This document shows, piece by piece, positions 1 to 64,000 of a stretch of 64,000 nt of DNA. The position numbers and the translations under genes were made by a program. This DNA comes from Patescibacteria group bacterium. GTDB lineage: Bacteria > Patescibacteriota > Minisyncoccia > 2-02-FULL-40-12 > IGHO2-01-FULL-4-A. The DNA is taken from contig JBBTSB010000009.1 in assembly GCA_038064915.1 (NCBI GenBank), forward strand, positions 20,773 to 84,772, given 5' to 3'. Under the pieces are notes generated by a model that searched no databases, was not told the DNA's origin, and saw nothing but the letters and a program-made list of their open reading frames with translations. Each line of letters begins with the position of its first letter. The stretch's first letter is position 1.

Positions 1-238
1 ACCTGGAACCATCTCCTTACACATAATCCATCGCTTTCGCGTGGGGTGGACTATCTCATGTCCCTTTTGGGGACTCGGGTATATAGTCTCTACACATTTA
101 CCCCGGCATCAGCCGGAGATTTAGCTCGGGATTGCCCCGAAGGGTTTCCCCGAATTAGCCCGATTTTTCAATCCGCATTACTGCGAAAAGCTGCCTTATA
201 CTCGACAGGGAGCCGCTCTACCATTGAGCTACCGCGGA
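1..238 (-). ncRNA. Putative intron-containing tRNA (5' exon plus partial group I intron), truncated by the window edge
   Basis: Minus strand reads as tRNA acceptor/D-arm (TCCGCGG-TA-GCTC-AATGGTA-GAGC) then GCTCC-CTGT, but no 3' half of the anticodon stem follows. Downstream is a highly structured segment containing GGGGAAACC and GGGCAATCCCGAGCTAAATC, which resembles the conserved AAUCCUGAGCCAA core of tRNA-resident group I introns. Candidate P1 is exon CUGU paired with intron GGCAG. The 3' exon would lie beyond position 1. Confidence 0.45.
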
Positions 239-262
239 ATATTTAGTTGTACGATCATTCTA

Positions 263-1453
263 TCAGTACCCCTTGAGTTTTTCAATCTTGTGATGCTGGC
301 GGATTTTTTCGAGAGCTTTGGCTTCGATCTGACGGATGCGTTCGCGCGTGACGCCAAAGACTTTGCCTACTTCTTCGAGGGTGTGGGTTACGCCATCGGC
401 GAGGCCGAAGCGCATTTCGAGAATTTTCTGTTCTCGTCCCGCAAGATCACCGATGATTTCGTTGAGATGGTCCCGAAGGATGCGGCGACCGGCGATTGTC
501 TCGGGAGAGACCGTATCTTCGTCGGCTACAAAATCTGCAAGTACGGAATCACCATCTTCATCCCCCACTGGTGCTTCCAGCGGAACCGTGTCTTGAGAAA
601 TTTTGATGATGTGACGGATCTTGTCCACTTCCACGTTCATTTCCGCCGCGACTTCTTCCGGCAAGGGTTCCCGTCCAAGATCCTGCACCAAACGACGTAC
701 GACTTGCTGGTACTTGTTGATCGTCTCGATCATGTGCACCGGAATGCGGATGGTGCGTGCTTGATCAGCAAGTGCACGCGTAATACCCTGGCGGATCCAC
801 CAGGTTGCGTAGGTGGAAAACTTGAATCCCTTCCGGTAGTCAAATTTGTCTACGGCACGGGACAGTCCAATATTTCCCTCTTGTATCAAATCGAGTAGCG
901 TGAGGTTGGCAGAGCGTCCGACATATTTCTTGGCGATAGAGACAACCAGACGCAGATTTGAAAGCATGAGCCGTTGACGCGCCGTTTCCTCGCCGCGTTC
1001 AATCTTTTTCGCAAGATCAATTTCCTCTTCGCTGGAAAGCAACGGGTACTTGCCGATTTCACGCAGATACATCTGCACGGAATCGGAGCCCGCTTCGATT
1101 TGTTCCAGTTCGAGTTTTTTCTTTTCCTCAAATTCCGTATTCTCGCGCTCTTCGGCAAACACCCGTCCGGTGTCGACAACATTGATATTTGCGGCTTCCA
1201 AACGCTCATAGAGTTTTTCCAAGCCCTCCACGTCTTTTTCCACATGGGGAAATGCATGGAGAATTTCTGACTCTGTAATAAAGCCGCGATGTCGGCCTTT
1301 TTCGATCAAACGCAAAATCGCATCCTCTCCGAGGGCAGATGAACGTTTCTTTTTTACCTGTTTTTTAGAGCTGCCCCGACGTTTTGGTGAATGTCGCGAC
1401 GAGCTGTGCGAGGCGCGTTTTGTCGCCTTGCCTTTCCGCTTCTTTGATTTCAT
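263..1453 (-). CDS. rpoD: RNA polymerase sigma-70 factor RpoD
   Basis: Regions 1.2 to 4 are conserved ([57 protein letters not shown]). The N-terminal start is uncertain and overlaps the dnaG 3' end by about 88 nt. Confidence 0.9.
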
Positions 1454-3020
1454 ATTCGAGATTCTCTAGTTGCGCTACTATTGTACGCTTTTTTAGATGA
1501 TTAAGCAACTTTGCAAATTCAACGTCAAGTTCAGCATCATCAAAATCCTTCCAGTACTCTTCCGCTTTGAGTGCCACAAATTGGGCCTGCATGGGCGTGG
1601 TTTTAGGAAGAAAGGCCTTGTCTGCTTCAGTAAGCTTAGCAACCAGCTCTGGCTTTTTTGAAATGAGACTTAAAAGACTTTCCTGAAAGATATCAAGTTT
1701 GGGCGCATCGTGTAACGTGTAATGTGCAACGTCTTCGTCTGACGCTGTGCGTTGTGAGTTTTGCGGTACATGAGAGAGCTCTGCTCTAACGATCTCATCC
1801 TTTACTTTCATCGCGGTCGCGATTTCCTGAACCCAGTGTGCCTGTTCGATTTTATTTGCCATCGAAGCAACCAAAGGCAATAGCTTTTGTGAGAACAGCT
1901 TCTTTCCCATCCCCGTACTGAGATCGAGTGTTTTGCGTGACGTTTCAAAAAAGTATTCCATGAAGGGCTGTGACTTCTCAGCAAAGTCGGCATTCCCATA
2001 TTTTTGTATATAATCCGCAGGGTCTTTTTCCGAAGTAGTGACTATCCCGACGTTGAATCCACGCGCCAGCGCCAAGTCCACGCCACGTTCGGTCGCCATA
2101 CTTCCGGCGCTATCCGCATCAAAACAAAGATCCAGATTATCCGTGTAGCGCTTGATAATCTGAAGGTGTCCCGACGTCATCGCAGTTCCTGAAGATGCCA
2201 CGGCATGAGTTGCGCCTGCCTGATGCGACATGATGACATCCATGTTGCCCTCCACAATGAGCGCTTTGTTTTTGCGCCGCATATCAAGCTTTGCAAAGTT
2301 CATCCCGTACAAAATTCTGCTTTTGTCGTAAATTGCCGTCTGCGGCACGTTCATATATTTGGGCTCTCCCTCTCCGAAAACACGGCCGGTAAATCCCACT
2401 ACCTGATTGTTCATATCAAAAATCGGGAACATAATCCGCGAGCGAAAACGATCAAAGTATCCTCCCTGTTCTTTTTTTACGAGTAATCCTGCTTCGGCGA
2501 TATGTTTGATATCATAGTCTCGCGCAAGAAAATTTCCCAGTCCATCCCAGGATTCAGGCGCGTAGCCCAGCTTGAATTTCTCTATAGATTCGTCTGTTAA
2601 TCCCCTATTTTTTAAGTACTCCAGGGCTTTTTTGCCCATGGTAGACTCGTGGAGCTGTTTGCCAAAAAACTTCGTGGCAAGATCGGAAATCTCGTAGAGT
2701 TTGTTTTTGGCACTTTGAAATTCGGGATTTGCGCGGAACTGGGAGAGTTCAATGCCCGCGCGTGTCGCCAAAATACGCAACGCCTCGGGAAACTCTACGC
2801 CTTCGATTTGCTTCACAAATCCAAAAATATCTCCGCCAAGACCGCACCCAAAACAGTGCCAGATCTGCCGCTCGGGAGAAACAAAAAATGAGCCTGATTT
2901 CTCGTTGTGAAAGGGACAGCGAGCCTTGTAGTTGATCCCCGATTTCTGGAGCTTCACATAGCTCCCCACTAGGTCAACAATGTCTACTTTGTCTTTGATT
3001 TTTGAAATATTGTCTTCCAT
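1365..3020 (-). CDS. dnaG: DNA primase DnaG
   Basis: CHC2 zinc finger ([30 protein letters not shown]) followed by TOPRIM-domain motifs. Confidence 0.9.
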
Positions 3021-3118
3021 CTACCAGTATCCTACTCCTAAAAATGCTCTCTGCAAAGTCGAGCGCCCACGGTGGTCAGCGTGGGACACGCGACTCGCCC
3101 GTGGGCGTGAGGTACTGC

Positions 3119-3520
3119 TTAGCCGAGGAGCCTCCTGTTTCGAATTTCCTGCGAGGCTCTCTCCTCGACTTCTTGTCGTTCGTAGCTTTCGACCAGGGAC
3201 CCGCCCCAAACGCTCAAGGAACGGGCGAAAACAACCTTGTCATCGTCGAGGAAAGTCAGCGGTTGCAAAGTCCTGGGGGTCAATGAAGAAACAAGGACCC
3301 CAGGATGAGATAGGGAAAGCCACTCTTCACAAACTGCAAGGGTGGCTTCGCGCGTAAAGCAGCCTCCCAAGAGGTGCTGGCGCTGGGTTTCCCACTCCCG
3401 ATACATCTTCATGAGGGCGAGTCCCGCCTGCTCCTTACTCCTGAATGCTGGCCGAACCACGCGCCGCCTGGAAATATTGGACCCAGGGTATGCGCGCACG
3501 ATGCAAATCCACTGGGTCAT
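3119..3520 (-). CDS. Hypothetical protein (133 aa) encoded in a GC-rich segment between fusA and dnaG
   Basis: ATG preceded by GGAGAGGAGA at 5-8 nt. No recognisable domain. The local GC content is clearly above that of neighbouring genes. A perfect 11 bp inverted repeat (3263-3300) lies inside the ORF. Confidence 0.4.
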   Translation of the reverse strand: MTQWICIVRAYPGSNISRRRVVRPAFRSKEQAGLALMKMYREWETQRQHLLGGCFTREATLAVCEEWLSLSHPGVLVSSLTPRTLQPLTFLDDDKVVFARSLSVWGGSLVESYERQEVEERASQEIRNRRLLG

Positions 3521-3571
3521 CTTTCTCTCCTCTCCCGCTCCGTGCGGGTTCGTGTGTCAGTTATATCAAAA

Positions 3572-5671
3572 TTACTTCTTTCCTTCAACTATCTGGGTAG
3601 CGACACTCTGAGGAACCTCCTCGTAATACGCGAATTCCATAGTACTCGTCCCGCGGCCTTGGGTCAGCGATCGGAGCGTCGTGGCATAGCCAAACATTTC
3701 CGAAAGCGGGACTTTGGATTTGATGACTTTGAGATTGAGCGGTGAGCGATCAGCCATTTCCTCAATGCGTCCGCGGCGTGAGCTCAAGTCTCCCGTAATT
3801 TCTCCCAAAAAATTGTCCGGCATGATGACTTCCACATTCATGATCGGCTCGAGCAGGATCGGCTTGGCGCGCTTTGCCGCCTCCTGAAATGCCATATTGG
3901 CAGCGATTTTAAATGCGATTTCGGATGAGTCCACGTCGTGGTATGAGCCATCATAAACGGCAACTTTGATGTCCACCATCGGGAACCCAGCCGTGACACC
4001 TTTGTCGAGAGCTTCGATCACGCCTTTTTCTACAGCCGGAATAAACTCACGCGGGATGACACCGCTTTTGATTTCGTCGATAAATTCAAATCCTTTGCCC
4101 TTCTCATTGGGTTCCAGGCGCAGCCACACGTGTCCGTACTGACCACGTCCACCGGATTGCTTGATGTACTTGCCTTCTGCTTGAGCCGTTTGCTTGATGG
4201 TCTCGCGATATGCAACCTGCGGCTTGCCGACATTTGCTTCCACGGTAAACTCCCGACGCATGCGATCGACAAGGACATCGAGGTGAAGCTCGCCCATACC
4301 GGAGATAATCGTTTCCCCCGTCTCAGGATCGCCTTTTATTCTAAAAGTGGGGTCCTCGTCCGAGAGCTTGCGAAGTGCAATACCCATTTTTTCCTGGTCG
4401 GCTTTTGTCTTGGGTTCGATGCGAAGGGAGATAACCGGCTCGGGAACATCGATACCTTCCAAAATCACCGGCGTCTCTACTGCGCACAACGTGTCGCCCG
4501 TCTTAGTGTCTTTCATGCCCACCGTTCCCGCGATGTTGCCAGCGGTGATTTCTTTGATTTCTTCGCGTTGGTTGGCATGCATGCGCAAAATACGACTGAT
4601 GCGCTCCTGGTTGCCGGTACGAGTATTTAACACATAGGAGCCTGAACTCAACTTTCCACTGTAAACGCGAAAATACGTCAGCGAGCCGACATAGGGATCG
4701 GTTGCCGTCTTAAAGGCAAGGGCACGAAACGGTTCCTCTTCAGAAGCATGGACTTCTATTTCCCCACCAGTTTTTTGATCTATGGCTTTGATGGCGGGAA
4801 TATCGGTCGGCGCAGGAAGGTAGTAGGCTACCGCATCGAGTACGAGCTGAACGCCTTTATTCTTGAGAGCGGAACCGCAAAAGACCGGATACATCTTACC
4901 CGCGATGACCGCCTTGCGGGTAATAGCGCGAAGTCGATCAAGGGAAATTTCTTTGGCCTCCAAATATTCGCTCATTGCTTGATCGTCGTTTTCGACGATT
5001 TTTTCTATCAAAACAGCGCGTTCTTTTTTCGCTTCTTCCTGCAAATGTGCGGGGATTTCTTTGCTCTTGATAATTTTTTCACCTTTATCGCCCTCAAATG
5101 TCACGTATTCCATCGTGAGCAAATCCACAATTCCTTTGAACTGGTCTTCGTGACCGTCGGGTAGTTGAAATTTCACACCGTTCGGGCTCAAACGCGTGAG
5201 GATGGATTGGTATGATCGCTCAAAGCTTGCGCCCAAGCGATCGAGTTTATTGATAAAACAAAGTCGCGGCACGTTGTAGTCGTCAGCATAGCGCCAGTTG
5301 GTTTCCGACTGCGGCTCCACGCCAGCGACGCCGTCAAATACTACGACGGCTCCATCCAATACTCTCAATGATCTTTTCACTTCAATAGTGAAGTCGATGT
5401 GTCCGGGTGTGTCGATAATATTCAGTCTTACCTTTTCTCCTCCGGATGTTGGAGCCCAATACGCAGTCGTAGCGGCAGCCGTGATAGTGATGCCACGTTC
5501 ACGCTCCTGCTCCATCCAGTCCATGACGGTGTCCCCCTCGTGCACTTCACCGATTTTGTGTGACATGCCGGTATAAAAAAGCACCCGCTCGGTGGTGGTG
5601 GTCTTACCGGCATCAATGTGCGCGATGATCCCGATGTTTCGTATTTTTTCTAAAGGATAAATTTCTTCCAT
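3572..5671 (-). CDS. fusA: Elongation factor G
   Basis: GTPase G-domain ([23 protein letters not shown]) and EF-G domains II to V. Confidence 0.95.
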
Positions 5672-6139
5672 TTACCAAGCAAAGTGTGCAAACGCTTTGT
5701 TTGCATCAGCCATACGATGAGTGTCTAATTTCTTTTTGACGGCATTCCCCGTGTTGTTGACGGCGTTGATCAGTTCCTCGGCAAGCTTTTGCTGCATGGG
5801 TTTTCCTTTCACACCGCGAGCGGAAGTGATGATCCAGCGTACAGCTAAGGTCATGCGACGTTCAGGAGTGACTTCGTAGGGAACCTGGTAGTTGGCCCCA
5901 CCTATACGACGGCTCCGGAGTTCCACCTTGGGACCGGCGTTTTCCATGGCGGCATCAAGCACCTCAAGGGCAGGTTTTTTGAGCTGGTCCGCTGCTTGCT
6001 TGAGGGCACCGTAGACGATACGCTCGGCAACGGTCTTCTTGCCCGCATACATCATCTTATTGATCAACTGCGCAACCAATACCGAGCTATACGTAGCATC
6101 GGGTTCGGCAACCTTTCTTTTGGTAACTTTACGTCTCAT
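5672..6139 (-). CDS. rpsG: 30S ribosomal protein S7
   Basis: Typical S7 sequence; position between rpsL and fusA. Confidence 0.95.
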   Translation of the reverse strand: MRRKVTKRKVAEPDATYSSVLVAQLINKMMYAGKKTVAERIVYGALKQAADQLKKPALEVLDAAMENAGPKVELRSRRIGGANYQVPYEVTPERRMTLAVRWIITSARGVKGKPMQQKLAEELINAVNNTGNAVKKKLDTHRMADANKAFAHFAW

Positions 6140-6141
6140 GG

Positions 6142-6549
6142 TTATTTGTTTTTCGCTCCGTATTTTGAGCGGCCTTGTTTACGTTTGTCTACCCCCGTAG
6201 CATCAAGACGGCCACGGACGATGTGGTACTGGACGCCTGGCAAGTCTTTGACGCGTCCGCCACGCACCATCACCACGGAGTGCTCTTGGAGATTGTGCCC
6301 TTCGCCGGGAATGTATGCCGTGATTTCCATGCCATTGGTGAGTCGTACACGTGCCACTTTGCGCAAGGCAGAGTTTGGCTTCTTGGGGGTCATGGTTTTG
6401 ACAAGCAAACACACTCCGCGCTTGTAGGGCGACCAGTGATTGACGGGACGATTTTGAATAGTATTAAAACTGTACGACAAAGCTGGCGACTTGGTTTTTG
6501 TCGCACGACTTGAACGAGGCTGCTTGAGCAGTTGTCTAAAGGTTGGCAT
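6142..6549 (-). CDS. rpsL: 30S ribosomal protein S12
   Basis: Highly conserved S12 sequence ([33 protein letters not shown]). Confidence 0.95.
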
Positions 6550-7175
6550 TACCTTCCTACTATAACTCTAAAAAGAAAATCAATCAAGGGCATGAGAAAT
6601 TTTGAGAGAAACAAGACGAAAAATATGAAAATAAAGATGCCGTAGCGCACGAGGAAGTATTTTACCTCCACCCATCGTTCGGGAAGGAACGTGAGCAAAA
6701 GCCAGTGACCATCAAGAGGTTGGATGGGCACCAAATTGAACACCGCCAGCAATAAATTTATCTGAACAACAAAATCCAAAAAATCCCTGGCGACCGGATT
6801 GCCGGCAATACCGGGAGCAAAACGCAATACCATGCCGAATAGTACAGCAAGGAGAATATTCGAAAGCGGGCCGGCAATGGCTACTTTTGCGGGACCGTAT
6901 TTCTGATCGTTGAGATTGAGGGGGTTATATGGAACGGGTTTTGCATAGCCGAACACAAAGGTGCCCAGGCTGGCTACCAAGGTCATGAGGGGCAAGAGTA
7001 ACGATCCAAACAGATCGAGATGCTTGATGGGATTTAGGGTAAGGCGACCGGCATATTTTGCCGTTTGATCCCCCATACTTTGCGCCATCAATCCATGGGA
7101 AATTTCGTGTAAGATAACGGAATACAAAAAAGCTACGATCTTGAGGATAACCATAGTCCTTGTAAAATACCACAA
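6549..7175 (-). CDS. Peptidase M50 (site-2 protease family) membrane metalloprotease
   Basis: HEISHG (HExxH) within a polytopic membrane protein. One-nucleotide overlap with the rpsL start. Confidence 0.6.
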
Positions 7176-7197
7176 GATACCCTATAATGCCACCACT

Positions 7198-7383
7198 ATG
7201 GCAACACGATGTCCGCGATGCGGCAAAAAACCCATGATGGCTACCAAACGCAAGCTCTTGCGCGGCCACTATAACCCTGTCAATCGATATCGAAAATATC
7301 CGAATTTGCAGTGGGCGCTGGTCGCCGGCAAACGCACCATGATCTGCACAAGTTGTATCAAAACACTAGCAAAAACTGTCTAA
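7198..7383 (+). CDS. rpmB: 50S ribosomal protein L28 (zinc-ribbon form)
   Basis: MATRCPRCGKKP...NLQW...ICTSCIKT matches the L28 pattern with CxxC...CxxC. The upstream extension back to 7141 is rejected. Confidence 0.7.
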   Translation: MATRCPRCGKKPMMATKRKLLRGHYNPVNRYRKYPNLQWALVAGKRTMICTSCIKTLAKTV

Positions 7384-7391
7384 AGCGAAGG

Positions 7392-7462
7392 CGGGCCGTC
7401 GTATAATGGTAGTACGCGAGGCTGGGGGTCTTGCAGCGGGAGTCCGATTCTCCCCGGCCCGA
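7392..7462 (+). tRNA. tRNA-Pro (anticodon GGG)
   Basis: Hand-folded cloverleaf: acceptor CGGGCCG/CGGCCCG with the C1:G72 pair typical of bacterial tRNA-Pro, D-arm GTAT-AATGGTA-GTAC, anticodon loop CTGGGGG, T-arm GGGAG-TCCGATT-CTCCC. The T-loop TCC is non-canonical. No CCA is encoded. Confidence 0.7.
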
Positions 7463-7466
7463 CAAA

Positions 7467-8468
7467 TTAGAACCCTACAAGTTCCGGTTCGTTTTCAAGC
7501 ATGATGCCGGTTTTTTGGTAGACAATGTCGCGTGCTTTTTTGAAAAGAGTCAGCACGTCATCGGCGGTGGCGTTGTTGAAATTGATGATATTGATCACTT
7601 GGAGTTCTGAAAGTTTTGCACCGCCTACGGTCAAACCTTTGAGATCGCAAACTTTGTCGAGAAGATAACCGGCGGGGACTTTAACCCCCTCTGTTTCCCC
7701 CTTACCATAAGGGGGAAGGGGGGTTCGAAATCCAGGAGCACCAGCAGGAAGCTTCGCGTACTGCTCTTCCGTAATAATCGGATTCTTGAAAAAACTTCCC
7801 GCGCTCCAGTATTCGCTTGGATCCTGGCCTTTTGATTTACGAATCGCAATCACCTGATCGCGCATTTCTTGCAACGTACCCGGTTTCAATCCATATGTGG
7901 TATTCGGTTCCCCATTTTTTGAAAGCTTGAGCGTAAGTCCCAAAACCACATATCTGCCTTTTTGAACATTAAAAATACTCTTCCGGTATCCAAATTTGCA
8001 TTCGTCATTGGAAATTGAAAATTGAGAATTGGAAATTGTGTCATAAACGTCTACTGACGTTATGACACTGCGTGCCTCCTGGCCGTACGCACCCACATTC
8101 TGTATTGCCAATCCTGCCACATCGCCAGGTACAAACGACAAATTCTCCGTTCCCCATAGCCCGGCGTCGACTATTCTCTGTGCGCACTCATCCCAGTTTT
8201 CTCCGGCCGCGATGCTCACCGTCTCACCGTCAATCGCAAAGCCTTTGAGCTTTGGATGGATCACCAGCCCATCAAAGCCTTTATCGCTGACAAGCATATT
8301 CGATCCCCCGCCCAAAATTAATACGGGAAGGTTTTTTTCTTGAGCAAAAGAAACTGCTTCTCGCAGTTCCTCTATGTTTTCTATTTCAGTATAAAAAGCT
8401 GCCGGGCCTCCGATGTGAAACGTCGTGAGTTCAAAAAAGGAGACCTTCGTCGATACGTGCATAGTCAT
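7467..8468 (-). CDS. murB: UDP-N-acetylenolpyruvoylglucosamine reductase MurB
   Basis: FAD-binding domain (NLPVLILGGGSNMLVSD) and MurB C-terminal domain. Start placed at MTMHV, which has an AAGGA RBS. Overlaps the ndk 3' end. Confidence 0.85.
   Translation of the reverse strand: MTMHVSTKVSFFELTTFHIGGPAAFYTEIENIEELREAVSFAQEKNLPVLILGGGSNMLVSDKGFDGLVIHPKLKGFAIDGETVSIAAGENWDECAQRIVDAGLWGTENLSFVPGDVAGLAIQNVGAYGQEARSVITSVDVYDTISNSQFSISNDECKFGYRKSIFNVQKGRYVVLGLTLKLSKNGEPNTTYGLKPGTLQEMRDQVIAIRKSKGQDPSEYWSAGSFFKNPIITEEQYAKLPAGAPGFRTPLPPYGKGETEGVKVPAGYLLDKVCDLKGLTVGGAKLSELQVINIINFNNATADDVLTLFKKARDIVYQKTGIMLENEPELVGF
7696..7714. repeat. Perfect hairpin CCCCCTTA-CCA-TAAGGGGG inside the murB coding sequence; partial copy of the intergenic double-hairpin repeat
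   Basis: Sequence similarity extends to ...TAAGGGGGAAGGGGGGTTCGA versus the 14397-14425 copy ...TAAGGGGGATTCGAGGGGGTT. Encodes PLPPYGKGE in MurB. Confidence 0.5.
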
Positions 8469-9048
8469 GCAATTCCTTTGCAGTAAACCAGTGTTTGATT
8501 TCGCGACTCGCTTCGGCAACATCACCGGAGGCGTGGACGAGGTTGCGGATCGTGCGCTTTGCGGCATTTGCCATCAGGGGTGAGTCGCTGGAGTAATCGC
8601 CGCGGAGTGTGCCCATTTCAGCGTTTGCGGGAATCGTGGCACCCACGATCTTGCGTCCCATCTCCACCGCGTGAAGGCCCTGAAACACCATAGCTACCAC
8701 GGGGCCAGATGAGAGAAAATCCACATTCCAATCATTGATGATTTCGCCAATTTTCATGGGGTCGGACGATCCCATTTGCTTGACCGGATCGATACCGTGC
8801 TTTTTAAAATTTTCGAGGGTTTTATTTCCCATGCCCTCGAGCTGTTGTTTCGTAGGAAGGTAGTGTTTATGGACGTGATCCCGTGAAGGCTGGGTCATTT
8901 TTAAAGCAACTACTTTGAAGCCTTTTGTCTCAAAACGACGGATAATCTCTCCCACTAACCCGCGCTGAAGAGCATCGGGTTTGGCGAGGATAAGGGTTAA
9001 TTCTTTTCTTGGATCAGTGTTCTGTTTTGATGGCATATTGCAAACCAT
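8431..9048 (-). CDS. ndk: Nucleoside diphosphate kinase (long form)
   Basis: NDK fold motifs (LAKPDALQRGLVGEII, HASGDVAEASREIKHWF). The protein is 205 aa and carries an insertion. Confidence 0.8.
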   Translation of the reverse strand: MVCNMPSKQNTDPRKELTLILAKPDALQRGLVGEIIRRFETKGFKVVALKMTQPSRDHVHKHYLPTKQQLEGMGNKTLENFKKHGIDPVKQMGSSDPMKIGEIINDWNVDFLSSGPVVAMVFQGLHAVEMGRKIVGATIPANAEMGTLRGDYSSDSPLMANAAKRTIRNLVHASGDVAEASREIKHWFTAKELHDYARIDEGLLF

Positions 9049-9883
9049 CGAGGGTCAGCTCGATTCGTCCATTGATATCATTCCTATAATACCGCAATCC
9101 TGGTATTTTATCAAGCCGTTCTATAACTTGAGAAGTTGGGTGCCCATAGCTATTGCGCGCTCCGACTTGGATAAATGCAGCAATTGGGCTTGTCGCATCC
9201 AGAAATGCCTGGCTGGTAGATGTCTTTGAGCCATGATGTGCAACTTTCAAAAAATCAATGTCAACGTTGTGATAATCCATAAGTATACGATCTTCAACAG
9301 TTTTTTCAACATCTGACATAAACAAAACCGTTTGCTGTTTATACGACATCCTCATGACGATGCCGCCGTTGTTTGTTTTGGAAAGTTTTTGTCCTCGGAC
9401 TTGTTCTGCGGGATTGAGTACCTCAAAAACAAGATCGTCCCCAATGGACATGCGATAGCCCCGATCTACGAAGGTCTGTGGAGCTCCCTCAAGACTTGCC
9501 GTCTGCTCCCATTGTCCACAGATCGCAGTAACACACAACATGCCAGTCTCGAGAACTTGAGAAACTTCATACTGTTTGAGCACTTCGACAAGCCCCGTAA
9601 GATGATCTGCGTCCGTGTGCGTAGAAACGACAACATCAATCGTACGATCCGTGACAGGTAGCACGGCCGCAAGTTCCTGAATCACGCGCGAGCCTGGTCC
9701 CCCATCAATCAAGATTTGCGTTCCTTCTGGTGCTTGAATCAGTATGGCATCGCCCTGACCAATGTTCAGAAAATAGACGTGCAAAAGCCCGTCGGCATAT
9801 GCCGGACCACGCACGATAAAAAAACTGCCGATAGCACCTAGTACTAGTACACAACATATGTACCATTCCGTTTTTCGAGACAT
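9014..9883 (-). CDS. comEC: ComEC/Rec2 C-terminal metallo-beta-lactamase domain protein
   Basis: MBL motifs (HTDADH, VAHHGSKTS). Immediately follows the ComEC competence-domain ORF with a TAATG overlap. Confidence 0.75.
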   Translation of the reverse strand: MSRKTEWYICCVLVLGAIGSFFIVRGPAYADGLLHVYFLNIGQGDAILIQAPEGTQILIDGGPGSRVIQELAAVLPVTDRTIDVVVSTHTDADHLTGLVEVLKQYEVSQVLETGMLCVTAICGQWEQTASLEGAPQTFVDRGYRMSIGDDLVFEVLNPAEQVRGQKLSKTNNGGIVMRMSYKQQTVLFMSDVEKTVEDRILMDYHNVDIDFLKVAHHGSKTSTSQAFLDATSPIAAFIQVGARNSYGHPTSQVIERLDKIPGLRYYRNDINGRIELTLDGLQYAIKTEH

Positions 9884-10806
9884 TATAGACTAATACTAGC
9901 CCAGGGAATGCTCGCAAACCAGTGGACAACAAGGAGAATCATCTTTCCCAAGGTCCACGCAAGAAATCCAACCACAGGACCAATCAGGGGAATCCAGCTT
10001 GTCATTCCTGCAGCAAACCCAAGCAACATGAGCGCAGGTATGAGTGGCAAGATAAGAATGTTAGCCGGCAAGGAAATAAGAGAAATGGTATGAAAGTAGT
10101 AGATGATGAGGGGAAGTACAAAAAGCTGTGCTGAAATCGTCACGGCAACCACCTCTGGAAACTTTGTTTGTAGTCTCGGTGCTAGCGTGAGAATGCCAAG
10201 CGTCGCAAGCACAGAAAGCTGAAATCCAATATCAAATCGCAAGATTAAAGGATCAAACCCCACCATGATCGCCGCGGCAATCACGAGTGCATGCATGGGA
10301 GTTGGCACACGTCCCATATGCTGTGCAAAAAGGGCAAATAGTCCCATAATGGCCGCCCGGATGACCGATGCCTGAAGCCCGGTAAGAATCGTAAACACAA
10401 GGAGAATTCCAAGCACCGCCCAAAAAGCTCGACGCCGAGATATAAGTGATGCAAGCATATTCATCAATATCACTGAAATGATACTGATGTTGTAGCCGGA
10501 AATCGCCATGATATGGGAAAGTCCGGTACGTCGAAAATCCTCCACGATGTCTTTTGGGAGCTGGGACCGAGCACCCACCAAAACACCCCCGATCAAGGCA
10601 CTTACCGGCTGGGGAACGGTGCGATTCACCGAAACCAAAAACCAATCACGCACGGCGTAGACAGAACGATACCGCTGTTCACGAACAACGCGGGCTTCGT
10701 CTCGATGCTGGATAAACTCCTCACGCGTTGCATGCCGCGTAAACAATGCAACACCCACCAAGAACGTCAGAGCACACCAAAAGAGAATACGAGAAGGGTG
10801 TGTCAA
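9883..10806 (-). CDS. comEC: ComEC/Rec2 competence (transmembrane channel) domain protein
   Basis: Polytopic membrane protein with the GLSHIMAISGYNISII motif typical of the ComEC competence domain. Confidence 0.75.
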   Translation of the reverse strand: MTHPSRILFWCALTFLVGVALFTRHATREEFIQHRDEARVVREQRYRSVYAVRDWFLVSVNRTVPQPVSALIGGVLVGARSQLPKDIVEDFRRTGLSHIMAISGYNISIISVILMNMLASLISRRRAFWAVLGILLVFTILTGLQASVIRAAIMGLFALFAQHMGRVPTPMHALVIAAAIMVGFDPLILRFDIGFQLSVLATLGILTLAPRLQTKFPEVVAVTISAQLFVLPLIIYYFHTISLISLPANILILPLIPALMLLGFAAGMTSWIPLIGPVVGFLAWTLGKMILLVVHWFASIPWASISL

Positions 10807-11396
10807 CTCAAAAACCCAAGTTCGCGTAAAACTTTTTCAAAAGCATGGATCGCCGCAAACGCTTGATCATGTTTCAACTGATAGTTTGTCTCATGCACTA
10901 GAAGATTCCGAAGTTTGTGCGCATCCCACAAATCCTGAATGCTCGTCAGTTCTTGAGGCTTGATGAGCATAAGCCGCTCCCCCATTGTCTCTCCTACAAA
11001 CCCCCGAGCTTTGAGAGCTTCATCAACAAACTTGTCAGCTTCGATGACCGAAAGTTTCCACTCCGCCTCACGCGGTGAGTTTACGTATTGCTGAATGTGT
11101 TCCCACGCTTTTGCCCACGCATCGGAACGCTCTCCCTCTCCAGCGGCATGCTCGGGAGCTTCGGTATGGTGTTCACCACCATGTTCCCCACCGGCCGCGG
11201 CATGCGCATGTTCATGGAGCATGTGTTTGCGGTGATCCCGCATGATGAAGTGTGCCTTTAAATACGCAAAGACAGCAACAAACAAAAAGATAAACGTGAG
11301 AATGAGAAAAATAATCTTCACGTTCTGTTGCCAGCCGAGGTAGTTGACTCCCCTGAAAAAATCGATGATGTTAGCGGGTAGATTGCTCATACGCAA
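10803..11396 (-). CDS. Hypothetical membrane-anchored protein with a His-rich segment and a C-terminal domain carrying an Rx4H (HEPN-like) motif
   Basis: N-terminal transmembrane segment, then HEHAHAAAGGEHGGEHHTEAPEH, then a C-terminal ...DLWDAHKLRNLLVHE. Confidence 0.45.
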   Translation of the reverse strand: MRMSNLPANIIDFFRGVNYLGWQQNVKIIFLILTFIFLFVAVFAYLKAHFIMRDHRKHMLHEHAHAAAGGEHGGEHHTEAPEHAAGEGERSDAWAKAWEHIQQYVNSPREAEWKLSVIEADKFVDEALKARGFVGETMGERLMLIKPQELTSIQDLWDAHKLRNLLVHETNYQLKHDQAFAAIHAFEKVLRELGFLS

Positions 11397-12747
11397 AAGC
11401 TGTTTGAAATATTTTTTCCTCTTGAAAACGATCGGCCATGATCTGAAGGCCTATAGGTAATTTTACTCCATCTAGCTCACCAAATCCACAGGGAACGGAA
11501 ATACCGCATAATCCTGCAAGGTTTGCTTGTACGGTATATACGTCTGCCAAATAAAATTGTAATGGATCTTTAAACTCCCCTATTTTAGGCGCCATCACGG
11601 GCGACGTAGGACCCACAATCACATCGTGGTCATGGAAAACCCGATCAAAATCTCGACAGATCAGCGTCCGCACTTGTTGCGCTTTTTTATAGTATGCATC
11701 GTAGTACCCGGCGGAAAGCGCAAAAGTGCCGATCATGATGCGACGCTGAACTTCTCTGCCAAAGCCCTGGCTACGAGATTTTTCGTAGACTTCAAGTAAG
11801 TTTCGTCCCTCTGCAGAATATCCATATCTAATCCCATCTAGCCGCGCAAGATTCGTAGAAACTTCCGAGGGCGTGATGATATAGTAGGTTGCGAGCGCAT
11901 AATCTGTCATTGGCAAACTGACTTCGCTGATCTTGGCTCCGAGTTCCTCCAATTTCTTTATGGCGTTCTTAATAAACGTTTCTACTTGCGGATCGAGACC
12001 TTCACCGAAGAATTCTTTGGGCACGGCAACACGCAAGCCTTTGATACTTTTGCCAAGGGATGCAGTATAGTCAGGGACAGGCTTGGGAGAGGTGGTGGAA
12101 TCCAAAGCATCATGACCAGAAATCATGTTCATGACTATGGCTGCATCTTCGACATTCTTGGTAACCGGCGCAACTTGGTCGAGACTGGAGGTGAGCGGAA
12201 TCAGACCATGGCGCGAGACGCGGCCGTAGCTTGGCTTTACTCCCACCGTCCCAGTCCACGAAGCCGGTAAGCGCACCGAGCCACCCGTCTCACTGCCCAG
12301 TGCAAAAAGCGCCATATCGGCGGCAACTGCGGCTACCGAACCACTGGAAGATCCACCAGCAACGCGTGTGTGATCGAGAGGATTGAGTGTGGGACCATAG
12401 GCGGAATTTTCGCCAGTCGTACCCATAGCAGAATCATCCATGTTTGTCTTTCCTAGTATGCTTGAACCTGATGCTCGAATTTTTTTCACTACCGTCGCGT
12501 CATAGCTTGCTATATAATTTTCGAGAATTTTTGAGCCGCCAGTACATTTTTCTCCTTCTACCATAATCAAATCTTTTACCGCACACGGCAATCCTCCCGG
12601 CGCATTTTCAAAAATGCTCAAATACGCATTGAATTTGGGATTAAGCTCATAGGTGCGTTTCAAAAAATACTGGGTCAATTCTTCCCCAGATACCTCTTTC
12701 CTCGAAAGTATTTCCTGTGCCTTTTTTAACGTTAAACCTTTAAACAT
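11371..12747 (-). CDS. gatA: Glutamyl-tRNA(Gln) amidotransferase subunit A
   Basis: Amidase signature GGSSSGSVAAVAADMALFALGSETGGSVRLPAS. Confidence 0.9.
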   Translation of the reverse strand: MFKGLTLKKAQEILSRKEVSGEELTQYFLKRTYELNPKFNAYLSIFENAPGGLPCAVKDLIMVEGEKCTGGSKILENYIASYDATVVKKIRASGSSILGKTNMDDSAMGTTGENSAYGPTLNPLDHTRVAGGSSSGSVAAVAADMALFALGSETGGSVRLPASWTGTVGVKPSYGRVSRHGLIPLTSSLDQVAPVTKNVEDAAIVMNMISGHDALDSTTSPKPVPDYTASLGKSIKGLRVAVPKEFFGEGLDPQVETFIKNAIKKLEELGAKISEVSLPMTDYALATYYIITPSEVSTNLARLDGIRYGYSAEGRNLLEVYEKSRSQGFGREVQRRIMIGTFALSAGYYDAYYKKAQQVRTLICRDFDRVFHDHDVIVGPTSPVMAPKIGEFKDPLQFYLADVYTVQANLAGLCGISVPCGFGELDGVKLPIGLQIMADRFQEEKIFQTAFAYEQSTR

Positions 12748-12754
12748 TTAAACC

Positions 12755-13066
12755 TTAAACTTTCTTAAATACCTCCTTTACCTTCACAAACCTTCCCTCA
12801 TGTTCCGGTGCGGCTTCGACAAGATCCATCGGATTCCCATCCCACCACGGCACGGCTTCGTCTTTCCGAAAAACATCTTCAAGTCCCGTGACCTGCGCCG
12901 TCGGCTCCACGCCTTCGGTGTTCACCTCTTTGAGTTTTTCCACGTACGTCAAAATCTGCCCAAGCTCCTTGGTCATTTTTTCTTTTTGTGCATCATCAAA
13001 CTCCAACCTCGCCAATTTGGCAATGTGTTCAACTTGTTCTTTGGTGATAGTAGACATTAAGTCCAA
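12755..13066 (-). CDS. gatC: Glutamyl-tRNA(Gln) amidotransferase subunit C
   Basis: GatC-like sequence (ITKEQVEHIAKLARLEFDDAQ); located upstream of gatA. Confidence 0.85.
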   Translation of the reverse strand: MDLMSTITKEQVEHIAKLARLEFDDAQKEKMTKELGQILTYVEKLKEVNTEGVEPTAQVTGLEDVFRKDEAVPWWDGNPMDLVEAAPEHEGRFVKVKEVFKKV

Positions 13067-13121
13067 TCTAGCACAAAAAAAGTTAGCATGCTATATTCGC
13101 AATACTCTGGGAGGTGGCGCA

Positions 13122-13301
13122 ATGGAAATTCTAAGAATCTGTCCGCTTCACAATGTGGCATTTGATAAGTTCTGTTCAAAGTGCTACCTACGGGACCCCC
13201 GCTGCCCTCAGTGCGGGAGTTCCAACTTTGGAAGTGAAGACGAGGGGCTTGTGATCAAGTGGACCTGCTACGATTGCAGGCACACCTGGACCGAGCAATA
13301 G
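13122..13301 (+). CDS. Small Cys-rich zinc-ribbon protein (59 aa), PRCP-motif family, paralog A
   Basis: RBS GGAGGTGG 5 nt before the ATG. Sequence MEILRICPLHNV...CSKC...DPRCPQCG...WTCYDCRHTW. GC-rich coding sequence. Followed by a conserved hairpin. Confidence 0.5.
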   Translation: MEILRICPLHNVAFDKFCSKCYLRDPRCPQCGSSNFGSEDEGLVIKWTCYDCRHTWTEQ

Positions 13302-13323
13302 CTCCTCCCGCCCTCGCGGACGG

Positions 13324-13376
13324 CAGCCCTCGCGCATTGCGCTTGGAGCTCGCGTCGCGGGGGCTGTTGTTTTTAT
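13324..13376 (+). terminator. Structured hairpin repeat copy 1: 11 bp stem CAGCCCTCGCG/CGCGGGGGCTG, conserved 21 nt loop, then a T-run
   Basis: About 90% identical over roughly 80 bp to 14273-14350, including the stop-codon context TAGCTCC and the loop CATTGCGCTTGGAGCTCGCGT. Confidence 0.6.
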
Positions 13377-13437
13377 TGAATGCAATTGGATTGTAACGAT
13401 CACCACACCCACCATATCCTTAGTTCTACATTCCAGA

Positions 13438-13460
13438 CCGGCCGTGTCAGAATATAGAAT
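13438..13460. repeat. Inverted repeat left arm CCGGCCGTGTCAGAATATAGAAT abutting the stop codon of the PaaX-like gene
   Basis: 21/23 match to the reverse complement of 14000-14022. Confidence 0.7.
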
Positions 13461-13999
13461 CACGAAAGTTTATATTTTTTCTCAAATTTTTTATTGAGCT
13501 CGTCTCCCAACGTAGGAACAACAATCAGATGCACAGAAGAGCGGAGCATGAGAATATCAACAAGCTCACTGATTTCTTTATCGCAAACATGAGGAGTAAT
13601 AAAGACACTCTGTTGCAATTTGGTACAATCCCACTCTTTGAGTTTATCACGAAAAAGCTTACGCGCATTCCTTCTTTTTTCAGGAATATCGAATATAACG
13701 ATACGCCATTGGTGGTCCCATCGTTTTCCCGATGGATCAAATGAAAGCTCCTGCAGTCGATAGTAATCAATGCGCGCACTTCCCTTTTTGGTTATATGGA
13801 TGCCATTTTGTTTCTGTTGTATAAATCCATCCCGCTCAAGACGCTTGAGTGCTTGATTGATTTCCCATTCCCGATAACCTGGGCTCGATCGCATCATTTT
13901 GTTGGAAAGTGAATTACGACTAAAAGAGACTTCCATGATATACATCAACTCTCCTAAAGCTAGGAAAATATTTTTCACAATATTTTGTCCTTTTCCCAT
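13460..13999 (-). CDS. PaaX-like transcriptional regulator (winged helix plus PaaX_C / Cas2-fold-like C-terminal domain)
   Basis: N-terminal wHTH-like segment (EWEINQALKRLERDGFIQQKQNGIHITKKG). C-terminal W-DHQW-RIVIFDIPEKRRNARKLFRDKL...QQSVFITP matches the PaaX_C pattern. AT-rich, unlike the flanking small genes. Confidence 0.55.
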   Translation of the reverse strand: MGKGQNIVKNIFLALGELMYIMEVSFSRNSLSNKMMRSSPGYREWEINQALKRLERDGFIQQKQNGIHITKKGSARIDYYRLQELSFDPSGKRWDHQWRIVIFDIPEKRRNARKLFRDKLKEWDCTKLQQSVFITPHVCDKEISELVDILMLRSSVHLIVVPTLGDELNKKFEKKYKLS

Positions 14000-14022
14000 A
14001 TTCTATATTCTAGCACGGCCGG
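14000..14022. repeat. Inverted repeat right arm ATTCTATATTCTAGCACGGCCGG abutting the ATG of the PaaX-like gene
   Basis: Reverse complement matches 13438-13460. Contains the -10-like TAGAAT/TATAGAAT immediately upstream of the ATG, so a leaderless transcript is possible. Confidence 0.7.
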
Positions 14023-14093
14023 TTCCAAATATATAACTACGTTTTGTTCACAATAAACTCTCTTTCTCTTAGGATTTTGGCGAGGAGGTCATC

Positions 14094-14273
14094 ATGAAAG
14101 ATGATCGAGAAACCTGGCCTCGATGTCCCTATGTGGGACTACCCGGAGGTGAGTGGTGCGACGGGCACACGTCGGATGGACTCTGCCCACCGGGATGCTC
14201 CGAGCATGTCGCCAATGTTCGGGATGAGAGGGAGAAGCGCCTCCATGAGGCTCTCACTCCGGATTTTCAGTAG
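14094..14273 (+). CDS. Small Cys-rich protein (59 aa), PRCP-motif family, paralog B
   Basis: RBS GAGGAGG 6 nt before the ATG. Sequence MKDDRETWPRCPYVGLPGGEWCDGH...GLCPPGCSEH. Hand-translated; it is below the ORF-track size cutoff. The 14101 frame in the ORF track runs through the terminator repeat and is rejected. Confidence 0.45.
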   Translation: MKDDRETWPRCPYVGLPGGEWCDGHTSDGLCPPGCSEHVANVRDEREKRLHEALTPDFQ

Positions 14274-14288
14274 CTCCCGCCCTTGCGG

Positions 14289-14347
14289 ACAGACAGCCCT
14301 CGCGCATTGCGCTTGGAGCTCGCGTCGCGAGGGCTGTCTGTTTTTAT
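14289..14347 (+). terminator. Structured hairpin repeat copy 2: 16 bp stem ACAGACAGCCCTCGCG/CGCGAGGGCTGTCTGT, same conserved loop, then TTTTTAT
   Basis: Near-identical to copy 1. Confidence 0.6.
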
Positions 14348-14364
14348 ACAACAACTCACCCTAA

Positions 14365-14416
14365 CCCTCTCTTATAGATAAGAGAGGGAATTTCTTCCCC
14401 CTTATCTATAAGGGGG
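14365..14416. repeat. Double-hairpin palindromic repeat, copy 1 (CCCTCTCTTATAGATAAGAGAGGG ... CCCCCTTATCTATAAGGGGG)
   Basis: Two perfect hairpins. Reverse complement of the copy at 57795-57852. Sits at the 3' end of ligA. Confidence 0.8.
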
Positions 14417-14427
14417 ATTCGAGGGGG

Positions 14428-16374
14428 TTACTGAACGAGTTTCAGAAATTCTCCTTCATTCAATATCTTCACCCCCAGTTTCTTTGCCTTCTCGGCTTTA
14501 CTTCCCGGTTCACTGCCGACCACCACATAGCTCGTTTCTTTGGAGACCGATGACGACGCATCGCCACCGTGGGAACGGACGAGTTCTTCTGCCGCTTCTC
14601 GACTCATGCTTTCCATCGATCCCGTAAATACAAACGTCTTGCCTTTGAGTTTATTGGACTTTTGTGTAGATTCCACCGGTAAAATCGCAATATGTTTTTT
14701 TAATTTAGTAATGAGCCTGTCGTGTGCAAACCAATCAAAAATACTTTTGGCTACGACTCCCCCAATGTCTTTAATAGCGGCGAGCTCTTCGAGCGAAGCC
14801 GACCCGAGCTTCTCGAGGGTTCCGAATTTTCGCGCGAGATCGACAGCTGTTTCTGATCCCACATGCGGAATTCCCAATCCATAAATAAAGCGATCCAGGG
14901 CTATTTTTTTGTGAGACTGAATTGAAGCAACTGCGTTTTCTGCCGATTTGTCGGCAAAGCGATCGAGGTTGAAAAAATCTTCTTTGGTGAGCGTAAACAA
15001 ATCCGCTGCGTCGCGCACGAGTCCAGCATCCATCAGCGCGTCTATGATCTTTGGCCCGATGCCGTCCATGTCAAACGCGCCTTTGGAAATAAAATGATAC
15101 ATGCCTTCACGTTTGATGGCGGGGCAATTTTTGTTGACGCATTTATACGCAACCTCCCCTTCAACACGCTTGATTGTTTCATTGCACGCAGGACACTTCC
15201 TGGGAAATTGAAAATTCTTTTCCTTGCCCGTGCGCAGTTCGGTGATGGCTTTTTTGATATCAGGAATAACATCCCCTGCACGGCCGACAACAACCGTGTC
15301 ACCGATTTTGACATCAAGACGTTTTATTTCATCTTCGTTGTGAAGCGTCGCGCGGGAAACCGTCGTGCCGCCGATTTCCACAGGCTCCAGTACTGCGACG
15401 GGGGTAAGCGTTCCCGTGCGGCCGACGCTGACAATGATGTCGTTGAGCTTGGTCGTCGCCTCTCGCGGTGAAAATTTGTACGCGATCGCGCCCCGCGGCG
15501 TCTTGCCGATGACGCCCAGCTTGCGGAACATCGCCTCATCATTGATTTGCACGACAATTCCGTCTATTTCGTAGTTCAGTGATTCGCGATGTTTCTCCCA
15601 GTAATCCCGAAATTCCTGTACTTCCTTGAGATCTTTGCAAAATTTATTGTGCGGATTTGTTTTAAAGCCCAGATCATGCAAAATCCTGTGCTCGTCTTCA
15701 TGCGTCTTTTGTCCCAGATCCGTAATGAGCGAATATGCGTATGAATCCATCTTGCGTGAAGCGGTTATTTTTGGATCAAGCTGACGAATGGAGCCAGCGG
15801 CAAGATTGCGTGGATTTGCATACCCTTCTGCTTTAAATTCTTCAAATTCTTTTTTAGTAATAAAAACTTCGCCCCTGAGCACAATCTCCTCCTCATGGTC
15901 AATGGTCAATGGTACAGCGTCAATGGTTCTGAGATTTTGAGTCACATTTTCGCCTACGGTACCATCTCCCCTTGTTGCTCCTATTTTTAATATCCCTTTT
16001 TCATAGACTAATTCAATCGCAAGACCATCCAACTTCAGCTCACAGTAGTATCCCGAATCCCCCGCCTTGGGGTCGATGCGCCTAATACGTTCAAGCCATT
16101 CGCCCAAATCGTCCTCATTAAATGCATCTAAAAGCGAGAGCATGCGAGTTGGATGCGTGAATTTTTCAAACTTATCAAGTGGGGTGCCACCCACGCGTTG
16201 CGTTGGCGAGTCAGGTGTGACAAGCTTCGGAAACTGCGTTTCCAAGTCAAAAAGCTCTTTTTTGAGGCTATCTTCAACGCTTTCTTCTACGAGTGGTTTG
16301 TCCAAAACCAGCCGGTGGTAGCGGTATTTATTGATAAGATCGCGAAGCTTTTTTATTCGTAAATTTGGATCCAT
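14428..16374 (-). CDS. ligA: NAD-dependent DNA ligase LigA
   Basis: Adenylation KxDG motif (CELKLDGLAIEL), OB fold, Zn finger, HhH and a C-terminal BRCT domain. Confidence 0.9.
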   Translation of the reverse strand: MDPNLRIKKLRDLINKYRYHRLVLDKPLVEESVEDSLKKELFDLETQFPKLVTPDSPTQRVGGTPLDKFEKFTHPTRMLSLLDAFNEDDLGEWLERIRRIDPKAGDSGYYCELKLDGLAIELVYEKGILKIGATRGDGTVGENVTQNLRTIDAVPLTIDHEEEIVLRGEVFITKKEFEEFKAEGYANPRNLAAGSIRQLDPKITASRKMDSYAYSLITDLGQKTHEDEHRILHDLGFKTNPHNKFCKDLKEVQEFRDYWEKHRESLNYEIDGIVVQINDEAMFRKLGVIGKTPRGAIAYKFSPREATTKLNDIIVSVGRTGTLTPVAVLEPVEIGGTTVSRATLHNEDEIKRLDVKIGDTVVVGRAGDVIPDIKKAITELRTGKEKNFQFPRKCPACNETIKRVEGEVAYKCVNKNCPAIKREGMYHFISKGAFDMDGIGPKIIDALMDAGLVRDAADLFTLTKEDFFNLDRFADKSAENAVASIQSHKKIALDRFIYGLGIPHVGSETAVDLARKFGTLEKLGSASLEELAAIKDIGGVVAKSIFDWFAHDRLITKLKKHIAILPVESTQKSNKLKGKTFVFTGSMESMSREAAEELVRSHGGDASSSVSKETSYVVVGSEPGSKAEKAKKLGVKILNEGEFLKLVQ

Positions 16375-16391
16375 TCGTAGATTGGGATGTT

Positions 16392-16715
16392 CTAGAATGA
16401 TATCTCAAAAGCTCGCGTTACGCCACGGTAGGTCCCCGTCGCTTTCACCGGAGAAACGGAACAATCCGTTATCGTAAACGTACTTCCGTTGGTCATCGTT
16501 GGCGATGGAACCGGTTCGATTCGGTTTGAATAGAGACACCATTCTAGGGCACTTTCTGCCGCATATGCCGCAGTTACCGAATTTTTTGCTTCCGCGGCAA
16601 TGCGAATTTTCGGAATGAAAATAGCAGACAACGACAGCGCAATGGAAAGAATAACCGCCACAAGCAGAATACTTACCACCAAAGCAAACCCGGATTGTGT
16701 GTTGGATTTAATCAT
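16392..16715 (-). CDS. Pilin-like protein (minor pilin/pseudopilin)
   Basis: N-terminal SG-FALVVSILLV hydrophobic segment resembling a class III signal, but without the conserved E at +5. Confidence 0.45.
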   Translation of the reverse strand: MIKSNTQSGFALVVSILLVAVILSIALSLSAIFIPKIRIAAEAKNSVTAAYAAESALEWCLYSNRIEPVPSPTMTNGSTFTITDCSVSPVKATGTYRGVTRAFEISF

Positions 16716-17226
16716 TGATACTGCGCGGTGAAACACTGGTTTGAATGTCGATCAGCGATTGCTGTTTTGTTTTTTTACTCCGCATACTCGCCAGCATGGT
16801 GATGCGCGTCTGCCGGCCATCACCGGGCTGTGAGCCGGAAATACAAAAGTTCAGTTTCGTAAATGCAACGGTGCTGGAAGTGATCGCCACGCCATTGCGG
16901 TGAATATCGGTACCCGACAACGTGTACGTAATGGCGCCCAGATCCGGATGGAGAACTGAAAGGGATAACTCCGGCAAGTTCGTGCAATCGGAGTCTGAGA
17001 CGGAAGGACTAACTTGCGAAACACGAAGTTCTTTAATCATCGTTTCAAGAACGAATGCCGCATTCTCTTCCGTTTGTTGAAGATTAAAAGCGCGTCGTTG
17101 CAGATCCAAACCGTAGACAAAGGCAGAGCCCACAATGATCATGATCAAGCCAAAAAGAGACATGGCCACGAGAAGTTCCACTAGGGTAAAACCCTTAGTA
17201 CCAGTTGTAGAGATGTTCTTCTGCAT
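16708..17226 (-). CDS. Prepilin-type N-terminal cleavage/methylation domain protein (minor pilin)
   Basis: KGFTLVELLVAMSLFG. Confidence 0.65.
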   Translation of the reverse strand: MQKNISTTGTKGFTLVELLVAMSLFGLIMIIVGSAFVYGLDLQRRAFNLQQTEENAAFVLETMIKELRVSQVSPSVSDSDCTNLPELSLSVLHPDLGAITYTLSGTDIHRNGVAITSSTVAFTKLNFCISGSQPGDGRQTRITMLASMRSKKTKQQSLIDIQTSVSPRSIND

Positions 17227-17698
17227 TGACTTGTTTTGTACCGGTCCTTTCTCTCCAGGATACTTGTACCATTACCACGATTTCTGCCGTCGGACTGGCG
17301 CCAACTTTTCGAATGTTGACCGATCTGCTAAACACCGTCCCTACACCGGCGCTATCGTGGCTGTACAGTTGCTGGCTATCATGAAACAGCTTTGGATCGC
17401 ACGAACCTGCTAGTTCAGTTGAATTCCACTGCACGCAGTACGTTCCATCCGGTACAGGACCTCCCGCATTGCCAAAAGATCCAAATTCATTGCCTGCAAA
17501 CCAATCCGTATCACGCAAGTTTCGAACCAACTCCATTCCTTCCTGGGTCAGACTACTGGCAATAAAGCTATTTTTGATGAAATTTGCGTTGCTTGTGTTG
17601 AATGAAATCAGAGCAAAAGCTCCGGCAAGTGCCACGCTCAATACAAAAAGAGCGACGAGTGTTTCTATCAAGGTAAATCCTGATGTTCGCTGATGCAT
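17195..17698 (-). CDS. Prepilin-type N-terminal cleavage/methylation domain protein (minor pilin)
   Basis: SGFTLIETLVALFVLS. Start placed at the internal Met. Confidence 0.6.
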   Translation of the reverse strand: MHQRTSGFTLIETLVALFVLSVALAGAFALISFNTSNANFIKNSFIASSLTQEGMELVRNLRDTDWFAGNEFGSFGNAGGPVPDGTYCVQWNSTELAGSCDPKLFHDSQQLYSHDSAGVGTVFSRSVNIRKVGASPTAEIVVMVQVSWRERTGTKQVNAEEHLYNWY

Positions 17699-17699
17699 G

Positions 17700-18233
17700 T
17701 CAGTTGGTCGTGTCAATTTTACCGGAAGTATACACCGATATTTTTGTTCCCGTCCCAGATCCTGCACCCTGTTGGAGAACAATCTCGATCACGGAAGGTG
17801 GCTGCGACGAGGAAGAACTCCCCCCGATGTACGTCGTTGGGTGGGGAGGAGCAAAAAAGATATCAAAAAAGCTACTCTTAATCATAAGACGGGTATTGCT
17901 CAACTGTTTCTGTTCTATAATACGGTCGCCAGCGGCGTTGTACAAACCGGTGTCGCAGGGTGTTGCGTAGGGTCGTGCAAATAATAGATAGGTCCGAACA
18001 TCAACATAATGAACACCGAATCCGCAGGTGGGAAGTCCCTGGTATGAACTCCCCGCAAGAGCCATGGACTGCATACGCCTGATATCAGCGCTGACAATAT
18101 TTGCGGATTGATTGCGCGCCGTGGCATTGGAGGAAGAAGAGCGAAAATTATACACCAAAATACCTGAAAACGAAGCGATGATCGCCATAACTATAAGCAA
18201 CTCAATCAGATTAAAACCGCGAGAGTATTTCAT
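17700..18233 (-). CDS. Prepilin-type N-terminal cleavage/methylation domain protein (minor pilin)
   Basis: RGFNLIELLIVMAIIA. Start placed at MKYSRGF. Confidence 0.6.
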   Translation of the reverse strand: MKYSRGFNLIELLIVMAIIASFSGILVYNFRSSSSNATARNQSANIVSADIRRMQSMALAGSSYQGLPTCGFGVHYVDVRTYLLFARPYATPCDTGLYNAAGDRIIEQKQLSNTRLMIKSSFFDIFFAPPHPTTYIGGSSSSSQPPSVIEIVLQQGAGSGTGTKISVYTSGKIDTTN

Positions 18234-18912
18234 GAATCGGCGCTTGCAGTGACGCAACGAGAACTGCTCCAAATGCAAGCAACGTGCCAAAGGGAAGCTG
18301 TGTTTTCATGGTCGCCTTCTTTAATACTAGCAAAATAGACCCCAAAAGTCCCCCCACAATAACTGCAACATAAAAAACAACCAACGCATCGGGAAAGCCA
18401 AACAACAGTCCCAAAACACCTGCCAGTTTCACATCTCCAAAACCGATCCATCGTCCCCGAGAAAAAAACCAAAGAAGAAAGAAGAAAAGCGCAGCCGCGA
18501 AAGCAAAAATAACAGCATCCCATGATCGATGATTCACCAGTGCAAGAAGCACAATCGGTACCAAAAGCATGTCGGGAATAAGAAAATGCTGCAGATCAAT
18601 TACAGAGATTACGAGAAGCAATGCAATCGCTGCAAGCATAAGCGGCTGTTGCCACAAAAGAACAAAAAGCAGTCCCGAAATCAATTCGATCAGCGGATAC
18701 TGCAACGAAATTCGCTCCGAACAGTAGCGGCAATGGCCACGAAGTAAGACAAAACTCACCAATGGAACAAGATCGTACCAAACAAGCCGGTGACCGCAGT
18801 ACGGGCAATGCGAACGTCCCGCAAAGAAACCTTCGCCATGCGGGATTCGATATATGAGCACATTTAAGAAGCTGCCAACGATGAGCCCGAAAGCGAAGTA
18901 AACAGCAAGCAC
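18211..18912 (-). CDS. pilD: Prepilin peptidase (A24 family) PilD
   Basis: N-terminal CxxC...CxxC and the polytopic A24 peptidase core. Confidence 0.85.
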   Translation of the reverse strand: MLAVYFAFGLIVGSFLNVLIYRIPHGEGFFAGRSHCPYCGHRLVWYDLVPLVSFVLLRGHCRYCSERISLQYPLIELISGLLFVLLWQQPLMLAAIALLLVISVIDLQHFLIPDMLLVPIVLLALVNHRSWDAVIFAFAAALFFFLLWFFSRGRWIGFGDVKLAGVLGLLFGFPDALVVFYVAVIVGGLLGSILLVLKKATMKTQLPFGTLLAFGAVLVASLQAPIHEILSRF

Positions 18913-18914
18913 GC

Positions 18915-19367
18915 CTATTTTATACCAAGATCAAAGAGAAAATCTGGGCTATCTGCGCCGGACTCAGCACCCGTCCATTCTGAACCGGTAAAATCAGCAT
19001 CCCCACCAAGCAAAGCGGCATTTTTATTTTCGAGTTTCGCAACAATTTGGTACTTGGTCTTTCCCGAGTCAACGTGGTACTTGTAGTCTACGTTTGTTGA
19101 GGGATCTTTCGGCGCTGCCCCTGACTGGAAGAATTTACCCATGTCTGGATCACCGAGAGTTGCGGGGTATACTCCATTTTCATCATAATATTCTTCCACG
19201 GCAGTACGAATTTGACTCACATCGGTTCCCCGTCTCGTGTCACGCGCTTTTCCACGAGCAGTATTGAGCTGTAGCAAGAGCAACGTCGCCAAGATGCCGA
19301 TGATAGCGATAACGACCAAGAGTTCAACGAGAGTAAAACCTCGAGAAAAAGTGAGTTTTTTCATAGT
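18915..19367 (-). CDS. pilA: Type IV major pilin (PilA-like)
   Basis: MKKLTFSRGFTLVELLVVIAIIGILA class III signal peptide; about 150 aa. Confidence 0.7.
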   Translation of the reverse strand, partial: TMKKLTFSRGFTLVELLVVIAIIGILATLLLLQLNTARGKARDTRRGTDVSQIRTAVEEYYDENGVYPATLGDPDMGKFFQSGAAPKDPSTNVDYKYHVDSGKTKYQIVAKLENKNAALLGGDADFTGSEWTGAESGADSPDFLFDLGIK

Positions 19368-19373
19368 GATTGT

Positions 19374-19401
19374 ATTATACCGCAAGCAAAGCTCTCTGCA
19401 A
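19374..19401 (-). promoter_or_regulatory. Candidate sigma-70 promoter for the major pilin gene (TTGCAG, 16 nt spacer, TATAAT), with a very short or absent leader
   Basis: Read on the minus strand. The -10 element lies about 8 nt upstream of the ATG and there is no SD. Confidence 0.3.
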
Positions 19402-19417
19402 TACCAGTTACCCACAC

Positions 19418-20626
19418 CTACACGGCGTTGATGAGGCTGTAGATCGGCAGTAGCACGGCGGCAACAAGTCCCCCGACACCGATACCAAGAAGAAGTATCA
19501 AGAGCGGCTCGATGAGCTGGGAAAGGTTGGCGACGTCATTTTCCGCTTCCGTTTTATAGAACTTGAGGATATGTTGCAGCATAAAATCTGTGCGACCAGT
19601 CCGTTCCCCCGTGGAGATCATAGAACTTACCAACGAGGGAAATTCAGGGTGCTGCTGAAGCATAGCAGAAAGTGTTCCCCCGCTCTGAATGCTTGTTCGA
19701 GCTTCCATAAGTATTTTCTTGTAAACCTCATTGCCCACGACGTTTGCCGTAATTTCTACACCTTCCAAAATCGGTACTCCAGCATGGATCAGCGTGGAAA
19801 GCGTTTCGGCAATACGGGCAATGTATAGGTCACGTATAATCTTCCCAAACTTTGGAATATGAATTTTAAAGCGATCAAATGCCTGTCGTCCCTGTTCCGT
19901 ACGCACATAGGAAATCCCTCCGGCACAAGCAAGGAGAAAACCAACCACCAGCAAAAATATATACTTGGTAAAAAAATCGGTCGTACCGATCAGGATACGT
20001 GTAGGAAGAGGAAGTTCCGTCACGCCGGAATCTCTGATGATCGTCAACAGTTGTGGTATGACGGTTGTCATCATAACAATCGAAACCACCACAAGAGAAA
20101 GTAATACAAAGGCTGGATAAAACATGGCACCCCGAATTTTTGAATTCAAGGATGCGGTTCGCTCAAGATAATCCGCAAGGTAGCTCAACGTTTCTTGCAT
20201 CTTGCCAGCAACTTCGCCAACGTGAATCATGCTCGTAAAAAAATTGTCGAACACGCGCTCGTGCTCGGCGAACGCCGTGGAAAGTGAGGCCCCGCCTTCG
20301 ATATTGCCAATCACAACACCAATAATTTTTCGAAAAGAATTTCGTTCCGTTTGCTTGTAGAGTATGTTCAAACCTTCTAGCAGTGGAACATCGGCTTCGA
20401 TCAGCGTAGCAAGTTGTCGAGTGAAGACAATGAGATCTTTCCGCGATGGTCGATTGAAAAATGAAAAAAGATCAGCCTGAAAAATACCCCGTTCCATTGT
20501 ACGAACTGAGAGAACAAGCAATTCTTTCTGCTGAAGCGACGTCACCGCCTGATCTTCCGACGGCGCATCAATCGTCCCTTCAACGACCTTCCCAGTCGTA
20601 TCGCGTGCTTGGTAATAAAAATCCAT
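19418..20626 (-). CDS. pilC: Type IV pilus assembly platform protein PilC (GspF family)
   Basis: Two T2SS F domains; polytopic membrane protein. Confidence 0.85.
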   Translation of the reverse strand: MDFYYQARDTTGKVVEGTIDAPSEDQAVTSLQQKELLVLSVRTMERGIFQADLFSFFNRPSRKDLIVFTRQLATLIEADVPLLEGLNILYKQTERNSFRKIIGVVIGNIEGGASLSTAFAEHERVFDNFFTSMIHVGEVAGKMQETLSYLADYLERTASLNSKIRGAMFYPAFVLLSLVVVSIVMMTTVIPQLLTIIRDSGVTELPLPTRILIGTTDFFTKYIFLLVVGFLLACAGGISYVRTEQGRQAFDRFKIHIPKFGKIIRDLYIARIAETLSTLIHAGVPILEGVEITANVVGNEVYKKILMEARTSIQSGGTLSAMLQQHPEFPSLVSSMISTGERTGRTDFMLQHILKFYKTEAENDVANLSQLIEPLLILLLGIGVGGLVAAVLLPIYSLINAV

Positions 20627-20710
20627 CCCGTTAGAAGCCCCAAATTATTGTGATATTCGACATAGCGTGGTTGATAGCCCGTTAGGGTAGCTTCTAACGG
20701 GATCCATACC

Positions 20711-21781
20711 TTATTTCAAAAGCGTCTGAAGCGAGGTGATGTTGGGAGAATAGAACTTTGCTTGCTCCAACGAAATCAATTTGTTGCGTACCAATAAAGC
20801 GAGTGATTGGTTGAGCGATATCATTCCAGCTTGTGCGCCGGTTTCAATGGCAAGATTGAGCTGTTCAATTTTGCTTTCCCGAATAAGATTTCGTACGGCC
20901 GTACTAGCGATCATGACCTCTACCGCCGGTATGAGCCCCCCTCGCATGCCGGGTATCAAACGTTGTGAGATGACACCGGAAAGCGAATTTGCGAGCTGGC
21001 TAACGATTTGGCGCTGTTGGTTGGGTGGAAAAATATCAATGATGCGCTCTATGGTTTGAGCGGCATCATTGGTATGGATGGACCCCAGTACCAAATGTCC
21101 TGTTTCTGCGGCCGTCACTGCCGCACTGATGGTATCGTAGTCTCGCAATTCCCCTACCATAATGACATTGGCATTTTCGCGAAACGTGGAACGCAAAGCG
21201 CCGGCAAACGTCAGCGTGTCGCTTCCCACTTCGCGCTGATCGATGATACTTCTCTCAGGGTTAAAAATGTACTCTATCGGATCTTCAATGGTGATAATCT
21301 TTTCAGTGCGCTCCATATTGATCGCCTGGATAATTGCCGCACATGTTGTTGATTTACCATGGCCTGTGGGTCCGGCCACCAGAACAAATCCTTGGGAAAG
21401 CTTGGTAAAAATTTTGATTTGGTCCGGCAAATGCAAGTCCGCGATACTGCGAATTTCGTTGCTGACGTACCGAAGAACCGCCGCTTGATTTCCACGCGTT
21501 TCATAAATATTGACACGAAATCGAAGATCTTGGCCAAGCTGGTAGCTAAAATCAGCCTCCAGTGTTTTTTCAAATCTTGCTTTGCGATCTTTGCCCAGAA
21601 GAGCCGCCACCATTCCTTCAATATCCGTCTTACTCAAGATTTTTTGATCCGACAGCGGTACCAAAGCGCCATCGATACGGAGGGTTGGATAGTACCCCGG
21701 CGATAAGTGAATGTCCGACGCGCCCTTCTGCACGCCGGTGGTCAACAGATCATCAAGTTGTGATTGGTAATTTTCAGCCAC
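20711..21781 (-). CDS. pilT: Twitching motility ATPase PilT
   Basis: GPTGHGKSTT Walker A and PilT-type C-terminal region. GTG start. Confidence 0.85.
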   Translation of the reverse strand: MAENYQSQLDDLLTTGVQKGASDIHLSPGYYPTLRIDGALVPLSDQKILSKTDIEGMVAALLGKDRKARFEKTLEADFSYQLGQDLRFRVNIYETRGNQAAVLRYVSNEIRSIADLHLPDQIKIFTKLSQGFVLVAGPTGHGKSTTCAAIIQAINMERTEKIITIEDPIEYIFNPERSIIDQREVGSDTLTFAGALRSTFRENANVIMVGELRDYDTISAAVTAAETGHLVLGSIHTNDAAQTIERIIDIFPPNQQRQIVSQLANSLSGVISQRLIPGMRGGLIPAVEVMIASTAVRNLIRESKIEQLNLAIETGAQAGMISLNQSLALLVRNKLISLEQAKFYSPNITSLQTLLK

Positions 21782-22012
21782 GTTGTGTTTATTTTACCAC
21801 CTTATCTCATATGAAAGAAACTTTTGTTACCAACATATTGACTATTTATATAAAACATGCTATTATTATTTTCGGCCAAAAGACATCCAACCGGCCAGGA
21901 GGTAACGGTCCGAGCAAGCCCGCGCGAATGGGACGTCTGGGACACGGTGACCGACAGGAAGGTCACCATTCTGAGGATGACAGCTCGAGAATTTATTCTG
22001 TCGTCCGCAAAA

Positions 22013-22044
22013 TAAAAACCATCAGCCACCGCTGATGGTTTTTA
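22013..22044 (-). terminator. Rho-independent terminator after pilB (AAAACCATCAGC-CACC-GCTGATGGTTTT)
   Basis: Perfect 12 bp stem with A/T arms, so it is bidirectional. Confidence 0.6.
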
Positions 22045-23775
22045 TTATGTTACCGTTTCTTCATCCCCTGCTTGGGCGACTTGCAACAACTCTTCCATGG
22101 AGGTGATTCCTTTTAATACTTTCAATATACCATCCTGATACATGGTGACCATACCTTGGCGCTTGGCTTCGTCGCGGAGTTTTTCTTCGGAGAGATCGGT
22201 GAGAATGATACGTTCCAGCTCATCGGTCATTTCTAACGTTTCCAAAATAGCCACACGACCGTGGTATGCCCGATTGTTGCATTCTTTGCATCCCGGACCT
22301 GCCCGACAGATTTTGAATGGCGGTTTTGCCTTTACGGCATCCGTAATCATTTTTGTTTCACTCGGCGTTGCGTCTACAGGCACCTTGCACGAGTCACAAA
22401 GTTTGCGGAGCAAACGCTGTGCGGCGGCAAGATTGAGTGAGGGCGCGATCAGATACTTTTCAACTCCCATATCCACGAGGCGCGGAATCACACCGATCGT
22501 ATTGTTGGTATGAAGCGTCGAAAGCACGACGTGTCCAGTCAACGACGCCTGCGTGGCCAGGGTGGCGGTTTCTTTATCGCGTATTTCCCCCACCATAATA
22601 ACATCCGGATCTTGGCGAAGGATGTGGCGAAGTCCACTCGCAAAAGAATAGCCAATCTCTTCATGAATCTGCGACTGATTGACGCCATCAATATAGTGTT
22701 CAATGGGATCCTCAAGGGTTACGATATTGACCTGATCCTTGTTCATTTGGCGCATAATGGCGGCCAGAGTGGTGGACTTTCCCGAACCCGTAGGTCCTGT
22801 TATAAGGATGGATCCAAACGGTTTGTCAATATTGCGATTCAAAATTTCAATGGTTTTATCCTCAAAACCAAGATCTGCAAGCGTCAAATCCCCCACAAGC
22901 GGATCGAGAATGCGAAGTACAATCTTCTCGCCGTGATGCGTGGGAAACGTGGAAACACGAAAATCCACCGTGCGATCCTGTAACTTCGTGGAAAACCTGC
23001 CATCCTGCGCGAGACGCGATTCATCGATTTTTAGTTCAGCCAAAATTTTAATGCGTGTGACAAGCGCGGAGAGAAGGTTTCCGGGAAGTGAGAGCGCTGT
23101 CTGCAACTCGCCATCCACACGAAATCTCAATCGAATCGAATCTTGAAATGGCTCGATGTGAATATCCGATGCGCGTGTATCCACTGCGTGCTTTATGGTA
23201 GCCGCTACCACCTTGGTAATCGGCGCTTCAGCGGTAAGCTCCGTGAGTTCAATTTCTTTTTCAGAAATCTTCAACTCTTTCTGAGACACATCTTCTGAAA
23301 TAGACTCGAGAGCCTTGCCCACTTCTGACGTGAGGGATAGAAAATTTCCGCTCAACATTCGAAAGTCTTGGTAGGAAATGAGGTACTTCTCGAGGGTCAG
23401 ATTTTCTTCAGAAGAGATAAACTTCAGCGCTTGAAGGGCATCGATGTTTTCAGGATCAACGAGAACAACTTTGAGAAGACCTCCTTCACGGGAAAAAGGA
23501 AGAATACGATAGAACTTTACGGTAGCATCAGAAACTTTTTCAGAAAGTTTCGTATCTATTTCGACTTCAGAAGCTCGAATGATGGGCAGTTTGTAAATCT
23601 GCGCTTTGATTGCCACGAGATCTTCGTCGCTGATAATTCCCCTTTTAATCAACAACTCCCCGAAATCGTGTTCACCGGAAGCCATGTCGGGCTCAAGTTG
23701 CGCAATAAGTTCCTGCGTTATTATGTTACGCTCGATCAATTCATCAACCAGGAGCTGGGGTGCTTTGAGGATCAT
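22045..23775 (-). CDS. pilB: Type IV pilus assembly ATPase PilB (GspE family)
   Basis: N-terminal GSPII_E_N domain, Walker A GPTGSGKSTT and a C-terminal zinc finger. Confidence 0.9.
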   Translation of the reverse strand: MILKAPQLLVDELIERNIITQELIAQLEPDMASGEHDFGELLIKRGIISDEDLVAIKAQIYKLPIIRASEVEIDTKLSEKVSDATVKFYRILPFSREGGLLKVVLVDPENIDALQALKFISSEENLTLEKYLISYQDFRMLSGNFLSLTSEVGKALESISEDVSQKELKISEKEIELTELTAEAPITKVVAATIKHAVDTRASDIHIEPFQDSIRLRFRVDGELQTALSLPGNLLSALVTRIKILAELKIDESRLAQDGRFSTKLQDRTVDFRVSTFPTHHGEKIVLRILDPLVGDLTLADLGFEDKTIEILNRNIDKPFGSILITGPTGSGKSTTLAAIMRQMNKDQVNIVTLEDPIEHYIDGVNQSQIHEEIGYSFASGLRHILRQDPDVIMVGEIRDKETATLATQASLTGHVVLSTLHTNNTIGVIPRLVDMGVEKYLIAPSLNLAAAQRLLRKLCDSCKVPVDATPSETKMITDAVKAKPPFKICRAGPGCKECNNRAYHGRVAILETLEMTDELERIILTDLSEEKLRDEAKRQGMVTMYQDGILKVLKGITSMEELLQVAQAGDEETVT

Positions 23776-24080
23776 TAAAATGGAGCAAAAGGATCCTGCT
23801 TCCCCGTCAAGCCGGGTTGGACAGGATATTCGCCAATGGTCTTTAACGACGTGAATACATTGCTTGAAAAAAGCGCAAAATCAAAATGCAAATCTTTAAA
23901 TTTGAGGAATGACGAATCTTGCAGGGCAGGAGAAATAGGAACCTCAAATGACTCATCACGAACAACCTGTACATAGTAAAAATATCCCGCTACCAAACCA
24001 AGGACAACGATTAGGATAAGGATGAATGTACTGACGTGATGTGGTGTGGTTGATGACATGTTATTTGAGACTATAAGCAT
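23775..24080 (-). CDS. Small membrane protein in the pilus operon (PilP-like?)
   Basis: Single transmembrane segment; no confident family assignment. Confidence 0.4.
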   Translation of the reverse strand: MLIVSNNMSSTTPHHVSTFILILIVVLGLVAGYFYYVQVVRDESFEVPISPALQDSSFLKFKDLHFDFALFSSNVFTSLKTIGEYPVQPGLTGKQDPFAPF

Positions 24081-24588
24081 TCCCCTGAATCATGATCGTA
24101 AGACGGTTACTAAATCCCCCTGACACTTCTTGTTCTGTGATGTCAATCTTGGTTATGTCGTAGAGCCTCAAACTTCGTTCAAGGGTATCAAGGAATGCAA
24201 GGAACGATGGATAGTTCCCGGAAAGCTCTGCTTTTAAAGGAATTACTTGATAGTCCCCCTTACCCTTTTGCGCCTCTCCAATACCCAAGGAGGAAAGTTC
24301 CATTCCATGATCCCTCGCCGCGGCCTGGAAACTCTCCGTCAAATAATCATATTGTTTCTGCTTGGGCAACGCGAGAAGCACCCGTGCAATAGTCGATTCA
24401 TTGGCAGTATATTGATTTCCAAGATCCACGACACTGCGCTGGGCAATTTTCGTATCCTGCAAGAGTGTCTCCCGAGCCTCACGTGACGCCCAAGCTCCAC
24501 GAAGTTCTCGATATTGAGGCAAGCCAAAGGCAAAGAACAAGACACCTTCAATCGCAAACAGTATTGCTGTGATCAACCGTTTATTCAT
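24061..24588 (-). CDS. pilO: PilO-like pilus assembly protein
   Basis: N-terminal transmembrane segment plus periplasmic domain; operon position. Confidence 0.5.
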   Translation of the reverse strand: MNKRLITAILFAIEGVLFFAFGLPQYRELRGAWASREARETLLQDTKIAQRSVVDLGNQYTANESTIARVLLALPKQKQYDYLTESFQAAARDHGMELSSLGIGEAQKGKGDYQVIPLKAELSGNYPSFLAFLDTLERSLRLYDITKIDITEQEVSGGFSNRLTIMIQGNAYSLK

Positions 24589-25150
24589 GGGAAGCTTTTT
24601 TGAGTAAAAAATGATTAGGCTGAAAAACGAGTTTCATGGTAAATTCCACCCGTCCGTTTCCCGCAAGACCAACCTTATCCAGTGTAACATCACTCATAAC
24701 ATCACTCCGATAGAACGAAGCGATTTGCTTGGCTACGGTACTGTAGCTATCAGCAACTGCGTGGAATACGTAGGTTCGTTTTGTGGCGTCTGCAGAAAGA
24801 GACAGGAACGTCACCCTTGGTTCTATGAGTTTTTGAACCTCTCGAAGCCCGTTGACCCATACGGTGTGTGATGAAAGTAGCGTCTCTGTTGCATGTACCT
24901 GTCGTTCGAAATTGAGAAGCTTTTCTTCTTGGTTTTTATCTCGTCTAGCATGGATATCTGCAAGTTGATCGTCTATTCTTTCAATGGAAGATATTGTTTT
25001 GTTCGTCATGAGTTGCAACACTCCCCACACCACAACCAGCACCACAAAAACCACGAGGGCGATGGATAACGATGTATTCTCACCCAAGAAACTTCCAAGT
25101 CTAAAACCTTTTTTGCGTGTAGGGAGAAGTTGTAAATCGCCGTTATTCAT
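24581..25150 (-). CDS. pilN: PilN-like pilus assembly protein
   Basis: Transmembrane segment plus coiled coil; operon position. Confidence 0.5.
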   Translation of the reverse strand: MNNGDLQLLPTRKKGFRLGSFLGENTSLSIALVVFVVLVVVWGVLQLMTNKTISSIERIDDQLADIHARRDKNQEEKLLNFERQVHATETLLSSHTVWVNGLREVQKLIEPRVTFLSLSADATKRTYVFHAVADSYSTVAKQIASFYRSDVMSDVTLDKVGLAGNGRVEFTMKLVFQPNHFLLKKASHE

Positions 25151-26217
25151 ATGTCACGCATAGCCAGACCAATAGATACTACGAACGTAGAATTCAACTC
25201 GGTGCGAAGAGACTCCAGCTCTGGTGGTAGTATAACACGGGCAAGAGAATTGCCTGAAGATACCGGTCTCCCCAGTTTCTCTGAAAAGTATTCGATAAAA
25301 CTGGGCATGTTTGCCAACCCGCCTACGACCAAAATTTTTGTAATCTTCGTTTTACGCTGATCTTCATAGTTATGAATGGTTTTATTGGCCTCAAACGCCA
25401 TCATGTCCACCAGAGAACTCATGGCCTGCCGAATAATATTATCGTCACCACTGCGAATACCAAAGTTGCGCTTAAGCTCTTCCGCTCGCCGCAAGTTGAC
25501 GCCCAGTGCACGTGAGATCGATTTCGTAATTGCAAACCCTCCTACTTCATAGTCGTGGCTCGCACGCTGAAATCCATTCTCAACCACAAGAATGGAGGTA
25601 CTTCTTCCGCCGATGTTAATGATCGCTATGGGGCTCAAATCATTGCCGACGAGCGCTCGAGTAAGAGCAAAATTTTCCAGCTCCAACGCTTTTAGATTCA
25701 GCCCCGCGTCTTTCATGATGGTCTGGTAGCGGGAAACCTCCTCTTTGGGAACGGCAACGAGAAAAACTTCAATGTTGGGCTGACTTTTGGGATCTTGGGA
25801 GACAATTCCGGGTCGTTGGTCTTTGCGAACATTGACAATGGCCCAATCAAGCTGGACTTCTGAAAGCGGGATGGGAATGTATTTTCGAGCTTCAAACGGG
25901 ATTGCTTTGGCCACCTCATCTTCAGAAAGGTACGGCATGGTGATGGTGGTGGAAAATGTAGGAAACGATGGAATAGAGGCAATGACATCGCGGCTTTTCA
26001 TGTGTGCTTTTTGCAAAACTTCCTGGATGCCGCTGACAAGATCTTTGTTGGAAAGTTTTACGACATTGAGCGCCGATTCATCAGGTTCTATTTCAAATGT
26101 TCCATAGTTAGTGAGATTGAAACGGTTTGATTCTTTGGCAAGTTCAACAACCTTGATCGAGGCAGTACCGATATCAATACCAAGCCGGCCTTTTTTGTCG
26201 AAGCTAAAAAATGCCAT
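25147..26217 (-). CDS. pilM: Type IV pilus assembly protein PilM (actin-like ATPase)
   Basis: LGIDIGTASIKVVEL and FtsA/PilM-family architecture. Confidence 0.8.
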   Translation of the reverse strand: MAFFSFDKKGRLGIDIGTASIKVVELAKESNRFNLTNYGTFEIEPDESALNVVKLSNKDLVSGIQEVLQKAHMKSRDVIASIPSFPTFSTTITMPYLSEDEVAKAIPFEARKYIPIPLSEVQLDWAIVNVRKDQRPGIVSQDPKSQPNIEVFLVAVPKEEVSRYQTIMKDAGLNLKALELENFALTRALVGNDLSPIAIINIGGRSTSILVVENGFQRASHDYEVGGFAITKSISRALGVNLRRAEELKRNFGIRSGDDNIIRQAMSSLVDMMAFEANKTIHNYEDQRKTKITKILVVGGLANMPSFIEYFSEKLGRPVSSGNSLARVILPPELESLRTELNSTFVVSIGLAMRDI

Positions 26218-26242
26218 GCAAATAGTATATCATGAAAGGAAG

Positions 26243-26968
26243 ATGCAGAAATCAACATTCTTGGATCTTCTCTTTCCCCGATCCTGTTTGTATTGCAAGA
26301 CACTCCTCCCCACGAGCGAACCCAACACTTATTTATGTTCGTCATGCCGCGGATTCATACCCTGGAATACGGTATCACGCTGTGCATTTTGCCCGCGCGC
26401 AGTAACATTATGGAAAACATGCGAGAAATGCCGACCGGATCATAGCCTTGATCGCCTCCTTGTTGCCACCGATTACCGAGACCCCGTGGTAGAGCGTATG
26501 GTAAAAGCTCTAAAATATCGGTTTGTTCAAGTTGTAGCCAGTGACATTGGTGCCATCATGGCAACGTATTTTGAACAACGGGCGAGTTTAATAGGTCTTG
26601 ATCCAAAAAACTTGACTATCTCCTCCGTTCCCCTTCATCCGCGCCGCCTGCGCTGGCGAGGGTTTAATCAGGCTAAGCTCATCGCAAACGCCATTGGCAA
26701 AGAACTTGGCCTCTCCGTCCGCCATGATCTTCTCAAGCGCACGGTATACAAATCACCTCAAGCTGACATTGAAGATCGAGTGGAAAGGATCAAAAACGCA
26801 GAAAATATCTTTGCGGTCGGTCCGCTCGTAGCGGTCCGACCGCTTACTCGGACCGTACTTCTGGTAGACGATGTCGCCACCACTGCTTCTACGCTCAACA
26901 ACGCCGCCCGCGTCTTGAAGGACGCGGGGGCAAAAAACGTCATTGGGTTTGTTTTCGCGAGAGGCTAG
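26243..26968 (+). CDS. comFC: ComF family protein (ComFC, phosphoribosyltransferase domain)
   Basis: N-terminal Cys pairs (CLYCKT...CSSC) and PRTase motif VLLVDDVATTAST. RBS AAGGAAG. Divergent from pilM. Confidence 0.75.
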   Translation: MQKSTFLDLLFPRSCLYCKTLLPTSEPNTYLCSSCRGFIPWNTVSRCAFCPRAVTLWKTCEKCRPDHSLDRLLVATDYRDPVVERMVKALKYRFVQVVASDIGAIMATYFEQRASLIGLDPKNLTISSVPLHPRRLRWRGFNQAKLIANAIGKELGLSVRHDLLKRTVYKSPQADIEDRVERIKNAENIFAVGPLVAVRPLTRTVLLVDDVATTASTLNNAARVLKDAGAKNVIGFVFARG

Positions 26969-27846
26969 TCCAATAGCGTCTTTGCGATCTTGTTGAGTTC
27001 CTCTAAATTTGCAAATTTAATTTCAATCCGGCCGCCGGTCAGACCAGGCTTGATGGCGACCGAGGTACCGAGGGTACGCGTGAGATTGGATTGTAACTCC
27101 ACGAATCTGGGGTGCACCGCACTGGGGTCTTTGCGCGTTCCATGCACCATTTGCGCGGTACGCTCCAGGTCTTTAGAACCAACACTGCCGGCCAAAAGCT
27201 GTTTAAACATCGTTTGCTGGTGATCGGCGTCTTTAAAAGCTAGTAGAGCTCGCGCATGGGTACGCTCGATTTTTCCCGAACGAATCGCCTCCTTGATGTT
27301 CGCGGGAAGATTCATGACACGAATCGTATTGGCGACGGCCTCGCGGCTCTTGCCGACTTTTTGAGCAATCTGTTCCTGGGTGAGATCAAATTCATTCGCA
27401 AGCCGGTCATAGGCCTCCGCTTCTTCGAGCACATTGAGGTCTTTGCGCTGGATATTTTCCACGAGCGCAACCTCAAGTTTCATGCGACTTTCTTCAAAAT
27501 CATCGCGTACGATCACTGGCACATGGGGAAGGCCGGCCATCTTTGCCGCGCGCCAACGACGTTCGCCAGCTACAATTTCATACTCCACCTCGCGCCCTCG
27601 ATCCGTATCGGTCGCAATACGCGTGACTACCAGCGGCTGGAGAATACCAAACTTTTTTATTGATGACGCGAGCTCGCCCAGTGCATCAAGATCAAAGTCC
27701 TGGCGAGGCTGATTGGCGTTTGGTCGAATGCTGTTGATTTCCACATTGTAGATGTTTTCACCTTTTGTTTGGGCAACCACCGCTGTCGCCCTTTTAGAGG
27801 GAATCAGCGAGGCAAGTCCGCGTCCAAGACTGGATAGTTTTTTCAT
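26965..27846 (-). CDS. parB: Chromosome partitioning protein ParB
   Basis: ParB box (ILQPLVV, GERRWRAAKMAG). Confidence 0.85.
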   Translation of the reverse strand: MKKLSSLGRGLASLIPSKRATAVVAQTKGENIYNVEINSIRPNANQPRQDFDLDALGELASSIKKFGILQPLVVTRIATDTDRGREVEYEIVAGERRWRAAKMAGLPHVPVIVRDDFEESRMKLEVALVENIQRKDLNVLEEAEAYDRLANEFDLTQEQIAQKVGKSREAVANTIRVMNLPANIKEAIRSGKIERTHARALLAFKDADHQQTMFKQLLAGSVGSKDLERTAQMVHGTRKDPSAVHPRFVELQSNLTRTLGTSVAIKPGLTGGRIEIKFANLEELNKIAKTLLD

Positions 27847-28607
27847 AGTGTTAATTGTAATATTTCTTCGGCAAGCTGTCGATATGCTTGTGCACCTTTG
27901 GAATTTGGATCAAATTGGAAGATGGTTTTCCCGTGGCTTGGCGCGGCGGCTAGCGAAATGGATCGTGGAATCATGGTCTGGAAGACGCGGCCGGGAAAGT
28001 TTTTTCTCACTTCATCCGCTACCTGCTGGGAAAGCATGTTGCGTTTATCGTACATCGTCAACAATACGCCATAAATCTGCAGGTTAGTATTGAGCGATGT
28101 CCGTACCAAATCAATCGTATTGAGAAGCTGGCTCAAGCCCTCCAGCGCATAGTATTCACACTGCACAGGTATAATCACGCCATCAGAGGCGGCAAGACTA
28201 TTGATGGGCAGCATGCCGAGACTTGGTGAGCTGTCGATGATGATGTAGTCGTAGTTGGTGCGGATTTTGTTGAGGACGTTTTTGAGCCAAAACTCACGCT
28301 CTTCTACGTTTACCAATTCAACGTTCGCGCCCGCGAGACTCGGAGCGGCAGGCAACAGGTCAAAGCCCAACAGTTGTGTCTTCCGAATGATTGCCTCCGG
28401 TTCATAGTCTCCCACGAGCGTGTGGTAAAGATTGAGGTGATCATCTTTGAGATACACACCCAAGCCCGTCGTCGCATTTGCCTGCGGATCCGTATCCACG
28501 ACGAGAATGTATTTCCCGAGTGCCGCAAGATAGGCACCGAGATTGGTTGCCGTCGTCGTCTTCCCCACTCCGCCTTTTGCGTTTACGACTGAGATGATGC
28601 GAGCCAT
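27843..28607 (-). CDS. parA: Chromosome partitioning ATPase ParA/Soj
   Basis: Deviant Walker A KGGVGKTT. Start placed at MARIIS; the upstream extension reads through the tRNA. Confidence 0.85.
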   Translation of the reverse strand: MARIISVVNAKGGVGKTTTATNLGAYLAALGKYILVVDTDPQANATTGLGVYLKDDHLNLYHTLVGDYEPEAIIRKTQLLGFDLLPAAPSLAGANVELVNVEEREFWLKNVLNKIRTNYDYIIIDSSPSLGMLPINSLAASDGVIIPVQCEYYALEGLSQLLNTIDLVRTSLNTNLQIYGVLLTMYDKRNMLSQQVADEVRKNFPGRVFQTMIPRSISLAAAPSHGKTIFQFDPNSKGAQAYRQLAEEILQLTL

Positions 28608-28662
28608 GGTAGCTTCATCATACCCTGGAAATTTTGAGTTTACAATGGTATAAATAAAGATC

Positions 28663-28747
28663 GCCCGAGTGGCGGAATTGGCTATACGCGCACGACTCAA
28701 AATCGTGTGACCGCAAGGTCGTGTGGGTTCGACTCCCACCTCGGGCA
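28663..28747 (+). tRNA. tRNA-Leu (anticodon CAA)
   Basis: Hand fold: acceptor GCCCGAG/CTCGGGC, anticodon arm CACGA-CTCAAAA-TCGTG, long variable arm and T-arm GTGGG-TTCGACT-CCCAC. Confidence 0.85.
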
Positions 28748-28751
28748 CTTT

Positions 28752-29474
28752 ATGGCAAAGCAAAAGTTGCCTTTCAAAAATTTTGATTGGACTGCCCACT
28801 TAGCTTATGCGGTCGGATTGCTAACCACTGACGGAAATCTTTCGCCGGATGGACGACACATTCATTTTCGATCAAATGATATTGATCTCATCGAAACATT
28901 CAAAGACTGTCTGAACATAAAAAATAAAGCTGGTGTTTCTTTCAATAAAGGGCTCCTGAAAAATCCGTCCTATAAAGTTCAATTTGGAAACGTGCAACTT
29001 TATCGATGGCTTCAAACGATCGGGTTACAACCAAATAAAACTTACACAATCGCTGAAGTAAAAGTTCCCGATGAATACTTTAGAGATTTCCTACGAGGAC
29101 ATCTTGATGGTGATGGTTCAGTTATTTTTTACCAAGACAATTACAATTTCTACAAGGGAAGAAATTATTCTAACTCCCGATTATACGTCTATTTCATTTC
29201 GGCGAGCGAAAAACATATCAGATGGCTCCATGCCAAGGTTACGACACTGGCAGGAATAAAAACTGCGTTGATTAAAAATGCTCCACAAGACAAAAACCGT
29301 GTTCCCATGTGGGTAATCAAGATTGCTAAAAAATCCTCTCTTAAATTACTACCTTGGATTTACTATCAAGATGCACTACCAACGTTAGCACGCAAAAGAG
29401 CAACGGCAATGCAAGGGATCAATGCTATTGCGCAGGAAAAGAGAAAAACTTACAATAAGATTGTCGCTACATAA
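28752..29474 (+). CDS. LAGLIDADG homing endonuclease (double-motif, free-standing)
   Basis: Two dodecapeptide motifs (LAYAVGLLTTDGNL and LRGHLDGDGSV). ATG lies 5 nt after the tRNA-Leu 3' end. Confidence 0.75.
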   Translation: MAKQKLPFKNFDWTAHLAYAVGLLTTDGNLSPDGRHIHFRSNDIDLIETFKDCLNIKNKAGVSFNKGLLKNPSYKVQFGNVQLYRWLQTIGLQPNKTYTIAEVKVPDEYFRDFLRGHLDGDGSVIFYQDNYNFYKGRNYSNSRLYVYFISASEKHIRWLHAKVTTLAGIKTALIKNAPQDKNRVPMWVIKIAKKSSLKLLPWIYYQDALPTLARKRATAMQGINAIAQEKRKTYNKIVAT

Positions 29475-29501
29475 TTGAGTCTTTCCCTCGGCACTGTAAT
29501 T

Positions 29502-29732
29502 ATGAAAATCACTTATGACAAGGAGGCAGACGCAGCAATGATCTACCTGCAGGAAATCAAGCAAGGTGGTACAGCCTGGACTTACCCCTGCGATCCCACG
29601 GAAATAAAAGGAATGATCAACTTAGATTTTGACAAAGATAATCGATTGATCGGGATTGAGGTTTTGGATGCTAGTAAACGCTTGCCCAAAGAGTTACTAG
29701 ATTCGGCCGAACGAATTGACAAGTCAGGCTGA
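29502..29732 (+). CDS. DUF2283 family small protein
   Basis: MKITYDKEADAAMIYL...LDFDKDNRLIGIEVL pattern. Confidence 0.5.
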   Translation: MKITYDKEADAAMIYLQEIKQGGTAWTYPCDPTEIKGMINLDFDKDNRLIGIEVLDASKRLPKELLDSAERIDKSG

Positions 29733-30548
29733 AGACATCAATTTCACCACATTCTCAAGCGCTACCGCACAGACGAGCGGTCCCACCCCACCGGGAACAG
29801 GCGTAATGAGCGAGGCTTTTTTGCTGACGTTCTCAAAGTCCACATCACCAGAAATCTTGCCCTCCGCACGACCATATCCAAAATCCATCACGATCGCCCC
29901 TTCTTTCACCATGTCGGCTTTGATCATGCCAACATTGCCAGTTCCGGTAATGAGAATATCTGCTTGGCAACACAGTTCTGCCTGGTTGGCATCGCCGCGA
30001 CTGATGACCGTGACACTTGCTTTCATACTAGCAAGCATGTGTGCGGCCGGTCGGCCCACAAGCAATCCGTAGCCAAAAACCGCAACTCGCTTCCCTTCAA
30101 CATCAATTTTGTGATAATCGAGGATTGCTTTTACCGCGGCCGGACAGGGCGGCATCACTGATGATCTTCCAACAAAAAACGCCCCTTGGGCTTTTTGTGA
30201 AAGTACATCAGGATCTTTTTCTAGAGGAATTGCATTAAGCACCGCCTGCTGGTTGATATGCTTAGGAAGTGGCAATTCGAGAATGATACCTGAAACTTTT
30301 TTCTGTTTTGCAATCTTTACAATTTCGGCTCTCAACTTTTTCGTAGTGATATCTGAAGAAAATTCGTACCATTTGTATTCAAAGCCGGCCTTCTTGGCCA
30401 TCTCTTCTTTGATTTCCAAAAAACGTCGCATCTCTTCCTGCGCGCCAACCAACACCGCCGCCACTAGCGGTTTAGTCTTGAGCTTAGCCACTTCCCCAGC
30501 CACCCGCTCCATGATTTCCGCCGCAATTTTTTTACCGTCGATGATCAC
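29724..30548 (-). CDS. folD: Bifunctional methylenetetrahydrofolate dehydrogenase/cyclohydrolase FolD
   Basis: FolD catalytic and NAD(P)-binding regions. GTG start overlaps the stop of the upstream inserted gene (GTGA). Confidence 0.9.
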   Translation of the reverse strand: MIIDGKKIAAEIMERVAGEVAKLKTKPLVAAVLVGAQEEMRRFLEIKEEMAKKAGFEYKWYEFSSDITTKKLRAEIVKIAKQKKVSGIILELPLPKHINQQAVLNAIPLEKDPDVLSQKAQGAFFVGRSSVMPPCPAAVKAILDYHKIDVEGKRVAVFGYGLLVGRPAAHMLASMKASVTVISRGDANQAELCCQADILITGTGNVGMIKADMVKEGAIVMDFGYGRAEGKISGDVDFENVSKKASLITPVPGGVGPLVCAVALENVVKLMSSA

Positions 30549-30550
30549 TT
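30517..30550. repeat. 33 bp direct repeat copy A (covers the folD start)
   Basis: TCCGCCGCAATTTTTTTACCGTCGATGATCACT; 31/33 match to 31221-31253. Confidence 0.75.
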
Positions 30551-30973
30551 CTTTTTTGGTGTTAGCTCAATTTCTTCCTTGAGTAAATCAAACTTTACGA
30601 CAAAAAGATCAAAAAAGCCACGCTGACCAAGAACTCCAAAGGATCTTTTGCCCAAATGATAAGAAAAAGCAACTTGGGTTTTGTATTTCCAACCACCAAT
30701 GAGAAGCGTAACTTCGTGGATAAAAGCATCAGCCGCACTTGATTCTTGTATTCCTCGAAAGTTTAATTTTCTTCCTTTGGATATGTCCAAATTCAAGGCC
30801 TCCCCTATTCCGGCATCAAAAATACAAAAATCTGCTCCCGAATCGATAAGTGCGTCGTATTCGAAAGGCTCACCGCCAACAGTTAATCCAATGGGGATAA
30901 CGGGTTTCAGAATGGCATCACCAAAAAAATCTGATTGTTCTGAAAGATGAAATTTGAGATATTCAAATTTCAT
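30545..30973 (-). CDS. Retropepsin-like aspartic protease
   Basis: ALIDSGAD (D-S/T-G-A) active-site motif; about 140 aa, single-lobe size. Confidence 0.6.
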   Translation of the reverse strand: MKFEYLKFHLSEQSDFFGDAILKPVIPIGLTVGGEPFEYDALIDSGADFCIFDAGIGEALNLDISKGRKLNFRGIQESSAADAFIHEVTLLIGGWKYKTQVAFSYHLGKRSFGVLGQRGFFDLFVVKFDLLKEEIELTPKKK

Positions 30974-30978
30974 GAAAA

Positions 30979-31179
30979 TTAAAACGCTCCCCCAATATAG
31001 GGAACAATCTCTGTGGGCACTCTAAATAGAATAGGGCTGGGTAAACCTTTTTTTCGAGCTTCTTGTAAAACCTCTTTGGCTGTTTCGCCGCTCGCCACAA
31101 CGGTCTTTTGATCTCTTTTCATAGCGACCCAAAGCCCCTTATATTTCTCAAAATTTTCACTCCAATCGATTGCTGCCAT
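30979..31179 (-). CDS. Small hypothetical protein (66 aa), partner of the retropepsin-like gene
   Basis: Co-oriented, 5 nt upstream of the protease gene. Possibly DUF5678-like, but this is uncertain. Confidence 0.4.
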   Translation of the reverse strand: MAAIDWSENFEKYKGLWVAMKRDQKTVVASGETAKEVLQEARKKGLPSPILFRVPTEIVPYIGGAF

Positions 31180-31210
31180 GATGATATGATATCAAAAAGC
31201 AATAATGGCG

Positions 31211-31252
31211 TCAAAGCAACTCCGCCGCTATTTTTTTGCCGTCGATGATCAC
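31211..31252 (-). pseudogene. Duplicated folD 5' fragment (GTG-ATC-ATC-GAC-GGC-AAA-AAA-ATA-GCG-GCG-GAG... giving MIIDGKKIAAELL*)
   Basis: Encodes the first 11 residues of FolD and then stops. Overlaps the glyA stop (TAGTG). Confidence 0.6.
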
Positions 31253-31253
31253 T
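31221..31253. repeat. 33 bp direct repeat copy B (downstream of glyA)
   Basis: TCCGCCGCTATTTTTTTGCCGTCGATGATCACT. Confidence 0.75.
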
Positions 31254-32400
31254 ATTTTTTCTTCGTCAGCACCTCGTGAATCTTGTGCGCAAGTTTGATC
31301 ATGTCTTTTTCTTTCATGCCGCGCGTGGTTGCTGCTGGGGTACCCAGACGTATGCCGTTGGGATTCCAGGGTTTTGCGGGATCATGGGGAATGGTGTTTT
31401 TGTTGACCACGAGGCCATGCTTTTCGAGCAAATTTGCCGCATCCCCTCCCGTGATGCCCTGCGGGCGCAGATCTACCAACATGAGATGATTGTCGGTACC
31501 ACCAGAGACAATCGTATAGCCAAGTTTTTTGAGCTCGCCGGCAAGGGCCTTGGCATTTTTGACAATCTGTTTTGCGTAGGCTTTGAAACTCGGCTTGAGT
31601 GCTTCTTCGAGTGCCACGCCAATTCCTGCAATCGTATGAAGGTGCGGACCCCCCTGCATGCCGGGGAATAGCGCCTTATTGATGGCGTCGATGAGCTCGG
31701 CACGCGCGATGATAATGGCGCCACGCGGACCACGAAGCGTCTTGTGAGTCGTAAACGTCACAATATCCGCATACGGAAAGGGGCTCGGATGAGCGCCGCC
31801 TACAATGAGTCCGGCAATGTGCGAAACATCCGCCATGAGTCTGGCTCCCACCGCATCGGCTATTTCACGAAACTTTTTGAAATCCACGGTTCTCGGGTAG
31901 GCCGTAAATCCACATACAATCAGCTTGGGCTGAAATTCCTTTGCCGTAGCCATGATGGCATCATAGTCGAGGTAACCGTCTTCTTTTACGCCATAGTGTT
32001 TGAACTGAAAGAGCTTGCTCGTAAGACTCACCGGACTACCATGTGTGAGATGACCGCCTTCTGAAAGTGACATCGCAAGGATCTTGTCCCCCATCTGCAG
32101 TGTGCCCGTGTAGACGGCGAGATTTGCAGGACTGCCAGAGTGAGACTGTACATTTGCCGCCCATTCTTTGGGATTGAGTTTGAAAGCTTTTAGCGCGAGA
32201 CGACGCGCTTCATCTTCAACATGATCGACGATACTATTGCCGTTGTAGTAGCGCTTGTGGGGATAACCCTCGGCATATTTGTTCATCAGCTCCGAGCCCA
32301 CCGCAGCCATGACCGCTTTTGATGCGTAGTTTTCGGAAGGGATGAGTGAGAGCGACTTTTTCTGGCGCGCAACCTCTTTTTTTATTAAATCTTTGATCAT
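31252..32400 (-). CDS. glyA: Serine hydroxymethyltransferase GlyA
   Basis: PLP-binding region (TTHKTLRGPRG) and SHMT signature. Confidence 0.9.
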   Translation of the reverse strand: MIKDLIKKEVARQKKSLSLIPSENYASKAVMAAVGSELMNKYAEGYPHKRYYNGNSIVDHVEDEARRLALKAFKLNPKEWAANVQSHSGSPANLAVYTGTLQMGDKILAMSLSEGGHLTHGSPVSLTSKLFQFKHYGVKEDGYLDYDAIMATAKEFQPKLIVCGFTAYPRTVDFKKFREIADAVGARLMADVSHIAGLIVGGAHPSPFPYADIVTFTTHKTLRGPRGAIIIARAELIDAINKALFPGMQGGPHLHTIAGIGVALEEALKPSFKAYAKQIVKNAKALAGELKKLGYTIVSGGTDNHLMLVDLRPQGITGGDAANLLEKHGLVVNKNTIPHDPAKPWNPNGIRLGTPAATTRGMKEKDMIKLAHKIHEVLTKKK

Positions 32401-33062
32401 AGTTTTAGAATTGTTTCTAGTTGTTTTGGTTTTACGGGGCCGATGCGGACGATTTTTGGCTTGACGGACGAGTAGTCGATGATGGTAGACGCGAGTGAGG
32501 GTTGGAGATTACCTACATCGAGCATCAAATCAGGTTGCCACATGCGAGGTTTAAAATCTTCGATGACCGCATTACTATTCCACGCTGCAGTGTCTTCTCC
32601 TGCCATATTAGCAGAAGTTGAGATCAAAGGATAGCCAAACTTTGCCATGAGCTTGTCCGTGAGCTCAAAGTCCGGAATACGAAGCCCTACGTTTGGTTCG
32701 CCTGCAGTCACAATGGAAGGAATAACATCACGCTTGGGCAAAATCACCGTGATCGCTCCAGGCCAAAGCTGTTCCAGAATCGGCTCGAGTTTTGGAGGCA
32801 CAAAGGCGAGTTCTTTGATCCATTGCATATTGCGAGCAATCACCGAGAGCGGTTTTTCAAGCGGCCGGTCTTTTATTCTGTAGATAGTCTCAACAGCTTT
32901 AAAATCCGTAGCATTGCAACCGATGCCATAGATCGTATCGGTGGGATAGATCACCGTTCCGCCCTCTTTGAGGACTTTTACAGCCTCTCGAATGGCGTCA
33001 GTGTAATCAGCCCCGACGCTCCGGTCGGGGTTAAGTAATAAGTTTACTTTTATTATCTTCAT
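32397..33062 (-). CDS. tsaC: L-threonylcarbamoyladenylate synthase (YrdC/Sua5 domain)
   Basis: YPTDTIYGIGCNA YrdC motif. Confidence 0.8.
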   Translation of the reverse strand: MKIIKVNLLLNPDRSVGADYTDAIREAVKVLKEGGTVIYPTDTIYGIGCNATDFKAVETIYRIKDRPLEKPLSVIARNMQWIKELAFVPPKLEPILEQLWPGAITVILPKRDVIPSIVTAGEPNVGLRIPDFELTDKLMAKFGYPLISTSANMAGEDTAAWNSNAVIEDFKPRMWQPDLMLDVGNLQPSLASTIIDYSSVKPKIVRIGPVKPKQLETILKL

Positions 33063-33882
33063 ATTTTCGCAGTATTTCTGCCTCCGATGACCCCAAATGA
33101 AACGCTAGCATATTATCATTGTAAACCAAATGCCCGCCGGGGCGGATGACGTTTGCCTTTGATTCGATACGGTGGCGCTGGTAACGGGCGGACCATGCCT
33201 CCAGTTTCGTTCCTATGAAAATCTCACAGAGCCATTGCAAAGCAAACGAAAGACCTTGGGGAACGATTTTATTTTCTGGCATATTCCAAACAGATGCATA
33301 ATCACGAACCCAAGTATTTGCCTCACGGAACTTTTTCAAGTCGTCTCTATCCACGGCAATCAGTGGTACCAAATTCGCATACAAGTGCGCCGTGTACATA
33401 CTATGAAACGGGATGTGCAAAGACTGGTCAGTAACAAAGTGATTGGGGCAGATTTTGTCCGGCGCCACGCGATCCTCATGGCGACGTGCCTTACCTAGTA
33501 CTATCAAAAGCCCCATGACCAACAAGCGAACCGTCCAAATATGTCCGTGCTTGGCAACGACGATGACATCCAGGTCGCTAAGCTCGTCGGCGTTTTCCAT
33601 GGAAAGGGATCCGGATACAAACACTACTCGCGCAAATGGCACAAAACGCAACCACCACGCGACGCGACGGGCAATTTGCCACTTTCTACGCGAAATGCGC
33701 TGACGTTCCTTGCGAAGCGGTACAAGGTATTCTCTATCAAAGAGGTAGTAGTATCCATCCCGCTCACTCACGAGGTCGGACCTCAAAGAAGTCCCGAGGT
33801 CCGACATCAGGAAAGGTCGGTCAAGGACATCATAGTAAGCCAGTTGTTTGAGCACATTCTGCATACACGCACCATAGCGCAT
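33031..33882 (-). CDS. Nucleotidyltransferase-domain protein (Pol-beta superfamily), function unknown
   Basis: hG[GS]x9-13Dh[DE]h signature: VFVSGSLSMENADELSDLDVIVV. Confidence 0.5.
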   Translation of the reverse strand: MRYGACMQNVLKQLAYYDVLDRPFLMSDLGTSLRSDLVSERDGYYYLFDREYLVPLRKERQRISRRKWQIARRVAWWLRFVPFARVVFVSGSLSMENADELSDLDVIVVAKHGHIWTVRLLVMGLLIVLGKARRHEDRVAPDKICPNHFVTDQSLHIPFHSMYTAHLYANLVPLIAVDRDDLKKFREANTWVRDYASVWNMPENKIVPQGLSFALQWLCEIFIGTKLEAWSARYQRHRIESKANVIRPGGHLVYNDNMLAFHLGSSEAEILRKYEDNKSKLIT

Positions 33883-33932
33883 ATCTCGACATTTTTGAAG
33901 GAAAGGTATAGCCTAAGCGTAAGGAGGCCACC

Positions 33933-34103
33933 ATGGAACTTCCCAGGTGTCCCAAGTGCGGCGCACCGCTCGATGTAACCATCATCGAGCGCAGTTGTGG
34001 GTGTTGTCGGGATCAAAACGGGATCATCTACTCGTGCTGGGTGCACGGGGAGATCGAGCGCATCCCGCTCCCACAGCACCAGCGGCAAAGTACCGCCGCG
34101 TGA
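33933..34103 (+). CDS. Small Cys-rich zinc-ribbon protein (56 aa), PRCP-motif family, paralog C
   Basis: RBS AAGGAGG 5 nt upstream. Sequence MELPRCPKCGAPL...SCGCC...SCWVHGE. GC-rich. Hand-translated; in a different frame from the rejected uvrC N-terminal extension. Confidence 0.45.
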   Translation: MELPRCPKCGAPLDVTIIERSCGCCRDQNGIIYSCWVHGEIERIPLPQHQRQSTAA

Positions 34104-34117
34104 CCCGCCCTCGCTCC

Positions 34118-34148
34118 CCCCGGGCTGCAGTTCAATCGCAGCCCGGGG
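34118..34148 (+). terminator. Perfect 11 bp hairpin CCCCGGGCTGC-(9 nt loop)-GCAGCCCGGGG between small ORF C and the uvrC RBS
   Basis: Post-stop context CCCGCCCTCGC is shared with the hairpin repeats at 13305 and 14276. No T-run follows. Confidence 0.5.
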
Positions 34149-34156
34149 ACAGGAAA

Positions 34157-35281
34157 ATGATCAATCAATTACCAGACAACATTCCCCGCACTCCCGGGGT
34201 ATATTTTTTTAAAAACGCCAAGGGCGCCATCGTTTATATTGGCAAAGCGCTCAACCTCCGCAACCGCCTCCGTCAACATCCGATGTTGACACGAGCGGAT
34301 AAGCTCGAATGGCAGGAGGTTGGTTCCGAAATCGAAGCACTCATTCTTGAATCGCAGTGGATCAAGCGCTACAAACCCTACTATAATATCTCTCTTCGAG
34401 ACGATAAAAATTATGTTTATGTACAATTCACGGATGAAGAGTTTCCAAAAGTTTTTGTTACACATAGAAATGGAATAGGCCCTTTCACCAGTTCCACGGA
34501 GTTGCGTGCCGCACTAAAAGCCATCCGCAAACTCATCCCCTACTGTACGTGTAAGCAAAAACATAACCGACCCTGTTTAAATGCGCACATAGGCAAATGC
34601 ATCGGCGACTGCTGTCTGAAAAACCCCAAACCCGTCTACAAGCAATACCAAAAAAATATCAAATTAATCAAAGACATTTTTTCTGGAAAAAAGAAAGCAT
34701 TAAAGTCATTCCCACGAGTTTTTGAAAATATCCGCGTGATTAAAGAAATTGCTGGACGTGAATCGGCCGTCGTAGAATTAGAAAACACATTTAAATTAAA
34801 AAATATAAAAAGGATAGAGGGGTACGATATCTCAAATGTCCAGGGTAAATTTGCTACCGGCTCGATGGTGGTCTTTGAAAACGGATATCCAAACAAATCT
34901 GAATATAGAAAATTTAAGATCAACCCGACCGCGTCCGCCGAAGCCTTGGCGAAGGCGGATGATACTAAGATGCTTGACGAAATGCTTGCCCGAAGATTTT
35001 CTCACCATGATTGGCCACGGCCAGATGTCATTTTGATCGATGGCGGCATCGCGCAGTTTAATATCGCCCAAAAGTATTTTTCACCTGTCTTGAGCATCGC
35101 CAAAGGCAAACAAGAAATTTTCTCAAGTACGCTCCCTGAGCCATTGGCTATTAGCTATTTGCCATCAGCCGTAGCTCACCTCCTCCAGCACATCGACGCT
35201 GAAGCCCACCGTTTTGCCATCACGTACTATAGAAAATTGCATAAAAAGACTCTTTCTGGTAGTATGAAAACACATGTTTAA
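34157..35281 (+). CDS. uvrC: Excinuclease ABC subunit C homolog (short form: GIY-YIG plus RNase H-like endonuclease domain)
   Basis: GIY-YIG (GVYFF...IVYIGKA.NLRNRL), a Cys cluster and the UvrC C-terminal endonuclease domain. Lacks the UvrB-binding and HhH regions. RBS AGGAAA. Confidence 0.75.
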   Translation: MINQLPDNIPRTPGVYFFKNAKGAIVYIGKALNLRNRLRQHPMLTRADKLEWQEVGSEIEALILESQWIKRYKPYYNISLRDDKNYVYVQFTDEEFPKVFVTHRNGIGPFTSSTELRAALKAIRKLIPYCTCKQKHNRPCLNAHIGKCIGDCCLKNPKPVYKQYQKNIKLIKDIFSGKKKALKSFPRVFENIRVIKEIAGRESAVVELENTFKLKNIKRIEGYDISNVQGKFATGSMVVFENGYPNKSEYRKFKINPTASAEALAKADDTKMLDEMLARRFSHHDWPRPDVILIDGGIAQFNIAQKYFSPVLSIAKGKQEIFSSTLPEPLAISYLPSAVAHLLQHIDAEAHRFAITYYRKLHKKTLSGSMKTHV

Positions 35282-35426
35282 GATCATTCGCGTTCTCGTA
35301 GGAACCGGTTTAGGTCTCTTTATTGCAGATTATCTGGGTTTTTTGAGTATCAACGGCATCAATTACCTTTGGGCCACACTCGTTGTGGTGGCGGCAGTGT
35401 TCGTCGTGAGAGGCTTTCATTTTTAA
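35274..35426 (+). CDS. Possible small membrane protein (50 aa, two transmembrane segments)
   Basis: Hand-translated (MFKIIRVLVGTGLGLFIADYLGF...); no SD. Confidence 0.25.
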   Translation: MFKIIRVLVGTGLGLFIADYLGFLSINGINYLWATLVVVAAVFVVRGFHF

Positions 35427-35429
35427 CCT

Positions 35430-35642
35430 ATGACCCCCATTACCATTGCACAAACCGTGTTGGGCGCGCTCTTAATAATCGCTATTTTACTGCAACAGCG
35501 CGGTTCCGGTCTTTCGGGAACCTTTGGAGGAGAAAGTTCTACGTATTCAACGCGCCGCGGCGCCGAAAAGATTATTTTTACGGCAACCATTATTTTGGCA
35601 ATTCTTTTCATCGGTGTGTCAGTGGTTCGTTTGCTCGTCTAA
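35430..35642 (+). CDS. secG: Preprotein translocase subunit SecG
   Basis: 70 aa, two transmembrane segments and a Gly-rich loop (LLQQRGSGLSGTFGG). Confidence 0.7.
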   Translation: MTPITIAQTVLGALLIIAILLQQRGSGLSGTFGGESSTYSTRRGAEKIIFTATIILAILFIGVSVVRLLV

Positions 35643-37373
35643 ATGTCACCTGATTTTAAACAACTCGATAACTTTTTTACTAATTCTCCACAAAAGAACG
35701 GGCGCCAGCCCGCCTCCCCTAGCAAGCGCTTCCTGCCTACCAAGGAACAGTTTTATTATCTACCACGTGTTCTCTCTCCCCGTGAACGATACATCATCAC
35801 CGCACTCGTCATAGTCGCGCTTGCATCTCTGATTGCCATTCCAATCAGCGCTTACTACCATGGTACCGTGGAGGGACCCCAATACGGCGGTTCCTGGTCC
35901 GAAGGTATGATTGGAACACCCCAGCATATCAATCCCCTCTTGCTTCAAGCCAACGATGTGGACAGCGATCTGGTCAATCTCATGTATGCGGGACTGCTCC
36001 GCTACGATGGAAACGGCAACTTGGTACCCGACCTGGCTGAATCCTACACGATTTCAGACAATGGCCTTGAGTATTCCTTCAAACTAAAAGAAAACTTGCG
36101 CTGGCACGATGGACGGCCACTTACGGTCGACGATGTTTTGTTCACGATACTCACGGCCCAAAACAGCGACTATGGAAGCACTCAGCGTATAAACTGGCAG
36201 GGAGTGGATGTTTCGAAACGAGAAGATCGTATCGTGGTGTTTACCCTAAAAAACCGATATGCGCAATTCATCGACAATGCCACGCTTAGTATTCTTCCGA
36301 AACACATTTGGGAAAATGTTAAGCCTGCAAACTTTGCTTCGTCCGAACACAACCTCAAGCCTATTGGTTCCGGGCCGTACAAATTTTCAAAACTTCGTCG
36401 CGATACCCTAGGTACCGTTCGCTCCATTACCCTTGTGTCGTTTGATCAGTACGCTGGCGGGAAACCTTTTATTGATCAGATTGATCTCTCATTTTATGAA
36501 TCGGAACAAAAAGCTATTGATGCATACAACGGCGGCGAGGTTGGGGGGTTGAGTTTTGTTTCCGCCCAGCGCCTACAAGATCTCAAGTCCACACGCGGCA
36601 TCACCATCCACCAGCTTCGCCTTCCCCGCTACTTCGCCGTATTTTTTAATCAAAATAAAAGCAAGGTCCTTTCTGATAAAAACGCTCGCTTGGCACTCAA
36701 TCATGCCACAAACAAGGCGGCATTGGTGGAAAAACTTTTGGCCGACAAAGCAACGGTCGTGCATAGCCCCTTACTTCCCGGCATTATCGACATACCAGAA
36801 GCGACGGCAACATATCCCTACGACCTGGATAAAGCAAAAAAACTCCTTCAAAACGTGAAGGAACCGCTCGATATTGAAATCACAACATCAAGCTGGCCCG
36901 AGCTTGCGGCGGTTGCCGAAGAACTAAAAACTCAATGGGAAGTCGCGGGGTTTCGGGTGACCATTCGCATGCTTTCCGTTCCCGAAGTACAGCAGGCAAT
37001 CAAGGATCGAGACTATGCATCGCTTCTGTTTGGTGAGGTTCTCGGCTTGAACCCCGATCCTTTTAGTTTTTGGCACTCTTCACAAAAACGCGATCCGGGA
37101 TTAAACCTGGCACTGTATGACAACCGCGACGCTGACAAGATTTTGGAAGATGCACGCCAAGTCATGGATGACAATCAACGTCGTGAGCAGTACAACCGAC
37201 TTCAAAATATCATCAATGGAGACGTTCCCATCGTCATGCTCTATAGCCCGGACTATTTGTATATCCAACCAAACGATATCAAAAACAACACCGCAAGTAT
37301 TATTGCTGTCCCCGCGTATCGATTTGACACGGTGCATGAGTGGTACATTGACACGCAGCGAAAGAAAGAGTAA
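35643..37373 (+). CDS. ABC transporter substrate-binding protein, family 5 (peptide/nickel type), membrane anchored
   Basis: SBP_bac_5 pattern plus an N-terminal transmembrane segment. Confidence 0.75.
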   Translation: MSPDFKQLDNFFTNSPQKNGRQPASPSKRFLPTKEQFYYLPRVLSPRERYIITALVIVALASLIAIPISAYYHGTVEGPQYGGSWSEGMIGTPQHINPLLLQANDVDSDLVNLMYAGLLRYDGNGNLVPDLAESYTISDNGLEYSFKLKENLRWHDGRPLTVDDVLFTILTAQNSDYGSTQRINWQGVDVSKREDRIVVFTLKNRYAQFIDNATLSILPKHIWENVKPANFASSEHNLKPIGSGPYKFSKLRRDTLGTVRSITLVSFDQYAGGKPFIDQIDLSFYESEQKAIDAYNGGEVGGLSFVSAQRLQDLKSTRGITIHQLRLPRYFAVFFNQNKSKVLSDKNARLALNHATNKAALVEKLLADKATVVHSPLLPGIIDIPEATATYPYDLDKAKKLLQNVKEPLDIEITTSSWPELAAVAEELKTQWEVAGFRVTIRMLSVPEVQQAIKDRDYASLLFGEVLGLNPDPFSFWHSSQKRDPGLNLALYDNRDADKILEDARQVMDDNQRREQYNRLQNIINGDVPIVMLYSPDYLYIQPNDIKNNTASIIAVPAYRFDTVHEWYIDTQRKKE

Positions 37374-37411
37374 GATGTTTATACCAATATTGATCTCTTG
37401 TATGCAAAATT

Positions 37412-37495
37412 GCAGGTGTGGCGAAACTGGCAACCGCGCTAGCTTCAGGAGCTAGTGGGGGCAACCCCTTGGAGGTTCGAGTCCTCTCACCTGCA
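37412..37495 (+). tRNA. tRNA-Leu (anticodon CAG)
   Basis: Hand fold: acceptor GCAGGTG/CACCTGC, anticodon arm CTAGC-TTCAGGA-GCTAG, long variable arm GGGGG-CAA-CCCC. Confidence 0.85.
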
Positions 37496-37496
37496 C

Positions 37497-39299
37497 ATGG
37501 AACAAAAAATAACTCTTTCTCCTCCCAAAAAGAGGAGAGCGCCCCGATATCGGGATGGCCAGCGCAATGGCCCCAAAAAGCGCGTTTTGACGCCCCTGCA
37601 TCGTCCAGAACGCGAAGTGCACGCCGATCATATGCAGCAGGATTCACTCAAAGTCACCCACCTTGGGGGCTTGGGAGAGATCGGTCGCAACATGCAGGTA
37701 CTGGAATATAAGGACGACATCATGTTGATTGATGCGGGTTTTGGCTTTCCGGAAGACGATCAACCGGGCATCGATTACAACCTGCCCAACGTCAGCTACC
37801 TCGCCGACAAAGTCAATCGTATCCGCGGACTTATCATCACCCATGGACACTATGACCACATCGGAGCACTCCCCTACGTCATTGAAAAACTGGGAAATCC
37901 CCCTATCTACTGTTCCCGTCTCACCTGGGGCATCGTCATGAAGCGCCACCAAGAATTCCCTCACTTGCCCGCGATGGATATCACCATCATGGATGATCGG
38001 GATGTCATCCAGCTGGGAACGCACTTTAGAGTCGAATTCGTCCACGTCAACCACAACATTCCCGAGGACCTAGCGCTTCATATCACCACCCCCGCGGGGA
38101 CGGTGTTTCATACTTCGGACTTCAAGTTTGACCCTGAACCGCTCAATGAAAAACCCACCGATATCGAATACCTCAAAAAACTCGGTGATCAGGGTGTCAC
38201 GCTCTTGCTTTCCGACTCTACGGGAGCTGAAAAAGCCGGATCTTCCGTATCGGAAGCAAGCATCAACGCGAACATCGAAGGAATTTTTAAAGAATCTCAA
38301 GGGCGTATTATTACTGCCACCTATTCGTCGCTCATCAACCGTATTCAACAGCTCATTACGCTTTCCGAAAAATATAACCGTAAAGTTGCTATCGATGGCT
38401 ACAGCATGAAGAGCAACGTGGAGATTCTCAAGGAGCTACAACAGCTTCGCATCAAAAAGGATACCCAGATCGATATCTCGCAAGTGGATGACTTTCCCGA
38501 TCGCAACGTGACCATCATTGGCACGGGAGCACAGGGTGAAGAGCGTGCTGTCATGATGCGCATCGCAACCGGCGAACACAGATTTGTACGGGTGAAGCCT
38601 ACCGACAGCATTATCTTCTCTTCTTCTGTGGTACCTGGCAACGAACGCACCGTCCAGCGACTCCGAGACATGATGTATCGCATGGGAGCAAACGTCTACC
38701 ACTATCAGATGATGGACATCCACGCCGGCGGTCATGCATTGCAAGACGATCTCAAGCGCATGATTTTGTACATGCGTCCCAAGTACTTCCTGCCAAATCA
38801 CGGATACTATTCCATGATGGTAACGCATGCAAAACTTGCACAGGAAGTCGGAATTCCGAAGGAAAACTGCATCCTGCCAGACAACGGAAACATCATCCAC
38901 ATCACTGAAGATGCCTGGTGGTTTGATAAAAAATCCGCCATCGTAGACAACGTCATGGTAGACGGTCTTGGTGTAGGTGATGTCGGTAATGTCGTCATTC
39001 GCGACCGTCAGGTCCTAGCGGAAGATGGTATGTTTGTCATCGTCACACTGATTGATTCCAAAACCGGCCAGGTACGCGGAAGTCCCGACATCATTTCCAG
39101 AGGATTTGTGTACCTCAAAGAAAATAAAGAGATGCTCATTCAGGTTCGCAAAAAAATCCGCCACCTCGTAGAAAAACACGGCACGCGTCCCATCAACTGG
39201 ACTGACCTCAAAGATGTTATTCGTGAAGAAGTCGGCCTCTTCCTTTTCCAGAAAACCGAACGCCGCCCCATGATTTTGCCGGTGGTGATTGAGGTGTAA
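37497..39299 (+). CDS. rnj: Ribonuclease J
   Basis: MBL motif ITHGHYDHIGALPY and beta-CASP/RMMBL regions. Start uncertain: either the ATG 2 nt after the tRNA or the internal Met at 37632. Confidence 0.85.
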   Translation: MEQKITLSPPKKRRAPRYRDGQRNGPKKRVLTPLHRPEREVHADHMQQDSLKVTHLGGLGEIGRNMQVLEYKDDIMLIDAGFGFPEDDQPGIDYNLPNVSYLADKVNRIRGLIITHGHYDHIGALPYVIEKLGNPPIYCSRLTWGIVMKRHQEFPHLPAMDITIMDDRDVIQLGTHFRVEFVHVNHNIPEDLALHITTPAGTVFHTSDFKFDPEPLNEKPTDIEYLKKLGDQGVTLLLSDSTGAEKAGSSVSEASINANIEGIFKESQGRIITATYSSLINRIQQLITLSEKYNRKVAIDGYSMKSNVEILKELQQLRIKKDTQIDISQVDDFPDRNVTIIGTGAQGEERAVMMRIATGEHRFVRVKPTDSIIFSSSVVPGNERTVQRLRDMMYRMGANVYHYQMMDIHAGGHALQDDLKRMILYMRPKYFLPNHGYYSMMVTHAKLAQEVGIPKENCILPDNGNIIHITEDAWWFDKKSAIVDNVMVDGLGVGDVGNVVIRDRQVLAEDGMFVIVTLIDSKTGQVRGSPDIISRGFVYLKENKEMLIQVRKKIRHLVEKHGTRPINWTDLKDVIREEVGLFLFQKTERRPMILPVVIEV

Positions 39300-39302
39300 C
39301 CC

Positions 39303-40166
39303 ATGCAACAATCTTGGTTTTTCTACGCACTCTTTGCCATGATCTGTTTTGGTGTTGGCGGAGCATTGATGAAAATGCCTGCCGCGCGCCAGCAGAACCG
39401 TTTTGTGATGGCCTTTTGGTCGGTGGGATTTCCATTCGTGCTCTCGCTATTGGTGTTTTGGAAACACCTCCCCTCCACCACATCACGATTACTCTGGATT
39501 GCGCTGCTCTGGGGGCTATTCTTCTCAGTTGCGCGCATCTTATACATAGAAAGCTATCACTACGCGGATACCAACGTGGTCACTCCCATGACCAGCAGCA
39601 TGGGCATTCTTCTTACGTTTGCTAGCGGATTATTTCTGTTTCACGATCGTCTTTCGCTCTTGGAGTTTTTGGGCCTTGTTACCGCCTTTTCAGCCGTTGC
39701 TTTATTTGCATTTGAAAACAAAGGTCATCAAAGTCTCAAAAAATTGATCTATGTTTTGATCATCTTATCTCTGTGTTCCGTCACCTACAAAATATTTCAG
39801 AAAATGGGAGTGGACTCCGGCGACATCTATGTATTTCAAATCTGGCAGTTCCTCTTTGCTTCGTTGTTTCTATTTCTTTTGTTTGCCTTGCGCCATAAAG
39901 ATGAGATACGACAGTGGCACATTCACCTTTCCGGCCCAGGCATTATGAGCGGTTGTATGATGGGGCTTTTGTCCTTTGCTGGTGGAATCGCCTACAATAT
40001 CGCGCTTACGCGAGGATCCTTTACCTTAGTAAACATCCTCATGGCAATGTACCTGCCAGTGACAATTTTTACCGGCTATCTCCTTTATCAAGAAAAGTTC
40101 ACCAAACGAAAAGCATTGCTACTCGTGCTTGCATTGGCCTCCATCGTACTGATAAGATTAGGCTAA
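39303..40166 (+). CDS. DMT superfamily (EamA-like) transporter
   Basis: About ten transmembrane helices with the 4+1/4+1 EamA pattern. Confidence 0.6.
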   Translation: MQQSWFFYALFAMICFGVGGALMKMPAARQQNRFVMAFWSVGFPFVLSLLVFWKHLPSTTSRLLWIALLWGLFFSVARILYIESYHYADTNVVTPMTSSMGILLTFASGLFLFHDRLSLLEFLGLVTAFSAVALFAFENKGHQSLKKLIYVLIILSLCSVTYKIFQKMGVDSGDIYVFQIWQFLFASLFLFLLFALRHKDEIRQWHIHLSGPGIMSGCMMGLLSFAGGIAYNIALTRGSFTLVNILMAMYLPVTIFTGYLLYQEKFTKRKALLLVLALASIVLIRLG

Positions 40167-40167
40167 C

Positions 40168-41100
40168 ATGAATAGAATCTTTTCCGGCATCCGTCCTTCA
40201 GGCAAACTCCATCTTGGCAACTATCTGGGTGCCATCAAAAACTGGCTCGCCCTGAGCGAAGTCGAAGGGATTGATCAGGCTTTATTCGCCGTAGTAGACT
40301 TGCATGGCATTACCACGCCGTACGATCCCTCTATTTATCACAATGGCGTCATGGATGTGATTTTGGACTACATGGCAGCTGGAATAAATCCCGACAAATC
40401 GCTTTTGATTCGCCAGTCGAAAGTCCATCAGCATGCAGAACTCGCATGGCTTTTTAATACAATCACTCCGGTCAGCTGGCTCGATCGCTTACCAACATAT
40501 AAAGAAAAAATCGAACAGACAGGCGGCAAATACAACCACATGGGTATACTCGACTACCCCGTCCTCATGGCGGCAGATATTTTGCTTTACAAATCAAACC
40601 TCGTTCCAGTCGGCGATGATCAAAAAGCGCACATAGATCTGACCAACGAAATCGCCAAAAAGTTTAATCACATGTTCGGCGAGATGTTTGAGCCGGTAAA
40701 AACAGTAAAAGCCGAGGGAGCAAGAATTATGTCGCTCAAGGATCCGACCAAAAAAATGTCCAAGACTGGCGATGAGGGCATCGCGCTCTCGGATGATCCG
40801 GATACCATCAATGCCAAAATAAAAAAAGCTGTCACTACACCCGAAGGCATCGCGAACCTTTCTCTAATTTACAAACTCCTGGCAAATGAAGAGCCCCAGA
40901 TCGAAGAAGGAAATTATGCCGATTTCAAATCCAAGCTCGCCGACGTCGTCGTCGAATTCCTCAAACCCTTCCAATCCCGCCGCGCAAAGCTTGCCGCCGA
41001 CATGGGCGAAGTAGAACGTATCTTGCAAAAATCAGAAGCAAAGGCTATGGTAATCGCACAGACCACGTTGGCGGAAGTCCGCCAAAAGATGGGTCTGTAA
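40168..41100 (+). CDS. trpS: Tryptophan--tRNA ligase
   Basis: Class I HIGH-like motif (GKLHLGNYLG) and KMSKT. Confidence 0.9.
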   Translation: MNRIFSGIRPSGKLHLGNYLGAIKNWLALSEVEGIDQALFAVVDLHGITTPYDPSIYHNGVMDVILDYMAAGINPDKSLLIRQSKVHQHAELAWLFNTITPVSWLDRLPTYKEKIEQTGGKYNHMGILDYPVLMAADILLYKSNLVPVGDDQKAHIDLTNEIAKKFNHMFGEMFEPVKTVKAEGARIMSLKDPTKKMSKTGDEGIALSDDPDTINAKIKKAVTTPEGIANLSLIYKLLANEEPQIEEGNYADFKSKLADVVVEFLKPFQSRRAKLAADMGEVERILQKSEAKAMVIAQTTLAEVRQKMGL

Positions 41101-41113
41101 AGGAGGAAATAAG

Positions 41114-41227
41114 ATGAAGCGACCTCGAAACTCGTTTCTCATCGCCCTGGGCGTGACAGTGTACGCCGCGCTCGCCTTCACCGCTAGCAATTTAGCGCTG
41201 GCACCCTTCATCTACACGGTCTTCTAG
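41114..41227 (+). CDS. Small hydrophobic peptide (37 aa)
   Basis: Strong SD AGGAGG 6 nt upstream. Single transmembrane segment. Hand-translated. Confidence 0.35.
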   Translation: MKRPRNSFLIALGVTVYAALAFTASNLALAPFIYTVF

Positions 41228-41235
41228 GAGGAACC

Positions 41236-41376
41236 GTGTACATTCCGGCTTGGATCGGAGTTCCTTTGTTGTTGGCGGTTTCAACGATGTGGGCATGGGT
41301 CCCATGGATTGAGGGCCTTATCTCTCGACAGAAGACGTCGAGTGATCACGTCTTCCCCGATGACGACGATCAGTAG
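41236..41376 (+). CDS. Small hydrophobic peptide (46 aa, GTG start) with an acidic tail DDDDQ
   Basis: SD GAGGAGG 5-6 nt upstream. Trp-rich transmembrane segment. Confidence 0.3.
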   Translation: MYIPAWIGVPLLLAVSTMWAWVPWIEGLISRQKTSSDHVFPDDDDQ

Positions 41377-41462
41377 CATGATCGTCAAGTTCCTGATCCC
41401 CGGCCGCGCAGGCGCGTCTCCCCGAGGCCGCCGCCCCGGGGATTCACGCTATTTAGAGACAA

Positions 41463-41490
41463 TTGACCGACTTTTTGCAGGTGCTATAAT
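41463..41490 (+). promoter_or_regulatory. Near-consensus sigma-70 promoter with extended -10 (TTGACC, 16 nt spacer, TGcTATAAT)
   Basis: The ATG at 41503 lies about 12 nt downstream of the -10 element, so the mRNA is leaderless or nearly so. Confidence 0.45.
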
Positions 41491-41502
41491 GAACAAATCA
41501 AT

Positions 41503-41796
41503 ATGAAAAAAACGTCGAAAAAAGAAACTCAGCTTGATATGATTGCTCGTCATGTGGCGAAGATCAAGGATACCATGGCAACAAAGAGTGATTTAGCGGA
41601 AATCAGGAGTACCATGGCCACAAAGATGGAGCTTGCCGAAGTGAAACTCAATATGGTCAGCAAAGACGACCTACGAAGAACCGAGGAGCGGCTACTTGAT
41701 AAACTCGATACACACAATGAAATCGAAGGTGCTCTCATCAAAGATCTCCAAACTCGAGTCAAAAAACTACAAACCCACGTTTACAAAACTCAATAA
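41503..41796 (+). CDS. Coiled-coil protein with ATKxDLAE repeats (DUF1640-like?)
   Basis: Repeats DTMATKSDLAEIRSTMATKMELAEVKL. Confidence 0.5.
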   Translation: MKKTSKKETQLDMIARHVAKIKDTMATKSDLAEIRSTMATKMELAEVKLNMVSKDDLRRTEERLLDKLDTHNEIEGALIKDLQTRVKKLQTHVYKTQ

Positions 41797-41824
41797 TGCC
41801 CGCCGCCCCTTGGATTCACTCTGT

Positions 41825-43063
41825 TTATGAAGCAATGAGTGCCTGAACTTCTTTAATTTTCTCGTCCATCGTGTCTTTGGTACGAGCTTCGACGATGAGG
41901 CGAATCACGGGTTCAGTGCCGGAGGCACGGACCAAAAACCACCAATCGGGATAATCCACCCTTAAACCATCGATTTCATTGAGCGCGCCATCAGCGTATT
42001 GTGCTTTAAGCTTAGCGACAATCGGTGCAACAGAATCCGGCCAACCGGCAATTGGTGCATTGATCTCCCCTGAATATGCCCAGACATCCAATGGTGCAAC
42101 AAGCTCGTCGATAGTTTTCTTTTCCTCGGATAATAATTTCAATATTTTCAAAATCCCCAATTGCGTCGATTCGCTATAGTTGAGCTCCCTAAACATGAGA
42201 TGTCCAGAAGCTTCTCCCGCAAATTCCACATCGTTCTCCTTCATAACGCGCTTGATGTTGGTGTGGCCAATTTTTGATGGGATCAATTTCGTGCCTCGTG
42301 CAATGAGATAATCGGTAACTCCTCGCGATGCTCGCAAATCGGCAATGACTTCTTTCATATTTTGTGCCAAAAGACCTTCAAATAAATCAGCGCGGATTTG
42401 TTTGTTTTGTGAGTTGTATATCATGAGGCGATCACCGTCAGGATCAAAGGCAAATTTTACATCGTACCCGACATTCACTGACATAATTCCAAGTTTATCA
42501 AAAATAACACCAAGTTCTTTTCTGATCATTGGCGCAGCTTCAACCGCGACCTTCAAATCTACCTCCCCTTTGAAAAGTCCCGAATATTTGATGATGTGCT
42601 CCGCATGATCATTGAGGACATTTATCGGCGCAATGTTTCCGATTGTTTCGGCAAAAATCGGTTCTCCACGAATGATTTCTGCCAATTCCAATAATCCCGA
42701 CTCCTTGCCCAATACCATAGCGTCCTTTTTGCAAATTTTGAAACCATTAAACGCCTCGCCCATATGTGATGCGGTTATCATGATACCAGCAGGTGCGGAG
42801 CCGGAAATAACTGCATAATAAAAAAACGGCGTGCTGGATTCACCTATGTCAACGACATCACACCCCGCGCCGGTAATTCCACGAATAATCGCCTCTCGGA
42901 GTGGCAAAGCCGAGGGGCGCATGTCACGTGCAAGAATGAGCTTTTTTGCATCAAAATACGTTACCAACGCACCTCCGAGACGTTCCGCAAATTCATCATC
43001 AAAGTCTTTGTTGTATTCACCGCGGATATCGTAAGCGCGAAGAATTCCTGGATTAAATTTCAT
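41825..43063 (-). CDS. Phosphoglucomutase/phosphomannomutase family protein (GlmM-like)
   Basis: Active-site serine loop ITASHMG (TASHNP-like) and four-domain PGM/PMM architecture. Confidence 0.8.
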   Translation of the reverse strand: MKFNPGILRAYDIRGEYNKDFDDEFAERLGGALVTYFDAKKLILARDMRPSALPLREAIIRGITGAGCDVVDIGESSTPFFYYAVISGSAPAGIMITASHMGEAFNGFKICKKDAMVLGKESGLLELAEIIRGEPIFAETIGNIAPINVLNDHAEHIIKYSGLFKGEVDLKVAVEAAPMIRKELGVIFDKLGIMSVNVGYDVKFAFDPDGDRLMIYNSQNKQIRADLFEGLLAQNMKEVIADLRASRGVTDYLIARGTKLIPSKIGHTNIKRVMKENDVEFAGEASGHLMFRELNYSESTQLGILKILKLLSEEKKTIDELVAPLDVWAYSGEINAPIAGWPDSVAPIVAKLKAQYADGALNEIDGLRVDYPDWWFLVRASGTEPVIRLIVEARTKDTMDEKIKEVQALIAS

Positions 43064-43086
43064 AAACTTGATACAGTTGTTGGGTT

Positions 43087-44457
43087 ATGATTTCTCTCAA
43101 AAAGATCAAAAAAGTTCATATGATCGGGATCAAAGGCACAGGGATGTCGGCGCTTGCGCTCGCACTTCGAAGCTTGGGAATCCAGGTCAGCGGATCGGAT
43201 GCAAAGGACTCTTTTATGCTTCTCGATCAGCCACGCTTCACGCGAGCCGGAATTAAAATAAATCACGATTTCAGTGCCGAGCATGTTACTTCTAAACTCA
43301 GCGCTGTCATCGTATCCAGTTCGCATCTTACCAAAAATCCTGAAGTAAATAAAGCCCGCAAGCTCAAGATCCAAATTTTGGAGTACAAAGATGTGATCGG
43401 CATACTTTCGGAAGAATTTAGATCAATCGCTGTCACTGGCTCGCACGGCAAGACCACGACGACCAACATGCTCGCACATGTGCTCCGTCCAGTGCTTGCT
43501 ATCGCAGGACCGACCAGTCCACAAGTCTTGGATGAAATGAAACCAGGCAGTATGTTCGTCTTCGAGGCCGACGAATATCAAAACAAACTAAAATCCTACT
43601 CCCCTTTCGGTGTCATCCTCACTAACGTCGAACTTGACCATCCTGATTATTTTAAGTCCCAAGCTCAATACGAGCGCGTCTTCTCGCAATTCGTGCAACG
43701 TATACCGTCAGAGGGGTTTTTAGTTTATTGTCATGATGACGAGGCTGCCCGACACATTGCTACAAAAGCAAAGTGTAAAAAACTCGGTTATGGCTTCTCT
43801 GAAGGCTCCACCTACCTCATCCGCGCCGTAGAAAATCCCACCAACGGTGCTCCGTTCGCTTTGCATAATCACGCGACACCAGTCGGTATTTTCCGTACGG
43901 CACTTTTGGGACGACACAATATTCTCAACGCTGCGGCGGTAGTCCTTGCCGCTCGAGAGCTTGGTGTTGATGATGAAAAAATAAAAGGAGCTCTCATGAG
44001 CTTTCGCGGTTCGCCCCGCCGCCTACAAAAAGTTTCCACCAACCCCCTCGTCTTTGATGACTACGGCCATCACCCCACGGAAATCAAAGCGACCATCAAA
44101 GCACTCCGTGATACGTATCCCGACAAAAAAATCATCACCGTTTTTCATCCGCACACCTTCACCCGCACCAAAAAATTCCTCAAAGAATTTGGCGATTCAT
44201 TTGCCGACTCTGATCATACGATTGTGCTTGAAATCTGGGGCTCGGCTCGCGAGACCCACGGAACCGTGAGTTCTCGTGACGTTGTCGCCGAAATCGAAAA
44301 ACATAAAGGACGAGCCGAGTATGCGGCCACGTTTGAAGATGCTGCAAAATTATTGAAAGGCAAGCTTGGCGATGATACGCTATTACTAACCATCGGCGCA
44401 GGAGATATTTGGAAACTACACCCCTATGTTATCAATCGGAATAGTCGGGCTTCCTAA
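43087..44457 (+). CDS. murC: UDP-N-acetylmuramate--L-alanine ligase MurC
   Basis: GIKGTGMSALA N-terminal motif and Mur ligase P-loop GSHGKTTTT. Confidence 0.85.
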   Translation: MISLKKIKKVHMIGIKGTGMSALALALRSLGIQVSGSDAKDSFMLLDQPRFTRAGIKINHDFSAEHVTSKLSAVIVSSSHLTKNPEVNKARKLKIQILEYKDVIGILSEEFRSIAVTGSHGKTTTTNMLAHVLRPVLAIAGPTSPQVLDEMKPGSMFVFEADEYQNKLKSYSPFGVILTNVELDHPDYFKSQAQYERVFSQFVQRIPSEGFLVYCHDDEAARHIATKAKCKKLGYGFSEGSTYLIRAVENPTNGAPFALHNHATPVGIFRTALLGRHNILNAAAVVLAARELGVDDEKIKGALMSFRGSPRRLQKVSTNPLVFDDYGHHPTEIKATIKALRDTYPDKKIITVFHPHTFTRTKKFLKEFGDSFADSDHTIVLEIWGSARETHGTVSSRDVVAEIEKHKGRAEYAATFEDAAKLLKGKLGDDTLLLTIGAGDIWKLHPYVINRNSRAS

Positions 44458-45361
44458 TGTCGGCAAGTCGACATTATTCAAGGCACTGACCAAAAAACAA
44501 ATCGATATTCAAAACTACCCGTTTACCACGATTGATCCCAACGTGGGTGTTGTCGCCGTGCCGGATGAACGACTGACCAAGCTTGCAGAGCTATCTCACT
44601 CCAAAAAAATCATTCCCACGGCGATCGAATTCATAGATATTGCTGGACTGGTAAAGGGCGCATCGCAGGGAGAGGGTTTGGGAAATAAATTTCTTGCCAA
44701 TATCCGTGAAGTGGACGCGATTGCGCATGTGGTACGAGTCTTTGATGACAAAGATATCACTCACGTCCACAATCGAGTAGATCCGTCAGACGATATAGAA
44801 ATCATAAAAACTGAACTTGAACTTGCCGATTTGGAATCAAAACAAAAACGGGAAGGTAAAAATAAAGATAAAGACTTACCGCCTCTTAGCTTGCTCACTG
44901 ATAAAAAAGTTATCTACGTGTTTAACGTCTCCGAAGCGCAGATTAAGACTGACTGGAAGCCGCCTGTTGATGGAGTAGTTTTATCGAGTACGTTTGAGTT
45001 ACTCCTTTCCGAGGCAACGCCCGAGGAACAGAAAATGTATCTTGAAGATGTCGGCATTAAGCAATCAGGACTTGATGAATTAATTACCAAAGCGTATAAA
45101 ACTCTGGGGCTATTAACTTTTCTGACAACCGGCGAAGACGAGACCCGCGCCTGGACAGCGCATGTGGGCGATCTGATCCCCCGCGCAAGCCGTGCTATTC
45201 ACACCGACTTTGAGCAAAAATTTATCCGCGCCGAAGTCATCAACTGGAAAACGCTCCTCGAAGTTGGAGGTTGGTCTAAAGCAAAAGAAACCGGGAAACT
45301 CAAACTCGTCGGCAAAGACTACACTATCCAAGAAGGAGATGTGGTAGAGATCAAAATTTAA
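44426..45361 (+). CDS. ychF: Ribosome-binding ATPase YchF
   Basis: [11 protein letters not shown], an NxxD variant and a TGS C-terminal region. Confidence 0.85.
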
Positions 45362-46215
45362 ATCTTTCCTACTGATCCGAAGAGTTCCAGTTTCTTTTTG
45401 ACGAGGGCTTTTGCGGCGTCAAAGGCCGGCTGGATAAATTTGTGCGGTGTCGTAGACTCATCGTCTTTGGCGAGTTCTTTTTCGAGGGCATCGTGGTAGG
45501 CAATGCGGAGCTCGGTATTGATATGGATATTGCAAATGCCATGTTTGATGGATTCTTTGATATCCTCATCAGACAATCCCGAAGCACCGTGAAGAACAAG
45601 GGGTGTTTCGGGTATCGCCGCGGAGATGTCTTTAAGCACATCAAAATTTAATTGTTCCTTTTGGTCAGTGACAATGCCATGAATATTCCCAAACGCGATC
45701 GCCAGACGATGAATTCCGGTGCGCTCCACAAACTCCTGTGCCTGTCGTGGATTGGTGTAGTCATCCACCGTAATTTCCACCTTTTTCTGCACTTCCGAGT
45801 CCCCGCGCAAATACCCAAGCTCCCCTTCCACCATCATGTCGGGGTCTATCGTGCGAGCATACTCGACGACCTTCTTTGTCAACGCAACATTTTCTTCAAA
45901 CGGCAGTTTTGACGCATCTATGAGTACCGTGTCATAACCCTCCTCGATACATGGACTCACAGACTCCCACGTTTTGTGATGGTCTGCATTAAGGAACACC
46001 GGATAGCCTAAATCTTGCCAGGATCGCACGAGCGCGATTGCTTGCTCAAGGCCGATAAATTTCTCCTCACCTTCGGATGTCGCTACCATCACAGGGCTTT
46101 TGAGTTCCGCCGCCGCTTCAACAATAGCTTTGAGCTGATCAGCAGTACTAAAATTAAAGTGCCCGATCGCCCACTTTTCTTGCTTCGCTTTTTGGAAGTA
46201 TTCTTTGATGATCAT
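45358..46215 (-). CDS. fba: Class II fructose-bisphosphate aldolase
   Basis: Zn-binding His residues and the class II FBA/tagatose-bisphosphate aldolase pattern. Confidence 0.85.
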   Translation of the reverse strand: MIIKEYFQKAKQEKWAIGHFNFSTADQLKAIVEAAAELKSPVMVATSEGEEKFIGLEQAIALVRSWQDLGYPVFLNADHHKTWESVSPCIEEGYDTVLIDASKLPFEENVALTKKVVEYARTIDPDMMVEGELGYLRGDSEVQKKVEITVDDYTNPRQAQEFVERTGIHRLAIAFGNIHGIVTDQKEQLNFDVLKDISAAIPETPLVLHGASGLSDEDIKESIKHGICNIHINTELRIAYHDALEKELAKDDESTTPHKFIQPAFDAAKALVKKKLELFGSVGKI

Positions 46216-47459
46216 AACGTGATAAATCCATTGATGATGTTTTTCTCAATCTCTGTTTCGAGCCTACCACGTCCGATGTACTCGATAAAGAGTTTGTTCC
46301 ACAAAGCTTCCTCCTGGTGATAGAGGTACTTGGATTCGCCTTTTTTGACCACGGACATAATCAAATCGATAAGGTCAAAACTAATGAGCTCTTCCTTGCC
46401 ATCAAGTGTCGGGAAAAAATCTCCCACAAAATCAAGCCCCTGCCAATAGCCAAGTGTATGTCCTGCGGCATCTCCATGCATAGCAAGACGCCCCAAATCC
46501 CCTTCGGCCTTGTACCAGTGTTCGGCTTCAGGATTTACGTGCGGCTCGAGCAAACGAAAATCATTTTCATCATCCTTTGCCAAATATCGCTGGACAATGC
46601 GGAAACTTCCTTCCGGCGCTGGCCCTTCCGGAACATCGCCACGAAGCATTGATTGCAGTTTCGGTACGAAGTCAGATTCCTGCGAATACTGCCGAATCAG
46701 CTTTGTATAAAATGGCACTTCGTTTAAATAATGCAACAAGAGCATAAACATACGCGCAGTCTCGCCAGGGATATCGATTTTGATCGGCACAATGAAAATA
46801 ATGCCAAGTTCTTTTAGGTGGCTCACGTTGTGGTGTTTCTTTTTCATAAACTTGTCCGCAACATCAAGCCATTCTTCCTCAAGCACCTTCAACTCAACAT
46901 CACGTTCTTCAAAATCATCTGCCGTTAGATCCGCATAGCCTTTGTCAAAAAACACATGCATCCATTTCTCATCCTGCGCGAACCGCAATGAGGCAAACAC
47001 TGATGAAAAGCCTTGCTTCTCCACAAGCTCAGCAACCGTTTTGTATCCAAAATGATCGAGGAGATTTTGTGGAGGGAATTTTTCCAGCATTGCCACTGCT
47101 CGTTCTTGCTTCACAAAAAAACCTTTCTGTGGTTTTGCCAATTCAATGGCCGTCTGGCAAAGCTTTCCACATACATGAGACATTTTGGAAAGATCTGGCT
47201 TGTCAAGAAACTGATAAAGATGCTCATCCAAGTGCGTCAAACGCTTGATGAGAATACTATACACTTCCTCGGCCGTGGCTTTTTGACGATCCAAACCAAG
47301 TTCTTCTAGTGTGCGGCGAACCAAAATCTCATTTTCTTCCATCAAATTCTCGATCACTTCTTTTTTGCCAGTCAGCTTTTCCATCTTCGCTGCAAAGTCC
47401 ACCAGCATCTCCGGCTTGGTACGAAAAATCTTCGCGAGTTTGATGTATGAGTCGTGCAT
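46212..47459 (-). CDS. Conserved hypothetical protein (415 aa) within the sugar-phosphate gene cluster
   Basis: No recognisable motif. Translationally coupled with fba (ATGA overlap). Confidence 0.5.
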   Translation of the reverse strand: MHDSYIKLAKIFRTKPEMLVDFAAKMEKLTGKKEVIENLMEENEILVRRTLEELGLDRQKATAEEVYSILIKRLTHLDEHLYQFLDKPDLSKMSHVCGKLCQTAIELAKPQKGFFVKQERAVAMLEKFPPQNLLDHFGYKTVAELVEKQGFSSVFASLRFAQDEKWMHVFFDKGYADLTADDFEERDVELKVLEEEWLDVADKFMKKKHHNVSHLKELGIIFIVPIKIDIPGETARMFMLLLHYLNEVPFYTKLIRQYSQESDFVPKLQSMLRGDVPEGPAPEGSFRIVQRYLAKDDENDFRLLEPHVNPEAEHWYKAEGDLGRLAMHGDAAGHTLGYWQGLDFVGDFFPTLDGKEELISFDLIDLIMSVVKKGESKYLYHQEEALWNKLFIEYIGRGRLETEIEKNIINGFITL

Positions 47460-47471
47460 GTTGCTACCCTA

Positions 47472-48374
47472 TCAGATTTTTTTTACTTCCACCAGAGGCC
47501 AGGGACCCCAATCGCCCGACTTCAAGATGCCGGCTTTGGAGCCAAACTTCGTGACCACGGAGCTTGCGTTGGCGGTGCCAAATTGGATCGCTTTTTCTAT
47601 ACTTCCACTACGGATATACTCCGAAACAAAGCCGGATCCATAGGCATCTCCTGCTCCGGTGCGCTCAACAACAGGAGAATCAGGAATCCCCGCAGTGTAG
47701 GTTGTATCTTTGTCGTACACTGTGACTCCCCTCGGTCCATCACTGATAGACAAAATGCCTTTTACGTATGGCCGCAAATCAGGCGCAAGTCCCTCCGCCT
47801 CTTCTTTATTCATAAGCAGGATGTCCATGTGCGCAAATAGCGGCTTGAGCTTCTCTAGTCCATGCTCAAGCTCCTTGCCACCAGGGTTACACGCGATTTT
47901 CATACTGTTCTTCATGGCATGCTGAACTAATTTTTCAAACAAGTCATAATGTCCACCTAGCGAATCCAGGAAGAGCCACTTCGATTGCAGTTTTGAAAAA
48001 TCCAGCTCGCTTGCATTGAAGTGCTGTCCCTCGCCCTTGTACGATAAAATCGTGCGCTCGGCATCGGGTCTTACCATGATGACCGAGTAGGCCGTCATGT
48101 CATCGTGATGCTTTTCAAACATACTCACATCGATGCCCTCGCCCTCAAGCTCACGCAGTACTTCGGCACCGTTCGCATCATCGCCGATCACACCGATACA
48201 GGCCGTTTTGAGTCCCTGGCGCGCAAATGTCACGGCGTAGTTGGTTCCTCCCCCACCGGTCACCAAAACTAATTTCTTGATTTCTACTTTTGATCCAGCC
48301 TTTGCGTGTTCAAAGGCGTCACTCTGCATGAGCACATCCCTAGTCGCTGATCCGATGGAAATAATATCAAACAT
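47472..48374 (-). CDS. PfkB-family carbohydrate kinase (candidate 6-phosphofructokinase or ribokinase-type)
   Basis: GG dipeptide region and DTxGAGD motif (TGAGDAY). Confidence 0.75.
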   Translation of the reverse strand: MFDIISIGSATRDVLMQSDAFEHAKAGSKVEIKKLVLVTGGGGTNYAVTFARQGLKTACIGVIGDDANGAEVLRELEGEGIDVSMFEKHHDDMTAYSVIMVRPDAERTILSYKGEGQHFNASELDFSKLQSKWLFLDSLGGHYDLFEKLVQHAMKNSMKIACNPGGKELEHGLEKLKPLFAHMDILLMNKEEAEGLAPDLRPYVKGILSISDGPRGVTVYDKDTTYTAGIPDSPVVERTGAGDAYGSGFVSEYIRSGSIEKAIQFGTANASSVVTKFGSKAGILKSGDWGPWPLVEVKKI

Positions 48375-48939
48375 GGAATTGGTCTATTCTGCTTCCTATT
48401 ACGGACTCATTGACTCCCGCTTCTTCCAGTATACCAATATTTTCCGGAGAAATCCCGCCATCGGCGACTATCTGCATGTCGGGATAGTAAAAATGGAAGT
48501 CTTTGATTTTCTCAACCACTTCTGGCAAAAACATACCGCCATAGAAACCAGGTTCAACCGTCATAAAATGCACAAAGTCCACAAGATTTACCCAAGGCTC
48601 AATTGTCTTCCACTCCGTTTTCGGATTCAGCGCAATCCCAACCTCGCATTCAATCATATCAATCACTTCCTGGTGTTTCTGTGTAGCCTCCACATGAAAT
48701 GTTATGGAAGTTGCTACATCGGCCCACTTCACGAGGTGGTTTTCGGGCTTTGAGACCATCAAGTGCACACGAAAATCCAGGCTTGTCTCCAATTCTCCCA
48801 ACGTATCTATAGTAGTATTTGGCACAAAAATCCCATCAGCGATATCCAAGTGTGCTCGCTCAAAGTGCGGCTCCAGTTGTCGTACCTTCTCTGCCAGCTC
48901 TTCTTTTGTTTTCACCAAAATCGACGGAAGGATGTCCAT
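48367..48939 (-). CDS. rpe: Ribulose-phosphate 3-epimerase (short)
   Basis: PSIL...HLDIADGIFVPN...HLMV pattern. Confidence 0.7.
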   Translation of the reverse strand: MDILPSILVKTKEELAEKVRQLEPHFERAHLDIADGIFVPNTTIDTLGELETSLDFRVHLMVSKPENHLVKWADVATSITFHVEATQKHQEVIDMIECEVGIALNPKTEWKTIEPWVNLVDFVHFMTVEPGFYGGMFLPEVVEKIKDFHFYYPDMQIVADGGISPENIGILEEAGVNESVIGSRIDQFHV

Positions 48940-48940
48940 G

Positions 48941-49822
48941 TTATTTCACGAGATTTGGTGGTGTCCGTCCTTCAAGAGCTTCGATGATGTTGGTGGCGGC
49001 GACAATGGCCATATTGGTGCGTGCCTCGAGTGTTGCCGAAGCAATATGCGGAGTCATGACGACATTGTCGAGGAAAAACAATTCCGAAGACATCAGCGGC
49101 TCAGTTTCAAAGACGTCCAAAGCCGCACCGGCAATTGTTTTTGCTTTCAATGCCTCGATGAGTGCCGCTTCATCAATCACCGGGCCGCGAGAGGTATTGA
49201 CGAGATACGCGGTGGGCTTCATTTTTGCTAAACGGTCAGCATTGATCATGTGACGCGTGGAATCCAGGAGAGGCACGTGAATAGAAACAATATCGCATTG
49301 CGGAAGAAATACATCAGGATCGTCGTTGGGTCCGCAGGTAATTGCTTTCATACCAAACGCACCCGCCATCTCCGCAACACGAGATCCAATTCTGCCCGGA
49401 CCCAGAATGCCCAAGGTTTTTCCTTTCAGTTCCATGCCCAGCATGAAATCCCACGCCCAGGATTCTTTCCATTCGCCTGTGCGAATATGCTGATCAGCTT
49501 CAGGTATGCGACGTGCAATAGAAAGTACAAGCGCAATAGCATGTTCCGCTACTGCTTCGGTAAGTACATCAGGAGTGTTTGTAATTAAAATATTATGTGC
49601 TTTTGCCGCATCAAGATCGATATTATTGTATCCCACTGCGTAATTGGCGATGATCTTGAGTGTTGCCGGCGCTGTGTCAAAAAAAGCCTTGTCGAGTTTA
49701 TCCGGAAGACCTGAAAGCATAGCGTCCGCCTCGGTAATACTGTCCACGATTTCAAAACCCTTGTTTTTCAGTATTTCGATTCCCACCTCCGGGATTGGTC
49801 GTGCAAGAAATACTTTACCCAT
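48941..49822 (-). CDS. D-isomer-specific 2-hydroxyacid dehydrogenase (GhrB/SerA-like)
   Basis: NAD-binding GKTLGILGPGRIGSRVA and catalytic R/E/H residues. Start placed at MGKVF. Confidence 0.75.
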   Translation of the reverse strand: MGKVFLARPIPEVGIEILKNKGFEIVDSITEADAMLSGLPDKLDKAFFDTAPATLKIIANYAVGYNNIDLDAAKAHNILITNTPDVLTEAVAEHAIALVLSIARRIPEADQHIRTGEWKESWAWDFMLGMELKGKTLGILGPGRIGSRVAEMAGAFGMKAITCGPNDDPDVFLPQCDIVSIHVPLLDSTRHMINADRLAKMKPTAYLVNTSRGPVIDEAALIEALKAKTIAGAALDVFETEPLMSSELFFLDNVVMTPHIASATLEARTNMAIVAATNIIEALEGRTPPNLVK

Positions 49823-50285
49823 GGATGACTTTGCCAGTTTCTTCAATTTGCTCAATTTCTTTGATGCGACGAACGTGGCGCTCCTCAAAAGTAAACTTCG
49901 TTTCCAGCCATAGCTTGATTGCCTCTTTTGCTTCACCTTCGGTAATATAGGTCGCAGAAAGTGAGAGAACGTTGGTGTGGTTGTGCTCCTTTGCTAGCTT
50001 GATCATATCAAGCAACTTGCCATAGTAAAGTGCCGCACGGACATGTTTGTACTTGTTTGCCACAATCGCCTCACCTTGGCCCGTGTGTCCCAAAACAATA
50101 CCAAATGAATTATCCGGATCGGCTGAAACTTTTTTACCAACACGATGGACAAAATCCGGGTAGTCGTCCTTGGGATCGTACTCAAGTGCCCCGCAATCCT
50201 CAAAGTCATAGTTCCACTCTTTCAGCCACAGCTTAATTTTTTCCTTCAGTTCAAATCCACGATGATCAGTACCTAAGTAAATCAT
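49815..50285 (-). CDS. rpiB: Ribose-5-phosphate isomerase B
   Basis: RpiB/LacAB fold (IYLGTDHRGFELK). Confidence 0.85.
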   Translation of the reverse strand: MIYLGTDHRGFELKEKIKLWLKEWNYDFEDCGALEYDPKDDYPDFVHRVGKKVSADPDNSFGIVLGHTGQGEAIVANKYKHVRAALYYGKLLDMIKLAKEHNHTNVLSLSATYITEGEAKEAIKLWLETKFTFEERHVRRIKEIEQIEETGKVIHG

Positions 50286-51160
50286 AGTCTATTGAGATAG
50301 CTCACCGCTGACAGCAGTGCCGTGACTCCCTGCCCTGCTGCGATTGGGTTTTGCTTATATTGCATATTAGTGACATCACCTGCGGCATACAATCCAGGAA
50401 TATTGGTCTCGCAACTTTGATTGATAACAATCTCACCAAAATTGTTTTTTTCTACGCCCTCGGGCGCCATGGCCGAATTGGCGATCATGCCAATGTGGAC
50501 AAAAATCCCATCCACCGTTATTTCTCTATCATTATACCGCAAACCGGTAACAAATTCATTACCAATGATCTCTTTGGTCAAGGCTGAATATATGATCTCA
50601 ACATTTGGCTTATTCTGCAAGTTATCAATCAACACAGCATCACCCTTGAACTGTGGGTTCTTGTTGATCACGTACACTTTTTTACACAAATCAGCCAACA
50701 TCAAAGCGGATTCCAGCGCTGAATTTCCACCCCCAATGGTTGCCACGACTTTACCAGCAAAAATGGGACCGTCGCACGTCGTGCAGTAGCTCACGCCTTT
50801 GTTCCGAAATTCTTTCTCACCGGGAATATTGAGCTCCCGCGGATGCGCACCGGTGGCGATGATGACTGTTTTTGTTTCATAACCGTCCACCAAAAAAGAC
50901 CCATTCTTCTTCTCGATCTTTTTTATCTCAATGTCCTCATCGATCGAGACTCCTAGAAACTCTAAATGCTCGCGGAATTTTTGAGCGAGCTCAATGCCAT
51001 TGGTTTCCGGAATGCCCGGCCAGTTGCCGATTTCCCCGGATGTAGCAAGCTCACCATTGAAATCCTTGGTAACAACTTTAAAATTCAGCCCTCGCCGAGC
51101 GGCATAAATAGCGGCGGCAGTACCGGCGGTAGAACCGCCGATGATTACAAGGTCGTACAT
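50282..51160 (-). CDS. trxB: Thioredoxin-disulfide reductase
   Basis: FAD motif GGSTAGTAAAIYAAR, redox Cys pair CTTC and NADPH motif. Confidence 0.85.
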   Translation of the reverse strand: MYDLVIIGGSTAGTAAAIYAARRGLNFKVVTKDFNGELATSGEIGNWPGIPETNGIELAQKFREHLEFLGVSIDEDIEIKKIEKKNGSFLVDGYETKTVIIATGAHPRELNIPGEKEFRNKGVSYCTTCDGPIFAGKVVATIGGGNSALESALMLADLCKKVYVINKNPQFKGDAVLIDNLQNKPNVEIIYSALTKEIIGNEFVTGLRYNDREITVDGIFVHIGMIANSAMAPEGVEKNNFGEIVINQSCETNIPGLYAAGDVTNMQYKQNPIAAGQGVTALLSAVSYLNRL

Positions 51161-51210
51161 AGTAAATGACTAATAATTAATTACTAATGATTAATCAATA
51201 ACCAAATGGC

Positions 51211-51582
51211 TCAATGGTCATTAATTTTATTTTCCCGGCTTGATTTAATAATCTTAGCAAAGATCAAATTCAACTCTTTTGCTTCCTGCCATAACTTTCG
51301 AGCTGATTCTTTGCTCTCGGGAACAGAAGCGCCAATCATATGAAACCAATACATGCTTTCACGAACCTCTTTCTTGCAAATCCCGATTTTGTGGACAAAA
51401 TCTTTCTTCGATTCCGCATTATTGGCCTCACAATAGTTTGCGCCAACGCTGGTACCAGATCGGACCAGCTGACTGATCAACGGTCTGGTGATACTATTTT
51501 CGGCTATTTTCCTGCAAAAATCAAGGACCATGATACCAAACTTTGCGGTACGTTCTTCGAGGTCAAATTTCTTATCGGTCAT
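51211..51582 (-). CDS. Four-helix-bundle protein (TIGR02436-type, rRNA IVS-protein family)
   Basis: GTSVGANYCEA...SKKDF...EVRESMYWF pattern. Confidence 0.65.
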   Translation of the reverse strand: MTDKKFDLEERTAKFGIMVLDFCRKIAENSITRPLISQLVRSGTSVGANYCEANNAESKKDFVHKIGICKKEVRESMYWFHMIGASVPESKESARKLWQEAKELNLIFAKIIKSSRENKINDH

Positions 51583-52106
51583 AGCTGAAATTGGTCAACG
51601 ATTTTTTGAGCAACCTCATTGGGTTGTAACAAATTGGTATCCAACGTCAAGCTATCCGTATGCTGCACTTTTGCAAATAAATTAAACTTGTCCATAAGTT
51701 CCTTGAGTTTTTCTTGGGTCTTTACTTTGTGGAATTTTTCTCTGCTTGGTTCATTCACACGCTTCATCAATACCTCTTCGGGTGCTATGAGCTGCACAAA
51801 GTATATCGTTCCCCGGTTGCGTTTGATAATATCGGTCAGTGAATCAATCCAAGGCTGGTCACTAATATCATAGACGTAGGTAAATATGACACCAGGAATC
51901 TCTGCTTTCGCAGCTGTATCGATGATATCTTCTCGAATCCTATTGACCAAAGGCGCACGAGCAGGATGTCCCCACTCAAAAAAGATGCCAATCATATCAC
52001 TGATAATATGATTGTGAAAGTTTTTGTAGCCAGTGAGTTTCTCAAGCTCATTTGCTACCGTAAGCTTTCCAACAGCAGGTGGTCCATATAGAAAGATGAG
52101 ATTCAT
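51579..52106 (-). CDS. P-loop NTPase, small kinase-like protein
   Basis: Walker A YGPPAVGKLT; about 175 aa. Confidence 0.55.
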   Translation of the reverse strand: MNLIFLYGPPAVGKLTVANELEKLTGYKNFHNHIISDMIGIFFEWGHPARAPLVNRIREDIIDTAAKAEIPGVIFTYVYDISDQPWIDSLTDIIKRNRGTIYFVQLIAPEEVLMKRVNEPSREKFHKVKTQEKLKELMDKFNLFAKVQHTDSLTLDTNLLQPNEVAQKIVDQFQL

Positions 52107-52151
52107 TTGCTCATTGATTAGTCATTAGTAATTCGTTATTAGTCATTTTCT

Positions 52152-53447
52152 ATGTTCTATTGTATCATGATTTGTATGCGAAAACATCTTGCGCTGATTG
52201 TCATTTTACTGGCTAGTATCGCTGTCCATTTTGCATTTTTCGGACATCCCCGACAAACCGTTTTTGATGAAGTCCACTTTGGCAAATTTGTTTCCGGTTA
52301 CTTCACGCACGAGTATTTTTTTGACATCCATCCCCCGCTGGGCAAGCTGATCATTTCCGGAGCAGCAAAGATGGCGGGGTTTGAGCCGGGCTTTAGTTTT
52401 GGACAAATTGGCGAGCAGTTTCCCAATGCAACGTACAAGGCGATGCGGCTACTTCCCAGCATCGCTGGCACATTGCTTCCTGTAGTGATTTTCTTACTGC
52501 TCCTTGAGCTGAAGTTTTCGAAAGGCGCTGCCATGACTGCCGGTTTGCTCATCGCTTTTGATAATGCTCTTCTGGTGCAATCCCGTTTTATGCTTCTGGA
52601 CTCGTTTTTGTTGCTCTTGGGATTTCTCTCATGGTGGTTGTATGCAAAATTCCGCAATTCTCCCACTACTCACTATTCACTATTCACTTCTGCTGCCATC
52701 TTTGCCGGCGCCGCAGCATCAGTAAAGTGGACGGGGATAACGTTTCTTGCGGTAATCGGCATTCTTGAGCTTATTCGTGTCATTCGAGAGCGAACTCGTT
52801 TTCTATCACTAGTGGTTTTGATTTTTGTGCCATTTTTGGTCTACTACGCACTATTCACTATCCACTTCTCCCTCCTATCACAGCCAGGTCCCGGTGATGC
52901 GTTCATGTCGCAGGATTTTCGCGACGGAAAACTCTCTTCGTTCGAAAAATTTAATGAACTCAATAGCGAGATGTACCGGGCTAACGCACGATTGACGGCG
53001 ACCCATCCCTACTCGAGCAAGTGGTACCAATGGCCATTCATGGTAAAGGGTATTTACTATTGGAACTCCGCCAATGAAAAAATTTATCTTTTGGGAAATC
53101 CCATTATTTGGTGGGCTTCGACGTTTGGCATTTTATATATCCTTATCAACAGCGTTACTGCGAGAAATACGATGTATTGGCTTTTGAGCGGTGCCTATCT
53201 GCTGAATATACTTCCATTCATCGGAATAGATAGGGCAATGTTCCTCTATCACTACTTTACAGGACTCATCATCGCTATTATTGCCCTTGTGTATTTTGTC
53301 GATTCATTGAAAAACCGCAATAAAATCTTTGCGGTTTTGCTGGCGGCAAGTTTTGTGGTTTTCCTCTACTTCGCTCCCCTCTCATATGGACTACAACTTT
53401 CTGAAAAAGCCTTCCAGCATCGGATGTGGTTGGAGAGTTGGAAGTAA
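52152..53447 (+). CDS. GT39-family (PMT/ArnT-like) polyprenyl-phosphate-dependent glycosyltransferase
   Basis: N-terminal DE motif region (VFDEVHFGKF...FDIHPPLGKL) and a polytopic membrane protein. Confidence 0.7.
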   Translation: MFYCIMICMRKHLALIVILLASIAVHFAFFGHPRQTVFDEVHFGKFVSGYFTHEYFFDIHPPLGKLIISGAAKMAGFEPGFSFGQIGEQFPNATYKAMRLLPSIAGTLLPVVIFLLLLELKFSKGAAMTAGLLIAFDNALLVQSRFMLLDSFLLLLGFLSWWLYAKFRNSPTTHYSLFTSAAIFAGAAASVKWTGITFLAVIGILELIRVIRERTRFLSLVVLIFVPFLVYYALFTIHFSLLSQPGPGDAFMSQDFRDGKLSSFEKFNELNSEMYRANARLTATHPYSSKWYQWPFMVKGIYYWNSANEKIYLLGNPIIWWASTFGILYILINSVTARNTMYWLLSGAYLLNILPFIGIDRAMFLYHYFTGLIIAIIALVYFVDSLKNRNKIFAVLLAASFVVFLYFAPLSYGLQLSEKAFQHRMWLESWK

Positions 53448-53454
53448 AAAGCCA

Positions 53455-53483
53455 GGGAGAGTCAAGGCGCTTACGACTCTCCC
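53455..53483. terminator. Hairpin GGGAGAGTC-(11 nt loop)-GACTCTCCC between convergent genes
   Basis: 9 bp perfect stem. Confidence 0.4.
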
Positions 53484-53701
53484 TCTTCACCCAGAGAACA
53501 GGTGAATTCCGCCAGGGCTTTGAGGCCCTCGTCTCGCGTCTTGGCCTTGATGATCTTGACGAGTTGCGAAGGCTTGGGAATTACTCGGCGCACTTTCCAG
53601 GTGTGCCGAAACTGACCCTGACGGTAATCCACGCGATAGCGCTGATCGTTTAGCTCAAAAATCCAGCGCACCGCGGTTAGTACCGTGAGGAGATCAGGCA
53701 T
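53471..53701 (-). CDS. Hypothetical small protein (76 aa)
   Basis: ORF only. Confidence 0.3.
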   Translation of the reverse strand: MPDLLTVLTAVRWIFELNDQRYRVDYRQGQFRHTWKVRRVIPKPSQLVKIIKAKTRDEGLKALAEFTCSLGEEGES

Positions 53702-53721
53702 GGCCTCCCTCCTTACTCTCC

Positions 53722-54294
53722 TTATAGCACAATATCGCGGACTTTCAAATAGAGTTCTTCGGCGGCTTTCCAGTCAAAATTTTTCCAGAAGGCTTCGATA
53801 TACGCTTTGCGATCTGATCCAAAATCAATAAAATACGCGTGTTCATACACATCGAGCACGATGATGGGAATACATCCCCACACCCCGCCCTGGTTGTGGC
53901 TATCGGCATTGTACTGCATGAGCTTTGCTTTTTTGGTATCCCATGCAAGAATTGCCCATCCACGAGCTGCCATCCCACATTCACTCATATATTTGACGCC
54001 ATCTTCGAAGCTGCCAAATTTTTCTTCAAGAGCTTTCGCCAGTTCGGGCGCATCCTCTGTTTTTCCTTCTCCACTGATATTCTCAAAATACCACTCGTGG
54101 AGATAGACACCGTTGGTTGCAAAGGTCTCTTCAGTTTTTAAAGCTCGCAACTCACTGAAAGTAGCATTCCCTTCTGCTTTTCCTGATTTTCTCAACTCTC
54201 CAAGCTTATTTCCTATCTCTTCAGACTTTTTTACATACCCTGCATAGAGCTTATCACGATGGATTGCCATCGTTTTTTCAGAAATTCCAATCAT
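53722..54294 (-). CDS. Fe/Mn superoxide dismutase
   Basis: C-terminal DVYEHAYY and W-rich region. The N-terminal His motif is degenerate. Confidence 0.7.
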   Translation of the reverse strand: MIGISEKTMAIHRDKLYAGYVKKSEEIGNKLGELRKSGKAEGNATFSELRALKTEETFATNGVYLHEWYFENISGEGKTEDAPELAKALEEKFGSFEDGVKYMSECGMAARGWAILAWDTKKAKLMQYNADSHNQGGVWGCIPIIVLDVYEHAYFIDFGSDRKAYIEAFWKNFDWKAAEELYLKVRDIVL

Positions 54295-54527
54295 AGTCCT
54301 AGTAAATTACTAATTTTTGGTTTATCAAAACCTATCACAATCTTGCCGTCAATTTCGATAACAGGGACGCCAAACTGATGCGATTTGTCGAGCATCTCCT
54401 GCCTGCGGTGAATATCCCGCGCCACGTCGTACTCGTTGTACTGGATGTTGTTCTTTGCAAAATACTCCTTTGCCATCTTGCAGTATGCGCAGCTGGGAGT
54501 CGTAAAAATAGATACGGTGTGTGCCAT
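54291..54527 (-). CDS. Glutaredoxin-like protein (NrdH/Grx family)
   Basis: CAYC active site and GVPVIEIDGK. Start placed at MAHTV. Confidence 0.65.
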   Translation of the reverse strand: MAHTVSIFTTPSCAYCKMAKEYFAKNNIQYNEYDVARDIHRRQEMLDKSHQFGVPVIEIDGKIVIGFDKPKISNLLGL

Positions 54528-54547
54528 AGGACTTTCATTATACCAAA

Positions 54548-54580
54548 ATAAAAATCCCCCACAAGGGGGATTTTTATTTG
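54548..54580. terminator. Rho-independent terminator AAAAATCCCCC-ACAA-GGGGGATTTTT
   Basis: Perfect stem with bidirectional A/T arms. Confidence 0.55.
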
Positions 54581-54582
54581 AG

Positions 54583-54906
54583 TTAGAAGCCTCCTCGGCC
54601 TCCGCCTCCGAAACCACCACCACGAGGAGCGCGAGGCTCCATCGGACGTGCTTCGTTCACGACGATGTTTCGTCCGCCCATGTCTTGGCCGTTGAACATC
54701 TCGATCGCTTTCATAGCTTCTTCCTTGGTCGCCATTTCGACGAACCCGAAGCCCTTGGAGCGACCCGACATTTTGTCGATGATGACGTGTGCTGAAGTCA
54801 CATTTCCCGCTGCGGAGAAATGATCCTTGAGCTGGTCATCGGTCGTGCTGTAGGGAAGGCTGCCGACGTAGAGTCGGGTGCCGTTGCCCTGTGTTGCATT
54901 ATCCAT
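54583..54906 (-). CDS. RRM-domain RNA-binding protein with an RGG tail
   Basis: RNP1 KGFGFVEM, RNP2 LYVGSL and a C-terminal GGGFGGGGRGG. Confidence 0.8.
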   Translation of the reverse strand: MDNATQGNGTRLYVGSLPYSTTDDQLKDHFSAAGNVTSAHVIIDKMSGRSKGFGFVEMATKEEAMKAIEMFNGQDMGGRNIVVNEARPMEPRAPRGGGFGGGGRGGF

Positions 54907-54974
54907 GCGTGCACTTTGTTAAAAGTTCTACTATCTGTAGGAGGACCTTCTCGTAGTGCACGCCTCGGATAAAC

Positions 54975-55325
54975 CTAACGCTTGCTCAAACTGAGAACAC
55001 CTACAATGTCATCTATTATACTCTCATCATCAAGAATGTCAAGATCGGTGATAAATTCCTCGTCCAGCATAGCAAGTTCTTCCTCCATCACCGCTACTTC
55101 TCCAGATTCCTCTACCTCGATTTGCACATATTCTGCTTCTGGTATAGCTGGAGAGACAACAAAAAATGCAACGATGGCCACTACAGGAACAAAAGCCAAC
55201 CACGGCCAACGCACCCTTTTTTCAGGAAGATTTTCAACGATATTCTTCACCGCTCCCCATGGAGGTTTGATGGATTGTGCCTCTTGGTGAAGTGCCTGTT
55301 CCAGTTGTTTATCTTGGTAGTCCAT
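54975..55325 (-). CDS. Putative anti-sigma factor (single transmembrane segment)
   Basis: Immediately downstream of and overlapping the ECF sigma gene. Transmembrane helix and acidic C-terminus. Confidence 0.45.
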   Translation of the reverse strand: MDYQDKQLEQALHQEAQSIKPPWGAVKNIVENLPEKRVRWPWLAFVPVVAIVAFFVVSPAIPEAEYVQIEVEESGEVAVMEEELAMLDEEFITDLDILDDESIIDDIVGVLSLSKR

Positions 55326-55854
55326 GGCGTAGTGCTTTTAATCCTCGTGATTGCAGTTGACGTACGGCCTCTTCGGTTTTCCCCATCAACTGCGCAATTT
55401 CTTGGTTTGAACAATCATTGATGTATCTCAGGGTCAATACCTCACATTGATCATCGCTAAGCTTTTGAAGCGCATCTCGTACCATCGTGCCGTCATAGCG
55501 GATGGAAATGAGTTGTGCTATATCGGGGCCTGGATCGGTGATTTCATGTCCATCTTCCATGATGATTTCCCGCTTTTTTCTTCGATAATCAATAACCGAA
55601 TTTCGAGCAATCGTATAGAAAAACGAAAGCGGATTTTTGCCCCGATTGCGAAATTTCGCAAGTGCTTTATAGGCTTTTAAAAAAACGGTTTGAAGGAGAT
55701 CTTCCACGTCTTCTCTCCGACGGACACGAAAATAAATATACCGATATAGTGGCGTAGCATACTGCTCATACAAGAGCGAAAAGGCATTCTCATCTCCTTT
55801 TCTGGCCTCATCCATGAGCTTCACCGCGTCAATTGTGGAATCCATCTCGTTCAT
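55309..55854 (-). CDS. ECF-type RNA polymerase sigma factor
   Basis: Sigma-70 regions 2 and 4 (LLQTVFLKAYKA..., EIAQLMGKTEEAVRQL). Confidence 0.8.
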   Translation of the reverse strand: MNEMDSTIDAVKLMDEARKGDENAFSLLYEQYATPLYRYIYFRVRRREDVEDLLQTVFLKAYKALAKFRNRGKNPLSFFYTIARNSVIDYRRKKREIIMEDGHEITDPGPDIAQLISIRYDGTMVRDALQKLSDDQCEVLTLRYINDCSNQEIAQLMGKTEEAVRQLQSRGLKALRHGLPR

Positions 55855-55897
55855 AAGGTTTAACGATTCTATCAGGCTTATGTGACGAGATCAAACT

Positions 55898-55987
55898 TGG
55901 CGGTGAGGGTGAGATTCGAACTCACGATACGGTTTCCCGTATGACAGTTTTCAAGACTGTTGCCTTAAACCACTCGGCCACCTCACC
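55898..55987 (-). tRNA. tRNA-Ser (anticodon TGA), CCA encoded
   Basis: Hand fold: acceptor GGTGAGG/CCTCACC, anticodon loop CTTGAAA, long variable arm and T-arm GTGAG-TTCGAAT-CTCAC. Confidence 0.85.
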
Positions 55988-56020
55988 AAGTCCATCATCC
56001 TAGCATTTTTTAGGCGCGAA

Positions 56021-56042
56021 CAAAACCCCCAGGTGGGGGTTT
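56021..56042. terminator. Terminator AAAACCCCCA-GG-TGGGGGTTTT downstream of the pilin gene
   Basis: Perfect hairpin. Confidence 0.5.
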
Positions 56043-56067
56043 TGTGCTAACACTCAAAGTATGTGTG

Positions 56068-56520
56068 TTACCGGGTCACGCTGATCGAAGCGAGATCGGC
56101 AAGCGGAGCATCTACGAAGATACGGTTATTGGCAAGTTTCTGAACCCAGTATCCCGTGCCGCTTGCAGCACATCCCGTGGGACAGTCAGGATCAACAGGC
56201 ATTTCACCGATATAGATGGCATTGTCAGTAAGATCTGAAAGGTCAACAAGTCCAGTACAGCTAGCGGCACCAGTCGCACAAATTTCAGTTTTTGTCGTGG
56301 TGATCGATGTAGGAAGCTTTCCTTTATTGTCTACCGTGTACTGTCCGATAGCGTTGAGGATAGCATTTATATTGCTCGACCTTGCCGTATCATTGGCTTG
56401 GGAAAACTGACGAGCCGGGTTAATGGCTATCATTACCACCGCCGCCAAAATAGCGATGATACCGATGACGATGAGGAGTTCAATAAGAGTGAATCCTCGC
56501 TGACCAAAAAACTTTTTCAT
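56068..56520 (-). CDS. Type IV pilin-like protein (prepilin N-terminal methylation domain), lone copy
   Basis: RGFTLIELLIVIGIIAILAA. Confidence 0.7.
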   Translation of the reverse strand: MKKFFGQRGFTLIELLIVIGIIAILAAVVMIAINPARQFSQANDTARSSNINAILNAIGQYTVDNKGKLPTSITTTKTEICATGAASCTGLVDLSDLTDNAIYIGEMPVDPDCPTGCAASGTGYWVQKLANNRIFVDAPLADLASISVTR

Positions 56521-56564
56521 AGAAAGAGTTTGTTAAATTTACTATTAAAGTGATTATACCACGT

Positions 56565-57740
56565 CTACAGGTGTGGAAAGGCCGATCTGTGGACAAGTAT
56601 ATCCTCCTCTGGATACCACCGGGTGCGAAGTTCACCAGCTAAATAAAAAGAACCGGTCACTAAAACCAGGTCATTCGACCTGGCTGCCGCTAACGCGGCA
56701 TCCAAAGCTTGCCCAGAATCCGTATATCCCCCCAAGTTCATGCATTTTCGTTCCGCGTTCTGAAATCTTGTGGGATACACAACATCCGCCGGAATTTCCT
56801 CTATAATTTCCCTTTCTTTATTTGCCGCAAGCGCTACTACAAGATGTAATTTGTCAAAGGTCAATTGTTTTAGTTTTTCGGCGGTATATCTAAACTTCGC
56901 CCTATTGTGAGCCCCGTCTATGATAACTATCGGCTTTTCCTGCACTATTTCAAATCTTGCCGGAAGTTTTACTTCTTCGGCTCTGAACCCCATCGCCTCT
57001 ACCAATTCTTTATTCCCGCCTTTTATATAATTAAATTCCGGCCCTTGTTCCTTGCAAATATCTTCCATGATCTTTCGTAGCCTAGGCCGTGCCTCGGTAG
57101 TAAAAAACTTACTGCCTCGCTTTATTATCCCAGCTTTATCTCCCGCAATCTTAGTAAGCGTCTTTCCCAAAATATGCATGTGATCGTAGTCGATGTTCGT
57201 AATCGCACTGATTTCCGGTGCAGGAATTACATTCGTTGCATCATATCTTCCCCCACAGCCCACTTCTAATACGACATACTCGCACTGCATTTTTTTGAAG
57301 TAAATCAAAGCGATCGCCAAAAATCGCTCAAAATAACTCGGCCCACCCCAAGGACACTTTGCAAACGCCTCATCTATTTTTGGTTTCAAGTCTTCAACAA
57401 TCTGTGCAAATTCAAGAGGATCAATATATAAATCTCCTACCTGGATTTTTTCTATAGAAGTTGTGACAAACGGCGAAGTAAATAGGCCAGTCTTGTGACC
57501 GGAAGTGTGTAGTGAGTAGTGGATAGTGGAAGCGACCGTCCCCTTTCCTGCCGTGCCCGTAATATGAATATACTTAAAGCCTCGCTCTGGATTCCCCAGC
57601 AAATCCAAAAACCACTGCATGCGCTTAATATAGATCGAAGGATCATGAGTCTTTCCACTCATGTAGTTGGGCCCGCTCTGGATATTCACGAGCCCCTCGA
57701 GATATTTGACGGCGTTGTAATATCGCGAAAAATCGGACAT
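56565..57740 (-). CDS. folC: Folylpolyglutamate synthase/dihydrofolate synthase (Mur ligase family)
   Basis: ITGTAGKGTV P-loop and FolC architecture. Confidence 0.8.
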   Translation of the reverse strand: MSDFSRYYNAVKYLEGLVNIQSGPNYMSGKTHDPSIYIKRMQWFLDLLGNPERGFKYIHITGTAGKGTVASTIHYSLHTSGHKTGLFTSPFVTTSIEKIQVGDLYIDPLEFAQIVEDLKPKIDEAFAKCPWGGPSYFERFLAIALIYFKKMQCEYVVLEVGCGGRYDATNVIPAPEISAITNIDYDHMHILGKTLTKIAGDKAGIIKRGSKFFTTEARPRLRKIMEDICKEQGPEFNYIKGGNKELVEAMGFRAEEVKLPARFEIVQEKPIVIIDGAHNRAKFRYTAEKLKQLTFDKLHLVVALAANKEREIIEEIPADVVYPTRFQNAERKCMNLGGYTDSGQALDAALAAARSNDLVLVTGSFYLAGELRTRWYPEEDILVHRSAFPHL

Positions 57741-57794
57741 GGGGAGAGGATATCATACTAAACAACTCCCTCCAACTTCAACAACCCCCTCGAT

Positions 57795-57852
57795 CCCCCT
57801 TATAGATAAGGGGGAAGAAATTTCTGCTCCCTCTCTTATCTATAAGAGAGGG
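57795..57852. repeat. Double-hairpin palindromic repeat, copy 2 (CCCCCTTATAGATAAGGGGG ... CCCTCTCTTATCTATAAGAGAGGG)
   Basis: Reverse complement of the 14365-14416 copy with a 6 nt insertion (TCTGCT). Lies between the FolT-like gene and folC. Confidence 0.8.
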
Positions 57853-58520
57853 TTGGGGTGAGATAGTGCGTATTTCTGATTCACGAGTGGCAAGACTCTC
57901 GGCACCTTTTTCGCCACGAGTGCCAACACATTGTTCATGACAAGATACGAGACGGCGATACCGAGAGCAAAAATCGCTCGCTCTTTTATGACTATAGGAA
58001 TAAGACCAGACCAGACGGAAGCCGGCAAGGGATTAAAGATCGCCCAGAGTGCGCCTCCCACGGCATGGGCGGTAAAGGTCGCGCCAAGCGCACGGGCGAG
58101 AAGCCAACGATCCTGCAGAAAGTACGCGACAATAGGGATCAACCAAAGCAAAGCGAAGTACCAGGCTTGACGGCTTTCCGGCATGATCAAAAAAGCTATT
58201 ATTGCCGCAACCGGAACGATGACATTGAAGAGGCTTTTGCGGGAAAAATACAAGGCGGCTGCAAGTGGAGTGATGAGACGAATAGCCATTACCGCATCAA
58301 ACGAACTTACGCCTTTTACAGCAAGGTTAATCAATTCCATTCCCGCGACAGCCACGACTCCCCAGAGCGATCCCAAAAATCCCGTGGCTATTGGCGCAAA
58401 CAGATCAAAAAGCGTAAACGCCGACCGTGAACCTTCTAGCTTTGCGACCGGAACCTGCAATGCTACAAAACCGAGAACCGCAAACAATACGATGAACAGA
58501 ATTTTTTGTTTATTTGACAC
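57840..58520 (-). CDS. Membrane protein, candidate ECF-transporter S component (folate-family context)
   Basis: 5-6 transmembrane helices. Located between folC and a DHFR-family gene. The functional assignment is inferred from context only. Confidence 0.4.
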   Translation of the reverse strand: MSNKQKILFIVLFAVLGFVALQVPVAKLEGSRSAFTLFDLFAPIATGFLGSLWGVVAVAGMELINLAVKGVSSFDAVMAIRLITPLAAALYFSRKSLFNVIVPVAAIIAFLIMPESRQAWYFALLWLIPIVAYFLQDRWLLARALGATFTAHAVGGALWAIFNPLPASVWSGLIPIVIKERAIFALGIAVSYLVMNNVLALVAKKVPRVLPLVNQKYALSHPNPLL

Positions 58521-58959
58521 GGTAGTGCAGGAGGAGTGTTCCTTGCGGGTTCAATCGCTCCACGTTTATTAGCTCCAACTCTACCTCAAGCGGTATGTCT
58601 TGCGCAAGAGGCAACCCTTTTCCAAAGATTTTGGGCTCTATTGTCAAATATATTTCGTTTATTAATTTTCTTTTAAAAAACTCCGCATTCAGTTCACTTC
58701 CCCCTACGAGCAGTGCCTCCTCCACATCATCAGGAAGTGCAAAGCCAGTCTCGCGTGACATGACGATGCGCCGGATACCATCGCCGCTTGGTTTTCCGGC
58801 AGCTTCCCATGTTTTTCTACCAACAATAATAGTTCCAATTTTCTTTTTGAGATCATGAAAGAACCCTTGGTCCTCCACCGACGCCCAAAGATTCGGGCTT
58901 AGGTCCGCTTTCGTTGATTTCCCGTCCAGACTCAAAACCATGGCGAGAATAATCTTCAT
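58510..58959 (-). CDS. Dihydrofolate reductase family protein (RibD C-terminal-like)
   Basis: ILAMVLSLDGKST...IGTIIVGRKTWE pattern. Confidence 0.7.
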   Translation of the reverse strand: MKIILAMVLSLDGKSTKADLSPNLWASVEDQGFFHDLKKKIGTIIVGRKTWEAAGKPSGDGIRRIVMSRETGFALPDDVEEALLVGGSELNAEFFKRKLINEIYLTIEPKIFGKGLPLAQDIPLEVELELINVERLNPQGTLLLHYRVK

Positions 58960-60752
58960 GCGTCTTGAAATTGCAAGTCGTGCAATAGCTGATACGTCGG
59001 GCTTTTCTTCATAAGTTCCGCATGCGTTCCCATCGCTTCGATCGTGCCTTGTTTGAATACCAAAATCAAGTCTGCGTGGATCACCGTGGACAGACGGTGC
59101 GCGATGATAAATGATGTACGATTTTTTATGAGATCTTTCGTGGCTTTTTGAATAAGGCGCTCGCTTTCGCTATCCAGATGACTCGTCGCTTCGTCGAGAA
59201 TGAGAATACGCGGATCCCGCAAGACCGCGCGCGCAATACCGATGCGCTGACGCTCACCGCCCGACAATTTGATCCCACGCTCCCCCACCACGGTGTCATA
59301 GCCATGCTCAAGCTTCATAATGAAGTCATGCGCGAGTGCGGTCTTTGCGGCTCGAATAAGTTCAGCATCGGGCACCTGAGGCCTTCCATAAGCAATATTT
59401 TCTCGAATCGTACGAGAAAATAAATCCACTTCCTGCGGCACTACGGCCATCTGCGAACGAAGGCTGTCCTGTGTCACGTCGCGCAAATCATAGTCATCGA
59501 TCAAAATCGCACCTTCCGTGGGATCAAAGGAGCGCAAGAGTAAATTTATAAACGTCGTCTTCCCCGAACCGGAGCGACCCACGAGCGCCACCGTAGTACC
59601 GGCGGGAATACGGAGGCGAATGTTTCGTAATGCACGGTGCTTTTTTCCAGATCCTTGATAGGAAAACGACATGTCCTGAAAATCAATATGCTGCGCAAAC
59701 GGAGGCAACGCAACCGCGTGCGGTTTATCGACGACGCTAACAGGCTCGTCGAGTATTTCAAACATCTTCTCAGAGCGTCCAAGATTTCGTCGCATGCGAG
59801 GCAACACATTGGAAAGCTGGGCCAAGGGGCTGTACGCCATATTTTGAAGCGTGATATAGAGGACAAATTCACCGATCGTTGCGGATCCGCGCACCACCAA
59901 AAACCCGGCTAGGATGATTACCGCAATACGCCCCGTGGTGCCAATAGCGGTTTGAATATTTTCCATGATTGCCCACAGATGTTCGGCTTCATATTGGATT
60001 TGACGCGCTTTGTTGCGAAGTTTGCGCTGCGTTTCGATTTCCACTTGCTCTTGAGCAAACTTTTTCACGGTCAACACATTGCCGGCAACGTCGTATTCCT
60101 CTTTGTTGACGGCGTCGAACTGTTCATTTACGCGTCGTTCGATTTCATAAATGCGTTGGGTGAGTTTGCGCACCGCAAAAATATATATGGGTAAGGGAAT
60201 AAACACGACGGCACCGATAAGTGGGTTTTTGTATATCAACACAGCAAAAACAGCAAGGAAGACGGTCAAAGGTGGCAACAAATTATGGCCAATGATGTCA
60301 TTAAGCACTGCATACATACCCACTCCTCCACGATCGATGCGACCGATAATCTGGCCACTCGATACTCCATGATGAAAAAGTGAATGGAGTCGAAGGTATT
60401 TTTCATAGGTGCGATAGCGTAGTTGATCCTCTACTGTCGTAACGAGCTTGAACAGTCGATAGTCATAGAGTGATTTTAAAAAGCGAGCCAGCACAGTCGC
60501 AACCAAAATCCCGACTGCAGACCAAAGCAAAACTGATATCGGTGCAATACCACCTCCCGTAAAGAATGCAATGAGCCGATCAATAAGTTTTTGAGAAATG
60601 AAAGGGACGGTGATATCAAACGCCGAGGACAGCAAAACAAGAAACAAAAGTGCCACGACAACTCTTTTGTAGTCTTTTAAGAGCGCTAGTACACGCCGTG
60701 TGGTAGATTTTTTTATTTCGGTTCCAGTTCGAGACATACGGAATTTATACAA
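58956..60752 (-). CDS. ABC exporter, fused permease and ATPase (MsbA-like)
   Basis: Six transmembrane helices plus a nucleotide-binding domain with Walker A, signature LSGGERQR and Walker B ILILDEATS. Confidence 0.85.
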   Translation of the reverse strand: MYKFRMSRTGTEIKKSTTRRVLALLKDYKRVVVALLFLVLLSSAFDITVPFISQKLIDRLIAFFTGGGIAPISVLLWSAVGILVATVLARFLKSLYDYRLFKLVTTVEDQLRYRTYEKYLRLHSLFHHGVSSGQIIGRIDRGGVGMYAVLNDIIGHNLLPPLTVFLAVFAVLIYKNPLIGAVVFIPLPIYIFAVRKLTQRIYEIERRVNEQFDAVNKEEYDVAGNVLTVKKFAQEQVEIETQRKLRNKARQIQYEAEHLWAIMENIQTAIGTTGRIAVIILAGFLVVRGSATIGEFVLYITLQNMAYSPLAQLSNVLPRMRRNLGRSEKMFEILDEPVSVVDKPHAVALPPFAQHIDFQDMSFSYQGSGKKHRALRNIRLRIPAGTTVALVGRSGSGKTTFINLLLRSFDPTEGAILIDDYDLRDVTQDSLRSQMAVVPQEVDLFSRTIRENIAYGRPQVPDAELIRAAKTALAHDFIMKLEHGYDTVVGERGIKLSGGERQRIGIARAVLRDPRILILDEATSHLDSESERLIQKATKDLIKNRTSFIIAHRLSTVIHADLILVFKQGTIEAMGTHAELMKKSPTYQLLHDLQFQDA

Positions 60753-61090
60753 AATCTTTGTTTGCCGTTAGGTCCGTCATTGAATACATGGCCGAGATGG
60801 GCTCCACAATTTTTACATTTTACTTCTGTGCGATCATTGTCAGGAATTAATTCTATGTGCTCGAAATTTTCGGGTTCTGTAAAACTCGGCCAGCCCGTGC
60901 CGGAATCAAACTTGGTATCCGATGAAAACAAAACATTTCCGCAGTTTGAGCACTTATACATGCCATCAGCGTGCTCGTTTACGTACTTCCCCGAAAACGG
61001 CGCCTCCGTCCCCTTTTCGAACATTATTTGTTTTTGTTCGTCCGTAAGGGTATCTTTGATCATAGAGTAATCATAAGTCACCTCCACCAT
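60713..61090 (-). CDS. msrB: Peptide methionine-(R)-S-oxide reductase MsrB
   Basis: Two CxxC pairs, GWPSF and RTEVKCKNCGAHLGHVF. Confidence 0.85.
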   Translation of the reverse strand: MVEVTYDYSMIKDTLTDEQKQIMFEKGTEAPFSGKYVNEHADGMYKCSNCGNVLFSSDTKFDSGTGWPSFTEPENFEHIELIPDNDRTEVKCKNCGAHLGHVFNDGPNGKQRFCINSVCLELEPK

Positions 61091-62876
61091 GATTTCAATT
61101 CCTCCTCCTGCGATCGTTGAAAATTACGTCCACACCGGGAACACGGATTTTGATGGGTTTTATGACAACGTAAGAAACATCATGACGCAAAATATTCGGC
61201 ATTGCCAAATGGCAAAGGGCTACCGAAGTCCCGACACCGACAATCTCTGGCTTCGCGATCATGTGTATCAAATGCAGGGGTTCAAGTACTGGGAGGAGGA
61301 TATGACGAGCCTCGTGGAGTTTTTCTTGCGGGATCAGACTGCCAGCGGAAGTCTCAATGATCTTGAGTGTCCCGGCGGACGTATCGGGACAGAATCTGAC
61401 GTGGAGTACTGGGGAGTGTTGGGCGCGTTCACGGCCTGGCAAGCAACCGGAAATGATGCGTGGCTGGAAAGTGTGCGTGAAAATCTCGAGCAGGCGCTTC
61501 ACTACTCTACGACCGACAAATATCGCTGGGATAAAACACATGGTCTGGTCAAACGACCGTTCACTATCGACACGTGGGACTTTCAGTGGGGCGACGGAAG
61601 TCCGGAGATCAATGACAATACGCGCTTCGGCATCATGTCGGGAGACAATTCAGGGCTGTATCTAGCAGCGCGTTTTTTGGGACAGCATGCTTTGGCACAA
61701 AGCATCAAAACGAAAGCCAACGCTCTTCTTTGGAATAACGCTCGCGGCTACTATCGAAGTTTTTTTCATCTTGAGCCACCCACTCCCCCGGTAGATATCA
61801 ATGAAGATGCAATGTTGAGCTTCAGCAATATCTTGAATGTGAACCGAGGAGATTTTGTGGATCAGAAAAAAGCAGAGCGTATCATCCAGGAATATATTCG
61901 TCGTGGAAAGTGGTACAGTATCAATCCGGATTATGGTGATGGGAAATTTGGCACTGCTGCACAGAAAAGTGGTGAATACGTAAACGGTGGCATCTTTCCT
62001 TTCATAGGCGGAGAATTGGCAAAGGCGGAGCTGACTCGAGGTTATGAAAATGAAGGCGTAAAAGAACTGAAAAAATATATCGAGCTGCTCAAAAAAGATA
62101 ACAACAAGACCTATCTGTGGTATTGGCCCGATGGGAAGCCGGGCATCTATCAAGATACAATTCCAACCGACGGCTGGGGCAGTAGTGCATTTTTATCGGC
62201 ATTTATAGAAGGGCTGGTAGGGATACGAGATCTCGATCGCGCTTTCAACGTAGTGGAACTTGCGCCTCGCTGGCCGGCTGCCGGTATCAGCCACGCCGAT
62301 GTTCGTATTGGATACGGCGCAGGTGATGCGTATATCGCCTACACCTATACCGTCGAAAAGAACACAATCAAGATGGAGGTGGAAGGATCAGGATCTACCG
62401 TGCGGGCACATATTCTCCTCCCCGAAGAAACAGAGTCATATCAAATCCACGTGAACGGACAACCACGACCCTACACGACAAGCCGCGTTCGAGAAAGTAG
62501 ATATGCTGATTTTTCATTCTCTCTACCAAAAACCGCGAGCATAACCCCTCGAGCTATTACGCCTTTTGCCTTTGATGATGACAAATTTCATCCCCTGCTT
62601 CGTGCCGCTGGTCGGCAAGAGGTTTTTTACATCACCGATGAAGGAACGAAGATGCATATACAAAACGAACAGGCGTTTGCGGTGGCAGGATTTGATTTCA
62701 AACAGGTCTGGATTGTATCGCCCGACAGGCTTGACTCCATCGAAACGGACTCCCAGACATTTGATCCCGCACTGGCAAAACCAAAAGCAACCCGTAACAT
62801 TTTGCTTATTTTGGGTATTATACTACTATTCTGCTATGCAATTTTCACGAGAATCCCTAGAAAAACTGTGGGATGA
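61089..62876 (+). CDS. Glycoside-hydrolase-like (alpha/alpha)6-barrel protein (GH63/GDE-like), C-terminal transmembrane anchor
   Basis: W-rich motifs (LWLRDHVYQ, WDFQWGDG). Family assignment is tentative. Confidence 0.5.
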   Translation: MISIPPPAIVENYVHTGNTDFDGFYDNVRNIMTQNIRHCQMAKGYRSPDTDNLWLRDHVYQMQGFKYWEEDMTSLVEFFLRDQTASGSLNDLECPGGRIGTESDVEYWGVLGAFTAWQATGNDAWLESVRENLEQALHYSTTDKYRWDKTHGLVKRPFTIDTWDFQWGDGSPEINDNTRFGIMSGDNSGLYLAARFLGQHALAQSIKTKANALLWNNARGYYRSFFHLEPPTPPVDINEDAMLSFSNILNVNRGDFVDQKKAERIIQEYIRRGKWYSINPDYGDGKFGTAAQKSGEYVNGGIFPFIGGELAKAELTRGYENEGVKELKKYIELLKKDNNKTYLWYWPDGKPGIYQDTIPTDGWGSSAFLSAFIEGLVGIRDLDRAFNVVELAPRWPAAGISHADVRIGYGAGDAYIAYTYTVEKNTIKMEVEGSGSTVRAHILLPEETESYQIHVNGQPRPYTTSRVRESRYADFSFSLPKTASITPRAITPFAFDDDKFHPLLRAAGRQEVFYITDEGTKMHIQNEQAFAVAGFDFKQVWIVSPDRLDSIETDSQTFDPALAKPKATRNILLILGIILLFCYAIFTRIPRKTVG

Positions 62877-63306
62877 GACAACACCAAAACTCTTTGGCTA
62901 TCTTGTAAACACTCTCCACGACAAGGCGCTTGCAGAAGATATTTTTCAGAGTACCTGGACAAAAACTCTGGATGCGCTTCCCCTCTATCAGGATCGGGGT
63001 ATTCCTTTTAGTGCGTGGCTGTTTGCGATCGCTCGAAATGAATGCAAGCTGTATTGGCGAAAAGGAAATCACGAAGTAGTTTTTGATGCACAGGAACACG
63101 ATGTGGCTACAGAGCCTGCGGGACAAGACTCGTTGCTCGCTGAACAAATTATGAGTCGACTTCCCGAAGACGATCGTGAACTTCTGCGTCTCCGCTACAT
63201 CGCCGATCTCCCCATGAATGACATCGCAAAAATTTTACAAACTAACTCCGTTGCTGTGCGCGTTCGGATCCACCGCGCACTGAAACGGGCACATCAACAT
63301 GTCTAA
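62836..63306 (+). CDS. ECF-type RNA polymerase sigma factor
   Basis: Regions 2 and 4 (FGYLVNTL...AEDIFQSTW, LRYIADLPMNDIAKIL). The upstream part of the ORF-track ORF overlaps the preceding gene in another frame and is rejected. Confidence 0.75.
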   Translation: MQFSRESLEKLWDETTPKLFGYLVNTLHDKALAEDIFQSTWTKTLDALPLYQDRGIPFSAWLFAIARNECKLYWRKGNHEVVFDAQEHDVATEPAGQDSLLAEQIMSRLPEDDRELLRLRYIADLPMNDIAKILQTNSVAVRVRIHRALKRAHQHV

Positions 63307-64000
63307 TATCAATAATCTACTCACCAATTGGGGTAAATCCCAACGCCAAGCTCCGCACAATAACGAAGTGCTTAAAAATGCAATTTTACAACAAGCACCC
63401 GAACTGAGCGGTTCAACCGCTCAACGACGCTTGCCATGGCTCTCATTTGCACTCGCTGGATTTGCAGTTTTGGTTCTTATCTTTCAGCCCGTCTTTGAGG
63501 AGCCGGAAGCGACCATGCTTGCGGTCCGTACACAAAAATCTGCGAACGAAAGTGTTGCAAAACCTCAATACGACCGAAGTTTATCTTATCCTGCCTATAC
63601 CAACGAGATTCCTATTACTGATGATCGTGAGTTTCTCAAAATGAACTACCGAACGGATATCCGTACGAGAAATGTGAGTGAGATGAGTCGGCGTATACAA
63701 ACGATCATCCATGGACATGATGGACGTATTGACTCACTGCAGGTTTCTCCGAAGAACGCCCAAATACAATTTGCCATTCCTGCTAACAAGTTTGAAGTAT
63801 TTCGATCTGAAATTGAATCACTAACCAAAGGAAAACTCATTTCGGTAAACATCAACGCACAGAACTTGCTGACCCAAAAACAGCAGATTGAGAGTCAACC
63901 ACAAACCTATGAACGTGACGCGATCGATCGAACATTTATGGGTAACATTGCCACGGTGAACGGCACAATCAATCTCCGATTCGTCAGTATCTGGGAAGTC
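63299..64000 (+). CDS. Putative anti-sigma factor / membrane protein (partial; continues past the window end)
   Basis: ATG overlaps the sigma stop (ATGTCTAA). One transmembrane helix (LPWLSFALAGFAVLVLIF). Hand-translated with no stop before 64000. Confidence 0.4.
   Translation, partial: MSNINNLLTNWGKSQRQAPHNNEVLKNAILQQAPELSGSTAQRRLPWLSFALAGFAVLVLIFQPVFEEPEATMLAVRTQKSANESVAKPQYDRSLSYPAYTNEIPITDDREFLKMNYRTDIRTRNVSEMSRRIQTIIHGHDGRIDSLQVSPKNAQIQFAIPANKFEVFRSEIESLTKGKLISVNINAQNLLTQKQQIESQPQTYERDAIDRTFMGNIATVNGTINLRFVSIWEV

Follow-up and report, generated by a model that had tools for sequence, protein, structure and literature searches.

The window, a 64,000-nt stretch of bacterial DNA, carries at its left edge, on the minus strand, a tRNA-Asn(GUU) gene that lies downstream of rpoD, with 24 nt between the two. 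The initial annotation had proposed a tRNA downstream of rpoD, and the upstream gene indeed encodes a sigma factor with Sigma70 r1-r4 domains. By exact-protein look-up, an exact copy of the window's DnaG protein is encoded on two ENA contigs, L001 (75.7 kb) and L002, both from Hainich aquifer groundwater (0.1-um filter fraction). The two contigs are identical to the window across the intron locus, and coordinates convert as window position = 13021 - L001 position. The same look-up with the 396-aa rpoD open reading frame gave no match; the called rpoD begins later, since the gene caller places its start on the identical contig L001 at window 1315, giving a protein of 350 aa (L001 gene 11706-12758, with Pfam Sigma70_r1_1/r1_2/r2/r3/r4 domains). 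The main elements of the locus are as follows.

263..1453, minus strand: rpoD (sigma-70) open reading frame from the ORF list, ending at window 263; context only
257..285, minus strand: promoter-like site TTGAAA-17-(TGa)TAGAAT, overlapping the rpoD stop codon (consensus scan; L001 12736-12764)
205..238, minus strand: tRNA-Asn 5' exon, 34 nt (sequence; ARAGORN on the joined exons gives tRNA-Asn(gtt))
20..204, minus strand: the whole 185-nt group I intron, free of ORFs, C+1 through omega-G (RF00028, family HMM, exon mapping)
1..19, minus strand: first 19 of the 38 nt of the 3' exon (window sequence)

The gene order dnaG-rpoD-tRNA-Asn recurs at no fewer than 36 genome loci and at least 34 metagenome loci. 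Among the matches listed, the closest rpoD relatives are L132 (83% identity), which has a 508-nt HNH intron at the corresponding site, and L176 (82%), which is intronless there. As judged from its relatives, rpoD identity included, the host is a Patescibacteria (CPR, Parcubacteria-like) groundwater bacterium. The -10 element of the promoter-like site ends 18 nt before tRNA position 1, and the split tRNA gene possibly has its own promoter at this promoter-like sequence; the consensus scan found 3 sites against 1.9 expected in shuffles.

The two exons can be read directly in the sequence, as listed here in 5' to 3' order of the gene.

238..232, minus strand: acceptor strand UCCGCGG, followed by U8 and A9
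229..215, minus strand: D-arm GCUC-AAUGGUA-GAGC, followed by G26
213..209, minus strand: anticodon-stem 5' strand GCUCC
208..205, minus strand: 5' exon loop nucleotides C32 U33 G34 U35 (CUGU)
19..17, minus strand: 3' exon loop nucleotides U36 A37 A38 (UAA)
16..12, minus strand: anticodon-stem 3' strand GGAGA
11..7, minus strand: variable loop UGGUU
6..2, minus strand: T-stem 5' strand CCAGG, followed by U54

The elements named for the 5' exon in the initial annotation, namely the acceptor strand, the D-arm GCTC-AATGGTA-GAGC and GCTCC followed by CTGT, are all present. Its claim that the anticodon stem lacks a 3' half is incorrect, since GGAGA is found at 16..12, directly after the UAA at 19..17. 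The 3' exon had been placed beyond the window edge, which holds for its last 19 nt (UCGAGUCCUGGCCGCGGAG, supplied by L001 and L002); the first 19 nt lie inside the window, from position 19. Near the edge, the 3' splice region reads AUUAUGUG, then the splice site, then UAAGGAGAUGGUUCCAGGU. Extension upstream of position 1, proposed at the time as a check, reveals the rest: on L001 the whole 3' exon spans 13002-13039 (38 nt), with a T-arm CCAGG-UUCGAGU-CCUGG followed by a perfect acceptor complement, CCGCGGA, and the discriminator G73.

Joining the exons at the predicted junction, GGCUCCCUGU to UAAGGAGAUGG, gives a 72-nt RNA that ARAGORN calls as tRNA-Asn(gtt); all 7 bp of its acceptor stem are paired, its T-stem has 5 bp and the discriminator is G73. 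This predicted product is matched over 72 of 72 nt by an uninterrupted gene on 8 metagenome contigs. A scan of the 64-kb window and of L001 found no second, intact tRNA-Asn gene. Intronless alleles with the same exon junction occur in other organisms.

The intervening sequence was recognised as a group I intron by two models. The Rfam Intron_gpI model (RF00028), suggested for this purpose in the initial annotation, matches window 218..28 over its full length (model positions 1-253) with 49.2 bits (E 1.1e-11 in a 400-nt search). On the whole window it is the sole such match (E 1.8e-9), and the extended contig gives the same match. Neither of the outcomes that the initial annotation had named as refuting, a lacking 3' exon or a failed Infernal match, was therefore observed. 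A family profile HMM built from 54 homologues, with the window left out, matches 209..26 with 148 bits (E 8e-45) and nothing else in the 64 kb. The match to a group I intron is far beyond chance, and, with the joined exons forming tRNA-Asn, the tRNA is interrupted by a group I intron as first suspected; the motifs GGGGAAACC and GGGCAATCCCGAGCTAAATC that had drawn attention lie inside the structured stretch 3' of CTGT. The RF00028 score falls 0.8 bit under the Rfam gathering score of 50, so default Rfam annotation misses the intron. Fifteen of 18 sampled relatives pass that score (56-83 bits), and all 15 score above the window intron.

Helices were placed by homology, using the seed alignment that has been published for bacterial tRNA introns. 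Homologue boundaries came from our own exon mapper, anchored on the acceptor, the T-arm and anticodon-stem pairing; ARAGORN's intron mode places introns arbitrarily and misnamed many homologues (Thr, Ala, Gln, Ser, 'Stop'). The resulting model, again in 5' to 3' order, is listed below.

204..208, minus strand: P1 5' strand, exon C32 U33 G34 U35 plus intron C+1, pairing with 195..191
191..195, minus strand: internal guide sequence GGCAG (P1 3' strand)
172..187, minus strand: P2, a 6-bp hairpin capped by the GNRA tetraloop GUAA
159..163, minus strand: P3 5' strand UCGGG, pairing with 79..75
126..153, minus strand: P4 (UCGGGG/UCCCGA), J4/5 AAA, P5 (CCC-UUCG-GGG) and J5/4 CAA, from the alignment
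94..125, minus strand: P6 (GC/GU), conserved internal loop UAAAU/UAAAU and 7-bp hairpin P6a, from covariation
84..90, minus strand: P7 5' strand G-A(bulge)-GACUA, predicted guanosine-binding helix, pairing with 53..48
75..79, minus strand: P3 3' strand CCCGA, closing the P3/P7 pseudoknot, from the covariation alignment
60..74, minus strand: P8 hairpin GUCCC-CAAAA-GGGAC
48..53, minus strand: P7 3' strand UAGUCC, from sequence and alignment
28..44, minus strand: P9, a hairpin CCACGC-GAAA-GCG(A)UGG capped by a GAAA tetraloop, from sequence
20..27, minus strand: 3' tail AUUAUGUG, in which G22 and U21 pair with A47 and C46 (P9.0, AC/GU) and G20 is omega-G

The 5' splice site thus lies between window 205 and 204, and the 3' splice site between 20 and 19. 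The intron comprises helices P1-P9 plus P6a only, without large peripheral domains. In a MAFFT alignment of 55 homologues (<85% pairwise identity), standard pairs occupy 91.1% of the pair cells, compared with 32-46% after the partners are shifted by 1-3 columns, and two-sided changes occur in 461 cells, against 149 +/- 15 in shuffles. Thirty of the 53 pairs covary, distributed over the P1 C+1:G pair, P2, P3, P5, P6a, P8 and P9.0. Single-sequence MFE folding recovers P1, P2, P3, P6a and P8 (z = -3.5).

P1 had been drawn beforehand as exon CUGU paired to GGCAG with a U.G pair at the splice site, and this helix proved invariant: all 55 homologues retain the four exon pairs, the GCAG of the guide sequence and the U35.G wobble. 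The C+1:G extension pair covaries (CG 29, UG 4, AU 3, GC 3), and the P1 loop is 8 nt. In P2, two-sided changes occur at 6 of 6 pairs. Three of the five P3 pairs covary (UA/CG, CG/UA, GC/AU), with 99.3% of cells paired. P4 is invariant or nearly so and two of the three P5 pairs covary; in the seed alignment of bacterial tRNA introns, the P4/P5 segment lines up colinearly with the blocks AAUUCGGGGAAACC...AAUCCCGA. P6 is likewise invariant, and all seven pairs of P6a and all five of P8 covary. The bulged nucleotide beside a G-C pair in P7 agrees with how P7 is annotated in the Williams seed alignment; the invariance of P7 among homologues arises because the search pattern fixes it.

At the 3' end, the P9 form of the window intron is shared by L010 and L070, its closest homologues over that segment. 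Most family members differ, so that the MAFFT columns (61.5% paired) test this P9 poorly. The inner pair of P9.0 covaries (AU 21, GC 17, CG 4, UA 2). A G stands directly before TAAGGAG in all 43 interrupted metagenome alleles among the matches listed. A P10 between the guide sequence and the 3' exon would have 2 bp at best.

Taken together, the exon/intron boundaries, the family membership, the covarying fold and a ligated product that equals real uninterrupted genes are established, and very probably a compact, ORF-less, Azoarcus-like (IC3-type) intron of 185 nt splits tRNA-Asn(GUU) between U35 and U36 and is removed by the standard group I pathway. In such a pathway, the pre-tRNA would arise either from the promoter-like site at the end of rpoD or as a read-through transcript of dnaG-rpoD. 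The intron would fold into P1-P9 with the P3/P7 pseudoknot, and the guide GGCAG would pair with exon CUGU(c), so that the U35.G wobble would mark the 5' splice site. P7 is expected to bind exogenous guanosine, which would attack after U35. The omega-G (window 20), positioned by P9.0, would then take over the guanosine's site in P7, and the freed 3'-OH of U35 would attack after omega-G, ligating the 72-nt tRNA-Asn and releasing the intron. From its conservation, we infer that the intron is catalytically active and self-splices, probably autonomously of proteins.

Three alternatives to this scheme were weighed. With UGUG at its end, the intron can be read in two registers that each put a U ahead of the 5' site and a G ahead of the 3' site: one places CUGU before the intron and UAA after its final G, giving tRNA-Asn (4Ug), and the other splices 2 nt earlier, with CU before the intron and UGUAA after ...AUG, giving a tRNA-Thr with anticodon UGU (2Ug). 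The latter is the call that ARAGORN returns with -i, tRNA-Thr(tgt) i(33,185). In that register, though, U33 would form a Watson-Crick pair with an A of the guide, whereas U35.G is a wobble in every homologue aligned, and 96 of 109 homologues among the matches listed offer no such option, ending in UUG, CUG or similar. The tRNA body is moreover Asn-like, with U1-A72, G73 and the UCC...GGAG ends of E. coli tRNA-Asn, and it is the Asn junction that the 8 uninterrupted genes equal exactly. The tRNA-Thr(UGU) reading, lacking the U.G wobble at its 5' site and having a body that equals tRNA-Asn genes, was rejected as having next to no chance of being correct. The Asn register is thus retained, and the initial annotation, which had put the splice after U35 of G34-U35-N36, was correct, with N36 being U.

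Given the Asn register, the locus might be a tRNA pseudogene holding a splicing-dead relic, with an intact tRNA-Asn elsewhere doing the work. The window intron has the lowest RF00028 score but three among the 19 scored and relatives commonly carry intronless alleles, as such a history would allow; yet all core elements agree with the family consensus and all pairs of P1-P8 are intact, the exons are intact and identical to functional-looking genes, the position is a conserved syntenic one for tRNA-Asn, and tRNAs are usually single copy in CPR genomes. We regard a relic as very unlikely. A need for a host protein, such as a chaperone or maturase-like factor, for splicing of a genuine group I intron in vivo is somewhat less improbable, though still unlikely. 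P5 (3 bp) and P8 (5 bp) are very short and bring little peripheral stabilisation, the Azoarcus intron, at 205 nt, exceeds it in length by 20 nt, and many group I introns need protein cofactors. Against this, the intron keeps GNRA tetraloops on L2 (GUAA) and L9 (GAAA), as in Azoarcus, it has no ORF, and self-splicing in vitro is a property of the classical small bacterial tRNA introns that are built in this way. The Azoarcus pre-tRNA-Ile intron in particular has been characterised experimentally and self-splices in vitro (PMC13168695). Self-splicing of the window intron by the standard pathway thus remains our preferred reading.

We then surveyed the distribution of this intron subtype, using one genome per GTDB species and the core pattern GTAGAGACTATATAC-N(15-45)-GATAGTCC. 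It was found in at least 119 species-representative contigs, nearly all of them Patescibacteria MAGs, with hosts among Gottesman-, Woese-, Davies-, Roizman-, Ames-, Levy-, Yanofsky- and Jorgensenbacteria, Paceibacteria and Saccharimonadales; some TPA MAGs among the matches are labelled 'uncultured Gammaproteobacteria'. The initial annotation had considered bacterial tRNA introns rare, and one in a CPR-like genome notable for that reason. This premise does not stand, given these contigs and a preprint that mapped 5292 group I introns of tRNA genes, distributed over 21 tRNA/site classes (Williams 2020, bioRxiv 10.1101/2020.01.27.920355). Among the matches listed, 109 of 115 mapped homologues are inserted at loop position 4 with U-1 and omega-G (91 in tRNA-Asn, 18 in tRNA-Asp), the introns measure 174-289 nt (median about 195), and the nearest intron is that of L070, a Yanofskybacteria MAG, at 83% identity. 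A rough, unsupported NJ tree groups the window intron with introns of Paceibacteria, Jorgensenbacteria and Yanofskybacteria. A scan of 2.9 million viral contigs gave 4 matches. The ORF list contains no intron-encoded endonuclease ORF within the 185-nt window intron.

The site itself was surveyed in at least 120 metagenome contigs that share the same 22-nt 5' exon end. Among the matches listed, 52 alleles are intronless, 27 carry a small intron of 179-259 nt and 16 carry a long intron of 463-557 nt. The long introns sampled (L131, L132, L145, L156, L188, L193, L197) match RF00028 with E 1e-7 or better; 11 of the 16 long introns listed have an ORF of 104-109 aa in the P1 loop, and both long-intron ORFs tested matched Pfam HNH (PF01844). 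The syntenic rpoD-tRNA-Asn site is therefore evolutionarily dynamic, being empty or occupied by a mini-intron or an HNH intron, and the window intron is one among several alternatives found at this conserved position. Its P9 and 3' tail resemble those of the HNH-type introns, not its own core family, which would imply modular recombination between intron types. We tentatively propose, as a possibility that we ourselves consider doubtful, that the intron belongs to a Patescibacteria-wide ORF-less lineage including the smallest natural group I introns noted (174-185 nt versus 205 nt in Azoarcus), residing at a tRNA-Asn hot spot between U35 and U36 at which close relatives exchange empty sites, mini-introns and HNH introns, and that its P9 and 3' tail were swapped in by recombination during homing. 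If mini-introns self-splice without protein, they would offer new minimal ribozyme scaffolds, and their very small size may interest ribozyme structural biologists.

The main value of the finding lies in annotation. In the window, default ARAGORN and Rfam at gathering scores report four ordinary tRNAs and neither the split tRNA nor the intron; the split gene escapes default ARAGORN as well as the Rfam tRNA model run at its gathering score, which makes the genome seem to be without this tRNA-Asn. Such an apparent loss can mislead completeness checks and claims of a reduced translation machinery in CPR bacteria. Group I introns have been noted to make tRNAs hard to detect in circularized metagenome-derived genomes (Lui et al. 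2021, PMC8172020), and the authors of tRNAscan-SE 2.0 state that the tool is not designed for such introns (PMC8450103).

A literature search combining 'group I intron' with 'tRNA-Asn' returned mitochondrial co-mentions only, and a broader search led to the Williams preprint. In that preprint, the classes include Asn.4Ug and Asp.4Ug, a frequency of 0.49 introns per genome is given for unnamed metagenomic phyla, the seed alignment holds Pam37.Asn.4Ug and Wba81.Asp.4Ug, and four classical bacterial tRNA introns are labelled IC3 in a database that it cites (Williams 2020, 10.1101/2020.01.27.920355). The window intron belongs to Asn.4Ug: its exons form tRNA-Asn(GUU), and splicing falls after the fourth loop nucleotide, with U-1 and G-omega. 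It likewise has the features of an IC3-type intron, lying in a bacterial tRNA anticodon loop (nucleotides 4/5) and being compact without large peripheral domains; the IC3-type label is a predicted one, based on colinearity, by inspection, with Azoarcus and other Williams seeds.

Within the preprint's seed alignment, Pam37, the Asn.4Ug seed, shares with the window intron the tRNA-Asn host, the insertion between U35 and U36 (after the fourth loop nucleotide), U-1 and G-omega. It is larger, with additional helices separating P2 from P3 and a post-P7 insertion, both missing in the window intron, whose core is of the Asp.4Ug seed type rather than the Pam37 type. The Asp.4Ug seed in the same alignment, Wba81, is our locus L029, the tRNA-Asp intron of Candidatus Woesebacteria GW2011_GWF1_31_35 (CP011214.1). 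It is colinear with the window intron helix for helix and shares the guide sequence and splice position as well as the blocks GGCAGCUU, GUAA L2, UUGAAAAA, CUAAUUCGGGGAAACC, AAUCCCGAGCUAAAUC, GUAAAUGUGUAGAGACUAUAUACC, GAUAGUCC and GAAA L9. It differs in its host (tRNA-Asp, 3' exon CAC..., versus tRNA-Asn, UAA...) and its length (196 versus 185 nt). Nine of 10 Asp introns also cluster in a separate clade of the rough NJ tree, outside the group that contains the window intron.

The Azoarcus Ile intron similarly interrupts an anticodon loop, has a compact P1-P9 architecture without P2.1, P5abc or P9.1-type domains, and bears GNRA loops on P2 and P9. Shared blocks are found in J3/4-P4 (AAUUCGG.GAAACC), P4'-P6 (CAA..CCGAGC) and J6/7-P7 (GUGUAGAGACUA). 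Unlike the window intron, it is inserted after loop position 5 (Ile2.5Ug) rather than 4; its P6 is GCC/GGU with AAG/GAA, versus GC/GU with UAAAU/UAAAU; J7/3 is GA, versus UAUA; and P2, P5 and P8 are longer. Splicing is known experimentally for Azoarcus and predicted for the window intron. The cyanobacterial and plastid tRNA-Leu(UAA) intron (Leu.3Ug), assigned to the IC3 class in the intron database cited by Williams, also lies within the anticodon with a U.G at the 5' splice site, but it occupies another tRNA, after U34, is about 250 nt long and occurs in other taxa.

The HNH introns (e.g. L132, L156, L190) occupy the identical position in tRNA-Asn genes that are nearly the same and likewise follow rpoD, and they have a P9 and 3' tail similar to those of the window intron (CCACCCCA..GAAAG..AUGGAUUAUGUG). 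They differ in length (507-557 nt), in a P1 loop holding a 104-109-aa HNH ORF where the window intron has its short, ORF-less loop, and in core subtype (GGGAUAACGGUGAA...GUAAUACCGUGGGAAC). As its kind, class and phylogenetic setting are all in the earlier literature (Williams 2020), the window intron is a new sequence member: it adds one sequence to a documented class, at no more than 83% identity to the nearest species-representative intron listed.

The intron subtype of the window was found to split a second tRNA gene, tRNA-Asp(GUC), at the equivalent position, between CUGU and CAC. Carriers among the matches listed are the contigs L007, L009, L018, L024, L028-L030, L036, L052, L059, L074, L077, L078, L084, L087, L088, L108 and L121. 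In a rough neighbor-joining tree, nine of ten tRNA-Asp introns form a single clade, with the intron of L030 nested among tRNA-Asn introns, a topology pointing to a single switch, or two, between host tRNA genes having the common CUGU target.

The uppermost anticodon-stem pair in the tRNA-Asn of the window (window positions 213 and 12) is mismatched, G27-A43. This mismatch also occurs in intron-containing tRNA-Asn homologues (66 of 91 among the matches listed) and in intronless alleles (GGCUCC...GGAGA); it is, by sequence comparison, a feature of the lineage and not damage caused by the intron.

At precisely the tRNA-Asn site that the window's intron occupies, between U35 and U36, related metagenome contigs carry group I introns of 507-557 nt, with a core subtype unlike that of the window (among the matches listed, L132, L145, L156, L190, L193, L197, L210, L211, L223, L235 and L238). 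The P1 loop of these introns contains an ORF of 104-109 aa with the motif CxxC...HH...CxxC..H; both of the two ORFs tested matched Pfam HNH, and the product is presumably a homing endonuclease. The coordinates on one of these contigs are:

L132, 5445-5952: HNH-type intron in tRNA-Asn, between U35 and U36

A third kind of occupant between U35 and U36, a 463-nt group I intron, is found on metagenome contigs L131, L155 and L198, scoring 66.6 bits against RF00028 on L131. These 463-nt introns lack an HNH ORF, their longest ORF being 46 aa.

The P9 and 3' tail of the window intron (window 20-47) read CCACCCCACGCGAAAGCGAUGGAUUAUGUG, and resemble those of the HNH-type introns of TCCGCGG-type tRNA-Asn genes, as judged against the intron 3' ends of L156, L211, L150 and L132. 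This form is shared by contigs L010 and L070, while the majority of the intron's own core family has CCUUUUGGUAACAGAAGGGUUCUUG instead. Either an exchange of modules among types of intron or a constraint specific to the host could account for this distribution.

The CPR-type intron of the window is also present on many TPA MAG contigs that bear the title 'uncultured Gammaproteobacteria/Pseudomonadales bacterium' (L004, L007-L009, L011, L023, L026-L028, L031, L034, L036, L046, L047, L053, L079, the last a 615-kb 'chromosome 1', and others). Two of them, L034 and L053, show dnaG-rpoD-tRNA-Asn synteny, with an rpoD 55-57% identical to that of the window, the same range as in Patescibacteria-labelled MAGs. 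The taxonomic labels of these intron-bearing contigs look wrong.

Within the window, the rpoD ORF read from its first ATG encodes 396 aa and shares 89 nt with the 3' end of dnaG. The 396-aa form has no exact protein match because the gene caller picks a later start on the identical groundwater contig, giving 350 aa; window 1315-1453 is the stretch between the two starts. Mechanically called plus-strand ORFs at 46-246 (66 aa) and 224-898 (224 aa) run antisense to the intron/tRNA and to rpoD and are not genes. Separately, LOOT RNA (RF03000) was detected well above the gathering score on L070 (7681-7801, 77 bits) and L157 (612-735, 88 bits), in both cases within a few kilobases or less of the split tRNA-Asn gene.

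In the alignment of 55 homologous introns, the P6a hairpin (columns about 115-140) is wholly absent from L056, L057 and L075. The smallest introns mapped among the matches listed, those of L058 and L075, measure 174 nt, well below the 205 nt of the Azoarcus intron.

Follow-up and report, generated by a model that had tools for sequence, protein, structure and literature searches.

The window, as we call the whole 64,000-nucleotide stretch of DNA analysed here, comes from an ultra-small groundwater bacterium and contains a 1.36-kb segment between the housekeeping genes gatC and ligA. The gene list for the 10 kb on either side of the locus includes ligA, gatCA, type IV pilus genes and comEC. The segment contains two short open reading frames, ORF A and ORF B, each followed by a hairpin module; a PaaX-like regulator gene lies between them, flanked by inverted repeats (IR-L and IR-R), and a double palindrome adjoins ligA (Table 1). 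All of these features are located where an earlier note on this DNA had placed them, with ORF A starting only 55 nt upstream of gatC. The parts are ordinary and their arrangement is unusual, because relatives keep the promoter and the terminator hairpin in place and carry a different small protein.

Table 1. Features of the gatC-ligA junction, numbered from the first nucleotide of the window.
Feature	Position	Strand	Details
gatC, flanking housekeeping gene	12755-13066	-	PF02686 E=5.6e-20
Cassette A upstream region	13089-13116	+	Decayed canonical promoter; SD GGGAGGTG at 13109-13116
Cargo ORF A, 59 aa (59 codons)	13122-13301	+	SD 5-6 nt upstream
3' module A	13299-13377	+	From stop codon TAG; stem 13324-13334/13356-13366, 21-nt loop, T-run end
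IR-L, operator-like repeat	13421-13460	.	Abuts stop codon of PaaX-like gene
PaaX-like regulator gene, 179 aa	13460-13999	-	wHTH + central Cas2-like domain; PF20803 E=2.4e-20
IR-R, operator-like repeat	14000-14039	.	Contains predicted promoter of PaaX-like gene
Cassette B promoter + SD	14047-14089	+	-35 TTCACA, 17-nt spacer ATAAACTCTCTTTCTCT, -10 TAGGAT (14070-14075), SD GAGGAGGT (14082-14089)
Cargo ORF B, 59 aa (59 codons)	14094-14273	+	SD 5-6 nt upstream
3' module B	14271-14347	+	From stop codon TAG; 16-bp stem 14289-14304/14326-14341, 21-nt loop, T-run end
Double-palindrome (REP/BIME-like) element	14355-14433	.	Overlaps ligA stop codon; fold z=-3.5
ligA, flanking housekeeping gene	14428-16374	-	DNA_ligase_aden E=1.2e-80

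Comparison with related genomes agrees with the proposal in the earlier note that the segment is accessory DNA, as the gap between ligA and gatC varies in relatives from 80 nt to 2.6 kb and its contents differ. The accompanying premise, that ligA and gatCA are normally adjacent, applies to eight of the 12 CPR relatives with enough flanking sequence and to none of the fetched Clostridia loci. The layout seen in the window (gatC, cassette, PaaX-like gene, cassette, ligA) is present in five related Paceibacteria-type (CPR) genomes, giving a set of six species (the window, L005, L085, L086, L088 and L089). In each, the cassettes are on the opposite strand, and are composed of a promoter with an SD, followed by a short ORF rich in GC and by a hairpin. 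The expected co-occurrence of small-gene cassettes with PaaX-like genes in relatives is thus seen in all five other species, and at this same junction. It had also been asked whether the junction is empty in relatives; it is empty or differently filled in L010-L019 and occupied by the same layout in the five genomes, and in more distant relatives there is next to nothing or a different insert. When metagenomes at large were scanned for the promoter module, all that came back besides one chance match were ligA/PaaX/gatC junctions. The notion of a cassette of small zinc-ribbon genes, a structured RNA element and a regulator is therefore upheld in part: the cassette is real and recurs in five other species, and its small genes are partly zinc-ribbon genes, but the structured RNA element is not supported.

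The product of the regulator gene resembles PaaX, the repressor of the phenylacetate operon, in having an N-terminal winged helix and a central Cas2-like domain. Residues 92-165 match PF20803 (PaaX_M), for which the matches at loci of this type are at 2.4e-20 and 6.1e-22, and the match to CRISPR_Cas2 is weaker (E=6.5e-6). There are also clear departures from PaaX. First, the C-terminal domain is lacking, the proteins being 179-215 aa long as against the 279 positions of the TIGR02277 model, which the window protein matches at only 28.2 bits (cutoff 264.55) over model positions 31-153. Second, there are no paa catabolic genes in the locus gene list. Third, two families that are only 23-28% identical to each other occupy the same locus. 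The score against the Cas2 family model TIGR01573 is 21.4 bits, below the family cutoff of 24.5, and there is no CRISPR-cas context, the locus gene list containing no cas gene. PADLOC gave weak Cas2 and wHTH matches and no system match, and a search of solved structures gave nothing useful. We found no phage or viral-contig relatives of the gene and one distant plasmid relative only. Our literature searches found no paper linking PaaX with Cas2, and the top-ranked papers on PaaX and CPR do not mention PaaX.

The two repeats flanking the regulator gene are each 40 nt long and 80% complementary overall, and their inner 23 nt differ at two positions. A consensus scan places a promoter for the PaaX-like gene (TTGGAA-17-TAGAAT) within IR-R, and an extended -10 sequence, TGCTAGAAT, at 14007-14015 on the minus strand is followed by 7 nt and then by the ATG at 13999. 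In the window and in L089 alike, TGCTAGAAT is separated from the ATG by 7-8 nt, a spacing so short that it implies a leaderless mRNA, and we predict that translation begins in this way. The inner 12 nt of both arms are AGAATATAGAAT in the window and AGAATGTATAAT in L089, whose regulator is 75% identical to that of the window; since the difference is alike in both arms, the arms have changed together. The second PaaX-like family (L005, L085 and L088) is associated with a different repeat, with a palindromic core TCCATATGG, or TTCCATATGGAA at the 3' site. It is found at the start codon in L005 and L085, and a further copy lies at the gene's 3' end in L005, L085 and L088; the start-codon site of L086 has only a degenerate CATATG copy. 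These repeats are direct rather than inverted. Both kinds of repeat are putative binding sites for the PaaX-like protein beside which they lie. It is unusual for an operator to lie at the 3' end of a gene.

An inverted repeat of 40 nt placed exactly at the ends of a gene could also delimit a small transposable unit, and hairpin-ended cassettes might be moved in trans by an IS200-like Y1 (HUH) transposase. Several features are consistent with mobility: the L005 junction contains a Y1_Tnp gene between identical palindromes, some relatives have foldback, MITE-like DNA at the junction, and the cargo GC content is deviant. In addition, the PaaX-like family does not follow the housekeeping genes: gatA (86%) and ligA (80%) place the window nearest to L005, and its PaaX-like gene is 75% identical to that of L089 and about 25-35% identical to that of L005. 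Nonetheless, we consider mobility of this kind improbable. The element is present as a single copy in the 64-kb window, where the arms of the inverted repeat occur only at this gene, and it is always at the same syntenic site. No target-site duplication or direct repeat is apparent by inspection outside the arms, the window lacks a Y1 transposase, and the gene product is a wHTH/Cas2-fold protein whose gene has no phage or viral kin. Finally, the second PaaX-like family has direct repeats in place of inverted ones.

The earlier note recognised the 3' repeat at the terminator end of each unit and missed the other conserved end, which is the promoter. The canonical cassette promoter is of sigma-70 type, TTGACA-ATAAA(CT)n-TAGGAT, and is near-identical between cassettes. 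That of cassette B matches the consensus at nine of 12 positions, and the same core is present in eight further cassettes of the five other genomes. Among these nine cassettes the similarity ends at the -35 on one side and at about +3 on the other, and the spacer is 15, 17 or 19 nt long, stepping by CT units, with a (CT)5-7 run making up most of it. The tract in the window itself is interrupted (CTCTCTTTCTCT), and no difference at this site is seen among four assemblies of the window species. Both the activity of these promoters and its dependence on the length of the CT run are predictions from the consensus. We found no phage or viral matches to the cassette promoter. Alignment of cassette A with L089 reveals a mutated -35 and a 27-nt deletion that takes out both the CT run and the -10; the extended -10 sequence TGCTATATT (13089-13097) is a possible substitute promoter, and cassette A may be transcribed from it.

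The small ORFs themselves differ from cassette to cassette. ORF A encodes three CxxC pairs and one CxxH, with a C-terminal zinc ribbon. Its matches to Pfam zinc-ribbon families are sub-threshold (best E=4.9e-5), residues 31-59 are modelled by AF2 as a 3-stranded ribbon with pLDDT 83-88, and a Foldseek search with this model recovered generic zinc ribbons only. No homologue or orthologue of ORF A was found in 5.8 G proteins, and an exhaustive HMMER pass over 1.8 G representatives gave only repetitive Cys-rich proteins. A 64-aa ORF in L089 occupies the same slot and has the CxQCG...CY motifs in common with ORF A, with orthology supported by neither DNA nor BLASTP. ORF B has Cys and His residues in its N-terminal half, and residues 33-54 are predicted to form a helix; its AF2 model (mean pLDDT 61) is too low in confidence for use. 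It is likewise an orphan, with only its own sequence recovered from 5.8 G proteins and no match in Pfam, PADLOC or NCBIfam. The two had been described as paralogous, and they are not: BLASTP gives E=0.95 with 6/23 identities, and at the DNA level the two units align precisely from their stop codons on, with nothing upstream in the ORFs. Nor are they GC-rich in an absolute sense, and the description is apt only relative to their surroundings (0.51 and 0.58, where the PaaX-like gene has 0.39 and the genome 0.47); in general the cassettes are at 0.51-0.62 and their neighbours at 0.39-0.49. Across genomes the cargo ORFs are mutually non-homologous with the exception of one orthologous pair in L085 and L086, and they encode a zinc ribbon, other Cys-containing peptides, an RHH protein (RHH_3, 4e-12) and a ChrR-type cupin (Cupin_7, 3.5e-12). 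As a guess, the cargo could be small regulators or inhibitors with rapid turnover.

Another reading is that of a conflict system, whether toxin-antitoxin-like, defensive or anti-defensive, with the Cas2-fold protein as a nuclease or sensor and the fast-changing small proteins as inhibitors or effectors. The weak Cas2-family profile matches, a quickly changing cargo set that includes an RHH protein (typical of antitoxins) together with a ChrR-type cupin, and a layout logic that resembles that of Acr-Aca loci all point in this direction. However, we think it unlikely that the locus functions in this way, as the best domain match is to the middle domain of the PaaX regulator and not to a catalytic Cas2, the genes are on opposite strands and form no single operon, PADLOC recognises no system beyond weak Cas2 and wHTH matches, and there is no phage or plasmid link.

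It could be argued that the small ORFs are not translated at all, and that the GC-rich transcripts from the opposite strand act as antisense RNAs, or by transcriptional interference, against a read-through transcript of ligA, the PaaX-like gene and gatCAB. ORF A and ORF B have no homologues, the openness of any single ORF is weakly non-random (P 0.06-0.26 each), and gatC has only a short upstream interval before ORF A begins. The reverse complements of the hairpins have no T-run, making read-through from the PaaX-like gene into gatC plausible. Several features make this reading very unlikely. First, in all eight cassettes tested a well-placed SD is linked to a frame that stays open up to a stop just before the hairpin, with a joint shuffle probability of ~2e-7. 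Second, GC3 exceeds GC2 in the cupin and in 8/8 small cargo ORFs (0.63 and 0.45 in ORF A). Third, the L085 and L086 orthologues have a dN/dS of 0.27, and their differences fall 16/13/35 by codon position, so that by these measures the pair is under purifying selection. Finally, ORF A has zinc-ribbon motifs with a confident predicted fold, and RHH and cupin domains are recognisable in other cargo. Judged by these signatures, the cargo ORFs are demonstrably coding. Gene callers nevertheless skipped both ORF A and ORF B in ENA contigs of 75.7 kb (L003/L091) and 9.1 kb (L004/L092); ORF B was called only on two Logan contigs of ~1 kb, and ORF A was missed in every assembly examined. There is an annotation lesson here, in that the short cassette ORFs are overlooked and a wrong, antisense ORF is called instead over ORF A.

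The earlier note described near-identical repeats of ~80 bp and ~90% identity downstream of the two ORFs, and these are indeed present as a direct repeat (13305-13376 and 14274-14347) with 93% identity over 74 nt and a 36-nt exact core, where zero such matches are expected by chance; a third copy is absent from the 64-kb window. Other assemblies of the same species were examined to see whether 970 bp had been lost between the direct repeats, whether the segment between the arms of the inverted repeat was turned round, or whether the junction was empty, and all are collinear; Logan contigs break at this position because of the 36-nt exact repeat, a de Bruijn graph effect. A strong hairpin is present at the end of every cassette, 10-30 nt past the stop codon. 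In the window the stems are of 11 and 16 bp, followed by TTGTTTTTAT in copy A and TTTTTAT in copy B, and module B folds with -43.1 kcal/mol (z=-5.2). A GC-rich stem with a directly adjoining T-run 3' of the stop codon is found in the window, L005 and L089, and we read the ~75-nt repeat as the predicted intrinsic-type terminator end of the cassette. Its loop is 21 nt long, outside the 3-8 nt of an intrinsic terminator, and a consensus terminator scan did not report the full hairpin for this reason. Loops of 21 nt are long for an intrinsic terminator. The hairpins of L085, L086 and L088 have no T-run and are followed by CCCCC, so that 'terminator' may there mean a 3' stabiliser. When the hairpins are compared across species, 92% of stem cells are paired, as against 43-56% with the partner slid, and three of 11 pairs have changed on both sides; the covariation proposed as a check on the repeat is thus seen between species.

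The suggestion that the repeat is a sequence-specific structured RNA, either a 3'UTR-derived sRNA or a protein-binding element, with a functional 21-nt loop draws on the identity of the 36-nt core in both window copies, on a 3' part of the loop and 3' arm (GGCTCTCGTCGCGGGGGC) that are identical in 3/3 L005 copies and similar in the window, and on an AGCTCC at the stop codon that, by its sequence, could pair with GGAGCT in the loop. This is highly improbable: the loop shows no more conservation than the stems, since the entire repeat is 93% identical within the window, unrelated loops accompany stems kept with compensatory changes in L089, L085, L086 and L088, the stem is followed by a T-run, there are only two copies in 64 kb, and Rfam 15 gives no match to the repeat even at E<=10. 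The best Rfam match in the region 12900-14600 scores 18.9 bits against a gathering score of 48.5, and the only known RNA families in the 64-kb window are tRNAs.

The double hairpin immediately before ligA (reported at 14365-14416) is present as described and is not specific to the module, being a dispersed repeat that occurs again at 57785-57862 (90% identity) and, in part, at 7682-7718. Its recurrence next to gene ends, which all copies adjoin, is reminiscent of REP/BIME elements, although there are three copies only and the 64-kb window contains no RAYT gene.

Taken together, the locus is probably a lineage-specific accessory module at the ligA-gatC junction of a small Paceibacteria-type CPR clade, consisting of an autoregulated repressor and two moron-like cassettes. 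This reading builds on the anatomy of the locus, its recurrence in six species, the coding status of the ORFs and the covariation of the stems; promoters, leaderless start and termination are predicted at the level of consensus matches. The truncated PaaX-like factor (wHTH and Cas2 fold) would be transcribed from the extended -10 as a leaderless mRNA, and the protein would bind both operator-like repeats, of which the IR-R copy overlaps its own promoter. Once bound, it may repress both its own promoter and the strong promoter of cassette B, 8 nt beyond IR-R; the repeat at the 3' end might serve as a loop partner or as a roadblock to convergent transcription. Each flank holds a cassette on the opposite strand, probably an autonomous expression unit, with a near-consensus promoter and its (CT)n spacer, an SD, an ORF and a hairpin. 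Promoter and hairpin are kept between cassettes and between species, and the coding cargo is replaced by unrelated small genes.

Phage 'morons' are independent transcription units inserted between conserved genes (PMC3594210). The cassettes resemble them in having their own promoter and terminator, deviant GC content and small ORFs, and in their placement between genes that adjoin each other, or almost do, in relatives; in L010-L019 the same site lacks them. Unlike morons, they are on a CPR chromosome, between ligA and gatC, with no phage or viral matches; they come in pairs around a regulator gene, and across six species one promoter and hairpin serve changing cargo. Acr-Aca loci combine a conserved HTH autorepressor with a strong promoter that carries inverted-repeat operators and drives variable small proteins. 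The locus follows the same logic, in that its regulator is conserved, an inverted repeat overlaps a promoter, the cassettes have a promoter close to consensus and the small orphan proteins are hypervariable; its genes are divergent or convergent, its context is chromosomal and non-mobile, its regulator has a wHTH/Cas2 fold, and neither a CRISPR array nor a cas gene was noticed in the window.

A more far-reaching view, which we regard as rather unlikely, is that the junction acts as a slot for gene capture and expression, integron-like without an integrase, in which a fixed and possibly phase-variable promoter and hairpin chassis would receive exchanged foreign small genes under the supervision of the PaaX-like regulator, whose operators would co-change and which would itself be swapped between lineages. 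As in integron cassettes (an ORF with an attC hairpin), unrelated short ORFs at one locus each precede an imperfect palindrome whose stems are conserved and whose centre varies. In contrast to integrons, an integrase or recombinase is absent within ~10 kb, there are no R/L core sites (RYYYAAC / GTTRRRY) at the hairpin ends, every cassette is served by a promoter of its own, and the cassettes, which number only 2-3, have other genes between them. Phase-variable promoters are known with simple-sequence repeats in the spacer, as in the (TA)n of Haemophilus hif and the homopolymer tracts of Neisseria porA and opc. The (CT)5-7 run is likewise within the spacer and steps in units of 2 nt, from 15 to 17 to 19 nt; however, the variation is seen between cassettes and species and not within a population, and the window tract is not continuous.

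The genomes of CPR/Patescibacteria are tiny and contain little DNA that is regulatory or accessory, and the experimental genetics of these bacteria is almost non-existent. The conserved promoter and terminator pair could be a native expression part for emerging CPR genetics. The locus itself is compact and variable, and brings together rapidly exchanged small proteins, a dedicated regulator and a conserved strong promoter for which repeat slippage may act as a switch. The combination of these three makes it a tractable candidate for how these episymbiont-like bacteria vary functions in host interaction or in conflict.

The 1.36-kb segment lies on a 75.7-kb contig from the 0.1-um fraction of Hainich groundwater (ENA ERZ1292627), and the nearest relatives of the window by ligA similarity are Paceibacteria/Yanofskybacteria-type CPR genomes. 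Along the minus strand, ligA is followed by the segment, gatC and gatA, and every feature listed in the earlier note is present at the position given. Its statement that ligA and gatCA are normally adjacent holds as a feature of this clade, since ligA-gatC-gatA-(195-aa gene) order is kept in eight of the 12 CPR relatives with enough flank, but not as a general rule, as no Clostridia locus fetched has ligA next to gatC. The ligA-gatC gap in CPR relatives ranges from 80 nt to 2.6 kb and contains an ABC transporter (L012), a membrane protein (L010), single opposite-strand genes, each with its own promoter (L014 and L019), or foldback, MITE-like DNA (L016, z=-12; L011, z=-4.1); because size and contents both vary, the junction is a hot spot for insertions. 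The long foldbacks of L016 and L011, relatives without the module, are MITE-like or structured RNAs and have no Rfam match. Some 4 kb downstream of its ligA, L010 also has a group I intron (60 bits to RF00028).

Coordinates of features in the window and in loci of related genomes
Feature	Locus	Position	Strand
gatC	window	12755-13066	-
Segment studied	window	13067-14427	
Extended -10, cassette A	window	13089-13097	
ORF A	window	13122-13301	+
91-aa antisense ORF	window	13188-13463	-
Region matching L001/L002	window	13324-14323	
IR-L	window	13421-13460	
PaaX-like gene	window	13460-13999	-
IR-R	window	14000-14039	
Cassette B promoter	window	14047-14075	
CT-run spacer	window	14053-14069	
ORF B	window	14094-14273	+
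ligA	window	14428-16374	-
Double palindrome, second copy	window	57785-57862	
Double palindrome, partial third copy	window	7682-7718	
40-nt direct repeat	window	30517-30556 / 31221-31260	
Inverted-repeat-bracketed insert	window	51157-52155	
CT-run spacers	L005	6761 / 7869 / 8945	
CT-run spacer	L085	1039	
CT-run spacer	L086	579	
CT-run spacer	L088	845	
CT-run spacers	L089	80 / 1060	
PaaX-like gene, second family	L005	7960-8601	
PaaX-like gene, second family	L085	1126-1752	
PaaX-like gene, second family	L086	653-1261	
PaaX-like gene, second family	L088	1095-1742	
Y1 transposase gene	L005	6810-7582	
Foldback	L016	5503-5763	
Foldback	L011	3027-3244	
Group I intron	L010	7572-7837	

The co-occurrence with PaaX-like genes, proposed as a check in the earlier note, is seen at the ligA-gatC junction of five other species: L005, the window's closest relative (ligA 80%, gatA 86%); L085, L086 and L088, located by scanning metagenomes for the cassette promoter motif; and L089, located through a PaaX-like protein 75% identical to the window's. 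In all five the PaaX-like gene is on the ligA/gatC strand with opposite-strand units on its flanks, and L005 has three cassette units (c1 to c3) and an IS200-like Y1 transposase gene. This gene (228 aa, PF01797) lies within the module between identical copies of the palindrome GCTAACATCAAGGTTCGACCTTGATGTTAGC, and has homologues in L008 and L013. The motif occurs once in the 64-kb window, and the scan returned only ligA/PaaX/gatC junctions and one chance hit, which suggests a motif confined to this locus, not a promoter type in general use.

Read on its own strand, a cassette comprises a -35 TTGACA, the spacer ATAAA(CT)n, a -10 TAGGAT followed by TTG, a few variable nucleotides, AAGGAGG, a start codon and an ORF of 53-83 codons usually ending in TAG, with a strong GC-rich hairpin 10-30 nt further on. 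The gatC-side slot of L085 is occupied by a 166-aa cupin, and L088 has a 72-aa RHH gene divergent from the PaaX-like gene. Cassettes resemble one another in two places only, the core promoter, from -35 to about +3, and the 3′ module, which begins at the stop codon; the 5′UTR and ORF cannot be aligned. The promoter of cassette B is canonical. Cassette A has decayed: compared with L089, its -35 is mutated and it has a deletion of 27 nt that takes in the CT run and -10; the extended -10 TGCTATATT may serve as its substitute promoter. The -35/-10 spacer is 15 nt in L088, 17 nt in window B, L005 c2, L085, L086 and the gatC side of L089, and 19 nt in L005 c1 and c3 and the ligA side of L089, its length being set by the (CT)n run and hence changing in 2-nt steps. 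Such steps in a spacer of optimum 17 nt are a signature of slippage-controlled promoters. The (CT)n spacer could be a slippage-based expression switch; the window's own CT tract is interrupted.

Several observations bear on whether the small ORFs are genes. First, both window ORFs are 59 codons long with SDs, and although an open frame taken singly departs only weakly from random (shuffle P 0.06-0.26), in each of the eight cassettes tested no stop interrupts the SD-linked frame until shortly ahead of the hairpin (joint probability ~2e-7). Second, L085 and L086 have orthologous ORFs (68% identity) with dN/dS of 0.27, and their differences by codon position (16/13/35) are predominantly at the third. 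Third, GC3 of the cargo, the coding part of a cassette, is 0.55-0.78 compared with 0.44-0.54 for ligA, gatC and gatA of the window, and is higher than GC2 and than GC3 of the same-genome PaaX-like gene, L088 excepted (PaaX-like 0.59). ORF A is uncalled in every assembly examined and ORF B is called on two ~1-kb Logan contigs only, not on the long ENA contigs; over ORF A, gene callers place a 91-aa antisense ORF, very likely spurious, that crosses both IR-L and the terminator hairpin.

The two ORFs had been described as paralogous, and this is not borne out: the BLASTP E-value between them is 0.95, and at the DNA level the two units align only once the stop codon is reached. ORF A has three CxxC pairs and one CxxH, sub-threshold Pfam zinc-ribbon matches (best E=4.9e-5) and an AF2 model in which residues 31-59 form a confident zinc ribbon (pLDDT 83-88), similar to generic ribbons only; the predicted ORF B model is a low-confidence one with one helix, and neither ORF has detectable homologues. 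Apart from the L085/L086 pair, the cargo proteins of the cassettes compared are mutually unrelated, and must therefore have been replaced or have diverged beyond recognition; that these same slots also contain RHH and cupin domains favors replacement.

The window's two direct repeats have 93% identity across 74 nt and include an exact core of 36 nt. Six copies from three genomes preserve the hairpin stem, with 92% of stem cells paired versus 43-56% when partners are slid, and three of 11 stem pairs are altered on both sides, including a T-A / T.G / C-G series; the L085, L086 and L088 hairpins have further compensatory changes (GATGG/CCATC versus GGTGG/CCACC). The proposal of a loop-specific RNA element fails, because stems are kept while loops vary between species, the loops within the window being identical because the whole repeat is 93% identical; the repeat has no Rfam match. 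The stem is succeeded by a T-run in the window, L005 and L089, whose hairpins we read as putative intrinsic-type terminators, their loops being unusually long and partly self-paired, and by CCCCC in L085, L086 and L088, where the hairpin may be a 3′ stabiliser or pause site. The Logan contigs L001 and L002 (1000 and 994 nt) both start and end inside the 36-nt repeat; this reflects a break in the assembly graph at the repeat and does not point to a circle or an excision product.

The central gene (PaaX_M/Cas2-like, PF20803, E=2.4e-20) encodes a 179-aa protein with a wHTH and the PaaX central Cas2-like domain. It has no PaaX C-terminal domain, its score is far short of the cutoff for the PaaX equivalog and no paa genes lie nearby, which marks it as PaaX-like and not PaaX. 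A 40-nt inverted repeat brackets the gene. On the gene strand IR-R reads TGCTAGAAT, then 7 nt (8 nt in L089), then ATG, from which we infer an extended -10 promoter and a leaderless mRNA; IR-L has TCAGAAT or CCAGAAT, a difference from IR-R that falls precisely on the first base of the -10. Over their inner 12 nt both arms read AGAATATAGAAT in the window and AGAATGTATAAT in L089, and the arms have therefore changed together. If the mRNA is leaderless, IR-R is untranscribed, which favors a DNA-level role, with the arms as candidate binding sites for the encoded wHTH protein, over pairing as RNA. Because 8 nt separate the end of IR-R from the cassette B -35, a single site could govern both divergent promoters.

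The PaaX-like proteins of L005, L085, L086 and L088 are just 23-28% identical to the window's. Their genes have a different repeat (examined at both ends in L005 and L085, the 3′ end in L088 and the start in L086), whose palindromic core is TCCATATGG, or TTCCATATGGAA for the 3′ copy. In L005 and L085 it is present both at the start codon and in the 3′ end of the ORF, in L088 it is seen in the 3′ end, and at the start in L086 there is only a degenerate CATATG copy. The first and last six or so codons of these genes come from the same repeated DNA (ME(N/D)KK), and their products have a ~25-aa hydrophobic insert (ILKGVAITGMVAFAATSPYFG) absent from the window protein. The window is nearest L005 by gatA and ligA yet shares its PaaX-like family with L089, and this discordance suggests that the central gene has also been exchanged or sorted between lineages.

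The double hairpin adjoining ligA (CCCTCTCTTATAGATAAGAGAGGG ... CCCCCTTATCTATAAGGGGG), previously counted as part of the module, is instead a dispersed element, with a second copy in opposite orientation (90% identity), and a partial third, each located where a gene ends. The element resembles the REP/BIME type, although the window has no RAYT gene. Elsewhere in the window, another accessory insert lies between the arms of an AT-rich inverted repeat of 52 nt (88% complementary) and comprises two minus-strand genes, whose products are a 123-aa protein like the four-helix-bundle '23S rRNA intervening sequence' family and a 175-aa P-loop protein (GPPAVGK), and a 40-nt direct repeat (90% identical) recurs 704 nt apart.

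The segment is thus probably a clade-specific accessory module, in which a PaaX-like regulator with operator-like repeats sits between two small-gene cassettes that are moron-like (as defined in PMC3594210). No links to phages, plasmids or known defence systems were found. The cassettes have a conserved promoter and a putative terminator in common, and their cargo would be exchangeable. The parts of the module are ordinary; what is unusual is that different species reuse a single promoter/hairpin chassis for cargo that is unrelated, and that its spacer contains a repeat.

What the first reader, a model, noticed from the sequence alone, without database searches (positions are those of the whole stretch)
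13438..14022. PaaX-like regulator gene is flanked by 23 bp inverted repeats that abut its stop codon and its ATG
IR-L (CCGGCCGTGTCAGAATATAGAAT, 13438-13460) and IR-R (ATTCTATATTCTAGCACGGCCGG, 14000-14022) match 21/23 as reverse complements and bracket the CDS with zero spacing at either end. IR-R contains a -10-like TAGAAT/TATAGAAT directly before the ATG, there is no SD, and the transcript is likely leaderless.

Two readings are possible. One is terminal inverted repeats of a minimal mobile/TIR element whose only cargo is a regulator. The other is paired operator sites that let the regulator's mRNA ends, or the DNA, pair over 560 bp. The protein has a wHTH N-terminus and a W-DHQW-RIVIFDIPEKRRNARKLF...QQSVFITP C-terminus matching the PaaX_C / Cas2-like fold. 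There is no CRISPR array or other cas gene in the window.
Basis: partly seen in the sequence, partly recalled or inferred. Interest (0 to 1): 0.6.

Follow-up and report, generated by a model that had tools for sequence, protein, structure and literature searches.

The report
Palindrome-bracketed PaaX/Cas2-like gene cassette
The inverted repeats are real: they are two copies of a ~40-bp palindrome bracketing a small DNA-binding/Cas2-like gene, one example of a very large, apparently undescribed family of such self-bracketed gene cassettes that come, go and move between sites in ultra-small (Patescibacteria) bacterial genomes.

Summary
The repeats match 21/23, with 0 matches expected by chance, and extend to 40-nt arms (13421-13460 / 14000-14039).

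Each arm is itself an imperfect palindrome. The gene is therefore bracketed by two copies of one dyad-symmetric site.

The 179-aa protein is a winged-helix domain plus a Cas2-like domain (Pfam PaaX_M). It has no PaaX_C domain.

This is a family trait. In 43 of 68 related metagenomic loci the homologous gene carries its own pair of ~40-bp palindromes, against 2 of 91 neighbouring genes. The arms are locus-specific and the GC-rich centre is shared.

The unit behaves as a discrete cassette:
- Copies 82-87% identical sit between unrelated housekeeping genes, and homology ends at the outer palindrome edges.
- Sister genomes have empty sites with no palindrome.
- The window's own ligA-gatC slot holds a different family member, a RAYT-like transposase cassette, or nothing in close relatives.

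Best explanation (inferred, not shown): the palindromes are the protein's own binding sites, with the same 39-bp span as the E. coli PaaX operator. The upstream copy overlaps a leaderless promoter (TGCTAGAAT-N7-ATG) and gives autorepression. The pair also marks the ends of a horizontally mobile unit. How it moves is unknown.

The parts
13421..13460 (.). Downstream copy of the ~40-bp dyad-symmetric site.
   Evidence: It is the better palindrome of the two copies (DNA fold -4 vs -1 kcal/mol).
13445..13453 (+). TGTCAGAAT: the inward-facing -10-like element of the downstream copy, with C in place of the first T of the hexamer.
   Evidence: The same T-to-C difference is present in the ortholog's downstream copy (TGCCAGAAT). 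That it weakens an antisense promoter is an inference.
13460..13999 (-). CDS of 179 aa: N-terminal winged helix plus C-terminal Cas2-like (PaaX_M) domain.
14000..14039 (.). Upstream copy of the dyad-symmetric site. It contains IR-R (14000-14022) and abuts the ATG.
14007..14015 (-). Extended -10 element TGCTAGAAT, 7 nt upstream of the ATG (candidate leaderless promoter), inside the right arm of the upstream palindrome.
   Evidence: It is conserved in the ortholog L001. No transcript data.
13067..14427 (.). Variable island between gatC and ligA that holds the cassette. It is absent in sister genomes L202 and L204.
14094..14273 (+). Small Cys-rich ORF (59 aa), divergent from the cassette. Its promoter TTCACA-N17-TAGGAT is at 14047-14075.
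   Evidence: The promoter motif is conserved in L001, L201, L203, L205, L206 and L207.
13122..13301 (+). Small zinc-ribbon-like ORF (59 aa), convergent with the cassette.
   Evidence: (sub-threshold zinc-ribbon hits).
13305..13374 (+). GC-rich hairpin terminator after the small ORF. A 92%-identical second copy lies at 14274-14344.
14274..14344 (+). Second copy of the GC-rich hairpin terminator.
14365..14412 (.). Two short palindromes (CCCCCTTATAGATAAGGGGG and CCCTCTCTTATCTATAAGAGAGGG on the minus strand) just after the ligA stop.
   Evidence: Similar CCCCTTA..TAAGGGG palindromes bracket the small-ORF module in L207.
13055..13073 (-). gatC start with the same leaderless-type promoter design, TGCTAGATT-N7-ATG.

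Best explanation
The two 'inverted repeats' are two copies of a ~40-bp palindromic DNA site. Together with the gene between them they form a self-contained cassette of about 620 bp.

The gene encodes a small protein with a winged-helix DNA-binding half and a Cas2-like half. The Cas2-like half is the dimerisation domain in PaaX. I propose that a dimer of this protein binds its own palindromes as double-stranded DNA. The variable winged-helix halves would read the locus-specific outer arms, and the conserved Cas2-like core would sit over the shared GC-rich centre.

The upstream copy covers the -10 element of a leaderless promoter, so binding shuts off the gene (autorepression). The downstream copy starts at the stop codon and carries a weakened version of the same -10. 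It would serve as a second anchor, for looping or for insulating the cassette from neighbouring transcription.

The palindrome pair also marks the ends of the unit that is gained, lost, swapped and relocated between genomes.

Shown here:
- the anatomy of the repeats;
- that the bracket is a family-wide trait;
- that the cassette is a discrete unit, with empty sites in sister genomes.

Inferred:
- protein binding to the palindromes;
- autorepression;
- the role of the downstream copy.

Unknown: the enzyme or process that moves the cassette.
For: (1) The bracket is family-wide and specific.
- 43 of 68 related loci have a repeat shared between the gene's two flanks above the 99th percentile of mismatched-locus controls.
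- Only 2 of 91 neighbouring genes do.
- Each held locus has exactly two copies, with L138 the only exception seen.
- 41 strong palindromes lie next to family genes, against 15 in the other ~330 kb.

(2) The geometry matches PaaX. Median palindrome length is 40 bp, and the E. coli PaaX operator is TGATTC-N27-GAATCA, 39 bp. PaaX represses its own promoter (PMC9493321).

(3) Protein fold. The best PDB matches of the AF2 model (pLDDT 84.6) are E. coli PaaX 8a39, Rv0674 and Jannaschia 3l09, followed by Cas2 proteins. Pfam PaaX_M scores 2.4e-20.

(4) Promoter overlap. TGCTAGAAT-N7-ATG lies inside the upstream arm and is kept in the ortholog. Both orthologs have CAGAAT in the downstream copy.

(5) The two copies co-evolve. 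Both window copies read ATAGAAT and both L001 copies read GTATAAT.

(6) Orientation of the pair is not conserved: 25 direct, 6 inverted, 12 symmetric. Mismatches show no G-U bias on the sense strand (14 G-T vs 15 A-C). Both fit a symmetric dimer on duplex DNA.

(7) Protein and site co-vary. Sub-groups with the same core but different outer arms differ mainly in the winged-helix half (64% identity) and not in the Cas2-like half (86%). Within a sub-group the values are 86% and 87%.

(8) The cassette is a discrete unit.
- L176, L197 and L141 share 82-87% identity only from palindrome edge to palindrome edge, between different genes.
- Empty pth-S1 sites in L210, L211 and L212 have no palindrome.
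- The window's slot holds a 23-26%-identical family member with different palindromes in genomes whose GatA is 83-84% identical.
- Cassette GC is 39.1%, in the lowest 0.6% of equally sized windows.
- Neighbours are 125 different housekeeping Pfam families with no constant orientation.
Against: - There are no binding, transcript or mobility data.
- The arms are palindromic over their whole length. The two copies of one locus show compensatory double changes: 24 of 41 double changes keep the pair, against 1/3 expected by chance. A simple dimer operator does not require this. It points to hairpin or cruciform formation, or to palindrome self-correction.
- The window's own palindromes are poor hairpins and imperfect.
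- No other target sites were found in 64 kb, so a regulator function beyond self-control is not visible.
- The near-invariant Cas2 signature (D95, D104, R113, Q129, S131, C139) is lost in E. coli PaaX. This hints at more than dimerisation.
- Relocation between different loci rests on one trio of loci; one further locus shows presence versus absence.
- In the window's lineage the inserted island is larger than the cassette.
- No target-site duplication and no recognisable transposase or recombinase is present.
Confidence: 0.55

Rival explanations
1. An ordinary autoregulated repressor with two operators (promoter-proximal and gene-distal) that loop the DNA. The cassette is not mobile. Presence and absence simply reflect gene gain and loss plus fast intergenic divergence.
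For: The span matches the PaaX operator and PaaX autoregulates. The upstream site overlaps the -10. The gene is vertically inherited between the window and L001: protein 75%, GatA 78% identical, same neighbours.
Against: 82-87%-identical units lie between different housekeeping genes, with homology stopping at the palindrome edges. Empty sites exist. Different family members occupy the same slot in close relatives. Cassette GC is an outlier. There are no other target sites and no conserved neighbour.
Confidence: 0.2
2. A non-autonomous hairpin-ended element moved in trans by a Y1 (IS200/RAYT-type) transposase acting on single-stranded hairpins. The PaaX/Cas2-like protein would be cargo or a regulator.
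For: In sister genome L205 the same ligA-gatC slot holds a RAYT-like Y1 transposase (Pfam Y1_Tnp 1.2e-6; NCBIfam REP_Tyr_transpos 4.4e-8; HFH motif) bracketed by its own REP-like palindrome pair. No target-site duplication is seen, as in IS200/IS605. The palindromes could form hairpins, and compensatory changes occur.
Against: Every cassette has different arms, so one transposase could not recognise them all. No Y1 homologue is present in the 64-kb window, and only 1 of 84 held loci has one. Pair orientation is not fixed, although IS200-type ends are strand-specific.
Confidence: 0.12
3. The palindromes work as RNA hairpins at the 5' and 3' ends of the mRNA, as stabilisers, terminators or a translational control element bound by the protein.
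For: Some relatives have A-tract/GC-stem/T-tract shapes like bidirectional terminators (L190, L185, L128). In some loci a -10-like box lies just upstream of the palindrome (L167, L123, L201). The downstream copy is usually the longer and more perfect one.
Against: There is no G-U excess on the sense strand (14 vs 15). Orientation is not conserved. In the window the predicted start of transcription is downstream of the upstream palindrome. The two sites fold weakly (-1 and -4 kcal/mol, z +1.0 and -1.0). No Rfam family matches. A generic terminator need not be identical on both sides of a gene.
Confidence: 0.06
4. An invertible segment (phase-variation switch) bounded by inverted repeats and flipped by a recombinase encoded elsewhere.
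For: In the window and L001 the two copies are in inverted orientation. One palindrome appears flipped between orthologous cassettes L176 and L208.
Against: Most pairs in the family are direct or symmetric (25 direct, 12 symmetric, 6 inverted). Both window arms carry inward-facing -10-like elements, so inversion would change little. No recombinase is nearby. All four contigs that carry this cassette or its ortholog (window, L001, L002, L003) show the same orientation.
Confidence: 0.02

Closest known systems
PaaX repressor of the phenylacetate catabolon (E. coli, Pseudomonas; PDB 8a39, 3l09)
   Same: It has a winged-helix domain followed by the central Cas2-like domain (Pfam PaaX_M). It is the best structural match. 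Its operator is dyad-symmetric and spans about 39 bp, and PaaX represses its own promoter.
   Different: The window protein is half the size and has no PaaX_C effector domain. It gives no hit to the PaaX N-terminal Pfam model. It scores 28 bits against the 264-bit NCBIfam cut-off. No paa gene was seen among its neighbours. It keeps the Cas2 signature residues that PaaX has lost. Its sites bracket its own gene, and the whole unit moves.
Cas2 (CRISPR adaptation protein) and its VapD-like relatives
   Same: The C-terminal domain passes the Pfam Cas2 threshold (26.7 vs 23.8 bits). It keeps the F-D-I-P / R / Q-x-S-V-F signature. It is physically associated with palindromic repeats of about 36-40 bp.
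   Different: There is no CRISPR array in the window and no cas1 in the genes called on the related contigs. The domain is fused to a winged helix. The 'repeats' are two copies around the protein's own gene, not an array. It falls just below the NCBIfam cas2 cut-off (21.4 vs 24.5).
REP / RAYT systems (REP-associated tyrosine transposases flanked by REP palindromes)
   Same: A single small gene is bracketed by two copies of a palindrome of about 20-40 bp. A RAYT-like cassette of exactly this design occupies the same genomic slot in a sister genome (L205).
   Different: The protein is not an HUH/Y1 enzyme. The palindromes are not seen dispersed elsewhere in the sequence available.
IS200 (minimal IS200/IS605-family insertion sequence)
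   Same: From established knowledge of IS200: it is about 0.7 kb with one ~150-180-aa gene, structured palindromic ends and no target-site duplication. The gene is tightly silenced.
   Different: The window cassette has a different protein fold family and catalytic motifs. Its two ends are copies of one symmetric site, and orientation is not strand-specific. Copy number is low.
Auxiliary-operator looping systems (lac O1/O2, gal OE/OI)
   Same: From established knowledge: a promoter-proximal operator plus a second operator within or beyond the gene, a few hundred bp away.
   Different: Here the regulated gene is the regulator itself, and no other target is visible.

Membership tests
PaaX family repressor | Central Cas2-like dimerisation domain (Pfam PaaX_M, PF20803) | tested here: met
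   E 2.4e-20, 72.9 bits vs cut-off 24.
PaaX family repressor | PaaX-type N-terminal winged helix (Pfam PF07848) | tested here: inconclusive
   No PF07848 hit, while E. coli PaaX scores 2.4e-29. A winged helix is predicted and aligns to PaaX residues 51-90 by hhalign (probability 68%).
PaaX family repressor | C-terminal effector domain PaaX_C (PF08223), which binds phenylacetyl-CoA | tested here: not met
   The protein ends at residue 179 and has no PF08223 hit. E. coli PaaX has one.
PaaX family repressor | NCBIfam equivalog score (TIGR02277) | tested here: not met
   28.2 bits vs cut-off 264.55.
PaaX family repressor | Long dyad operator (6-N27-6) overlapping its own promoter | tested here: inconclusive
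   A 40-bp dyad site overlaps the predicted -10. Binding was not tested.
Cas2 (CRISPR adaptation) | Cas2 fold and signature | tested here: met
   Pfam CRISPR_Cas2 26.7 bits vs 23.8. Foldseek matches to Cas2 structures. Signature residues are at least 95% conserved.
Cas2 (CRISPR adaptation) | Encoded next to cas1 and a CRISPR array | tested here: not met
   No tandem array in 64 kb. Neighbours in the window and in 112 related flanks are housekeeping genes.
TIR transposon / MITE | Terminal inverted repeats at the element ends | tested here: met
   40-nt arms in inverted orientation in the window and L001. In relatives most pairs are direct or symmetric.
TIR transposon / MITE | Target-site duplication outside the repeats | tested here: not met
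   No direct repeat abuts the arms in the window, L001, L176, L197 or L141.
TIR transposon / MITE | Multiple copies of the same repeat in the genome or in relatives | tested here: not met
   Only the two flanking copies in 64 kb. The 117 single hits in 185,579 species genomes fall within a back-of-envelope chance estimate (a few hundred), and the hits inspected have unrelated flanks. The window's own complete genome was not available.
TIR transposon / MITE | Recognisable transposase | tested here: not met
   The only gene is the wHTH-Cas2-like protein. It gives no transposase-family hit in Pfam or NCBIfam, and its only PADLOC hits are to Cas2 and winged-helix models.
REP / RAYT | Gene flanked by copies of a palindromic repeat | tested here: met
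REP / RAYT | HUH/Y1 tyrosine transposase | tested here: not met
   No Y1_Tnp hit for the window protein. No Y1 homologue in the window.
REP / RAYT | Palindrome dispersed in many intergenic copies | tested here: inconclusive
   None in 64 kb or in the +-3 kb flanks of relatives. Whole genomes were not searchable. A few solo palindromes of the same class exist (L176, L208).
Inverton (invertible promoter/segment) | Both orientations observed, recombinase present | tested here: not met
   The same orientation in the four contigs that carry this cassette or its ortholog. No recombinase gene next to it.

The most novel reading that the evidence does not exclude
The wHTH-Cas2-like protein is itself the mobility enzyme or site-specific processing factor for its own palindromic ends. 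That would make these cassettes a new class of autonomous mini mobile element built on a Cas2-family protein.

It would also be a free-living example of a specific Cas2-like protein / ~40-bp palindromic repeat partnership outside CRISPR, which bears on how Cas2 and repeats first became associated.

The following are compatible with this reading and not excluded:
- the near-invariant Cas2 acidic and basic residues, which PaaX has lost;
- whole-arm palindromy with compensatory changes;
- in-situ flipping of a palindrome;
- the absence of any other gene in the moving unit.
Probability: 0.2. Interest if true: 0.9.

Novelty: new variant of a known kind. Interest (0 to 1): 0.72.

Why it matters
Size and annotation of the family. 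It comprises about 2,850 clusters at 50% identity. Where sources name these proteins at all they call them 'repressor' or 'PaaX'. Members sit as orphan genes between housekeeping genes of streamlined Patescibacteria genomes.

What the result adds. Each gene carries its own palindrome pair, and the trio is gained, lost, swapped and relocated as a unit. That turns a vague annotation into a defined genetic element with clear, cheap experiments: binding, nicking, excision.

If the palindromes are only operators, this is a neat case of a self-insulating, horizontally transferred autoregulator.

If the Cas2-like protein acts on its own repeats, it would be a new kind of mobile element. It would also be a possible living analogue of an early Cas2-repeat association.

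No paper in the searchable library mentions PaaX together with Patescibacteria or with Cas2.

Tried and rejected
- MITE/TIR family test. The core ACCGGCCGTGYYAGAAT was searched in 185,579 species genomes and gave 117 single hits, about what chance gives. The only cluster was a Saccharibacteria tsf-frr promoter (TGCTAGAAT-N8-ATG), which is unrelated.
- Other copies or half-sites in the window: none.
- Rfam: nothing near threshold.
- RNA-hairpin reading. There is no G-U strand bias, and the window copies fold weakly.
- Target-duplication idea (the gene inserted into a pre-existing palindrome, as in CRISPR repeat duplication). Rejected for the L176 lineage because empty sites contain no palindrome.
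- Conserved partner gene or regulon. Neighbours belong to 125 different Pfam families.
- Tandem arrays or paralogues. There is one family gene per locus and one in the window.
- Phage origin. No family member in 2.9 million viral contigs, and no meaningful PHROG hit.
- Defence-system membership. PADLOC hits are only to Cas2 and winged-helix models.
- Alternative start at M19 with a Shine-Dalgarno sequence. Rejected on ortholog and family alignment.
- Sequence search of the PDB: no significant relative.
- Literature: no description found.
Full report
**1. The observation**

IR-L (13438-13460) and the reverse complement of IR-R (14000-14022) differ at 2 of 23 positions. No match was found in 100 shuffles of the window. 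The repeat extends outward to 40-nt arms, 13421-13460 and 14000-14039, at 80% complementarity.

The minus-strand ORF 13460..13999 (179 aa) lies exactly between the repeats. IR-R ends one base before the ATG, and IR-L overlaps the stop codon by one base. Among 65 ORFs of at least 150 aa in the window, this is the only one whose two flanks share a repeat (score 18, next best 10).

A gene caller elsewhere started the protein at M19, which has an AGGAG in front. The 75%-identical ortholog P0002 has GTT at that position, and the first 18 residues are conserved across the family. The ATG next to IR-R is therefore the likely start.

**2. The protein**

Pfam gives PaaX_M, the central Cas2-like domain of PaaX, at 2.4e-20. 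It also gives CRISPR_Cas2 at 6.5e-6, above its gathering score, and only weak generic winged-helix hits for residues 40-80.

[quoted passage not shown] Its best PDB matches are:
- E. coli PaaX (8a39);
- Rv0674 (3kfw);
- the Jannaschia PaaX-like protein (3l09);
- then Cas2 proteins.

It is not a PaaX orthologue:
- PaaX_C is absent, and the PaaX N-terminal Pfam model does not hit.
- The NCBIfam equivalog score is 28 bits against a cut-off of 264.
- No paa genes are nearby.

Unlike E. coli PaaX, it keeps the Cas2 signature. D95, D104, R113, Q129, S131 and C139 are 95-99% conserved in 152 family representatives. PaaX has other residues at D104, R113 and Q129.

**3. The repeat is a palindrome present twice**

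The syntenic ortholog locus L001 has gatC and gatA next door. There the same arrangement is clearer: 46-nt arms at 89%, and each arm is itself a palindrome centred on CCGGCCG.

The four copies align well. The two copies within a genome resemble each other more than they resemble the orthologous copies: ATAGAAT twice in the window, GTATAAT twice in L001.

The upstream copy carries an extended -10, TGCTAGAAT, 7 nt (window) or 8 nt (L001) before the ATG. There is no Shine-Dalgarno sequence. gatC, 900 bp away, has the same design (TGCTAGATT-N7-ATG).

In both orthologs the downstream copy has CAGAAT instead of TAGAAT. I read this as a weakened antisense promoter; this is an inference.

**4. A family-wide trait**

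An exhaustive HMMER search found 2,847 clusters (at 50% identity) with E below 1e-3. Nearly all are 160-200 aa. Where sources name them, they call them 'repressor' or 'PaaX'.

I fetched 80 related metagenomic loci and compared the 140 bp around each start with the 140 bp around each stop.
- In 43 of 68 loci with both flanks available, the two zones share a repeat scoring above the 99th percentile of mismatched-locus controls, with scores up to 47.
- Only 2 of 91 neighbouring genes do.
- The repeats are near-perfect palindromes with a median length of 40 bp (range 30-70). They have a shared GC-rich centre (consensus around GCGA|TCGC; CACG-NN-CGTG in the closest relatives), A/T-rich shoulders and outer arms that differ completely between loci.
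- Each held locus has exactly two copies. L138 is the exception, with a third copy in front of the adjacent tRNA-synthetase gene.
- Strong palindromes number 41 next to family genes and 15 in the remaining ~330 kb.
- The downstream copy is usually the longer and more perfect one.
- Several upstream copies end within 10 nt of the start codon. Several downstream copies overlap the stop codon.

**5. DNA or RNA, structure or operator**

Evidence for a symmetric factor on duplex DNA:
- Mismatches within the palindromes show no G-U excess on the sense strand (14 G-T vs 15 A-C).
- The relative orientation of the two copies is not conserved: 25 direct, 6 inverted, 12 symmetric.
- The window copies fold weakly as single strands.
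- No Rfam family matches.
- The span equals that of the E. coli PaaX operator, TGATTC-N27-GAATCA, and PaaX represses its own promoter (review PMC9493321).
- Two sub-groups share the core TGCTGGAGCA but have different outer arms. Their proteins differ mostly in the winged-helix half (64% identity) and not in the Cas2-like half (86%). Within a sub-group both halves are 86-87% identical. This is the co-variation expected if the winged helix reads the arms.

Evidence against a simple operator:
- The arms are palindromic over their whole length.
- Where the two copies of a locus differ on both sides of a pair, 24 of 41 changes keep the pair, against about one third expected by chance.
- One palindrome appears flipped between orthologous cassettes: 40/45 matches in reverse complement against 34/45 direct.

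These observations remain unexplained.

**6. The cassette is a discrete, movable unit**

Neighbours of the family gene belong to 125 different, mostly housekeeping Pfam families and have no constant orientation. There is one family gene per locus and one in the window.

L176, L197 and L141 share an 82-87%-identical unit of about 650 bp. Its homology starts at the outer edge of the left palindrome and stops at the outer edge of the right one. The flanking genes differ:
- L176: pth and S1;
- L197: an unknown gene and an ABC1 kinase;
- L141: secA and an HNH gene.

Relatives of the L176 S1 protein show both states. L208 (91% identical) has the cassette. L210, L211 and L212 (79-80%) have pth and S1 only 94-108 bp apart, with no cassette and no copy of the palindrome. 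Both palindromes therefore arrive with the gene, and I saw no target-site duplication.

**7. The window's own locus**

The cassette lies in a 1.36-kb island (13067-14427) between ligA and gatC. Relatives were ranked by GatA identity:

| Locus | GatA identity | State of the ligA-gatC slot |
|---|---|---|
| L202, L204 | 80-81% | ligA and gatC 2 nt apart, no island |
| L207 | 81% | one small-ORF module only |
| L001 | 78% | the same cassette as the window |
| L201, L203, L206 | 83-84% | a family member only 23-26% identical, flanked by a different palindrome pair centred CCATATGG |
| L205 | 83% | a RAYT-like Y1 transposase and a second ORF, bracketed by their own REP-like palindrome pair |

Between these genomes, only the small-ORF promoter (TTGACA-N17-TAGGAT) and the GC-rich terminators are shared. 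These lie 7 nt and 46 nt outside the window's palindromes. The swapped segment is therefore essentially the cassette.

The cassette has 39.1% GC, in the lowest 0.6% of equally sized windows. The small-ORF modules are at the opposite extreme, 56-61%.

**8. Interpretation**

I favour a self-bracketed cassette. The encoded dimer binds its two palindromes. The upstream site overlaps its leaderless promoter and gives autorepression. The downstream site is a second anchor, for looping or insulation. The pair delimits a horizontally mobile unit. My confidence is about 0.55.

- Shown: the anatomy, the specificity of the bracket to this family, and the discreteness and presence/absence of the cassette.
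- Inferred: binding, repression and the role of the downstream copy.
- Unknown: how the unit moves.

Rivals:
- a non-mobile looping autoregulator (0.2);
- a hairpin-ended element moved in trans by a Y1 transposase (0.12);
- RNA hairpins (0.06);
- an invertible switch (0.02).

**9. Novelty**

The nearest known things are PaaX (protein and operator geometry), Cas2 (domain), and RAYT/REP and IS200 (gene bracketed by palindromes). The window feature fails defining tests for membership of each:
- PaaX: no PaaX_C domain.
- Cas2: no cas1 or CRISPR array.
- RAYT/REP and IS200: no HUH/Y1 enzyme.
- TIR transposons: no target-site duplication and no dispersed copies.

I found no description in the searchable literature. 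No family member occurs in viral contigs.

I rate it a new variant of a known kind. There is about a 0.2 chance that the Cas2-like protein itself acts on its repeats, which would be categorically new.

**10. Limits**

- Starts of relatives were assigned heuristically. The flank comparison does not depend on them.
- Relocation between different loci rests on one clean trio. Presence versus absence is shown at two loci.
- No experimental data exist.

Noticed in passing
L205:1769-2865 (sister genome, same ligA-gatC slot as window 13067-14427): A RAYT-like Y1 transposase (229 aa, HFH motif) plus a 111-aa ORF, bracketed by two copies of a REP-like palindrome AATCAAGGTTGAACCTTGATT, sits where the window has the PaaX/Cas2-like cassette.
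   Followed up: partly
window 13122-13374 and 14047-14344: Two modules of the form 'strong promoter (TTGACA-like-N17-TAGGAT, CT-rich spacer) - small Cys-rich ORF - GC-rich hairpin terminator' flank the cassette on the opposite strand. The terminators are 92% identical direct repeats. The promoter motif is conserved in all related islands, while the small ORFs differ between genomes. GC is 56-61%, in the top 0.2-2.3% of the window.
   Followed up: partly
window 13055-13073 and 13997-14015 (minus strand): gatC and the cassette gene both have TGCTAGAWT-N7-ATG with no Shine-Dalgarno sequence, suggesting leaderless mRNAs in this organism. A conserved Saccharibacteria tsf-frr intergenic site has the same design (L012:6447-6474).
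   Followed up: partly
L138:2876, 3416, 4464: A third copy of that locus's palindrome lies just upstream of the neighbouring class-I (Trp/Tyr) tRNA-synthetase gene, so that gene is bracketed too. This could be regulation of a neighbour or capture of a gene.
   Followed up: partly
L176:76-122, L176:6216-6265, L208:4120-4160: Solo palindromes of the same class (outer inverted arms plus a GCTNNNGC-type core) but of different sequence lie kilobases from, or next to, a cassette. They could be ends of further cassettes beyond the fetched DNA, or footprints.
   Followed up: no
L176:2744-2796 vs L208 (left palindrome): The left palindrome is reverse-complemented between orthologous cassettes (centre TGGA vs TCCA), as if the element flips in place.
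   Followed up: partly
L207:2848-2877 and 3134-3163; window 14365-14412: Short CCCCTTA..TAAGGGG palindromes bracket the lone small-ORF module in L207. Two similar ones sit in tandem after the ligA stop in the window.
   Followed up: no
L201:4151-4187: In type-B cassettes the downstream palindrome lies inside the 3' end of the coding sequence, so it is constrained both as DNA site and as protein sequence.
   Followed up: no
L176:3398-3425: A TAGAT pentanucleotide tandem repeat (about 5 copies) directly abuts the outer edge of the right palindrome.
   Followed up: no
L136:5838-6527: A homologue of the L205 Y1 transposase (E 1e-29) lies 2.3 kb from a family cassette. It is the only such co-occurrence among 84 held loci.
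   Followed up: no
window 14318-14472 (minus strand): A weak sub-threshold Rfam hit to group II intron domains D1-D4 (20.9 bits vs 34.5, E 0.067) overlaps the terminator hairpins. It is probably chance.
   Followed up: no
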